A stretch of DNA of 27,333 nt from Candidatus Woesearchaeota archaeon (GTDB lineage: Archaea; Nanobdellota; Nanobdellia; Woesearchaeales; ARS49). Both the position numbers and the translations under genes were made by a program. The stretch is taken from the NCBI GenBank assembly GCA_003694525.1, contig RFLK01000086.1, forward strand, positions 1 through 27,333, written 5' to 3'. A model generated the notes under the pieces. That model saw only the letters and a program-made list of their open reading frames with translations, ran no database searches and was not told the origin of the DNA. This document shows, piece after piece, positions 1-27,333 of the stretch. Each line of letters opens with the position of its first letter. Positions within the stretch are counted from its first letter, which is position 1.

Positions 1-117
1 ATCTTTGAGAAAGTCTTTGTCTTTTGTGTACAATACTATGTTTGCAGCTTCAAATTTGGCTTCGCTTATCAGACCTTTCGGTACTAATTTTTGAATCTCT
101 TTTATTATGTCTACCAT
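1..117 (-). CDS. fttA: 5' end (39 codons, truncated by the window edge) of archaeal beta-CASP ribonuclease aCPSF1 / FttA
   Basis: Not in the ORF track. Manual translation from ATG at 117: MVDIIKEIQKLVPKGLISEAKFEAANIVLYTKDKDFLKD. This resembles the N-terminal KH region of aCPSF1 (consensus about FEGxxIVxYTK). It lies 40 nt downstream of psmB, matching the known archaeal psmB-aCPSF1 synteny. Confidence 0.8.
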   Translation of the reverse strand, partial: MVDIIKEIQKLVPKGLISEAKFEAANIVLYTKDKDFLKD

Positions 118-157
118 AGAGTTTTGCCTCTGTTATTGGTTGCTTAGAATCGGCCGC

Positions 158-799
158 TCACAGGCTTGGTGAGGGTACGTTCAACTCTTGTTCTAGGACG
201 ACATTTGCGCCTTTGTCATTTATGACCCAGATGTCTATGCCGTTTCCTGTTGCAGTGTCTCTTTGCAGCGCTGCGGATATTGCTTTTGCTGCAAGTTTTA
301 TTCCTTCATCCGTGCTCATTCCCTTCTTGTAGAGCGCTTCAAGTGTTCCCAGTGCAAATACTGATCCTGAACCGTCTGAAGTGTAATCTGGAATCTCTGT
401 TATGCTTCCGTCAATTCCAAGATCGTATAGGTGGTTTCCATCATCGTCGTGTCCTGCAAGAAGGAATGCTACGATTCCCGGAACCATGCTTGGCTTTCGC
501 AAATTGCTGTATAGCATTCCTGCAAGAAGGTTTGCAGTCTCTTTAACTGTGCTTTTTCGAAGCGTTTGAAGGTTTCGCAGTTTAACTTCTGCGCGTATAA
601 GTTTGACGAGAAGTTGAGCATCTGATACAAGGCCAGCCATAGTGACCGCCATATTGTCAGTTATCCTGTGGACTTTTTCTGCTCTCTTGTTCACTACAAA
701 GCCCGCTGTTGCCCTTCTATCTGCTGCTATGACAACACCGTCTTTGCACACGATTCCTACTGTCGTTGTTCCTTTCTGCACTTGTAATTTTTCATCCAT
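158..799 (-). CDS. psmB: Proteasome 20S beta subunit (Thr protease) with a 10-aa propeptide
   Basis: MDEKLQVQKG|TTTVGIVCKDGVVIAADRRAT gives the G-T1 autocleavage site. Also GSGS and RDTATGNG motifs. Confidence 0.97.
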   Translation of the reverse strand: MDEKLQVQKGTTTVGIVCKDGVVIAADRRATAGFVVNKRAEKVHRITDNMAVTMAGLVSDAQLLVKLIRAEVKLRNLQTLRKSTVKETANLLAGMLYSNLRKPSMVPGIVAFLLAGHDDDGNHLYDLGIDGSITEIPDYTSDGSGSVFALGTLEALYKKGMSTDEGIKLAAKAISAALQRDTATGNGIDIWVINDKGANVVLEQELNVPSPSL

Positions 800-853
800 T
801 GAGAAACACCTAAGAAGCGGTTACCTCTTAAAATTCGATTTTGGCACAGCTAA

Positions 854-870
854 TATATAAATATTTCGCT
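854..870 (-). promoter_or_regulatory. BRE + TATA promoter of the psmB-aCPSF1 unit
   Basis: Minus strand reads AGCGAAATA-TTTATATA, about 55 nt upstream of the psmB ATG. Confidence 0.7.
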
Positions 871-923
871 CTCATTTATAAACAACTCGCGTTTGGCTTC
901 AATGTTTGCAAGAATCTGCAAGG

Positions 924-1952
924 TCATTGAAAAAGTCTTATTTTTTTCGCGCGCGTATCAAAGTATGCTTTTGGGTGGTCGTATGGAAGTTTTGGAAAGT
1001 TGTGCTTTGATATGTATTCTCCTGCAAGGTTTTTGAGGGATTGTCCTCTGCGCATTGCTAAGAGTTCGTAGTGTATTTTCTTGATGTGAGAGTAAGGGGT
1101 GTTTTCATCTCTTTTTTCAAGCTCGCAGAACTTGTTCGTCAAGTCATCGAATTTGTGCTTTTTGAATCTTCTCTCAAACACCATTCTCGCAGCAATAAGT
1201 CCAAATGCCACATCTGCGCAACAGTGTTGCTTTATTGCAAGCACTGCTCTTGGCATACCGTATGTGCTTTTCTCAACGCTCTCCCACGCGCGAGAGTTGT
1301 GATCACAAAGCCCTATTGCTTTCATAACATTGTATAAAAGGGCAGAATAGGCTATGTGCAAAGACGGGGCCCCGTTCAATGGAGGGTCGTACTTTTGTAT
1401 GACTGATAATGATAGTCTGTTGTGCCTCTCATCTCTCGGCCCTCTTGTGGGATAAGCGTGAAATACTTCCTCTGCTATTGTGTTAAGATCGTGAAAGCAT
1501 CGCGTCAAGTATTCGAAGTTTCTTGGTTTTCTGTATCTTGGAATATCGGACGCGGCGCGCGCTGCAAGAGCTATGTTTGAAAGTATGTGTGCATAGTGAG
1601 TGTCTTGTTTTGGGTCAAATGGTATTTTTGCATCTTCTTGAGTTGTCAGAAGGTAGTAGTCCCTTCGCTCGCATAGTTTTTGCGCGCTTGTGTACTTTTT
1701 GTGCCAATCGACCACTGCGCGTGCGAGCAGGCGTGCGTGGGTTGGTTTTGATAATGCAAGAGGAATCAGGTTTTCTATGATGAGTTCAAGGTTTCGCCCT
1801 GCCTCTGGAGCCTGTTCAAGGTATTCTGAAGGCACTTTTTTAAACCAGGAATATGTCTTGAACCCGCTTTGTGCAAGTCCTCCCGCTATCTTTCCTAATG
1901 TTTCTCTCTTGCGGAAAGATTCGCATTCTTGTATTGGTGAGATCACGTTCAA
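924..1952 (-). CDS. Hypothetical 342-aa hydrophilic protein with PAP2-superfamily-like catalytic motifs
   Basis: Long open frame with a TTG start (start uncertain). The motifs YPTRGPR, APSLH and QHCCADVAFG occur in the order and spacing of PAP2/AUR1-like motifs 1-3. Confidence 0.6.
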   Translation of the reverse strand: MNVISPIQECESFRKRETLGKIAGGLAQSGFKTYSWFKKVPSEYLEQAPEAGRNLELIIENLIPLALSKPTHARLLARAVVDWHKKYTSAQKLCERRDYYLLTTQEDAKIPFDPKQDTHYAHILSNIALAARAASDIPRYRKPRNFEYLTRCFHDLNTIAEEVFHAYPTRGPRDERHNRLSLSVIQKYDPPLNGAPSLHIAYSALLYNVMKAIGLCDHNSRAWESVEKSTYGMPRAVLAIKQHCCADVAFGLIAARMVFERRFKKHKFDDLTNKFCELEKRDENTPYSHIKKIHYELLAMRRGQSLKNLAGEYISKHNFPKLPYDHPKAYFDTRAKKIRLFQ

Positions 1953-1967
1953 CTCGGCAATATTTGC

Positions 1968-2062
1968 TTATTAATTTATTTCCTTATAAGCTATAAGGGT
2001 TTTATGTATTGCAATAGTCTGCAAGGCTTTTGAGTATTATTAATTAATAAATATTATTAATT
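1968..2062. other. Very AT-rich intergenic spacer with three palindromes
   Basis: CCTTATA-agc-TATAAGG (1982-1998), TATTGCAATA (2007-2016) and TTATTAATTAATAA (2037-2050). TTATTAATT occurs at 1968, 2037 and 2054. Confidence 0.55.
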
Positions 2063-2100
2063 GATACTTAATCGATATTGAGTGGATTGCATTGATTGCA

Positions 2101-3543
2101 TTAATAGCTTTTTGCAAAGATTCCTACCGCTTTGGATTTGTTTTTGCACTTTATGCAGTTGCCTTTCGGTTTTTTTGCAGAGTATGGCAAATTCAGGCTT
2201 TTGGCCCCGCTCTCCTCGTGTATTGAACTCGCGCACGCATCCTTTGTGCAGAACTGCGCCCAGATCAGCTTCTTTTCCTTTGCAGCTTTTTGGAATTCGG
2301 TCCAGCTCTTTGCCTCAACGCTTTGACTGTCAAGCCATTCTTTTGCAGAGCTTAGCAGATCTTTTTGCATTTTATCAAGCATTTTCGGTATCTTCTTGGA
2401 CAGCTCGTTTAGTTTTACAGGTGTTTTTTTGCCTGTATCTCGCCTCACTGCAATGGCCTGTTCTTTTTCTAGGTCTTTGGGACCAAGTTCTATTCTGATG
2501 CAGGCGCCTTTAAGCTCCCATTCATTGAATTTCCACCCTGGAGTGTAGTGGTCCCTATCATCCAGCAGGACTTTTACTCCTTCTTCTTCGAGTGTTTTTG
2601 TGATCTTTTTCGCTTCCCTTAGCACTTTGTTCTTGTTTTTGTCGAAGGTTATCGGAATTACAACAGCGTGCAATGGAGCTACTCTTGGAGGGACGACAAG
2701 TCCTTTATCGTCCGAGTGGTATAGTATCATTGCGCCAAGTGATCTTGTTGATATTCCCCAGCTGTTCTGGTAAGGGTTTGCTTTTTTCCCGCTCTCGTCT
2801 TGGTATTCTATTTCGAAGGCTTTTGCAAAGTTTTGTCCAAGGTGGTGGCTTGTTGCAGCTTGCACTGCCTTTCCTGAAGGGGTCAGGGTTTCCACGCTTG
2901 TTGAGTAGTCTGCTCCTGCAAATTTTTCTGAAGGCGCCTTTATCCCTTTTATCACAGGCACTGCAAGAAGCTCTTCAAAGACTCTTCTATAAAGCTCCAG
3001 TATGATCTGAACTTCTTCTTCTGCTTCTTTTTTTGTTGCAAACGCAGTGTGGCCTTCTTGCCATAGGAATTCTCTTCCTCTGATAAGAGGGGTTGGGTGT
3101 TTGAATTCCCATCTAACTACATTCACCCATTGGTTTATCTTAATTGGAAGGTCTCTGTGAGATTGTATCCATTTCGCGTATGCATCATATATTACTGTCT
3201 CGCTTGTCGGCCTGACTGCTATCTCTTCTTTGAGTTCACTCCGCCCTCCGCGCATCACCCACGCAACTTCTGGAGCGAATCCTTGCACGTGCTCAGCTTC
3301 TTTTTCAAGAAGTCTTTTCGGTATGAATAGTGGAAAGTATGCATTTTCAACCCCTAGCTTTTTTATTTCCTCATCGAACCACTTCTTTATCTCTTCCCAC
3401 ATCGCGTACAATCTGGGCCTGTAGATTATGCATCCTGAAACGTCTGTGTATTCTATGAGTTCTGCTTTTTGCAGTACTTGCACATACCATTCCGATATGT
3501 TTTCTGATTTTTTTACTGTGATTCCTTGTGTTGTTTTGGACAT
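2101..3543 (-). CDS. proS: Proline--tRNA ligase, archaeal/eukaryotic type
   Basis: SEWYxQVLxKAELIEY, RPTSET, RWEFKHPTPLIRGREFLWQEGHT, QNSWGISTR, anticodon-binding domain, C-terminal Cys cluster and terminal AKSY. Start moved from 3615 to ATG 3543 (MSKTTQG) because a TATA box lies 24 nt upstream. Confidence 0.97.
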   Translation of the reverse strand: MSKTTQGITVKKSENISEWYVQVLQKAELIEYTDVSGCIIYRPRLYAMWEEIKKWFDEEIKKLGVENAYFPLFIPKRLLEKEAEHVQGFAPEVAWVMRGGRSELKEEIAVRPTSETVIYDAYAKWIQSHRDLPIKINQWVNVVRWEFKHPTPLIRGREFLWQEGHTAFATKKEAEEEVQIILELYRRVFEELLAVPVIKGIKAPSEKFAGADYSTSVETLTPSGKAVQAATSHHLGQNFAKAFEIEYQDESGKKANPYQNSWGISTRSLGAMILYHSDDKGLVVPPRVAPLHAVVIPITFDKNKNKVLREAKKITKTLEEEGVKVLLDDRDHYTPGWKFNEWELKGACIRIELGPKDLEKEQAIAVRRDTGKKTPVKLNELSKKIPKMLDKMQKDLLSSAKEWLDSQSVEAKSWTEFQKAAKEKKLIWAQFCTKDACASSIHEESGAKSLNLPYSAKKPKGNCIKCKNKSKAVGIFAKSY

Positions 3544-3566
3544 ATCTTGCTCTTGTCTTCCTGGCG

Positions 3567-3574
3567 TATTTAAA
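3567..3574 (-). promoter_or_regulatory. TATA box (TTTAAATA) of proS, probably giving a leaderless mRNA
   Basis: TTTAAATA on the minus strand, 24 nt upstream of ATG 3543 and preceded by a purine-rich BRE-like sequence. Confidence 0.6.
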
Positions 3575-3691
3575 TCTTTATGGCATACTTCAATAGAAGA
3601 TAGTCTTAACATCATAGGACTTAATCGCAGAATACATAGCTTCAGTTCATATCTGCGTCAGATTTTTAAAATGCAGAGTAATCTTAAGTTT

Positions 3692-4156
3692 ATGCGCTTT
3701 ATCAAGCACTCTGCCCATCACGTTTTGATTCATCTCTCATTATTTTCAGGGTTTGCCGTATTGATTCCTATCACAACTCAAGCTTTTGAAAAGAGTATGA
3801 AACCTTGGGTTGTAAGTCCGAGCATATTTACTGCAGGGACAATGCTTATTCTTATAAGTGCGCTTATGCTCTATCGAGTGAAGAATAGTCTGTCCGGTGT
3901 TTTGCAGAGTCTTGGCTATACTATTTTCATTCCGGGCGCAATAAGCCTTCTCTCAGGAGTTATGGAGTTGAATGATTTGTTAGAAGGCTCTTCAATAACT
4001 GGGCTTTCAGTGATAAAGCCGGTTGCAGAATATTATATACATCACTCCGTGCCGACTGTTCTTTCAGTTGCTGCAGTCTATCTTTTCATAGGAGGGGTCT
4101 TGTATTGGCTGGGAAGCAAGTTGGACAATGCAAAGCGCAAGTTTTCCTGGAATTGA
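3692..4156 (+). CDS. Hypothetical membrane protein (154 aa, about 4 TM helices), divergent from proS
   Basis: Four hydrophobic segments. The track ORF 3428..4156 overlaps proS antisense, so the start was moved to ATG 3692, 22 nt after TTTTTAAA (3663-3670). ATG 3671 is an alternative. Confidence 0.7.
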   Translation: MRFIKHSAHHVLIHLSLFSGFAVLIPITTQAFEKSMKPWVVSPSIFTAGTMLILISALMLYRVKNSLSGVLQSLGYTIFIPGAISLLSGVMELNDLLEGSSITGLSVIKPVAEYYIHHSVPTVLSVAAVYLFIGGVLYWLGSKLDNAKRKFSWN

Positions 4157-4178
4157 TCTTGCGCTCTCTTCTAAATAA

Positions 4179-7100
4179 TCATGCTATGTCTTTCTTGCGC
4201 TCTATGAGAAATTTCGCTATGTCATCTTTCCAGTGCTTTGGAACGCTGGATGAGAATGTTTGATTCAGCCATCGTATGGTCTCTTCTCTGAATCCTTCCC
4301 GCTCTCCATCTATCATCTTGTAGACATCGTAAACTATTTGAGGGTTTAGTTTCTCTATTCTGGCTCCTTCTCTAAACTGCAGTATGAGGGTTAATTTAAG
4401 CTCTTGCTCCCTCTCATCTTCTTCCCGCTCTTTTTGCTTCCAGTATTCTTCATAGCTGAATTCTGATACTTTAAGTTCTGGTAAAACTGATTTTAGGAAT
4501 TTTGAAAGCTCTTCTGGAAGTCTAATCTTATCGCTCTTGAGTTTTGATATCAACGCAGGATCTATCCTGGACCGCTCCCCTTCAATTATCCTTATTATTT
4601 CTGCTCTCTCGTGTATTGGAAGTTCTGTTTTGCGGGCTTCCTCGCATAGTTGGTCCTTGAATCTTTTTCGCTCCTGCCGGCTTTTTGCAACAAGCGCTCT
4701 GCAGTTTATTGCAACAGGATCTTCTCCTTTTATTTTTTGAATTATTTGCTCGTGCATTCTTCTGAGAAATTCGTATTTGTCTTCTATTCTCAGAACATCC
4801 ATATATCCTTGGAGAGCAAGGTTCAGCGCAAACGGAGATGGTATTTTTGTTTGTATCTCTTTTATCCTGATCTTTCCGCTCTCAATGTTTTCCAGAACTC
4901 TCTTTGCATTTTCAATGTCCATCAAATCTTCAAGGCATTCTCTCCTCGCTTCTTCAAGTATGCTGAAATTATCGTCAAGCCTTTTTACTGCAGAGAGCAG
5001 TATTTGGGCTCCGACTTGCTGGCGCCCGACTCTTTTTTGTTTTCCTTTGTAGTTTCTGAGTATCATAAAAGCGCGTGTTGCGCAGTGTCTGAATCTTCTT
5101 CTCAGAACCTCGCTCCTCTCAAGAGCTGCTCTCATAACATCTCCAAGCCTGTCAGATCTGAGAATTTTTAGAGCTCTTATCGCAGATATTTTTCGGTTTC
5201 CCCTTATCCAGAATCCATTATCGTTTATTCCTATTGAGACATCTTTTTTATCTATTCTTCCTATAGCATATGCAATCGCGCGGGATAGGCAGTCGTTCAC
5301 TTTTCTTCCGAATAGCGTGTGGAAGACTATTTTATCATCAAGCCCGTCATTTGTGTATTCCACGATTATCTGCTTGTCGGATGGTATTGCTTTGCAGTAA
5401 TTGTATTGCTCTTTAAAGTATGACAATATTGCGCGCGCAGCTTTATCATCGACATATAGGTATTTGTGTAAGAATTCCATTATCTCTGACTCTTTTGTTT
5501 TTGAATTCAATTTTTCAAGCATTAGTCTGCGCAGCCGTCCTATCTCCAGCGCAAGGTCAAAGCTTAATGGAAGCATTTCAGAAAACCAGGAAGGTATTGT
5601 CGGTGGCCTGTTTGCAGATGCTGCAATTTGCGCCACCATTCCTTTTGAGTATTTGAATATGTAAGTGTTTCCTCCAAGAACGAACACATCGCCAGGTTTC
5701 AGCCTTTCAACAAAACCTTCATCCAGAATGCCTATTGTCTCTTTTCCTATTTTTGCTATTATGTGGCTCTCATCGGGTATGGTTCCTATGTTCGTCATAT
5801 AGAGCATTCTTGCAAGCTTTCCTCTTTTTCCTATCCGCCCATTTTCTCTCCATATTTTTGCATACACGTGGCGGTCTTCAAGCGGTGCGTATTCTCCTGA
5901 AAGATAGCTCAATACCTTGTTGAATTGTGAAAGAGTTAGATCTTTATAGCACCAGCTTCTTTTCAAGGTTGCATAAAGTTCTCTCTCATCCCACGCCTCT
6001 TCAACGCACGCGCCTATTATGTGTTGTGCAAGAACATCCAAGGCCCCATTTGGTATGTGTACTTTGTCTATGTTTTTTTCTATTGCACTTTTGAGAAGGA
6101 CTGCGCACTCGACAAGGTCATCCCTATCCATCACTATTATTCTTGCTTTTACTCTCTCGTGCAATTTGTGTCCCGACCGTCCCGCTCTTTGCAGAAATCG
6201 CGCAACGGATTTTGGGCTTGAAAGGCAGATTACAAGATCGATGTATCCTATGTCAAGCCCAAGCTCTAACGATGTGCTGCACACAACAGCCTTAAGCTCT
6301 CCGGCTCTCAGTTTTTGTTCAATATTCCATCTCGCGCTCTTGCTCATGCTTGCGTGATGAGCTCCTATGTTTGCAGCATATCTTCCTGGAAATTTGTGTT
6401 TTAGATGATCCACCACTCTCTCTGTTGCTGCGCGAGTATTGGTGAATATGAGTGTTGTTCTGTGCTGTTGTATGAGCTCGTCTATTTTTTTGTAGAGTTC
6501 TGAGTGGACTTTTTCGTGCGTTGTGTCTATAAGGTTGTCTACTGGCGATATGACTTTGAAATCGTATTTTTTCACAAGTGTGACATCAATTATTTTGCAG
6601 GGCCTATCGCATCCTACAAGGTATCTTGCTATATCTTCAAGAGGAGATACTGTTGCAGACAGTCCTACTCTGCACAAGTGCCCGGAGAGTCTTTCTATGC
6701 GTTCAAGGGTTAATGAGAGGTGAACTCCTCTCTTGTTTTCTGCAAGAGCGTGTATCTCGTCTATTATGCACCATTCTATTGATTTGAGGTGTTCTCTGAA
6801 TTTTGGCGATGCGAGCATTATCGCGAGCGATTCTGGTGTCGTGATGAGTATGTGGGGCGGTTTTGCAAGCATTGAGCTTCTCTCTTTTTGGTTGGTATCG
6901 CCTGTCCTGACCCCTATTCTTATTCCCAGGCTCTTGCCTGCTATCTTCTCTATCTGTTCAAGTGGCTCTTTTAGGTTCTTGCTTATATCATTCGATAGCG
7001 CTTTTAGAGGTGAGACGTATACCACGTAGACTTTGTTTTGGAGCATTCCTCGTTGTGCAGAATCTACGAGCTCGTTGAGTATTGACAGGAATCCTGTCAG

Positions 7101-7295
7101 GGTTTTTGTGGATCCCGTAGGGGCGGATATCAGTACATTGTTGCGCGAGTGTATCTCTCTCACTCCGAACCTTTGAGGCAGTGAGAAAGATTTGAAGCGT
7201 GATTTGAACCATTGTTTTACTGTGGAGTTGAGTATTTCATCTATTGCAGACTCCTCATCAGGCTCCTCTTTCCATTCCAGCAGCTTTTCCACCAT
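4179..7295 (-). CDS. lhr: Lhr-type SF2 ATP-dependent helicase (1038 aa) with a variant Walker A and a C-terminal extension
   Basis: SAPTGSTKT, YVSPLKALSNDI, RTGDT, ITTPESL, IIDEIH, GLSAT, CSTSLELGLDIG, QRAGRSGH and the Lhr C-terminal region (IPSWFSEMLPLSFDLA). Start moved from 7376 to ATG 7295 (MVEKLLEW). Confidence 0.93.
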   Translation of the reverse strand: MVEKLLEWKEEPDEESAIDEILNSTVKQWFKSRFKSFSLPQRFGVREIHSRNNVLISAPTGSTKTLTGFLSILNELVDSAQRGMLQNKVYVVYVSPLKALSNDISKNLKEPLEQIEKIAGKSLGIRIGVRTGDTNQKERSSMLAKPPHILITTPESLAIMLASPKFREHLKSIEWCIIDEIHALAENKRGVHLSLTLERIERLSGHLCRVGLSATVSPLEDIARYLVGCDRPCKIIDVTLVKKYDFKVISPVDNLIDTTHEKVHSELYKKIDELIQQHRTTLIFTNTRAATERVVDHLKHKFPGRYAANIGAHHASMSKSARWNIEQKLRAGELKAVVCSTSLELGLDIGYIDLVICLSSPKSVARFLQRAGRSGHKLHERVKARIIVMDRDDLVECAVLLKSAIEKNIDKVHIPNGALDVLAQHIIGACVEEAWDERELYATLKRSWCYKDLTLSQFNKVLSYLSGEYAPLEDRHVYAKIWRENGRIGKRGKLARMLYMTNIGTIPDESHIIAKIGKETIGILDEGFVERLKPGDVFVLGGNTYIFKYSKGMVAQIAASANRPPTIPSWFSEMLPLSFDLALEIGRLRRLMLEKLNSKTKESEIMEFLHKYLYVDDKAARAILSYFKEQYNYCKAIPSDKQIIVEYTNDGLDDKIVFHTLFGRKVNDCLSRAIAYAIGRIDKKDVSIGINDNGFWIRGNRKISAIRALKILRSDRLGDVMRAALERSEVLRRRFRHCATRAFMILRNYKGKQKRVGRQQVGAQILLSAVKRLDDNFSILEEARRECLEDLMDIENAKRVLENIESGKIRIKEIQTKIPSPFALNLALQGYMDVLRIEDKYEFLRRMHEQIIQKIKGEDPVAINCRALVAKSRQERKRFKDQLCEEARKTELPIHERAEIIRIIEGERSRIDPALISKLKSDKIRLPEELSKFLKSVLPELKVSEFSYEEYWKQKEREEDEREQELKLTLILQFREGARIEKLNPQIVYDVYKMIDGEREGFREETIRWLNQTFSSSVPKHWKDDIAKFLIERKKDIA

Positions 7296-7413
7296 ATTAA
7301 AACAAACATTATATAGTTTAAAAAACAACAATTCAAGAAGATACATTATAAAGTTTGCGCAATCAATTGCAGTCAAAGCCTTGTTCTGCGAGTCTGATCA
7401 AATCTTATCAAGC

Positions 7414-7962
7414 CTAATACGTCAGGAAGAACACCACTGAGGCTGCGGCCATGCTGGCCCCCCAGGCGATCTTGTTCCATTCAAATACTGATGATCCGTC
7501 AAGAGGTCTTACTGGTAGAAGATTGAACATTGCAAAGAGCGCGTTCACTTTGAAGCTGAAGCTGAAAAGCAAGGATGGTGCTATTATGAAAAGGGCAAGA
7601 GATATCAAAGAGAGTACTATATTAGACAATGGGCCTGCAAGAGCTATCTTTCCATTCTGATCTCTGCTCGCTCCAGATACCAGAACTCCTCCTGGCGCAA
7701 GAAGTATTATGCCTGTTGTTGAAAGGGCTATTGAGAATATCAATGCGCCATCGTGGGATTTGAATTGCGCCTTGCATCCGTATTTTTGAGCGAGCCATTT
7801 GTGTGCAAGCTCGTGGACTACAACAGCCACGCCCGCGCTCGCAAGAGATATCCAGAAAAAGGATATGAAGTTAGACAGTCCAGAGTATGCGATAGAGAAG
7901 ACTGTCGCTACTGCAAGCCAGGTTTTTGCAAGATCCTTTAGTTCTTTTTTCTTAAATCGCAT
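7414..7962 (-). CDS. Site-2 protease family (M50) intramembrane zinc metalloprotease, 182 aa
   Basis: HELAH zinc motif in a TM helix, LAGPLSN and FNLLPVRPLDG. Likely start is ATG 7962 (MRFKKKE). Confidence 0.92.
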   Translation of the reverse strand: MRFKKKELKDLAKTWLAVATVFSIAYSGLSNFISFFWISLASAGVAVVVHELAHKWLAQKYGCKAQFKSHDGALIFSIALSTTGIILLAPGGVLVSGASRDQNGKIALAGPLSNIVLSLISLALFIIAPSLLFSFSFKVNALFAMFNLLPVRPLDGSSVFEWNKIAWGASMAAASVVFFLTY

Positions 7963-8512
7963 CTTTAAAAGTGCACAGGAGAGAATATCTTGCCGCTCTC
8001 TCAAGAGCACCTATTGCATCAGTTGAACTGCTCGCATTGAGAGCGTATTCTACAATCTCTTCTGCAGGTTTTGTGTCAGGGCACGCCGACCTTCTGATAG
8101 TCTCAACCACAAGATTTGCATCTATTGCAACTATTTCTTTTTTAAGATCGCGTGCTCTCTCTCGCATCGCATCAGGGCAGCGCTCATTCTTTTCCAATGC
8201 ATTCAATTGCGATATGAGAAATCTCTCATTTATGAAGAACTCTTGCGGGTTGTGCAGTCCTGCCGGACTAAAATATCTCTCATCAGCTCCAAGCCTCAGA
8301 TATCTTTCAATATCGCGCGCTGAAAGGATGCACTCTTGGGGTTGTAATTGTCGCATCTGAAGGCCCTCTCTTGCTTTCTCTATGCGCTCAAGTCTTACAA
8401 GGGCAAGGCTGTTAACAAGCCTGCCTGATGTCATTTCAATATGCATATCATACAGAAAGGCTATTGCGCCTATGCTCACCAATGCGAATAGCAAGAGCAG
8501 GTGTTTTTGCAT
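7952..8512 (-). CDS. Hypothetical exported or membrane-anchored alpha-helical protein, 186 aa
   Basis: N-terminal hydrophobic segment (LLLLFALVSIGAIAFLY), 4 Cys, a TATA-like TTTTTAAG 23 nt upstream, and a stop overlapping the M50 start by 11 nt. Confidence 0.75.
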   Translation of the reverse strand: MQKHLLLLFALVSIGAIAFLYDMHIEMTSGRLVNSLALVRLERIEKAREGLQMRQLQPQECILSARDIERYLRLGADERYFSPAGLHNPQEFFINERFLISQLNALEKNERCPDAMRERARDLKKEIVAIDANLVVETIRRSACPDTKPAEEIVEYALNASSSTDAIGALERAARYSLLCTFKDAI

Positions 8513-8593
8513 AATATGTGATAATGTTCTTGTGCTTAAAAACTTATCAGTATAATTAAGGAATTATTAATTAAATTATTCATTAAAGAATTA

Positions 8594-8860
8594 TCATAAC
8601 CCAAAGGCTTGTGTAAATTCTTTCATCTGTTTGAAGCTCTGGATGAACTTGCGTCCATCGTCTGTGAGCTCATAGTGTAGTTTCTTGTTTTTTGTTGCTT
8701 CAGCAATAAGTCCTTTGTTTTTGAGTTCTTGAAGGTATACTTTCATTCTTTGATGGGATAGGTTGGACTTGTACAACAGGTGCGTTGGCTTTATCATCCC
8801 TCCTTTGGACTCTATTGCCTTTAGCATATCGTATATGATGTCGATTTTGCTTCTTTTCAT
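8594..8860 (-). CDS. Winged-helix transcriptional regulator (archaeal ArnR1-like / HTH_45 type), 88 aa
   Basis: MKRSKIDIIYDML...KPTHLLYKSNLS...YLQEL..KGLI....HYELTDDG fits this archaeal wHTH pattern (RSxxEIxxDIL / T.i.y.anLs / Y.lT.kG). Confidence 0.85.
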   Translation of the reverse strand: MKRSKIDIIYDMLKAIESKGGMIKPTHLLYKSNLSHQRMKVYLQELKNKGLIAEATKNKKLHYELTDDGRKFIQSFKQMKEFTQAFGL

Positions 8861-8875
8861 ATTCTGTTTTGATTT

Positions 8876-9526
8876 TCACTTCATCAGTGTTTTTATCAGC
8901 GCTGCCAGCAGTGATACGAATCCCAGCATTTGCGAGAGGTGTGCTGCAACGTACCATATCTCATTGTATGGCTCAAGAAGAAATGCTGCTTGAGCTGTTG
9001 TCAGAAGGAAAAACGCCGTAAATACTAAGCAAGCGCTTGACCTGTGGCATTTTTTGTAGTTTTTCCAGTAAGCTTGAGTTATGTATGCCAGCATTATCAA
9101 GGATAGCCCGTAAAAGCTTGTATAATAGCTGGATGAGAGAAACAGTCCTGGAACAAGTATGAATCCTATAAGGGACAGCACTCTCATATCCTTTATTTTC
9201 AATGTGACGCCTATCAGAAGAAGATATGCTGTAAGCGATAGCACTATGTGAGTTATGTATCCTGTAAGGAATATCTTCGCTCCTATCTCATTTGATACTT
9301 TCAATAAAATCCCTTCAAGTATTGTGTCTGTTATCGACCTTACGAAAAATGCTGCTGAGAGTAATGCAAAGCTTGCAGTAAATGTTGCATACTTTTGTGT
9401 TTTCACAACGCGCCATAGCCTGAATGCAGCAATTGTTACCGCAAGGGTTATTATTGCTGCGAGCAGTTCCAGGCTTGCATCAACTCCTAGAAACCATTGA
9501 GGCCTGTGAAGATAAACGCTGAGCAT
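8876..9526 (-). CDS. Hypothetical 7-TM membrane protein, 216 aa (putative sensor)
   Basis: Seven hydrophobic helices with short loops and no cytoplasmic output domain. It ends 15 nt upstream of the wHTH gene. Confidence 0.8.
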   Translation of the reverse strand: MLSVYLHRPQWFLGVDASLELLAAIITLAVTIAAFRLWRVVKTQKYATFTASFALLSAAFFVRSITDTILEGILLKVSNEIGAKIFLTGYITHIVLSLTAYLLLIGVTLKIKDMRVLSLIGFILVPGLFLSSSYYTSFYGLSLIMLAYITQAYWKNYKKCHRSSACLVFTAFFLLTTAQAAFLLEPYNEIWYVAAHLSQMLGFVSLLAALIKTLMK

Positions 9527-9643
9527 TAACTATCGCTTTACGACTGTGTTTTTAAGTTTTATGAAGATAGAATCTGATTTCTGTTTCATAATCGATTAAT
9601 AAATCGCGCTCTAAAATAGTGTAGTTATGAGCCTGTAAGGCTT

Positions 9644-9651
9644 GGAGGTGA
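9644..9651 (+). promoter_or_regulatory. Strong Shine-Dalgarno sequence GGAGGTGA
   Basis: Perfect archaeal anti-SD complement, 4 nt before ATG 9656. Confidence 0.75.
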
Positions 9652-9655
9652 CATT

Positions 9656-9802
9656 ATGAAGTATGAAAACAGGAGGTATACGCAATTCAGCGAGGATCTG
9701 CGCGCCTTGCGTGCTCTACTCGATGCGGGCCTGATAGATGCCCAAGAGGCTGCTGAGATGAGGCGCTATGTTGAGTGTCTGGCTTTTACAGCGCAGACTT
9801 GA
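9656..9802 (+). CDS. 48-aa small protein with a SHOCT-like motif
   Basis: Not in the ORF track. MKYENRRYTQFSEDLRALRALLDAGLIDAQEAAEMRRYVECLAFTAQT, with a strong SD upstream and a T-tract downstream. Confidence 0.7.
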   Translation: MKYENRRYTQFSEDLRALRALLDAGLIDAQEAAEMRRYVECLAFTAQT

Positions 9803-9819
9803 TTGCAATCGAATCTATA

Positions 9820-9831
9820 TTTTTTCTTTTT
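9820..9831 (+). terminator. Putative archaeal oligo-T terminator
   Basis: TTTTTTCTTTTT begins 18 nt after the stop of the 48-aa ORF. Confidence 0.5.
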
Positions 9832-9939
9832 AGATTTCTCTATTGTTCGATTCGCTGTTGTCCGCCTCACTACTCTTTTCTTCGGTTTAACTTCTTATTT
9901 TTCTAAAAGTTTATTTATGATATGATCCACTGCAAGCCC

Positions 9940-10884
9940 ATGTTGGAAATTTTGCTGATACTTGTTGGGTTTGTCATTCTTATAAAGAGTGCAGATTGGC
10001 TTGTGGAGGGTGCAAGCTCGCTTGCAAAGCGATTTGGAATATCGGATCTTGTAATAGGTTTGACTATTGTCGCTTTTGGCACTTCGGCGCCAGAGCTTGC
10101 TGTAAACGTTTTTGCAAGCTTGAAAAGGAGCTCTGAGCTTGCAATCTCAAATGTTCTTGGAAGCAATATTGCAAACATTTTGTTGATCTTGGGAGTGTGC
10201 GCTCTGATTTCAAATCTTAAAGTTCACAAGAACACTGTTTGGAAGGAGATACCGTTGAGTCTTTTGGCAGTCATCATGGTGTTTGTTCTTGGAAATGATG
10301 CAATAATGGAAGGTGCTTCTTCTTCAGCCATTACAAGAGGGGATGGGATTGCTCTTCTTGGTTTTTTCATAATCTTCATGTATTATACATTTGGAGTTGC
10401 CAGGGTTGAAGGCAATGGTTTTGAGGTTGAGAAGATATCTGCTCTGAAGTCAATTGTTTTTGTTGCTGTTGGCTGTCTTGGACTTGCCTTTGGAGGAAAG
10501 ATTATTGTGGACTCTGCACTGGGCCTTGCAAGCCTGCTTGGCTTATCTCAGGCGCTTGTTGGCATAACAGTTCTGGCTTTTGGCACAAGTCTGCCTGAGC
10601 TTGCAGCCTCAGGAATGGCTGCCTGGAGGGGAAACACCGATATGGCAATAGGAAATGTGGTCGGATCTAATATTTTCAATGTGTTGCTTGTTCTCTCGAC
10701 AAGTGCAATCATAAATCCTATTCCTTTGGTTGATAATGTGACTTTGGGAATGGCGATTCTTGCAAGCATTCTTTTGTTTTCAATATTGTTTGTCGGAAGA
10801 AGGCATACTTTGACTAGATGGGAAGGATGCACTTTTCTTGTTCTGTATGCGATTTACATCTCGTATGCTCTTTTGCACATCTGA
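9940..10884 (+). CDS. Calcium/sodium antiporter (CaCA, YrbG family)
   Basis: Two alpha-repeats, AFGTSAPEL...GSNIANI and AFGTSLPEL...GSNIFNV, with about 10 TM helices. Start 9940 is preferred (TTTATTTA at 9910-9917); 9922 is an alternative. Confidence 0.93.
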   Translation: MLEILLILVGFVILIKSADWLVEGASSLAKRFGISDLVIGLTIVAFGTSAPELAVNVFASLKRSSELAISNVLGSNIANILLILGVCALISNLKVHKNTVWKEIPLSLLAVIMVFVLGNDAIMEGASSSAITRGDGIALLGFFIIFMYYTFGVARVEGNGFEVEKISALKSIVFVAVGCLGLAFGGKIIVDSALGLASLLGLSQALVGITVLAFGTSLPELAASGMAAWRGNTDMAIGNVVGSNIFNVLLVLSTSAIINPIPLVDNVTLGMAILASILLFSILFVGRRHTLTRWEGCTFLVLYAIYISYALLHI

Positions 10885-10938
10885 CTGATCTGATTATTAT
10901 TTTATCATTTGTTGACGGCAAATTTTGAAAGAAAAGGT

Positions 10939-12006
10939 TTAGAATAATCCAAGGACTTTTTTCTTTCCTGCTTTCTCGAACTGTTCTATTAGCTCTTTTT
11001 GTTTTTTTGTGAGTTTTTTGGGGACTTCTATGCTGATTTTTGCTATGATATCTCCTCTTCCTCTGCCTCTCAGCTTTGGAAGGCCTCTGCCGGGAAGTCT
11101 CAATTCGCTGTTGTTCTGAGTGCCTTCTGGTATTCTTATATGCTCTTTTCCTTCAAGAGTGTCTATTTCTACTTCGCCTCCAAGGCAGGCTGTTGCAAAA
11201 GGCAGCTCAAGGTCAAATCTAAGGTCTGCTCCGTCCCTCTCAAAGCGCTTGTCCTCTCTGACGTGTACTGTTATGTATAGGTCTCCTGACGGCGCGCCCA
11301 TCTCTCCTGCCTCTCCTTCTCCTGAGAGCCTTATTTTCATTCCGTCGTGTATTCCTGCAGGAATCTTGACCGATATTGTGTCTCTCTTGCTCAGGCGACC
11401 CTCTCCTGTGCAAACTTTGCAGGGATCTTTTGCAACTGTTCCTATGCTTTTGCAGGTCTTGCAGGGAGTTGTTGTTGCAAAGACTCCAAAGGGGGTTCTT
11501 CTCGTCTGTTGAACATAGCCTTGTCCTGAGCAAGTCTGGCAAGAGGAGATATTCTTCCCTCCTCTTCCTTTGCACTCATCGCATTTTGTCAACTTTCTGA
11601 TTGTTATCTCTTTTACTGAGTCTTTTGCAATATCTTCAAGGTTTACTGTTATGTCTACTGCAATGTCTCGTCCTGCGCGGGGTCCTCTGCGTTGCGAGAA
11701 GCCGAATCCTCCGAATATGTTGTCGAATATGTCTTCAAAATTGAATCCTGAGGCAAAGTCCCTGAAGTCAAATCCTGAGAATTGCTGACCTGCGCCTGCT
11801 TTTCCGAATCTGTCGTATTGTTCTCTTTTTTGGGGATCGCACAGTACTGCCGCTGCTTCGTTTATTTTCTTGAACTTCTCCTGCGCATCGGGGCTCGAGT
11901 TTAGGTCTGGGTGGTACTTTTTTGCAAGCTTTTTGTACGCTTTTTTTATCTCTTGCGCGCTTGCATCTTTGGGCACGCCCAGTATTTCATAATAGTCTTG
12001 ACTCAC
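10939..12006 (-). CDS. dnaJ: Chaperone DnaJ
   Basis: J-domain with HPD, G/F-rich linker, four CxxCxGxG-type zinc motifs (the third is CKTCKSIG) and the C-terminal domain. GTG start. Confidence 0.97.
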
Positions 12007-12179
12007 TCAAACCGACCTCTCACCTTGTGCTCATCGCTCTCAAGAATTCTTTTTATTTCTTGTTCTGCTGATTTTATCATCTCGCGAGCTCTTCTTGCTT
12101 GTTTGTAGGTGTAGAGGATTGCAAGAAGTCCTGCAATTCCTGCAACACCTGCAAGGGCTGAGCTTGTCGATGCAATCAT
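12003..12179 (-). CDS. 58-aa single-TM microprotein between dnaK and dnaJ
   Basis: Not in the ORF track. [58 protein letters not shown]. Its ATG overlaps the dnaK stop (ATGA) and its TGA overlaps the dnaJ GTG (GTGA). Confidence 0.8.
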
Positions 12180-14026
12180 GCCTTCTCGCCTTCTATTGTC
12201 TCATCGCTCCCTGTAGCCTTTGAGTTTTCACGCTTCTCTTGGCTCTCTTGAGATTTTCCAGCGCTTGCAGCGCTCGCGTACATTTTCTGCGCTGCTGCGT
12301 GAAGAATCTTTTCGCATTCTGCAAGCTTTTCTTTTATTTTTGCAAAGTCCTTTTTCTCTTCTGCAAGGAGTTTTTTGAGCTCGTCTCTTTTGGTTTTTAT
12401 CTCTTCAAGCTGGCTCTCATCTACTTTGCCTTTAAACTCTTCAAGTTGTTTGTCGAGTGTGTAGACAAGAGTGTCTGCTTGGTTTATGGTCTCTATCTCT
12501 TCCTTGCGTTTTTTGTCGGCCTCTGCGTTTTGTTCTGCTTCCTTTCTCATTCTCTCAACTTCTTCTTCAGAGAGCTTGTTTGGAGCAGTTATCTGTATGC
12601 TTTGTTCCTTGTTGGTTCCAAGGTCCTTTGCTTTAACTTTAAGGATTCCATTCGCATCTATATCGAATGTAACTTCTATTTGAGGCACTCCTCTGGGCGC
12701 TGGAGGTATTCCGACAAGGTCAAACTGGCCGAGGATCTTGTTGTCTGCAAACATTGCTCTCTCTCCTTGGGCAACTCTTATCGTTACGGCTGGCTGGTTG
12801 TCCGCTGCCGTGCTGAATACCTTGCTTTGTTTTACTGGAATTGTTGTGTTTCTCTCTATGACTTTTGTAAAGACTCCGCCGAGAGTCTCTATGCCTAAAG
12901 AGAGTGGAGTGACGTCAAGCAACAGGACATCCTTTATTTCTCCTGCAAGAACGCCTCCTTGTATTGCAGCGCCTGATGCTACGCATTCCATCGGATCTAT
13001 TGATCTTTCGACTTTCTTTCCGACCCACGTCTCAACGCTTTTTTGAACTATTGGCATTCTTGTAGGCCCGCCTACCAGTATGACTTTGTCTATGTCATTT
13101 ATGCTCAATTTGGCGTCTGCTATTGCCTGGTCTATGCTCTTTCTGCACCTTTGCACTATGGGGTCGACGATCTCTTCAAGCTTTGCCCTTGTCAGGGGTA
13201 TGTGCAGGTTTACAGGGCCTTCCGGAGTGGATGCTATGAACGGAAGGTTGATCTCTGTTTCAAATACTGTTGAAAGCTCTATTTTTGCTTTTTCTGCAGC
13301 TTCGCGAAGCCTCTGCATTGCAGTGTTGTCTTCGTTAAGGTCTATTCCGCTCTCTTTCTTGAAGGTTTCAACAAGGTAGTTTATTAGAGCGTTGTCCATA
13401 TCAGTGCCTCCAAGTTCTGTATCTCCGCTTGTCGAGACCACTTCAAACACTCCTTCTGAGAAGTCCATTATTGTTACATCAAGTGTTCCGCCTCCAAGGT
13501 CAAAGACTAATATTTTCTGTTCCTTGTCTGACTTGTCAAGTCCGTAGGCAAGCGCTGCTGCTGTCGGCTCGTTGATTATTCTGACAACCTCAAGCCCTGC
13601 GATTGTTCCTGCGTCTTTTGTCGCTTGTCTTTGGTTGTCATCAAAATATGCCGGCACTGTTATGACTGCTTTGTTTATTTTTTCTCCAAGAAACGCTTCA
13701 GCGTCCGCTTTTATTTTCTGTAGTATGAATGCGCTTATCTGTTGTGGTGTGTATTCTTTTCCGTTTATCTTGTATTTGAAGTTTGTTCCCATCTTTCGCT
13801 TTGCAGCGTAGACTGTGCCTTCCGGGTTTGAGACTGCTTGTCTTTTTGCAGGCTCACCAACAAGCACTCTGCCGTCTTTTGTAAATGCAACATAGGACGG
13901 GAATGCTTTTCCGTAAAGTGATGCTCCTTCTGCAGAGGGTATGATTTTTGGTCGTCCTGCTTCAAGAACGCTTGCTGCGCTGTTGCTGGTTCCAAGGTCT
14001 ATTCCGATGATTTTTTCTTTTGCCAT
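12176..14026 (-). CDS. dnaK: Chaperone DnaK (Hsp70)
   Basis: [59 protein letters not shown] and [14 protein letters not shown]. It lacks the roughly 23-aa N-terminal insert of proteobacterial DnaK. Confidence 0.99.
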
Positions 14027-14622
14027 TATTCCTTATCCTCCGTATTTTCTTCTTTCTGTTTTTTTGTTTGTTCTTCCTGCTTTTTTGGTTTCTTTTTCTT
14101 TGCTATAATGACTTTTGAGTATCTGATAACCCTTCCATTCATAGTGTAGCCTCGCTGTATTTCTTCTATTATTGTGTCTTCGGGTTCATCGCTCTCTTTT
14201 GATAGTATGACTTCGTGTTTGAATGGGTCGAACACTTGTCCTATTGCTTGTATTGGTTCTACCCTCTCTTCTGATAGTATTTTTTTGATGTTCTTGTGAA
14301 TCATCTCGATGCCTGAGCGCGCAGCTGGGGGAAGGGGTTGGTTGAGTGCGCGCTCAAGGTCATCGTAGATGTTTATCAGCTTGAGTAGTATTCGCTCTGA
14401 CGCTCTGCTTGCAAATTCTGAGCGTTCGCGTTCTGTTCTTTTTGCAAAGTTCTGGTATTCTGCGTGAATTCTTTGCAATTGTTCTTTGTATTCTTCGGCT
14501 TGCGTTTTGTGTTCTGCAAGGTCTGATTCAAGCTTTGCGATTCTTGCTTTGAGGTCTTCACTCTCGCAGTCGGGCTGTTTTGTCGAGTCCATTCCTGCTT
14601 GAGTTTTATTATTGGTTTTCAC
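14026..14622 (-). CDS. grpE: Nucleotide exchange factor GrpE
   Basis: [13 protein letters not shown] coiled coil, FDPFKHEVI and [19 protein letters not shown], with a K/E-rich tail. The stop overlaps the dnaK ATG (TAATG). Start is uncertain: GTG 14622 has a GGGGTGA SD; 14634 and 14592 are alternatives. Confidence 0.95.
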
Positions 14623-14644
14623 TTGCAAAATCACCCCACATTTA

Positions 14645-14661
14645 GTAGACTTTAAGTCTAC
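14645..14661. promoter_or_regulatory. Perfect 8-1-8 inverted repeat GTAGACTT-T-AAGTCTAC, candidate operator of grpE-dnaK-dnaJ
   Basis: Seen directly. It begins about 25 nt downstream of the grpE TATA box, at the expected transcription start. Confidence 0.65.
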
Positions 14662-14685
14662 AAGGTAGTCTTGGAAAGCTACAAG

Positions 14686-14702
14686 TATTTAAATATTTCG
14701 CT
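14686..14702 (-). promoter_or_regulatory. BRE + TATA promoter of grpE-dnaK-orf58-dnaJ
   Basis: Minus strand reads AGCGAAATA-TTTAAATA. Confidence 0.75.
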
Positions 14703-14708
14703 TAAAAT

Positions 14709-14723
14709 AGAAAGGTTTAAATA
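14709..14723 (+). promoter_or_regulatory. BRE + TATA promoter of the DUF3467-wHTH-HD operon
   Basis: AGAAAGG-TTTAAATA, 31 nt upstream of ATG 14755. SD AAGGTGA at 14745-14751. Confidence 0.7.
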
Positions 14724-14754
14724 CTGCTTGCAACCAATTCTGTTAAGGTGACAT

Positions 14755-15105
14755 ATGGCTCAAGTAAACATGAATATAATCGAAGGAGAACCCTTCTTTG
14801 CTCACGAGGCAAGCATCAATTTCACGCCAACGCAAGTTTCTTTGGATTTTAAGTGCATAACGCCCCGCACAGATCCGAGATCTCAAAAGCCTTCTTTTCA
14901 GCTAAAGCACAACGTTGTAATGATTGACCCTTGGCACGCAAAAGAACTCATAGGTGTTTTAAGAGAGGCTGTTAAGAAGTACGAGGAAGAGTTTGGATCA
15001 ATCAAAAAGCCGAAGGCAGTTTTGAAGGCAGAAGAAAAGCAACGCGCTCTTGCCCAGCAGGCAGGAGATAGCAAGACTGCAAAATACCCCACTTATACAG
15101 GATGA
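14755..15105 (+). CDS. DUF3467-like protein, 116 aa
   Basis: FFAHEASINFTPTQVSLDF...VMIDPWHAKELIGVLREAVKKYEEEFGSI matches the DUF3467 pattern (mxPxhAKxL..L...i..YE..fGxI) by recognition. SD present. Confidence 0.75.
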   Translation: MAQVNMNIIEGEPFFAHEASINFTPTQVSLDFKCITPRTDPRSQKPSFQLKHNVVMIDPWHAKELIGVLREAVKKYEEEFGSIKKPKAVLKAEEKQRALAQQAGDSKTAKYPTYTG

Positions 15106-15500
15106 TCAGAAAAATAACCATTTGCAGTGTGAACAGGCCCCCGAGGTGTTCTGTAAATGATGAGCTCCAATGGCTTGCAAACGCTTTGGGGTTGTTTGGA
15201 GAGCGCGATCGTAATCGCTCGCGCTTTCGCATATTCGTTGAGTTGATAAAAACATCACGCACAAAGAGCGGTTTGACAAGCGACGAGCTTGCCCACCGTC
15301 TCTCGCTAACACGTCCCACTGTTGTTCATCACTTGAACGGGCTTCTTGAGCAGGGTCTCATAATTCACAGGTCAAACCGTTATGAGATGCGCGCTCAAAG
15401 GCTGCAGGAGTTGATAGAAGATCTGCGAAAGGATATGGAGCGCGCATTGGATGAGGTTAAGCAATCTGCAAGAGAGCTTGACAAGGTGCTTGGATTATGA
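15102..15500 (+). CDS. Winged-helix regulator (ArsR/TrmB-like) with a C-terminal coiled coil, 132 aa
   Basis: LTSDELAHRLSLTRPTVVHHLNGLLEQGLI HTH, followed by the heptad-rich LQELIEDLRKDMERALDEVKQSARELD. ATGA overlaps on both sides. Confidence 0.87.
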   Translation: MIRKITICSVNRPPRCSVNDELQWLANALGLFGERDRNRSRFRIFVELIKTSRTKSGLTSDELAHRLSLTRPTVVHHLNGLLEQGLIIHRSNRYEMRAQRLQELIEDLRKDMERALDEVKQSARELDKVLGL

Positions 15501-16069
15501 CTGAGGTAATTGAAGAGGGCGAATTCAAGAGCGAAAGGGTTCAACAGGCTCTCAGGATCGCGCAAGAGGCGCATGCTGGCCAATTCAGGCGTGATGGCAA
15601 AACTCCGTATATTGAGCATCCAAAGGCGGTTGGCAGAATTTTGGAGATGTCAGGATGCGATGAGGATACCATAATTGCAGGCCTGCTTCACGATACAATT
15701 GAAGATACCGATTTGACGCTCGAGCAAGTGAAAGATGTTTTTGGAGAGCGCGTTGCGCTTCTTGTTGACAGCGTCTCAGAGCCTCCTCAAAGCACCCATT
15801 CTTGGAAGGAGCGAAAAGAGCATACTCTAAGGACGTTGAAGGTTGCGCCCAAGAGTGCTGTTATGGTTGTTGCAGCAGATAAGGCCCATAATTTGCGCTC
15901 TTTGAGGACTGCTTTGGATTCTGTTGGTGAATCAATGTGGATGCGTTTTCACGGCTCAAAAGATCTCCAGAAGTGGTATTATGAAGAGATGGCAAAAGTT
16001 ATTGAGATGAGGCTAGGGCAATCTCCCATAATCGATGAAATTAAGGAACACATCAAGCACTTGTTCTAA
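15497..16069 (+). CDS. Stand-alone HD-domain protein of the RelA/SpoT hydrolase (SAH / Mesh1-like) family, 190 aa
   Basis: AHAGQFRRDGKTPYIEHP, GLLHDTIEDT and AADKAHNLRSL. No synthetase domain. Confidence 0.88.
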   Translation: MTEVIEEGEFKSERVQQALRIAQEAHAGQFRRDGKTPYIEHPKAVGRILEMSGCDEDTIIAGLLHDTIEDTDLTLEQVKDVFGERVALLVDSVSEPPQSTHSWKERKEHTLRTLKVAPKSAVMVVAADKAHNLRSLRTALDSVGESMWMRFHGSKDLQKWYYEEMAKVIEMRLGQSPIIDEIKEHIKHLF

Positions 16070-16122
16070 GCTTTGGCCTTGGGCTCTCTCAACACGCAAT
16101 CGATCGCGCATCTGACGTTTGT

Positions 16123-19100
16123 TTAATCGAATCTTGTCCAAAGCCCGTACGCTGCAAGGCCTATTAGCACTACAAACAAGGATATTGCTGTTTGTGTTGT
16201 CTTTGATTGCGGGTCTATCTCAAGAATTGAACGAGCCTTTTGTGCAATGCTTGATACAGCATCCCAGATTGAGCTTGCAATATTTGCCTTGGGCGGTATT
16301 GTTGCCTCGACTTGAACTTCAAGCTCTTCCAGCCCATCAGTTTGCTCTTCCTCTCTGTTCGGGTTTTCTGCAAGGCCCTCATTCTCTGATGATGGTTGGA
16401 AGTTGAAGTTTGGAAGCAGGGAAGATCCTGCTGTTCCGAGAGAGTTCTGCCCTGGCAGTGAGAATGTTGCCATTGCCTGAAGCCTTCCGATAGTATCAAT
16501 TCTGATCTCAACATCGGGAACTCCGTCTCCCGTAAGGTCAAATTGTGCGCTCTCATCAAGGTTTATCTTGTAGAACTGTCCGTTAAGAGCCCATTCTGTC
16601 TCGCCACCTCTTGCAGATCTGAGCACTATTGTAAGAGGCAAGAGCTTCCCGTTCAGTTCAAATTGGTAAGCTCTGCCTGCTATCACTTGCTTTTGTACTG
16701 GAGTTTGGGAGAGGATTATTCTTGGAGCCCCACCTCCGCCTCCGCCGCCTCCTCCACCGCCAGAGCTTCCTCCTGAAGTTGATGGCTGAGAGGTTACAGT
16801 TATGGTCCCTGTCTTTTTGCCTGTGAATCCGAAACTGTCGGTAACTTCAAGTGTTACTGTGTATGTTCCTGCAGCACTCCAGCTTTTCGCGGGAGGGTTT
16901 GCAAGGGTTGAATTTGTACCGTCTCCAAATGTCCAAAGGTACGTTAGAGAGTCATTTAGCGGTCCTGGTATGTTTGCATCAAAAGTGAGGTCTGCAAAGG
17001 TCAGACTCTGTCCTGTCAGTATAGTGGAGGTTAGAGGTGTGAAGCTGACAGAAGGCGGAACTGGAACAACTTGAGATATGTTAGCTTCGCCAGATGCTGT
17101 TGCGTTATATGTGAAGTTTCCGACAGTGATTGTTCCGTTCTTTATCACTCCAGAGTCTATTACTGCATAAAGAAGTGTTGCGTTGTTCAATTGTGTTGAA
17201 TTTATCGTTGAGTGTTGGGCGTTAACGTTTGTAAGGTTTGATTGCATCGCTGTGCTGTATGATATCTGAGAGTTGTCGATTATTGATCCTGTTGTTGTTG
17301 AATTTATTATTGTGCTATCATACGCTTGGGACTGTTCGATTGTGCTGTTTTCTATTGTGCTTGAATTCACTATGCTCTCGTTTATATCGCTTGTTGTGAC
17401 ATTGCTGAATGTGACATTGCTCTCTATTATGTTGCTCGCTCCCTTAATTGTGCTTCCTGTAAGGTTGCTCGGGTCTACAAAGCTGTCTATGAAAATGCAG
17501 TTTTCAGCAGTTATGCTCTTTACTGTGCTGTTGATTGCCTGGCAGTTAGAGAGTGTAGAATCTGTTATGTTTGATGATGTTCCTGTCACGTTAACAAGAG
17601 TGTTATTGTATCCTGATGTGTTGCTCAGCGTGCTGTTTGAAATTGAGCTGTTGGTTGAGGTGATGTTTGTCAGGGTCGAGGTCTCAACAAGCCCGTCTAT
17701 TACTATTGACGAGCTGATATTGTTTGATCCTGTAAGGTTTGTCCCGTCGAGTATGTTTTCAAATACGTATGAGAGATCTTCATTTGAGCTGGAGCTTTGG
17801 TTGTTGCATGCAACAGATAGGTTGAATGTCCCAAGGGCGTAGTTTGAGTTGTCAAACAGGCTTGCGTTTGCGCTGTGCGTTGTTCCGTTTCCTGTGAAAT
17901 TGTTGGCCATGGCTTGCTGTGCAAGGTCTGCAGGATCCCAGCTGCAGGATGTTATTCTGTTTGTTTCAACTGAGAGTGTGAATGTGCTGTAGTTGAGTCT
18001 TGTTGCATTTTGTGGAGTTATTGATGTTATTGCTATCTCTGGAATTATGGTCAGTATCACAGTATCAGAAGCCAGGCTTGCATTCTCATCTCCGGGGAAT
18101 ATTGCTGTCAGGTTCACATCTCCTGTCTGGTTGAAGGTTGTATTGAGTGTGGCAGGCGTTGTGCTTGCGTTCAGTGATAGCGTTCCGTTTATGTACAGCT
18201 CAACTCCTGCTCCTGAAGGGTTTGACACGTTGACTTGTATTGTGATGCTGTCATTGACTTGTGCTGTTGTATTTCCAGAAGCCCCGTTTACTTTGATCTC
18301 TACACTTCCCGCTCCTTTGAGAACTTCGTATGAGAATGTGTAGTTTGCAAGGTTTCCTGAAGTGTCGTTTGCATACCACCTCATAGTGTGGTTTCCGACT
18401 GCAAGTCCTGTTACATTGACGCTTGCAGTTCCGTTGTTAAGATATGCAGTAGTGTTGCTTGAATTGTCAACTTCCAAGAATGCAGAATCTACTGCCACAT
18501 TGTCAGATATGGTTGCGTTAAACGTGTACTTGTTGCTGAACGGAGCTGGCGAGAGCGGGTCTGATATTGTATTGCTTATTGTTGGGCTTGTCGTGTCAAG
18601 AACTGTCACTGTAAGATTTGTGTCTGTTGATGTATAGTTTTCATTTCCCGCAAAAGATGCTGATACAGTGTAGTTTCCTGCTTCTATGAAAGTGTTGTTC
18701 GTGCTCAATGGTGATGTTGAGTTTGCTATTTGCGTGCCGTTTATCAACAACTCTATTGTGCCTGTTGTATTTGTCAGGTTTGCTGTTATGTTGATTGTAT
18801 CATTTTGAGGTACGGTTATGTTTGATGGGTTTGAGTTTAGCAGAAGCTCTATGTTCGCTTGTGCTTTTGCTATTTCAATTGTGCTTGAATTTGTTGAGTT
18901 TGTGTTGTTTGCAAGGTCCGATGCGTGCCATCTGTAAGTGTGGTTTCCTGCGGACAGGTCACTTATGTTTATTGTGAACCTGTCTCCGCTCTGGCTTACG
19001 TTTGTCAGATTATTGCCATCTATCTCGAATGTTACTTCTGTCAGGTTTCCATTGTCAGTCCAGTTTATTGAGAATTGATATGTTGCTCCTGGAGAGTATA

Positions 19101-22017
19101 CTGTTCCGTTTGCAACAGCACTCTCATCAGAGTACGCTGGCGGGACAAGGTCGCTTATTGTTATTGTGAAGGTTGAATTTGTGCACGCTCCGAAATTGTC
19201 GCACACGCTCATAAGAGTTGGGAAGTCTCCGCTTGTTTTGGGTGTGAAGTTGAATGTTCCGCTTGTTTGATTGAAGTTGAATGTGCTATTTGTAGAGAAG
19301 TTAAGTGTATCTCCTGTAGGGTCTGGATCTGTTGCGTTCAATGAATATTCGAACGGGATGCCTGCTTGCGCGCTTTGGTTTGAGAGTCCTACAAAATATG
19401 GCGCATCATTTACGTTGGCCACCGTGACTGTTATGTTCTGGGTTGTATTCGCGCCTGCGCTGTCTGATAGCCATACTGTTATGTTAAAGTCTCCTGTTGC
19501 ATTCTCGTGTGGAGTTATTAGCAAAAGGTCTGTGCTTGTTGTCAGGTTTGCTTCGAATATGCTTGTGTTAAGGTATGATGTTTTGTTTGTTGAGTTTGTA
19601 AGTGAGATGTACCAGACAAGGCTGTTTCCATCCGCGCCAGACCCGTCTTCAGGATCGCTCTCATACGGAGTCAGGTCTATCGAGTTCTGCTGTTCCTCGA
19701 ACGTTGTTATGTTGGGTATTGCCTGGGTGAATCTTGGGTTGTCGTTTATTGGGTTTATTATCACAGGTATTTGGGTTTGAACGCTCTCTCCAAGAGGGTC
19801 GCTTGCATTGATTTTAAGGGTGAAGTTTCCGTTGATGTCAGGATCTGGAATTATTGATAGGTGGGTAGAGTTGTATGCAAGGCTTATTCCTTGTACTTGT
19901 TCTATTAAGTTGAATTGGATTGCATCTCCATCTGGCTCGTAGAATAGTGCTGCTATTGTGTAGTTGAATATGTTATCCTCATCGAACGTCAGCGTGGGTT
20001 GTGTTGAGATTATTCTTGGAGCATCGTTTATCGGCTGTACTGTGAGGTTGAGTGTTGTGCTTGCATTCGCTCCGCTCGAGTCTGATGCATCTATTGCTAT
20101 TAGGGCAAACCCGTTCGCGTCAGGCTTTGGTTGAATGGTAAGGTAAGAATTTGCATCTATTATTACGTCTGCAAGAGAGCTGTTGCCATAGAGTACTTTG
20201 AACACGACGCTTGCAGGGTCTATTGAGGTTATGTAATCAAGAAGTCGTATCACGTTTGAGAGTGGAACGTCTTCGTTTGTTGTTATTGCGGAAAGAGCCT
20301 GCCAGGCAGGAGGTGTCAAGTTTATGGACATCAGTTGTATGCTTGAGTTTGCGCTCAGGTTCTGAGTGTCGTATACTGTGAATGTGATTGTCTCATTGAC
20401 TGTCGAGTTCGGTGCTGTTATGGTTGCAATGGATCCTTGCAAGGCTATGGTGAAGCTTGAATTTCCGGTGAAAGAATATGTCAATGCGCTGTCAGGGTCT
20501 TCTTGGTCTGTTGAATAATCTGCAAGGTCCAGTGTTGTCTGGTTTCCTGATTGTATGCTCAGGTTCTGTGGAAGGTTCATTATTGGTGCTGTATTTGTTG
20601 CATTTGATGTAAGCGTTATGCTTATTGTTTCATCTGCGGTTACACTCAGGATTCCTGTCGCATTGTTGTACCCTGCAAGAGATACTGTGTAGTTGTGATC
20701 TCCAGAGCTTACGTTTTCAAATGTCGCAGTCCCGTTGCTTGTTGTGTTGGCTGTCTTGTCGTCTAAAGTCACTTTTGCGCCTTCAAGCAATACTCCGCTC
20801 TGATTCTTTACTGAGAACGTTATTGTGTTGTTGTTGCTTGTTGAGAATACATTCAATTGGAATGTTGTATTTCCGAATATTTCTTGCTCTGTTGTCGGAA
20901 GTGCTGAGTTTGCTCGCGCAGATATGCTTATTGTGTATATTCCGCTCTCTGATGCTGTGAATGAGAAGTTGTACTGCTCAGAAGTATTGGCATCAGAATT
21001 GGCGAACAAGGTGAGTCCAGTAACGTTATATATTGTTGATCCGTCCTTTGTTACAAGGTAGTCGACATCTGTTTGTACTGGTGTTATTGTCGGGCTCAGG
21101 TTTGTGTCATTTTGCACGTGATTTGTTATTTTGCTGTAGAATACTGTGATGTTCTGTCCGGGCAATGGGTTGCTTGGCTGAGCGTATGCATCAGATATTA
21201 TGCTGTAGAATTGTCCTTGAACGCTTGTGACTGTGAAAGGAGTTGTTGATGATGTGTTCTCATAGCTTGTGCACGCATCGTCCACAACTGATGCTGTAAG
21301 CCTTGCTGTGTAGTTTCCGCTCTGGCTTGGAGAGTATGTGAACTGGACTGGAAGGCTTGTGTCTGCAACTATTGCATTTCCATTCTGTGCTGTAAAGTTG
21401 GCAACTTGCGTGTGTATTACCGTATTGTTCTCATCGAGTATGTCAAGGTATACGAGGGTATCTGCTGCATAATATTCTTGGATTAGGAATGGAGGTATGT
21501 AATCGACTCCATTTGAGAGTGTTCTAAATGCGCTTGATGTTTGAGCATCAAGTTGTGCAAGAGCATCTATTGACAAGGGCTCATTGACTCTTGCTGTATT
21601 TGTAAGGTTTATTGCAGATACTGTCGCTTTGCACACGTTTGGGTATTTTGTGAAGGTGTTGTTCTCGCTTGTGTTGTAGATCGTTGGATCCCCAAATGAG
21701 TGCCAGTCGTGTTTTCCTTCAAGAGGTCTGTATCCTTTTGCGACGAAGAATTCAACATAGCCGTAAGGGCTTGCAAGCGTGTCTGGGTATCTGAATATGA
21801 CGCTGTCATTGGCTTCAGGTCCTTTTATTATGCTTCCAGGAAATGCGCTAACGCTCGAGCAGTTCGAGTCATTGCACATATATATTGTCGAATTGAGTTC
21901 TGTATTTTGCTGAGAGTCCGAATATGTGAAAAAGTATTCTACATCTACTGCTGCATGAGCTATTGGTAGTGCAAACAAGATGGCAATTAAGAGAATGAGT
22001 TGTTTTGAAGATAGCAT
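16123..22017 (-). CDS. Giant cell-surface glycoprotein / adhesin (1964 aa): signal peptide, Ig- and cadherin-like repeats, pentapeptide solenoid, PKD, Gly linker, C-terminal TM anchor
   Basis: Signal peptide MLSSKQLILLIAILFALPIAHA, a PEGA/CarboxypepD_reg-like domain, repeated xNDAP/NDNP and DPDG/DPEDG cadherin-like motifs, PKD motif YLWTFGDG...GTYTVTLEVTD, poly-Gly, C-terminal TM AISLFVVLIGLAAYGLW, and many N-x-S/T sequons. Start moved from 22047 to 22017. Confidence 0.88.
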   Translation of the reverse strand: MLSSKQLILLIAILFALPIAHAAVDVEYFFTYSDSQQNTELNSTIYMCNDSNCSSVSAFPGSIIKGPEANDSVIFRYPDTLASPYGYVEFFVAKGYRPLEGKHDWHSFGDPTIYNTSENNTFTKYPNVCKATVSAINLTNTARVNEPLSIDALAQLDAQTSSAFRTLSNGVDYIPPFLIQEYYAADTLVYLDILDENNTVIHTQVANFTAQNGNAIVADTSLPVQFTYSPSQSGNYTARLTASVVDDACTSYENTSSTTPFTVTSVQGQFYSIISDAYAQPSNPLPGQNITVFYSKITNHVQNDTNLSPTITPVQTDVDYLVTKDGSTIYNVTGLTLFANSDANTSEQYNFSFTASESGIYTISISARANSALPTTEQEIFGNTTFQLNVFSTSNNNTITFSVKNQSGVLLEGAKVTLDDKTANTTSNGTATFENVSSGDHNYTVSLAGYNNATGILSVTADETISITLTSNATNTAPIMNLPQNLSIQSGNQTTLDLADYSTDQEDPDSALTYSFTGNSSFTIALQGSIATITAPNSTVNETITFTVYDTQNLSANSSIQLMSINLTPPAWQALSAITTNEDVPLSNVIRLLDYITSIDPASVVFKVLYGNSSLADVIIDANSYLTIQPKPDANGFALIAIDASDSSGANASTTLNLTVQPINDAPRIISTQPTLTFDEDNIFNYTIAALFYEPDGDAIQFNLIEQVQGISLAYNSTHLSIIPDPDINGNFTLKINASDPLGESVQTQIPVIINPINDNPRFTQAIPNITTFEEQQNSIDLTPYESDPEDGSGADGNSLVWYISLTNSTNKTSYLNTSIFEANLTTSTDLLLITPHENATGDFNITVWLSDSAGANTTQNITVTVANVNDAPYFVGLSNQSAQAGIPFEYSLNATDPDPTGDTLNFSTNSTFNFNQTSGTFNFTPKTSGDFPTLMSVCDNFGACTNSTFTITISDLVPPAYSDESAVANGTVYSPGATYQFSINWTDNGNLTEVTFEIDGNNLTNVSQSGDRFTINISDLSAGNHTYRWHASDLANNTNSTNSSTIEIAKAQANIELLLNSNPSNITVPQNDTINITANLTNTTGTIELLINGTQIANSTSPLSTNNTFIEAGNYTVSASFAGNENYTSTDTNLTVTVLDTTSPTISNTISDPLSPAPFSNKYTFNATISDNVAVDSAFLEVDNSSNTTAYLNNGTASVNVTGLAVGNHTMRWYANDTSGNLANYTFSYEVLKGAGSVEIKVNGASGNTTAQVNDSITIQVNVSNPSGAGVELYINGTLSLNASTTPATLNTTFNQTGDVNLTAIFPGDENASLASDTVILTIIPEIAITSITPQNATRLNYSTFTLSVETNRITSCSWDPADLAQQAMANNFTGNGTTHSANASLFDNSNYALGTFNLSVACNNQSSSSNEDLSYVFENILDGTNLTGSNNISSSIVIDGLVETSTLTNITSTNSSISNSTLSNTSGYNNTLVNVTGTSSNITDSTLSNCQAINSTVKSITAENCIFIDSFVDPSNLTGSTIKGASNIIESNVTFSNVTTSDINESIVNSSTIENSTIEQSQAYDSTIINSTTTGSIIDNSQISYSTAMQSNLTNVNAQHSTINSTQLNNATLLYAVIDSGVIKNGTITVGNFTYNATASGEANISQVVPVPPSVSFTPLTSTILTGQSLTFADLTFDANIPGPLNDSLTYLWTFGDGTNSTLANPPAKSWSAAGTYTVTLEVTDSFGFTGKKTGTITVTSQPSTSGGSSGGGGGGGGGGGAPRIILSQTPVQKQVIAGRAYQFELNGKLLPLTIVLRSARGGETEWALNGQFYKINLDESAQFDLTGDGVPDVEIRIDTIGRLQAMATFSLPGQNSLGTAGSSLLPNFNFQPSSENEGLAENPNREEEQTDGLEELEVQVEATIPPKANIASSIWDAVSSIAQKARSILEIDPQSKTTQTAISLFVVLIGLAAYGLWTRFD
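17128..17679 (-). repeat. Protein-level tandem pentapeptide repeat (about 35 units, consensus S-T/N-I/L-x-N)
   Basis: STLTN ITSTN SSISN STLSN ... STIEN STIEQ SQAYD STIIN STTTG SIIDN SQISY ... The repeat is degenerate at the DNA level. Confidence 0.75.
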
Positions 22018-22018
22018 T

Positions 22019-23536
22019 TTAATTTCCCGTTCCAGGTCCGGTGCCACCTCCGCCTCCTATTCCACCAGAGCCTCCAGGGCTTCCCCCGCCAGAGCCTCCT
22101 GAACCACCAGAGCCTCCTCCGCCAGATCCGCCACTGCCCGAACCTCCAGCAGGCACTGCTGATGATTTGCTGCCTGATTTTTTCTTAAGTGCAAATGATG
22201 CAATTGCTGCGATCTGGGCAATATCAGATACTATTGATGAGCTAAGGCGCGCTATTGCTGGATTTGTGCTTCCAACAAAGTGATCGTGATTGGCAAAGCC
22301 GTATCTTATTACGTTTCCCTCATCAAGTATTTGCTTGTATTGTTCTCTCTCATCTCCCTCCGGCTCAAAGTAGTCCTTTGAAAACGCATCCTGCCAGTTT
22401 GCAATCGTGTATGCAAAGCTTGCAAGAGGGGTTGCTGGCATTAGAATGTCTTCTATTAGCTGAACTCCTCTATTTCTTGGCGCATTTAACTCTTCAAATA
22501 TCTCTGCTATCCTGTGATATGCGTGCCTGTTCGCCTTGACAAGCTCAGAAGGATTGTCTTTTAGCGCTTCTTTTAGAGAGCTTGTATAGATGAAGATGTA
22601 TCTTGAGGCATCGTGCAGCTGGTCTGTTGTCAGTGTCCAGGAACTTCCAATATCTTCTGCCAATGAGCGGAGTCTTAGTTCTATTACTGAGTGTAGTGTT
22701 TCAAGGGTCCCATCCCAGCTTATTTCGTATTCTTTTGCGGCAAGTTCTGAATCGCTGTTCCTTATGCTTGAAAGTTTTCTCTCAAGCGCCTTCTCGTATT
22801 CTTTTTTGCCTTCAACATATAGTTCTCCCTGAAAATTCTCACTGCCCGTCAGATAGTCTTCAAGTCTTGCCCTGAGCTGATTCAGCTCATCTATTCTCTC
22901 AAAGTTTCCTTCGTGAACGACAGTGTCTGCCCAGGCCTGAGTGTAACTCTCTACTCTTTCAAGGTCTGATTTGTATTCCTTAAATGCTTGTTTTATTTTT
23001 GCATTTTCTGAAAGGATGCTTTCAAGCCTTGCCAGATCTTCGTGTTTTAATGCTTCAAATGTATTTTCAGCTATCTCTCCAAATAGCCCTTGTTCTATTC
23101 TCTTTTGCTCTTCTTCAGAGAGCTGTTCGTAATCAGGAATGTTCGCATCACACATCCTATCTGCCAGTTGAAGAAGGTATCGCTCTATTCTTCCATCTTC
23201 TTTTATGTACCCTATAAATTCAATATGGTCAAATAGTGCGTTGACTTTTTCTGCAAGTTCTGGCGTGTTTTTTGAGTGAACTTTGTATATTGCAGCTCCC
23301 CTCAGTGCATCAAGATTATTGTATGTCGAGTTGTTTCCTCTCAGAATATCAGATATTGTGTTTTCAATTGGACCAGAGTAAGTGCTTGTTTGGACTCTTG
23401 CAATAAGTTCTGAATCGTCTTCTCGTCTTGGGTAGTGTGTTCCGCTTGCGCTACAGCCTGCAAGTGCAAGCGCTGCGCTTGCGATAAATGTTATTCTTTG
23501 AGCAAGCGTTCCTTTTCGAGATCTGTATGCTGGCAT
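22019..23536 (-). CDS. Putative lipoprotein (505 aa), alpha-helical, with a Gly/Ser-rich C-terminal tail
   Basis: Basic N-region, hydrophobic stretch and lipobox LAG-C. The tail is GGSGSGGSGGGGSGGSGGSGGGSPGGSGGIGGGGGTGPGTGN. Start moved to 23536 because a TATA box (23570-23577) abuts the track's 23569 start. The stop is 1 nt before the adhesin ATG. Confidence 0.8.
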   Translation of the reverse strand: MPAYRSRKGTLAQRITFIASAALALAGCSASGTHYPRREDDSELIARVQTSTYSGPIENTISDILRGNNSTYNNLDALRGAAIYKVHSKNTPELAEKVNALFDHIEFIGYIKEDGRIERYLLQLADRMCDANIPDYEQLSEEEQKRIEQGLFGEIAENTFEALKHEDLARLESILSENAKIKQAFKEYKSDLERVESYTQAWADTVVHEGNFERIDELNQLRARLEDYLTGSENFQGELYVEGKKEYEKALERKLSSIRNSDSELAAKEYEISWDGTLETLHSVIELRLRSLAEDIGSSWTLTTDQLHDASRYIFIYTSSLKEALKDNPSELVKANRHAYHRIAEIFEELNAPRNRGVQLIEDILMPATPLASFAYTIANWQDAFSKDYFEPEGDEREQYKQILDEGNVIRYGFANHDHFVGSTNPAIARLSSSIVSDIAQIAAIASFALKKKSGSKSSAVPAGGSGSGGSGGGGSGGSGGSGGGSPGGSGGIGGGGGTGPGTGN

Positions 23537-23569
23537 CTTCCCCCCCAACTCTCGCAAGACAACATCCAC

Positions 23570-23577
23570 TATATAAA
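23570..23577 (-). promoter_or_regulatory. TATA box (TTTATATA) of the lipoprotein-adhesin operon
   Basis: Consensus TATA 34 nt upstream of ATG 23536. Confidence 0.6.
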
Positions 23578-23684
23578 GGTTATGCTACTGAGCAGTAGTT
23601 ATACTTTGCCTATTGGCAAGAGTTCTTAAAAAAGTTCTAACTGACAAAAGTCTTTGATAGTGCGCTCTGCAAATATCAAATGAT

Positions 23685-23699
23685 AAGAAAAAGAAGAAG
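23685..23699 (-). terminator. Putative oligo-pyrimidine terminator after rpl15e-orf54
   Basis: Minus strand CTTCTTCTTTTTCTT, starting 22 nt after the stop at 23722. Confidence 0.4.
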
Positions 23700-23721
23700 T
23701 TGTTATTATGGTGTGCTATTT

Positions 23722-23886
23722 TTACAATTCATCTTCAGTCCATGCATCTTCAACATAGACTGTATCGCTCGACTCTTCAAGGTCCTCTTCATAATCGCCA
23801 TCAGAGTCTATGAAGTCTTTTGCATAATCATAATCTTCAAATTCGTCCTCGAAGGACTCTTCAGATTCTTCCTTTAAGTCACTCAT
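23722..23886 (-). CDS. 54-aa hyperacidic small protein
   Basis: Not in the ORF track. MSDLKEESEESFEDEFEDYDYAKDFIDSDGDYEEDLEESSDTVYVEDAWTEDEL. The SD GAGGTGA (23892-23898) directly follows the rpl15e stop, with a 5-nt spacer to the ATG. Confidence 0.8.
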   Translation of the reverse strand: MSDLKEESEESFEDEFEDYDYAKDFIDSDGDYEEDLEESSDTVYVEDAWTEDEL

Positions 23887-23899
23887 TCAGATCACCTCT

Positions 23900-24466
23900 T
23901 TAGAGTTTTCTGGAGTTTGCTCGTCTGCTTGGACGTGCTTTTTCAGCCCCCTTGCCTTTTGCTCTCAATCCTCGCATCTTGCGCCCTGCACTTGTAAGGC
24001 CTCTGTGGGCTCTGCCTCGATGCTGGGATTGGCCTATCCAGTTCAATCCTGAATCTTTTAGTACGCTTGGGCTTGCCCTGTCTAAAAGTATGACTTCAAA
24101 CCAGTAATGTTTGCCGTCTTCTGTTAAATAATATGAGTTCAAAACTTCGCAATTCTTGTATGATTTGGATGCTCGCTCTTCTGCTATCAATTGATAGTTT
24201 TTCCTAAGGTTCAACCTTTTCCCCTGGTTTTTTGATCTCCTGCCACCCCATATCTTTGGTCTCTTGTGCCCACCTCTGGATACTCGCTGGCGCACGACTA
24301 TTATTCCCTGCTTTGCCTTATAGCCCAAAGCACGGGCTCTTGCAAGCTTTGTGGGTTTTTCTACTCTGACCGTTGCAGGCTCTCTGCGAAGTGCAATCAG
24401 TCTTTGCTTTTTCAGATCAGAAGGTTGCTTTTTCCATATCTGCTGAAGATACTTGTAGACTCCCAT
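23900..24466 (-). CDS. rpl15e: 50S ribosomal protein L15e
   Basis: MGVYKYLQQIWK, RVEKPTKLARARALGYKAKQG, EERASK...EVLNSY...DGKHYWFEVIL and RGRAHRGLTSAG. Start moved to 24466. Confidence 0.97.
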   Translation of the reverse strand: MGVYKYLQQIWKKQPSDLKKQRLIALRREPATVRVEKPTKLARARALGYKAKQGIIVVRQRVSRGGHKRPKIWGGRRSKNQGKRLNLRKNYQLIAEERASKSYKNCEVLNSYYLTEDGKHYWFEVILLDRASPSVLKDSGLNWIGQSQHRGRAHRGLTSAGRKMRGLRAKGKGAEKARPSRRANSRKL

Positions 24467-24490
24467 TATCTGCACGGGTATCGAGGTCAT

Positions 24491-24505
24491 TTTAAAAAGC
24501 TTTCG
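24491..24505 (-). promoter_or_regulatory. BRE + TATA of rpl15e, probably giving a leaderless mRNA
   Basis: CGAAAGC-TTTTTAAA, 25 nt upstream of ATG 24466. Confidence 0.6.
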
Positions 24506-24656
24506 ATATGCCTTGCCCTGTTGGTTCTCTCTTTTTGCTTTTTCCGCTTATCAAAGAAGAAAATAGACTCATATCAAACCCATACCAGATCTCTTCTGAT
24601 AGTTCTGCTTTCTATAATTGCAAAATAGTTAGTATTTTGAAGCCACTCATCTTTTG

Positions 24657-27065
24657 CTAAAAGCTTCCAAGGGTTTTTTGTCTGACATCAGCAAGAAGTG
24701 CTTGAGAATCAATGCCCAGAGCTGAGAAGATTCTCTCAACTCCGGGGATTATCTGGTTTTGAACATAGTATTCCCCGTCGTATTCTCTCTGTTCTATCTC
24801 GTCAGGAAGCCTTACCTTGTCGCGTATTCTCCCGCTTCCTTTTGTTACAACGTAGGATACTATGGTTCCAGCGCCTACTCTCTCGCCTCTCTCTTCAAGC
24901 ATTTTTGCTGCGGCAACGTGCGGGCCTATTGATGAGTAGCTTTGAGTGGATCTTGATAGTTGTGTTCTTATTACTACTTTCTCTATTGGAAGTGAGTTCT
25001 CTCTCAGTTTGTTTATTGTGTCTTTGACGAACTCTTTTGCTTTTGAGACATTTTTTTCTTTGAGTATTATTTCGAGAACTTTTTGTTGGGTTTCTTTTGC
25101 AATTGTGCTCCAGTTTCTTCTGACCGTCTCGAAGCCTTTTATTGTTATATTATCGTCCTCGCCTAGAAGAGCATATTTTTTCTTTGCGCCTCCTTCGCTT
25201 CCCTTCAGCGCCACAAACAGCCCTGCAGGGTAGTATCCTTCATATTCAAGTTCCATAAGCTCTGGCAGTTTTTTGTTTATCCCCCTTGCAAGTGATTGAG
25301 CATCTTCTCTTGTTTTCTCTCCCAATAGAAGGAATACTGAATCTGTGTCCGAGTATAGTACTGTAAATCCTGCATTTTGGGCTTCATCTATTGCATCGTG
25401 TATGTATTTTCGCGCCCAGGCTGTTGTTGCCTCTGCGCATTCTATGCAGTACCAGCGCGATGGGGCAAATCCCATATACCCGTAAAAGCTGTTCGCAAGG
25501 ACCTTAAGCGCGTCAACTCTTGCTCTCAAGAGCGGGTCGTTTTTCTCTTTAAGCTCTTTTTTTATCCTTGCGCGAAGTAATATCAGCTCCCTTATGGTTT
25601 CGCTGAAAAGCCCTCTTTTTTTTGTGCAGAATTTCAGCTCTCCCCTCTCTGTGCCTATTGAGTTTTCATCGCCCGCACAGCAAGGACAGTTGAAAGTTCC
25701 TCTACTTATGTTGTGGGATGCTATTATTGATGGGTATAGTGATCTGTAATCAAATATTGCTATGTTCTTGTAAAGACCCGGTTTTGGCTCAAAGACAAAA
25801 GCTCCTTGCACGTGCTCGCGCATTCTCTCAGCCTGTTCCCTGTTGCTTGGCTTGTTAAGAATAATCTCGCCTCTCCCGCTTGCTTTGCGTATCAGGTACC
25901 ACTCGACAAGTTGTGAGAAGCTCATTCTGTTTATCTCATAAGGTGATAAGCCTATCAGTCTTACAAATTCTATCAATGATGGTAGAATTTTCAGGGTGAG
26001 ATCATATGTTAGCTTGCAGTCCCTCAGATTGTACTCGGCGAATTTTTCAAGCTCGCAACTCCCCTCATCCCATGCTTTGAACATCTCTTCCATATTTATG
26101 TCAAGTTTTCGCTCTCCTAAAAGCTCCTCGCTCACTGCATCAAGGGAGTAGCTGTCAGTCTCAAGGGATCTTCCGATCACTCTGCGTATGAATTTTAGAA
26201 TGTCTATGTGCGCGATTCCTGCAATTTTGGCCTCGCTCTCTCCTCTGCTTTTTATTTTTACAGGGCTGCCATCAAGCCCTATGTCAAGCTTTATCTTGTT
26301 TGATTTTGCTCTCTCTGCAAGGTATGGAAAATCAAAGCCGTCTGTGTAGTACCCTGTGATGAAGTCTGGAGAGTATTCTGCTATATGCTTTTTCATTCGC
26401 TCTATCATATCGGCTTCGCTGTCCGCAAACTCTATGTTTTTGCTCTTGTTTGGAAACTTTTTCCAGGTTATCACTTTTGAGAATCCTGTCCCGTACAATC
26501 CTATCATCAGTATCGGGTTTTTCTTTGGGTTTATGCTCTTGTTTGGACTGTAGGTTTCAATATCGATTGATAGGATTCTGGGTTTTGAAATTGCTTTTTG
26601 CTCTTGCCATATTTTTTTTGCAAGATAGCAGGGAACTTTAAGCTCGCTCTGAACTCTCTCGCATTCTGCGTGCGTGAGCTCTAATGGAGTTATGTTTTTG
26701 TCTATTAGGTATCTTCTTGTGAAGAGTATGTCGTACTCGTAGGTTTTCTCAACGCCAGGAACATCTTTTGCTGCCTTGCTGAGTGCAGGGACTGCTTTGG
26801 GCAGGTTCACATAGACTTGAATTACGCTTTTCTCTTCCTCGTTTATTCTCTTTGATTTGCGCTCTATTCTCACAACCTTGTATTCGCCTTCTTGAAGTGC
26901 CAGTATTTCGCTCTCATCAGGGTCCCCTGTTATTGTGAAATATGGCCAGAACTCATCTTCAATGCATACAAGCTCTCCTTCCTCGCTCCGCCCGAATAGT
27001 CTTATGACTGGCTTTTCTTCTCTAACAGAATAAGATGCGTCTGTTGGATAAAATGATATTTGCAT
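24657..27065 (-). CDS. polB: Family B DNA polymerase (archaeal PolB3-like), intact and intein-free, 802 aa
   Basis: ExoI SIDIET, ExoII FDFPYL, ExoIII YNLRD, motif A FDYRSLYPSII, motif B KVLANSFYGY, motif C YSDTDS, KKKYAL, and the C-terminal PIP-like QKTLGSF. Confidence 0.97.
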   Translation of the reverse strand: MQISFYPTDASYSVREEKPVIRLFGRSEEGELVCIEDEFWPYFTITGDPDESEILALQEGEYKVVRIERKSKRINEEEKSVIQVYVNLPKAVPALSKAAKDVPGVEKTYEYDILFTRRYLIDKNITPLELTHAECERVQSELKVPCYLAKKIWQEQKAISKPRILSIDIETYSPNKSINPKKNPILMIGLYGTGFSKVITWKKFPNKSKNIEFADSEADMIERMKKHIAEYSPDFITGYYTDGFDFPYLAERAKSNKIKLDIGLDGSPVKIKSRGESEAKIAGIAHIDILKFIRRVIGRSLETDSYSLDAVSEELLGERKLDINMEEMFKAWDEGSCELEKFAEYNLRDCKLTYDLTLKILPSLIEFVRLIGLSPYEINRMSFSQLVEWYLIRKASGRGEIILNKPSNREQAERMREHVQGAFVFEPKPGLYKNIAIFDYRSLYPSIIASHNISRGTFNCPCCAGDENSIGTERGELKFCTKKRGLFSETIRELILLRARIKKELKEKNDPLLRARVDALKVLANSFYGYMGFAPSRWYCIECAEATTAWARKYIHDAIDEAQNAGFTVLYSDTDSVFLLLGEKTREDAQSLARGINKKLPELMELEYEGYYPAGLFVALKGSEGGAKKKYALLGEDDNITIKGFETVRRNWSTIAKETQQKVLEIILKEKNVSKAKEFVKDTINKLRENSLPIEKVVIRTQLSRSTQSYSSIGPHVAAAKMLEERGERVGAGTIVSYVVTKGSGRIRDKVRLPDEIEQREYDGEYYVQNQIIPGVERIFSALGIDSQALLADVRQKTLGSF

Positions 27066-27089
27066 AAGCTTTTTTTAGAAAGCGTATTT

Positions 27090-27332
27090 TTAAGCCTTCT
27101 GAGTTGTATTGAGTTTTTCAATTCGATTTAGCAAGCTTTCCAGGTTTTTCACGATTCTTTCTTTATGGTGCATTTCTGTGAAATATTCTCTATATTCTTC
27201 GTATCTTTCAGGATCTGAAGACACCAGGATTATTGGAGCTTTGATTCCATCAACTCGCGCTCTCTTGGCAAATTCCCCTCCAGATTTTCCGTTTATATTG
27301 CCATCAACCAGTATTGCATATGCGTCTTTTAC
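27090..27332 (-). CDS. 3' part (80 aa, truncated by the window edge) of a CheY-like response-regulator receiver domain protein
   Basis: Not in the ORF track. ...VKDAYAILVDGNINGKSGGEFAKRARVDGIKAPIILVSSDPERYEEYREYFTEMHHKERIVKNLESLLNRIEKLNTTQKA*. It shows the ILVD phosphoacceptor-like Asp, G.SG.E, PIILVS and a late Lys. Confidence 0.65.
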   Translation of the reverse strand, partial: VKDAYAILVDGNINGKSGGEFAKRARVDGIKAPIILVSSDPERYEEYREYFTEMHHKERIVKNLESLLNRIEKLNTTQKA

Positions 27333-27333
27333 C

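Follow-up and report, generated by a model that had tools for sequence, protein, structure and literature searches.

The 17-bp palindrome at positions 14,645–14,661 of the window (the whole 27,333-nucleotide stretch of DNA analysed here, contig C13 of a 705 kb Candidatus Woesearchaeota genome that is 73% complete) can be assigned, with high confidence from its recurrence in related genomes, as a cis-regulatory DNA element conserved at chaperone promoters. Together with a weaker copy upstream, this candidate main operator, which we term O1, probably constitutes a double-stranded DNA operator; its most likely binding partner is a homodimer of a small winged-helix protein encoded nearby, which would repress the grpE-dnaK-dnaJ operon, binding and repression being steps that we infer. 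The operon lies on the minus strand, as does O1 in our reading, and begins with grpE (14,026–14,622, with GTG at 14,622 or ATG at 14,592 as start), followed by dnaK (Hsp70, 12,176–14,026) and dnaJ (10,939–12,006). On the plus strand are found a gene for a DUF3467 protein (14,755–15,105), whose synteny with grpE and the regulator recurs in many relatives, the gene of the 132-residue winged-helix (wHTH) protein proposed as the cognate repressor (15,102–15,500), and an HD_4 gene containing only the hydrolase domain of the RelA/SpoT type (15,497–16,069), which is co-oriented with the regulator gene and overlaps its end.

O1 had been described from the sequence-only reading as a perfect palindrome of two 8-bp arms about a single base, GTAGACTT-T-AAGTCTAC, and both its coordinates and its sequence are correct; on the grpE strand it reads GTAGA-CTTAAAG-TCTAC (GTAGACTTAAAGTCTAC). 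Taken alone the palindrome is statistically unremarkable and within chance expectation, as the window holds five perfect palindromes with 8-bp arms and block shuffles contain a mean of 1.3, with at least one in 66% of shuffles. The exact 17-mer is also matched 84 times in metagenome contigs, and since none of these matches adjoins grpE or a wHTH gene we regard them as chance occurrences. Such figures are what would be expected if O1 were itself a palindrome that had arisen by chance in AT-rich intergenic DNA, an explanation that has practically no probability left, refuted as it is by the comparative data: conservation of specific positions over more than 90 independent genomes, a fixed spacing to the TATA box and an approximately 13-fold excess over a reversed control. 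The significance of O1 therefore derives from conservation between genomes and not from the palindrome by itself.

The comparison started from the grpE upstream regions of 30 genomes of the same order, each representing a different genus, nearly all of which carry a 17-bp palindrome, GTTGAC-N5-GTCAAC, downstream of a BRE/TATA element. With 80 further loci added via the wHTH protein, a perfect GTTGA-N7-TCAAC is found within 1.1 kb upstream in 85 of the 101 grpE-bearing loci, and with one mismatch in 9 more, so that footprinting upstream of grpE, put forward earlier as a check on the palindrome, finds the site conserved across the order. The motif derived from 91 unique sites is GTTGA-y-t-T-w-A-r-r-TCAAC, in which T8 and A10 are each present in 90 of 91 sites, neither position having been used to select them. 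Searching with the strict pattern yields 78 sites in 67 of 101 relatives, mostly one per genome, compared to 6 for the reversed control. Of 96 loci, 68 have the site 23–24 nt from the TATA box and 14 have it at 26 nt. On this basis the predicted GTTGA-yTTwAAr-TCAAC repressor/operator system is conserved across Woesearchaeales and neighbouring orders and is common to hundreds of Woesearchaeota.

Relative to the family consensus GTTGA-yTTwAAr-TCAAC, O1 of the window is a symmetric variant with A3 and T15. It has the family core, a 17-bp palindrome with T8 and A10, but its half-sites GTAGA and TCTAC match GTTGA and TCAAC at four of five positions each and are thus not of the canonical type; we treat it as a putative clade-specific variant of the family rather than as a non-member. 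The length, the T8/A10 core, the 24 nt TATA spacing, the target operon and the neighbouring wHTH family are all shared with the canonical Woesearchaeal operator, whereas A3/T15 is carried by the window and three relatives, and no autoregulatory copy is seen in the arrangement found in the window.

The core of the grpE promoter spans 14,686–14,700 on the minus strand and comprises the TATA box TTTAAATA (14,693 to 14,686) and a BRE-like CGAAAT(A) (14,700 to 14,694). O1 begins 24 nt past the 3′ end of this TATA box. In leaderless genes of the same genome the distance from the 3′ end of a strict TATA box to the ATG is 22 nt (34 genes), 23 nt (15 genes) or 24 nt (6 genes), indicating that transcription starts at the 23rd to 25th nucleotide after the box. 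This ruler places the predicted grpE start at 14,663–14,661 on the minus strand, where G 14,661 is the sole purine, so that O1 would cover the start site and correspond to approximately +1 to +17 of the grpE transcript. The earlier placing of the palindrome at the predicted +1 of the grpE promoter is thus supported by the TATA spacing and by the leaderless genes alike. On the plus strand, the divergent promoter of the DUF3467-wHTH-HD operon occupies 14,709–14,723, with a BRE-like AGAAAGG at 14,709–14,715 and the TATA box TTTAAATA at 14,716–14,723; the TATA decamers of the two promoters, AGTATTTAAA (14,684–14,693) and TTTAAATACT (14,716–14,725), are indeed reverse complements of each other.

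Between the grpE TATA box and O1 lies a candidate weak auxiliary copy, O2 (14,665–14,682, minus strand), which reads GTAGC-N8-ACTAC on the grpE strand. The degenerate repeat GTAG-N10-CTAC noted at this position is present. Its probable counterpart in relatives is a weak but conserved site that lies 20 bp before the main one: over the 91 sites, an offset of -20 from O1 scores a mean of 6.26 out of 12 compared to approximately 3.3 at other offsets, and 30 of the 91 sequences match at 8 or more positions. O2 of the window matches the canonical pattern at 4 of 12 positions with a spacer one base longer, and is a better fit to the variant half-sites. CTACAAG starts at both 14,658 and 14,679, a 21-bp period as reported. 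The position of O2 between the TATA box and the predicted start implies that it is not transcribed. Co-evolution at the left half of O2 was not counted, as GTAG there may be just the family-1 ‘AGT’ pattern that follows the TATA box.

In relatives the site is also found at promoters of other chaperone genes. The same palindrome, at the same TATA spacing, precedes hsp20-grpE operons in L053, L060 and L180, groES-groEL in L142, L059 and L184, one thermosome gene (L143) and one gene for a CDC48-like AAA+ protein (L182), and the remaining strict matches in relatives are intragenic, have atypical centres and equal the control in number. With matches at chaperone promoters and the rest at control level, the element appears specific to chaperone promoters and would define a very small regulon. 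The thermosome was rejected as a general target, since of 31 genomes just one has the site at a thermosome promoter.

Within the genome of the window itself the exact O1 17-mer is unique at up to two mismatches. Scanning this genome with the variant, canonical and GTCGA types of site gave no convincing extra sites and only the grpE copy, and no copy of the operator was found at its thermosome promoter, its groESL promoter or the divergent DUF3467-wHTH promoter. At C17:8617 the same genome has a perfect GTTGAC-AAT-GTCAAC, located within a coding region. Of the proposal that the palindrome would recur at other stress promoters, the part concerning relatives is borne out by the hsp20, groESL, thermosome and CDC48-like promoters, and the part concerning the genome at hand is not, the grpE site being the only one. 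As the site is unique in its own genome, a role in heat shock rests on the identity of the target genes and on the relatives.

We considered whether the element could act mainly as RNA, namely as a hairpin at the 5′ end of the grpE mRNA that serves as stabiliser or thermosensor, with the DNA palindrome merely its template. A start at approximately 14,661–14,663 would open the transcript with a 7-bp stem and a 3-nt loop, and the lineage-specific changes at positions 3 and 15, which form an A-T pair in the window and a C-G pair in L017, preserve pairing. One-sided changes at positions 1–5 and 13–17 are mostly compatible with G-U pairing (five G-U, of which four are T3/G15 and one is G5/T13, and no C-A), and in L062, the closest A72 relative, GTCGAC-N5-GTTGGC would pair fully as RNA via two G-U pairs without symmetry in the DNA, so that some constraint at the RNA level is possible. 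However, it is sequence identity, beyond pairing, that is conserved across the whole order: T8 and A10 fall in the hairpin loop and cannot pair, yet are nearly invariant and mirror each other, and pairs 6/12 and 7/11 are unpairable in 23–24 of the 91 sites. No transcript is expected to include O2 or the copies at autoregulated wHTH promoters, all of which precede the predicted start. The Shine-Dalgarno sequence is never part of the hairpin, and the gap between hairpin and start codon is variable, ranging in relatives from 7 to several hundred nt. The fold of the whole leader has a z of -0.33, and the variant operator goes together with particular residues of a DNA-binding protein (see below). 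A search of Rfam gave no family match to the element. The invariance of T8 and A10, the unpairable pairs and the untranscribed copies make a hairpin, which the sequence-only reading had offered as an alternative, very unlikely as the primary function.

O1 has a regulator of the appropriate family close by, the product of 15,102–15,500 being 40–59% identical to 23 members of the A1 wHTH family, which is encoded by 234 of the 301 genomes sampled from the phylum. Most loci show synteny between the wHTH gene, grpE and the site. A wHTH gene that lies apart from grpE comes with a separate copy of the site (L178, L124, L114, L129 and site 2 of L053); in L178 this copy lies 51 nt before the ATG of the wHTH gene, 23 kb from the hsp20-grpE site. 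At these putatively autoregulated wHTH promoters the site follows the TATA box by 2–4 nt. Nine searched genomes without the wHTH (G001, G003, G019, G035, G060, G068, G073, G085 and G100) are also without a strict site, G077 likewise lacks the wHTH and its single strict match lies inside a gene, and a few genomes (L015/L097) keep the wHTH without a recognisable site.

The AlphaFold monomer model of the window protein shows a wHTH domain and a long C-terminal helix (mean pLDDT 85.7), in which the recognition helix is predicted at approximately residues 71–84 (LTRPTVVHHLNGL) and a C-terminal dimerisation helix at residues 101–130. Modelling of the homodimer gave an ipSAE of 0.70 (best control 0.00), with a calibration, rough here as our own alignment was used, in which 20 of 30 proteins with a structure solved as a pair attain this mark, and 1 of 23 with a structure solved as a single chain; contact agreement between runs is at least 97% and the partner pLDDT is at least 83. 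The modelled interface is formed by the C-terminal helix (residues 99–132) and residues 7–29, and the symmetric dimer fits a symmetric site. In a profile search the best sequence match in the PDB is ST1889 (2d1h, E 1.3e-7). Foldseek/VIA fold searches return generic wHTH proteins (ArsR, MarR), with AbfR2 and TrmBL2 among the closest matches over the full length. With good confidence we expect the neighbouring wHTH to bind O1, and with moderate confidence that it would repress and respond to heat.

A genuine operator could instead be read by another protein, either the DUF3467 protein, which is likewise syntenic with grpE in many loci, or an unlinked factor, and a paralogous wHTH does adjoin groESL in the same genome. 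Nevertheless, DUF3467 is missing from many loci in which both site and wHTH are present, the site accompanies the wHTH gene where this is unlinked from grpE, and no recognised DNA-binding domain is present in DUF3467. Since the variant operator also co-occurs with changes in the recognition helix and wing of the wHTH, a different binder has in our estimation only a slight probability.

This co-occurrence comes from the clade to which the window belongs. The proteins P0002, P0003, P0018 and P0019 are 61–76% identical and have in common Asn38, Pro72, Ser/Met91 and Ser122, the clade-specific residues of the window protein being N38, P72, S91 and S122. Pro72 begins the recognition helix and Ser/Met91 lies in the wing; position 72 is Ala or Gly in 116 of 118 other family proteins. 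GTAGA-N7-TCTAC is found in all four promoters of the clade on hand, those of the window, L306 (position 547), L307 (position 1353) and L310 (position 1028), and in each of the three relatives the site lies ahead of grpE at a TATA spacing of 24 nt; the contigs of P0019 and P0096 are too short to include the promoter. The variant is absent from approximately 118 other regulator/site pairs, 92 of which have a perfect GTTGA...TCAAC. As the variant sites differ in their centre sequence, they are not recent copies of one another.

Such co-variation ties the site to the wHTH protein and points to co-evolution of protein and operator in this clade, and since it is confined to a single clade it probably represents one evolutionary event. 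A simple code in which Pro72 reads A3 is insufficient: the more distant P0013 has Pro72, together with Asp38, and is associated with a site whose left half is GTTGA and whose right half is degenerate. We tentatively suggest, giving it slightly less than an even chance, a natural specificity switch in which altered DNA-reading residues (Asn38, Pro72 and Ser/Met91) accompany the symmetric change from GTTGA/TCAAC to GTAGA/TCTAC, producing a pair orthogonal to the canonical one. If true, such a switch would be proof of cognate pairing and would also give a first entry in the recognition code of a regulator that would be the first to be described for an archaeal Hsp70 operon. What is new from this window is the clade-specific operator variant and its co-variation with the regulator; an altered protein and an altered operator occur here as a natural matched set, which the canonical sites cannot provide. 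The HD_4 gene is retained in contigs of the variant clade and is at most a candidate member of the switch.

Taken as a repressor, a homodimer of the 132-residue wHTH would occupy O1 at the predicted start and O2 in the stretch between TATA box and start. The placement of O1 and O2 suggests that the bound protein would permit TBP and TFB to occupy the BRE/TATA element yet exclude RNA polymerase, and grpE-dnaK-dnaJ would be held repressed until stress frees the repressor. The release signal could be heat-labile binding, as proposed for Phr and HSR1, or alternatively titration by DnaK/DnaJ or by the DUF3467 protein. The same wHTH could also bind as an activator or architectural protein and not as a repressor, given that activators or chromatin proteins exist among archaeal wHTH/Lrs14-like proteins, AbfR2 and TrmBL2 being among the closest full-length structural matches here; moreover, the divergent DUF3467-wHTH promoter has O1 and O2 on its upstream side and could be influenced positively by them. 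However, a site at approximately +1 to +17, or just after the TATA box where autoregulation is indicated, has the geometry of a repressor that excludes RNA polymerase, as for Phr (PMC9133787), and one or two sites per genome are a poor fit to a chromatin protein, so that we think it improbable that the wHTH acts in either of these ways. The suggestion of an operator for a dimeric repressor that blocks RNA polymerase is thus supported by the conservation of the site, its chaperone promoters, its co-travel with the wHTH and the dimer model, and it is in binding, repression and heat response that the argument stays conditional.

Phr and HSR1 were, according to a 2022 review, the only archaeal heat-shock regulators identified (PMC9133787), and in the best reading our element would act like both. 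Phr of Pyrococcus furiosus has a palindromic site over the start, where its binding bars RNA polymerase from the TBP/TFB-promoter complex, and it is autoregulated, with targets that include hsp20 and an AAA+ (VAT/CDC48-type) ATPase (PMC9133787; PMC10746257). The likeness extends to a palindrome overlapping the predicted start here and, in relatives, to predicted targets that include hsp20, a gene of the CDC48-like type and the gene of the regulator itself. In contrast, the O1 motif is unlike the Phr site, TTTA / TGGTAA / AAAA over 29 bp (PMC9133787), and the core target is a bacterial-type Hsp70 operon; in the profile search of PDB sequences and the fold searches with the regulator, the matches listed pointed to no kinship with Phr or HSR1, and no Phr entry was among them.

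HSR1 of Archaeoglobus fulgidus recognises CTAAC-N5-GTTAG, is autoregulatory and is tied to an operon containing hsp20 (PMC9133787). Here too the half-sites are inverted, 5–6 bp long and 5 bp apart (GTTGAC-N5-GTCAAC in Woesearchaeota), but the half-site sequence is different, as are the taxon (DPANN/Woesearchaeota) and the core target, which is grpE-dnaK-dnaJ; a search of the window for the HSR1 motif, allowing up to one mismatch, found nothing. Autoregulation is indicated in the relatives L053, L178 and L124, whereas the genome of the window shows the grpE site alone.

For the proposed control of an Hsp70 operon, the functionally closest analogy is provided by the bacterial HrcA/CIRCE and HspR/HAIR systems, in which a dedicated repressor, its gene often near grpE-dnaK-dnaJ, acts at an inverted repeat at dnaK and/or groE promoters. 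Here, by contrast, the promoter is an archaeal BRE/TATA promoter and the regulator a small wHTH with a C-terminal coiled-coil helix. That the promoter has neither CIRCE nor HAIR, and that the window has no hrcA, had been stated from the outset and is borne out: CIRCE is absent from the window at up to three mismatches, and HAIR, at the same tolerance, has its sole match in the window at 12,024–12,044, in the dnaK-dnaJ gap just beyond the dnaJ start and away from the promoter, a count at chance level. HrcA (PF01628) was not found in the whole 73%-complete genome, in a search that matched seven control genomes.

Full-text literature searches returned no description of the regulator, of the motif or of DUF3467 in such a context. 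Phr and HSR1 are both from hyperthermophilic Euryarchaeota, and neither covers archaeal control of a bacterial-type Hsp70 operon. The element and its wHTH, a system present in most sampled Woesearchaeota genomes, would be the third archaeal heat-shock system and the first both for DPANN and for an archaeal grpE-dnaK-dnaJ operon.

A minor point concerns the 5′ end of grpE. The leader, compared with those of relatives, contains a Shine-Dalgarno-like GGGGTGA at 14,631–14,637 on the minus strand, and an in-frame GTG follows 8 nt downstream at 14,622, which suggests that grpE may begin at this codon instead of at ATG 14,592.

The genome of this archaeon encodes a second winged-helix protein, a paralogue 26% identical to the proposed grpE regulator, at a locus outside the window that also holds groES and groEL (contig C100:4354-6579). 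The paralogue gene (C100:4743->4354) is head-to-head with groES (C100:4902-5159), which is next to groEL (C100:5203-6579), and the groES promoter carries the palindrome TGCTT-gtcaa-AAGCA (from C100:4861) directly 3' of its TATA box. This palindrome differs from O1, the proposed operator upstream of grpE-dnaK-dnaJ. With the paralogue as its repressor, it may be the operator of a further, paralogous pair that controls the group I chaperonin.

In thermosome promoters, a GAACC/AACC stretch immediately 3' of the TATA box is conserved in many relatives (L149-L176); it has no relation to O1 and its counterparts at grpE, and could represent a promoter element specific to thermosome genes.

The grpE promoters of some relatives depart from the operator pattern. 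The closest regulator with Ala72, at the start of the recognition helix, is 60% identical to that in the window, and the accompanying grpE promoter (L062:1900-2170) has GTCGAC-GCTAA-GTTGGC where O1 would be. This sequence lacks DNA symmetry and would pair completely as RNA, including two G-U pairs, making L062 the single case that suits an RNA hairpin better than a DNA operator. At L015 and L097 the regulator gene is present and no recognisable palindrome lies downstream of the grpE TATA box, where the operator may have degenerated or may have moved elsewhere.

Beside the regulator, a gene overlapping the end of its coding sequence (15497-16069) codes for just one part of a RelA/SpoT protein, its HD hydrolase domain (HD_4), covering positions 1-123 of TIGR00691. 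The gene order DUF3467-wHTH-HD is conserved in L306, L307 and L310, relatives sharing the variant O1 and regulator clade. The chaperone switch may conceivably be tied to alarmone hydrolysis.

Two starts are candidates for grpE itself, GTG 14622 and ATG 14592 (14592-14637). The former is in frame 8 nt downstream of a Shine-Dalgarno-like GGGGTGA (14637-14631), and matches the leaders of relatives better. Across the whole genome, ATG starts peak sharply 22-24 nt past strict TATA boxes (55 genes), which makes it likely that many of its genes lack a leader; GGGGGTG-type Shine-Dalgarno leaders are found on others, e.g. the thermosome gene and grpE.

Besides O1, the window contains three perfect 8+1+8 palindromes: TGACAGGA-A-TCCTGTCA (7083-7099), TGAGCTGA-T-TCAGCTCA (22873-22889) and GCAAGCGC-T-GCGCTTGC (23466-23482).

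Follow-up and report, generated by a model that had tools for sequence, protein, structure and literature searches.

The window analyzed here is a stretch of 27,333 nucleotides (contig RFLK01000086.1, assembly GCA_003694525.1) from a Candidatus Woesearchaeota archaeon, an organism known only from a hot-spring metagenome. The assembly amounts to 705 kb and is 73% complete; among sequence runs, the locus occurs in the source hot-springs metagenome and in no RNA run. Three genes, encoding a DUF3467 protein, a wHTH regulator, and an HD-domain hydrolase, are arranged head-to-head with grpE-dnaK-orf58-dnaJ (Table 1). A preliminary description had the three genes joined by ATGA overlaps and placed ~130 bp from grpE. 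We confirmed all three open reading frames and both overlaps (15102-15105 and 15497-15500), and measured the intergenic region at 120 bp from the GTG start codon of grpE at position 14634; the earlier figure is fair, because later in-frame grpE starts (14622 or 14592) would lengthen the gap. ATGA overlaps are common in compact genomes, and the palindrome core GTAGA-N7-TCTAC was found once in the 705-kb assembly (the copy in O1) where ~0.7 copies are expected by chance. The significance of the locus therefore comes from comparative data only.

Table 1. Genes and predicted regulatory elements at the locus (positions in the window)
Feature	Position	Strand	Length or composition	Basis or remark
DUF3467 gene	14755-15105	+	116 aa	Pfam
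wHTH regulator gene	15102-15500	+	132 aa	Pfam
HD gene (HD_4 / RelA-SpoT hydrolase-only)	15497-16069	+	190 aa	Pfam, NCBIfam
Predicted DUF3467-wHTH-HD promoter	14709-14723	+	BRE-like AGAAAGG and TATA box TTTAAATA	Inverted pair with the grpE promoter
Predicted grpE promoter	14686-14700	-	TATA box TTTAAATA (14693-14686) and BRE-like CGAAATA (14700-14694)	36-locus anchored alignment
Candidate auxiliary site O2	14665-14682	none	Degenerate second copy, GTAG-N10-CTAC	Sequence; lies between the grpE TATA box and O1
Predicted operator O1	14645-14661	none	Perfect 8-1-8 palindrome GTAGACTTTAAGTCTAC	Sequence and conserved alignment
grpE	14634-14026	-		Pfam GrpE, E 9e-42
dnaK	14026-12176	-		
orf58	12179-12003	-	58-codon ORF	
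dnaJ	12006-10939	-		
Proposed target operon grpE-dnaK-orf58-dnaJ	10939-14634	-		Head-to-head with DUF3467-wHTH-HD

The wHTH regulator scores above the Pfam cut-offs for HTH_20 (35.1 bits; cut-off 27) and HTH_5 (25.7 bits; cut-off 22), i.e., it classes as an ArsR/SmtB-type protein. It falls below the NCBIfam cut-off for metal sensors (HTH_metalloreg, 24 bits versus 55), and the two cysteines of the window protein (positions 7 and 16) are not retained in its orthologs. In the protein, a conserved ELQW-x4-LGLF-x2-RD segment at the N terminus is joined by a winged helix and a C-terminal helix of 30 residues. Orthologs with 37-59% identity over the full length are present in 52 of 61 related genomes, which are relatives and not independent samples; they include 31 of the 36 genomes in the family and most other families of the order. 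DnaK was found in 58 of the 61 genomes, and the three genomes without DnaK also have no wHTH ortholog. Six further genomes have DnaK with no wHTH gene detected, so the regulator would be dispensable or replaced there. The arrangement seen in the window is not unique to it, as the wHTH gene or a DUF3467-wHTH pair diverges from grpE in 39 of 51 non-redundant DnaK-type loci. The DnaK-type clade has an SH-aLRT support of 99, and relatives of the regulator occur in 4307 metagenomic clusters (E <= 1e-5).

O1 is the local variant of a 17-bp site, GTTGAYTT-N-AARTCAAC, found across the order. This consensus was recovered by unbiased k-mer and palindrome counts in intergenic regions. Its strict core, GTTGA-N7-TCAAC, is present in 35 copies in the 20,086 bp upstream of DUF3467/wHTH and in three copies in the remaining 254,102 bp of the same loci, a ~150-fold enrichment. 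Those three outlying copies lie farther upstream of DUF3467 (in loci L008, L010, and L013), and the one in L013 adjoins grpE. Although the search pattern imposed nothing on positions 8 and 10, position 8 is T in 35 of 36 sites and position 10 is A in all 36. About a quarter of DnaK-type loci do not have a strict site; some of these carry degenerate versions, and in others the contig ends too early to tell. With respect to the consensus, O1 differs at position 3 on both arms (A/T for T/A). Other loci vary at position 3 or 15 on one arm alone, and position 3 looks like a tolerated position of the operator, which is not proof of co-evolution: its variants (A in the window, C in genus g9, and several one-armed changes) represent too few events for a test of co-evolution with the recognition helix.

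The position of the site is conserved as well. In an anchored alignment of 36 loci, a common cgaaAg-TTTAWATA block precedes the palindrome by a median of 24 nt, the distance from TATA box to palindrome being 24-25 nt in 29 of them, and the palindrome is followed within 3-20 nt by the ribosome-binding site and start codon of grpE or hsp20. In the window, the grpE TATA box and the beginning of O1 downstream are likewise 24 nt apart, so that O1 spans the expected start of grpE transcription; both the promoter elements and this start are predicted here from consensus and spacing only. Toward the other side, O1 lies 55 bp upstream of the TATA box of DUF3467-wHTH, and this back-to-back layout of TATA boxes recurs in orthologous loci. 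Second half-site pairs comparable to O2 are found between the TATA box and the O1 position in L026, L046, and L050.

The comparison links the site to the regulator gene also where the two are not adjacent or are both missing. First, among eight genomes in which the wHTH gene is not beside grpE, seven keep a high-scoring site directly upstream of grpE or of an hsp20-dnaK operon. Second, genome G043 has two sites genome-wide, one before hsp20-grpE-DUF3467-dnaK and the other on the promoter of the wHTH gene, 24 kb distant and 4 nt past its TATA box. Third, no site was found before hsp20-grpE-dnaK in G001 and G003, both 100% complete genomes that have DnaK and no wHTH gene. The proposal in the preliminary description that the wHTH protein represses the chaperone operon through the palindrome at 14645 is thus supported by the comparison: conservation across the order extends to the gene pair, to the palindrome, and to the distance between palindrome and TATA box, and the site co-occurs with the regulator gene even when the two are unlinked.

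An alternative is that the palindrome works as RNA, as a hairpin or thermometer in the 5' leader, and that the wHTH protein regulates something else. We consider this extremely improbable. In its favor, the predicted 5' leader contains the site, directly ahead of the ribosome-binding site, and is somewhat more stably folded than shuffled sequence (z -2.2). Yet the site leaves the ribosome-binding site uncovered, and the minimum-energy fold of the window leader is without the hairpin. Furthermore, the outer bases are fixed in sequence beyond what mere pairing would demand, whereas at the inner positions 6 and 7 of the arms, complementarity is seen in no more than 44% and 42% of sites, respectively. 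The co-occurrence data also argue against a function in RNA, since the regulator's own promoter in G043 has the same site between TATA box and start, and the site is lost together with the regulator gene.

The regulator has sisters at other chaperone genes. A paralogous branch shows end-to-end homology to the DnaK-type proteins (hhalign probability 100%, E 9e-42), and 27 of its best 30 loci diverge from groES-groEL, hsp20(-cdc48), or cdc48, with neighbors checked by Pfam. The genome of the window encodes one such paralog (G000, C100:4342-4752). The family has at least two branches, one beside grpE-dnaK and the other beside groES-groEL/hsp20/cdc48, and the window's genome has one member of each. 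Because the site persists without gene linkage and was not found in two complete genomes without the regulator, and because the paralogs also diverge from chaperone genes, the family looks like one of chaperone-operon repressors. From sequence comparison, it appears to be an uncharacterized DPANN family with a Phr- or HrcA-like mode and no detectable kinship to either. Our literature search returned nothing relevant on archaeal grpE/dnaK repressors, DPANN chaperone regulators, or the present system.

We therefore favor a model in which the product of the wHTH gene is, in all likelihood, a dimeric winged-helix repressor dedicated to the adjacent bacterial-type Hsp70 operon. Conservation, position, and co-occurrence are the observations behind this model, and from them we infer binding and the sign of regulation. 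At normal temperature, the repressor would sit on O1 and perhaps also on the weaker copy, O2. TBP and TFB could still bind, and RNA polymerase would be kept off by the repressor lying over the transcription start. Phr represses in the same manner, by keeping RNA polymerase off while TBP and TFB still bind (PMC9133787). Upon heat or protein-folding stress, the presumed signal, the repressor would leave the DNA and grpE-dnaK-orf58-dnaJ would be transcribed; release might come about through thermolability of the repressor itself or through chaperone titration. Conceivably, the protein could activate the divergent promoters instead, or serve them as a dual-function regulator. In the window, O1 does occupy a place that archaeal activators use, on the upstream side of the DUF3467-wHTH promoter, and the paralog loci carry a different repeated element between the two TATA boxes. 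Relative to the chaperone operon, however, the site invariably follows the TATA box and lies at the start site, where known archaeal repressors, Phr among them, bind (PMC9133787), and we regard activation as highly improbable.

The DUF3467 protein scores 36.9 bits against the Pfam cut-off of 25 (PF11950) and so belongs to this family, members of which are found above the cut-off in 53 of 151 genomes of the phylum. Its predicted structure (pLDDT 82) consists of a four-stranded sheet and a long helix; the alignment shows a Lys-rich linker followed by an invariant C-terminal Tyr-x-Gly. The relatives yielded 40 DUF3467 genes, about 35 of them no more than 1.5 kb from grpE or dnaK, and these occur in four gene orders. 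In 26 loci, mostly from the family of the window's genome, DUF3467 is directly upstream of the wHTH gene, with frames that often touch or overlap. In at least 15 loci, DUF3467 belongs to the transcription unit of the chaperones, where it precedes grpE or separates grpE from dnaK. Fourteen of the 52 genomes that bear the regulator have no DUF3467, and two genomes show the reverse. DUF3467 is thus a co-inherited and probably co-regulated accessory of the Hsp70 locus, and the regulator can occur without it.

These distributions bear on two readings of DUF3467. In the first, put forward in the preliminary description, DUF3467 is the partner or sensor of the regulator (an anti-repressor or co-repressor), and the three genes form one stress-control module. 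The 26 direct pairings speak for it, as do the 3-kb neighborhood that DUF3467, wHTH, and grpE-dnaK share across layouts, including other orders of the class (L066, L085, and L086), and the Tyr-x-Gly tail, which on its flexible Lys-rich linker resembles a docking peptide. We nevertheless judge it unlikely and find it unsupported by the comparison: DUF3467 follows the Hsp70 locus, often in the other transcription unit, and is missing from 14 of the regulator-bearing genomes. Moreover, it was not found within ~1.5 kb of the groES- and hsp20-linked regulator paralogs, and other DUF3467 genes adjoin TFE, PspC-like genes, or runs of virus-like ORFs. A complex prediction with two wHTH chains and one DUF3467 chain scored 0.00 against a mark of 0.32, and is uninformative either way.

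In the second reading, DUF3467 assists the Hsp70 machine (as a co-chaperone, adaptor, or client mimic) and does so independently of the regulator. This is quite possible, if somewhat short of probable, and the proximity to grpE or dnaK in four gene orders speaks for it. Against it, G019, a 97% complete genome, has DUF3467 with no DnaK detected, and many more distant DUF3467 genes are not beside chaperone genes; a profile search gave 1929 representative clusters, and seven distant contexts (archaeal, virus-like, or on too-short contigs) showed no DnaK neighbor. Its fold is of little help to this reading either. Foldseek against the PDB and Swiss-Prot models returned nothing below E 0.05, and a wide VIA structural search gave COMM-domain, PUR, and PC4-like matches only (Z 4-5.5; about 5 for the best), which are weak, include no chaperone fold, and may just reflect a common beta-beta-beta-beta-alpha arrangement. 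No SecB or small-heat-shock-type match stood out in Foldseek or VIA, a PDB sequence search and an ESM Atlas feature search yielded nothing useful, and the literature on DUF3467 came to one unrelated paper. A bolder suggestion, and a long shot in our estimate, is that DUF3467 is a fourth component of prokaryotic Hsp70 systems, docking through its Lys-rich linker and Tyr-x-Gly tail on DnaK, GrpE, or the repressor and signaling chaperone load to the repressor. If true, such a report would make a titration-type feedback loop from parts without known relatives.

The third gene of the operon stands apart. The HD protein scores 76.8 bits for HD_4 (Pfam cut-off 27.2), and TIGR00691 (NCBIfam) aligns over model positions 1-123 of 687 only, i.e., the N-terminal hydrolase part of RelA/SpoT. 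HD and ED motifs are present (LLHDTIEDT) and there is no synthetase domain, as in a small alarmone hydrolase. The predicted enzyme resembles Mesh1/SAH and other hydrolase-only RelA-SpoT homologs in these features and in its size of ~190 aa; the HD gene is, however, not conserved at the locus. To our knowledge, small alarmone hydrolases have no known substrate in these archaea. The HD gene adjoins the regulator in this genome only; it is 0.6 kb off in one relative, and elsewhere or not found in the rest. It is a lineage-specific passenger, added to the operon in this lineage only. The preliminary description had allowed for a local passenger, and its alternative, a link from the locus to a nucleotide signal, is not supported, the adjacency being confined to one genome.

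We know of no described control of the bacteria-derived Hsp70 and GroEL systems of archaea. The locus offers a concrete, testable pair, a 132-aa protein and a 17-bp site. If borne out, the pair would belong to a proteostasis control system that spans the regulator family in DPANN archaea, with sister regulators beside groESL, hsp20, and cdc48. The locus also singles out DUF3467 as a candidate for an uncharacterized Hsp70 companion. As a mechanism, repression from a site over the transcription start is conventional.

According to a 2022 review, Phr of Pyrococcus furiosus and HSR1 of Archaeoglobus fulgidus are the only archaeal heat-shock transcription regulators identified (PMC9133787). Like them, the present regulator is a small wHTH protein that carries a C-terminal helix, and its putative palindromic site overlaps the predicted transcription start of heat-shock genes (a likeness of position only, across 36 loci). 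Autoregulation is a further probable likeness, less secure in the window, where O1 lies 55 bp upstream of the DUF3467-wHTH TATA box; the genes beside the paralog branch, hsp20 and cdc48-type AAA+ genes, also recall their targets. In contrast, its site is GTTGA-N7-TCAAC rather than the CTAAC-N5-GTTAG of HSR1, it has 132 aa rather than 202, and its target is a bacterial-type Hsp70 operon. A match of the Phr structure 2P4W to the paralog profile (E 0.34, 35 residues) did not surpass those of generic wHTH proteins, and 2P4W was absent from the match lists of the single sequence and the DnaK-type profile and from the top 50 in Foldseek and VIA. As far as these sequence and structure comparisons can tell, the likeness to Phr appears to be functional only.

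HrcA offers a bacterial parallel (hrcA-grpE-dnaK-dnaJ and groESL). We propose for the archaeal locus a similarly dedicated repressor gene beside grpE-dnaK, with related control of groESL through the paralog, and the predicted operator is, like CIRCE, an inverted repeat between promoter and start codon. It is 8-1-8 rather than 9-N9-9, this GTTGA-type palindrome being the only conserved repeat, and the promoter is of the archaeal TATA/BRE kind; the HrcA domain (PF01628) was not found in the three locus proteins or in the 73%-complete assembly. By sequence profile, the best match of the regulator is ST1889 (2D1H; E 2e-7), a wHTH protein of the Lrs14/Sta1/AbfR type, and full-length structural matches to AbfR2 and the N terminus of TrmBL2 share its wHTH and long C-terminal helix. 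The regulator nevertheless scores below the NCBIfam cut-offs for Sta1/Lrs14 (28.2 versus 80 bits and 24.7 versus 90 bits), and the N-terminal ELQW...LGLF..RD segment sets its family apart from the proteins of that type.

We examined the chaperone locus of the window, and ORF calls, Pfam matches and the sequence itself bore out its preliminary description: three ORFs connected by ATGA overlaps, a palindrome, and grpE, dnaK, a 58-codon ORF and dnaJ on the opposite strand. A 120-bp spacer contains the palindrome, which is perfect, and a pair of TATA-like boxes inverted relative to each other. In the window's assembly (705 kb, 105 contigs, 73% complete), the local form of the site, GTAGA-N7-TCTAC, occurs once, near chance expectation, and the features of this single locus are statistically unremarkable alone. 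The locus was found in only one sequencing run, a hot-springs metagenome, and close homologs of both small proteins carry the label Candidatus Woesearchaeota. A 44%-identical tblastn match to the 58-codon ORF lies 3' of dnaK in one other examined locus only (L025:6693-6827), its short length limiting detection.

Features of the chaperone locus and of the second regulator copy
Feature	Position	Strand	Description
58-codon ORF	12003-12179	-	between dnaK and dnaJ
Palindrome	14645-14661		17-bp 8-1-8 repeat
Predicted grpE transcription start	~14660-14665	-	palindrome edge
DUF3467 ORF	14755-15105	+	Pfam DUF3467
C-terminal Tyr-[FLMIY]-Gly of DUF3467	15088-15105	+	after Lys-rich linker
ATGA overlap	15102-15105	+	DUF3467/wHTH
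wHTH ORF	15102-15500	+	Pfam HTH_20/HTH_5, ArsR-like winged helix
ATGA overlap	15497-15500	+	wHTH/HD
HD ORF	15497-16069	+	Pfam HD_4
Second regulator copy	C100:4342-4752		another contig of the same genome (L054:3540-3953; L106)

Comparison with 61 related genomes showed that the pairing of the winged-helix gene with the chaperone genes is conserved. Full-length wHTH orthologs are present in 52 of the 61 genomes and DnaK in 58, and none of the three genomes lacking DnaK has the wHTH. In 39 of 51 non-redundant loci searched by tblastn with the window's proteins, grpE is encoded on the other strand, directly 5' of wHTH or DUF3467-wHTH. Uniqueness of the divergent arrangement to this genome had been named in advance as an outcome that would refute a control system, and it is therefore not what we observe.

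A single motif, GTTGAYTT-N-AARTCAAC, emerged from unbiased k-mer and short-spacer inverted-repeat counts across the intergenic regions. Its core, GTTGA-N7-TCAAC, has 35 copies in the 20 kb upstream of DUF3467/wHTH and three in the other 254 kb of the same loci; these three lie farther upstream of DUF3467 (L008, L010 and L013), the last adjoining grpE. We aligned 36 loci on the palindrome in the chaperone direction. A BRE-like cgaaAg and a TTTAWATA box are followed by a spacer to the palindrome (median 24 nt; 24-25 nt in 29 of the 36 loci) and then, 3-20 nt 3' of it, by a GGTG-type ribosome-binding site and the start codon. The window shows the identical layout, with a 24-nt spacer. Because an archaeal TATA box is centered near -26, grpE transcription is predicted to start at the palindrome edge; Phr blocks polymerase recruitment from a comparable position relative to the transcription start (PMC9133787). 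At position 3/15 the window site has A/T against the consensus T/A; in one genus both arms carry C/G, and in several loci a single arm departs from the consensus. We take this to be the least constrained outer position. In several lineages (L094:1657-2106; L027, L050, L150, L152, and L156), hsp20 heads an hsp20-grpE-(DUF3467)-dnaK operon and the palindrome lies 5' of hsp20.

Could the palindrome instead form a stem in the RNA? The search pattern did not specify positions 8 and 10, yet position 8 is T in 35 of 36 sites and position 10 is A in all 36, and at inner positions 6 and 7 the two arms are complementary in only 44% and 42% of sites. The combination of fixed letters and unpaired inner positions suits a stem poorly and fits a putative protein-binding site on DNA. 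RNA folding of the window leader likewise gave a best fold that does not use the hairpin.

Genomes in which the regulator is not linked to the chaperone genes argue that the predicted protein-site link is independent of gene adjacency. In G043, where the two are 24 kb apart, only two core sites exist genome-wide: the first is 5' of an hsp20-grpE-DUF3467-dnaK operon, and the second follows the regulator gene's own TATA box by 4 nt. Seven of eight further genomes with an unlinked regulator retain a high-scoring site directly upstream of grpE or the hsp20-dnaK operon. Two 100%-complete genomes have DnaK and no regulator, and in neither does a site precede the operon. Since sites with the full inner consensus are confined to these loci in five near-complete genomes, the regulon is predicted to be small and local.

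The window's genome encodes a second regulator copy, 26% identical, that diverges from groES-groEL. In an order-wide search with this copy as query, 27 of the best 30 loci were divergent from groES-groEL (13, three of them through hsp20), hsp20 (13, five followed by cdc48) or cdc48 (1); the other three had no identified neighbor. The DnaK-type and paralog branches can be aligned from end to end (hhalign probability 100%), and both have a W-x4-LG(L/F)-x2-RD segment at the N terminus, the winged helix and a long helix at the C terminus. The DnaK-type branch forms a clade with an SH-aLRT support of 99. We suggest that together they form a family of chaperone-operon regulators. Some hsp20/groES promoters (L113, L115, L125, and L127) carry the DnaK-type GTTGA palindrome ~24 nt after the TATA box, and the DnaK-type regulon may extend to these genes in those genomes. 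Between the divergent promoters of paralog loci (L106 and L120-L122), a GAAA-N3-TTTC-like element is found repeatedly; it may be the paralog's own site, upstream of both TATA boxes.

DUF3467 had been proposed as the regulator's partner or sensor, and the two proved not to be tied: 14 genomes have the regulator without DUF3467 and two the reverse. DUF3467 occurs in 40 of the 61 relatives, ~35 of these genes lying within 1.5 kb of grpE or dnaK, in four gene orders: DUF3467-wHTH divergent from grpE (as in the window), grpE-DUF3467-dnaK, DUF3467-grpE-dnaK divergent from wHTH, and co-directional wHTH-grpE-DUF3467-dnaK. One genome, 97% complete, has DUF3467 without DnaK. The model (pLDDT 82) shows a four-stranded sheet and a long helix, with weak fold matches to COMM, PUR and PC4-like proteins only. 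The Tyr-[FLMIY]-Gly end, after a Lys-rich linker that is probably flexible, is present in every DPANN DUF3467 examined (L061-L090) and in most, not all, distant cluster representatives. We favor, tentatively and at somewhat less than even odds, an Hsp70-associated helper. Further DPANN copies neighbor TFE or occur in unrelated contexts. The TFE arrangement is seen in one family of the order (L071, L077, and L079), where DUF3467 is flanked by a zinc-ribbon gene and the gene for transcription factor E (Pfam TFIIE_alpha), away from the Hsp70 locus; a distant copy (L163) lies within a run of ~25 small co-directional ORFs, all without a Pfam match, that resembles a virus or mobile element.

At the window locus the HD gene is a passenger, as the preliminary description had allowed. 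Its product has an NCBIfam match limited to the hydrolase end of RelA/SpoT, and stand-alone orthologs are few (elsewhere in G011 and G004; 0.6 kb downstream of the regulator in G022). The ATGA overlap implies co-expression with the operon in this genome. Open frames of ~640-760 aa starting with a RelA/SpoT-type HD domain occur in G049, G052, G058, G050, G043, G047, G060, G048, and G038 (L141, L142, L144, L145, and L147), and several Woesearchaeales genomes thus seem to encode long RSH-like proteins.

Full-text literature searches returned no paper on DUF3467 function or a DPANN chaperone regulator, and public records name the regulator only "winged helix-turn-helix transcriptional regulator." Its model (pLDDT 89) shows a generic wHTH flanked by helices, structurally matching MarR, ArsR, AbfR2, and TrmBL2 types; the top sequence-profile match is Lrs14-like ST1889 (E 2e-7), but scores against the NCBIfam Sta1 and Lrs14 models fall far under their cut-offs. 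Because Phr (2P4W) matches no more strongly than any ArsR or MarR protein does and the 73%-complete assembly yielded no HrcA, the regulator cannot be filed under either family. From sequence comparison, it would nevertheless act like Phr or HrcA: a mechanism of a known kind, with a regulator family and a site that appear to be new.

Follow-up and report, generated by a model that had tools for sequence, protein, structure and literature searches.

The DNA analysed here, a stretch of 27,333 nucleotides (hereafter the window), belongs to a Woesearchaeota genome assembly of 0.7 Mb (705 kb), which is 73% complete and originates from a hot-spring metagenome. Its minus strand carries rpl15e (23900..24490), whose product eL15 matches the Pfam family Ribosomal_L15e (PF00827) with an E value of 1e-64. 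On the same strand rpl15e is followed by an ORF with an ATG start and 54 codons (23722..23886), which encodes the acidic protein considered in this work. The locus is present in the DNA run of one hot-spring metagenome.

Organisation of the rpl15e locus

The stop codon of rpl15e and the start codon of the acidic ORF are 13 nt apart, and the minus-strand junction reads TAA-A-GAGGTGATC-TGA-ATG. The Shine-Dalgarno (SD) sequence GAGGTGATC (23890..23898, minus strand) thus begins 1 nt past the rpl15e stop codon and ends 3 nt ahead of the ATG of the acidic ORF. The 27-kb window contains just two exact copies of GAGGTGAT. No 16S rRNA, the source of a direct reading of the anti-SD sequence, was found in the assembly of the window genome. 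At a distance of 23-39 nt past the stop codon of the acidic ORF lies the oligo-T-rich tract TTCTTCTTTTTCTTATC (23682..23698, minus strand). Read from its sequence, this tract fits archaeal oligo-T termination and represents a putative terminator; a scan for bacterial-type hairpins gave nothing at this tract. The SD sequence directly behind rpl15e and the terminator-like tract behind the gene had both been pointed out in a preliminary description of this DNA, and both were found at the positions given above.

Upstream of rpl15e, the minus strand encodes a family B DNA polymerase (PolB; 24657..27065; Pfam DNA_pol_B, E = 2e-65). T-tracts and the TATA-like sequence CTTTTTAAAA (24492..24501, minus strand), which was read from the sequence as a putative promoter, are located between the two genes. 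L15e homologues align from residue 7-9 of the listed L15e frame of the window, and the true rpl15e start is probably Met9 (ATG at 24466-24464), the listed start at 24490 being likely over-extended. The TATA-like element is situated approximately 26-35 nt 5' of the Met9 codon. This spacing, together with the point from which the homologues align, leads us to infer a putative bicistronic unit in which rpl15e is leaderless and the second cistron is led by an SD sequence.

Beyond the T-rich tract, the next gene (22019-23569, minus strand) codes for a lipobox protein and starts approximately 150 nt further on. A protein with a lipobox (AGC/TGC) is also encoded downstream of the rpl15e-acidic pair at four related loci (L003, L004, L005 and L008), and the lipoprotein (and adhesin) neighbourhood of the pair appears to be partly conserved.

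Conservation of the rpl15e-acidic gene pair

The 54-aa peptide contains 26 D/E residues, 2 K, no R and 8 aromatic residues (3 F, 4 Y and 1 W); translation of the ORF thus reproduced the counts of the preliminary description. No other ORF in the size range of 25-160 aa exceeds 40% D/E anywhere in the 705-kb assembly. A family HMM run over 151 genomes of the order returned merely two matches and missed the window's own copy. Because composition correction destroys the sensitivity of such an HMM, orthologues were counted by synteny, i.e., rpl15e was located in relatives and the ORF following it was read. A word-indexed homologue search with the window peptide yielded no candidates, and the exact peptide is not contained in a collection of 15 billion proteins.

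In the window's own family (f1, window included), a same-strand acidic ORF follows rpl15e directly at 62 of 65 loci, usually at a spacing of 1-40 nt. The remaining loci are L066, L068 and L076, and at L073 the ORF is merely 36 aa long. The comparison with about 50 other families of the order covered 56 loci, two of which carry an acidic ORF after rpl15e. One of them (L012) encodes 38 aa. The other (L121, genome G068) comprises 124 aa, starts 11 nt after rpl15e and has 50% D/E; its product is rich in Glu, Thr and Lys and contains few aromatic residues. Since this ORF shares none of the family motifs described below, it may reflect an independent acquisition of an acidic partner. The same rpl15e-acidic pair, with the two genes 9 nt apart, was also found on an independent JGI metagenome contig.

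An SD-like GGTG or GAGG is present 4-16 nt ahead of the start codon in 52 of 63 copies. For 18 within-genus pairs, which are kin and not independent but agree in their signal across eight genera, dN/dS in the frame of the acidic ORF ranged from 0.08 to 0.46, which indicates purifying selection on this frame as a protein. An antisense ORF on the plus strand (23680-23877) was rejected as a mirror of the GAA/GAT-rich coding sequence because selection acts in the minus frame. When flanking regions were searched by tblastn, the rpl15e-acidic pair was found to persist while its flanks vary: PolB is adjacent at 6 of 19 own-family loci with about 1.5 kb of flanking sequence, and rpl15e is the only constant neighbour. 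As judged by synteny and selection, the acidic ORF is a real protein-coding gene, and within one family of the Woesearchaeota (DPANN) it and rpl15e make up a conserved unit of two genes. The earlier proposal of a genuine gene thus holds, and the gene appears to be translationally linked to rpl15e. In public records (NCBI), its orthologues are either unannotated or listed as "hypothetical protein", and no Pfam family covers them.

Other genes occupy the position after rpl15e elsewhere in the order. At 6 of the 56 loci outside the window's family (L025, L094, L098, L103, L107 and L111), a zinc ribbon of 47-77 aa (CxxC...CP[YF]C) is encoded there, with an acidic, helix-like tail of the type (S/T)AQD(L/I)(L/I)EE... 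and only generic zinc-ribbon matches below the Pfam cut-off. By sequence, these ORFs represent a second small acidic-tailed protein at the same position. Locus L116 (genome G097) has a four-CxxC zinc-ribbon ORF and an aEF-1beta-like ORF after rpl15e. This arrangement indicates that, across the order, diverse small genes related to translation are found at the post-rpl15e position.

Modular architecture and predicted disorder

Family alignments have a mean column identity of 18-28% and reveal a modular protein. It begins with M-(P/A)-K-K-K and a Lys-rich head, the length of which ranges from 0 to about 75 residues; in long forms an L-x-L-(x)-P motif follows. Next come an acidic stretch harbouring an aromatic amphipathic helix motif (e.g., ERYMEEFRQYIDEDE, DEFFDEEEMKEFS or DYEEMFKYF), the motif (Y)EED(L/V/I)(E/G) and a Gly-containing linker. 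The C-terminus is formed by [AT]-W/Y/F-x-[DE]-[DE]-E-(Y/F). Most relatives possess the Lys-rich head, which is missing in the window copy and at loci L008 and L012. In long forms the head carries a charge of +14 to +33 and the tail one of -17 to -24. Most family members can hence be classed as charge-segregated ampholytes; the window copy represents a short form without a head. The net charge of the window peptide is -24, those of the headless L008 and L012 are about the same, and that of the window eL15 is +37.

The conserved aromatic residues of the window peptide are F12, F16 and Y19 (Ar-x3-F-x2-Y in FEDEFEDY), Y32 (YEEDLE) and W49 (AWTEDE). Among the 22 short forms closest to the window, the columns of Y32 and W49 are near-invariantly aromatic (at least 70%); L039 and L050 have F in place of W, and in L005 an A precedes the Y. 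Y32 constitutes a third aromatic site in addition to the two motifs, FEDEFEDY and YVEDAWTED, named in the preliminary description. In 94% of the copies, at least one of the last 8 residues is aromatic, versus 54% (maximum 71%) in 2000 trials in which the last 50 residues were shuffled; the aromatic positions downstream of rpl15e in relatives, singled out earlier as worth checking, are therefore conserved. C-termini of the family read W-x-D-E, EEEY, DDEF and similar. As none ends in GGQ or GGE, an identity as Pup was rejected.

Structure prediction did not yield a confident fold. For the window copy, AlphaFold2 run with the family alignment gave a pLDDT of 64 and a pTM of 0.25; residues 3-28 form a weak helix in this model. 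For the long form L034 the values were 61 and 0.24, and only the segment ERYMEEFRRY was confidently predicted, as a helix with a pLDDT of 84. The spacing F12-x3-F16-x2-Y19 of the window peptide equals Y-x3-F-x2-Y in this helix. The ESM Atlas model of L034 has a pLDDT of 0.43, and ESM Atlas look-alikes were set aside as lying below the meaningful range (0.85; disordered model). With no confident fold and conservation confined to short motifs, the family falls into the descriptive class of disordered proteins with short linear motifs. On these models, the protein is best described as an intrinsically disordered polyanion with three short recognition motifs, in which motifs and not a fold are conserved.

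Comparison with DSS1/Sem1

In the preliminary description, FEDEFEDY and YVEDAWTED had been likened to the acidic-aromatic sites EEDDEFEEF and VWEDNWDDD of DSS1/Sem1. The peptide and DSS1/Sem1 are alike in that both are small, disordered and very acidic, and carry conserved aromatic anchors in separate acidic sites, two or three in number and in matching order. Nucleic-acid mimicry on basic or hydrophobic grooves is, by analogy, plausible for both. At its start DSS1 moreover has a short patch of Lys ahead of L-L-E-E-D-D, which loosely resembles the layout of Lys-rich head, LxLP motif and acidic stretch in the long forms. Alpha/beta subunits of the 20S proteasome and a histone are encoded in the family genomes searched. 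The window itself carries a proteasome subunit gene (158-799, minus strand; PF00227, E = 3.5e-52), and a second subunit of the window genome is encoded on contig C40. The likeness and the proteasome genes would suit a true, highly diverged archaeal homologue of DSS1/Sem1 that serves complexes of the proteasome or recombination type as a subunit or hub.

The sequence comparisons speak against this reading. Human DSS1 (70 aa) and yeast Sem1 (89 aa) sequences were verified against PDB chains, and a DSS1 profile was made from these two and eleven further vertebrate PF05160 sequences. Neither the window peptide nor any of 20 orthologues matched Pfam PF05160 at E<=10. A family profile searched against the PDB retrieved no DSS1 chain, its sole match being an acidic stretch of RRP12 (E = 0.047). 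Smith-Waterman alignment of the window peptide gave z = 0.37 with human DSS1 and z = 1.32 with yeast Sem1, both against shuffles. The two motifs are thus present and conserved in the family, but their alignment to the DSS1/Sem1 sites scores like that of shuffled sequence. The DSS1 HMM scored the 63 family members at -4.8 bits on average as compared with -2.5 bits for shuffles (mean z -1.1), and hhalign aligned the family and DSS1 profiles over a single column, at a probability of 0.3%. An exhaustive HMMER search of 1.84 billion representatives had seven matches: six from the same Woesearchaeal family and one unrelated acidic tail, a false positive.

Structural and genomic context point in the same direction. 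The C-terminal amphipathic helix of DSS1 (DDFSNQLRAELEK...) is missing, as the window peptide stops 5 residues past W49 and all orthologues terminate at the aromatic-acidic motif. PCI-domain proteins (PF01399), the scaffold of lid, TREX-2 and CSN, were not found in the window genome (G000) and four near-complete family genomes. Unlike DSS1/Sem1, most members have a Lys-rich head and lie in an operon with rpl15e, and restriction to a single family of one DPANN order does not follow the pattern of an ancestral archaeal-eukaryotic gene. No archaeal Sem1 was found in literature searches. Low complexity blunts all homology searches, so that a distant known relative could have been missed. Taken together, homology of the acidic family to DSS1/Sem1 is not supported: as the peptide scores no better than shuffled acidic sequence, the proposed link is abandoned, and descent from a common ancestor seems extremely unlikely. 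The resemblance appears to be compositional, one of kind rather than of descent.

Discussion

Tentatively, and on sequence evidence, we favour the view that the acidic protein is a lineage-specific polyanion, co-expressed with eL15, whose aromatic anchors would help to shield basic nucleic-acid-binding surfaces during ribosomal-protein handling or assembly. The protein would be made together with eL15, and its acidic tail and aromatic anchors would cover basic, nucleic-acid-binding surfaces in the manner of an RNA or DNA mimic or of an electrostatic chaperone. As clients, the assembling ribosome or basic ribosomal proteins fresh from translation, eL15 among them, would be the likeliest. The Lys-rich head of the long forms might tether the protein to RNA or fold back on the tail.

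That eL15 itself is the client is suggested by the operon linkage (62 of 65 loci) and by the opposite charges of the two proteins. However, eL15 of the window's family exceeds its counterparts from families that lack the gene neither in length nor in basicity (+29.7 versus +35.4), and no co-variation of eL15 with the presence of the acidic gene was detected; nothing thus marks eL15 as a special client. The acidic protein cannot be a general requirement of eL15 either, as most other families of the order do without the gene. Co-transcription with a ribosomal protein gene may perhaps just provide high expression. Of the earlier suggestion of a nucleic-acid mimic or a chaperone for basic proteins such as L15e, an acidic-aromatic binder of basic surfaces survives as the most plausible kind of protein, while L15e as its client is suggested by the operon and by no distinguishing feature of L15e.

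Other partners and locations are conceivable for such a binder. Like prothymosin alpha, the protein could pair with polybasic proteins that belong to chromatin or coat RNA (histone, H1/protamine-like Lys-rich proteins). The ligand of the tail would then be a Lys-rich disordered segment, which long forms carry as a fused head and short-form genomes encode as a separate gene. The fusion of positive head and negative tail in long forms would agree with this idea, as would the window genome, in which the headless form coexists with a histone and a separate ORF of 112 aa with 57% K/R. Since the conserved linkage is to rpl15e rather than to histone or polybasic genes, and MPKKK is still kept in short forms, such a function seems unlikely. 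Alternatively, a structural ribosomal or ribosome-bound protein might be envisaged whose Lys-rich head binds rRNA and whose acidic tail serves as a recruiting arm, amounting to a free-standing version of charged ribosomal-protein extensions. An operon with a ribosomal protein gene suggests stoichiometric expression, and the head is present in most members; yet the head is dispensable, as documented by the window copy, L008 and L012, no fold suits a defined rRNA site, a canonical P1 stalk protein is present, and L15e-acidic fusions do not occur among 118 L15e genes. We regard this option as unlikely. The lack of a fused form also led us to discard a detached eL15 tail as an identity for the peptide. 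Likewise, the peptide had no Pfam match to the ribosomal stalk protein P1 (PF00428), for which a separate gene exists in all five genomes searched; the acidic protein is thus not the stalk protein.

In phage T7 gp2.5 and gp4, as in bacterial SSB, the C-terminus is acidic and serves to dock on partner proteins. By analogy, the acidic tail with its terminal aromatic residue might dock on PolB as a replisome-directed DNA mimic. The window and four relatives carry PolB as the neighbouring upstream gene, a fifth relative has it downstream, and the C-termini of the family (W-x-D-E, EEEY or DDEF) would be in keeping with such docking. Adjacency to PolB is nevertheless limited to 6 of 19 loci, all in the window's closest clade, as opposed to the nearly constant linkage to rpl15e, which moreover appears to have its own promoter and is separated from PolB by T-tracts. 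A replisome role is therefore very unlikely, and shielding of basic ribosomal surfaces remains the reading that we prefer.

The 112-aa polybasic ORF is located on contig C10 of the window genome (7402-7740; equivalent to L123:2003-2341, plus strand) and contains AKK/ARK-type repeats reminiscent of histone H1 or protamine. A basic helical ORF of 97 aa (L123:2289-2582) in a different frame overlaps it, which is compatible with a frameshift or with two overlapping genes. The product of the 112-aa ORF is a possible candidate for the class of ligands bound by the acidic peptide.

Dedicated chaperones of basic ribosomal proteins and acidic, disordered nucleic-acid mimics are regarded as largely eukaryotic. 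If our preferred interpretation is true, an archaeal polyanion hard-wired to the eL15 gene would mean that DPANN archaea, with their reduced genomes, arrived at the same solution on their own, and proteins of 50-100 aa with three short motifs would offer a very small, tractable model for electrostatic chaperoning. A bolder version sees in this disordered, charge-segregated protein, free-standing and encoded with eL15, the first archaeal dedicated ribosomal-protein escort or ribosome-assembly polyanion, convergent with eukaryotic escortins and nucleolar acidic proteins and arisen in one DPANN family; we consider it doubtful, indeed quite unlikely. Recognition that the resemblance to DSS1 is compositional helps to avoid announcing an archaeal Sem1 in error.

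Relation to known systems

Prothymosin alpha and the acidic tails of HMGB and HMGN are eukaryotic polyanionic disordered proteins and charge-segregated ampholytes. The acidic family shares with them an extreme negative charge, disorder and, in long forms, the pairing of a Lys-rich segment with an acidic tail. In contrast to them it is archaeal, much shorter, endowed with fixed aromatic positions and linked to a ribosomal protein gene; the likeness is one of kind, and homology is not claimed.

Dedicated ribosomal-protein chaperones, or escortins, of eukaryotes include Tsr2 for eS26, Acl4 for uL4 and others (PMC6131548, PMC4598080, PMC6648895). Analogous to these would be the proposed role of the acidic protein, the shielding of a basic ribosomal protein before assembly, and Tsr2 likewise has acidic surfaces. 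Escortins are, however, folded and unlinked to the genes of their clients, whereas the acidic protein is predicted to be disordered and its gene is linked to rpl15e. Literature searches found neither an eL15 chaperone nor a dedicated ribosomal-protein chaperone of archaea.

Low-complexity charged extensions of prokaryotic ribosomal proteins were reportedly described by Ntountoumi et al. in 2019. Like these, the acidic family ties Lys-rich and acidic low-complexity sequence to ribosomal protein genes, here in Woesearchaeota. Unlike them, it is encoded by a separate ORF with its own SD sequence and conserved short motifs, and fused forms are absent among the 118 L15e genes surveyed. Judged by its sequence features, the family would thus be a lineage-specific variant among acidic disordered binders, which are themselves a known kind of protein.
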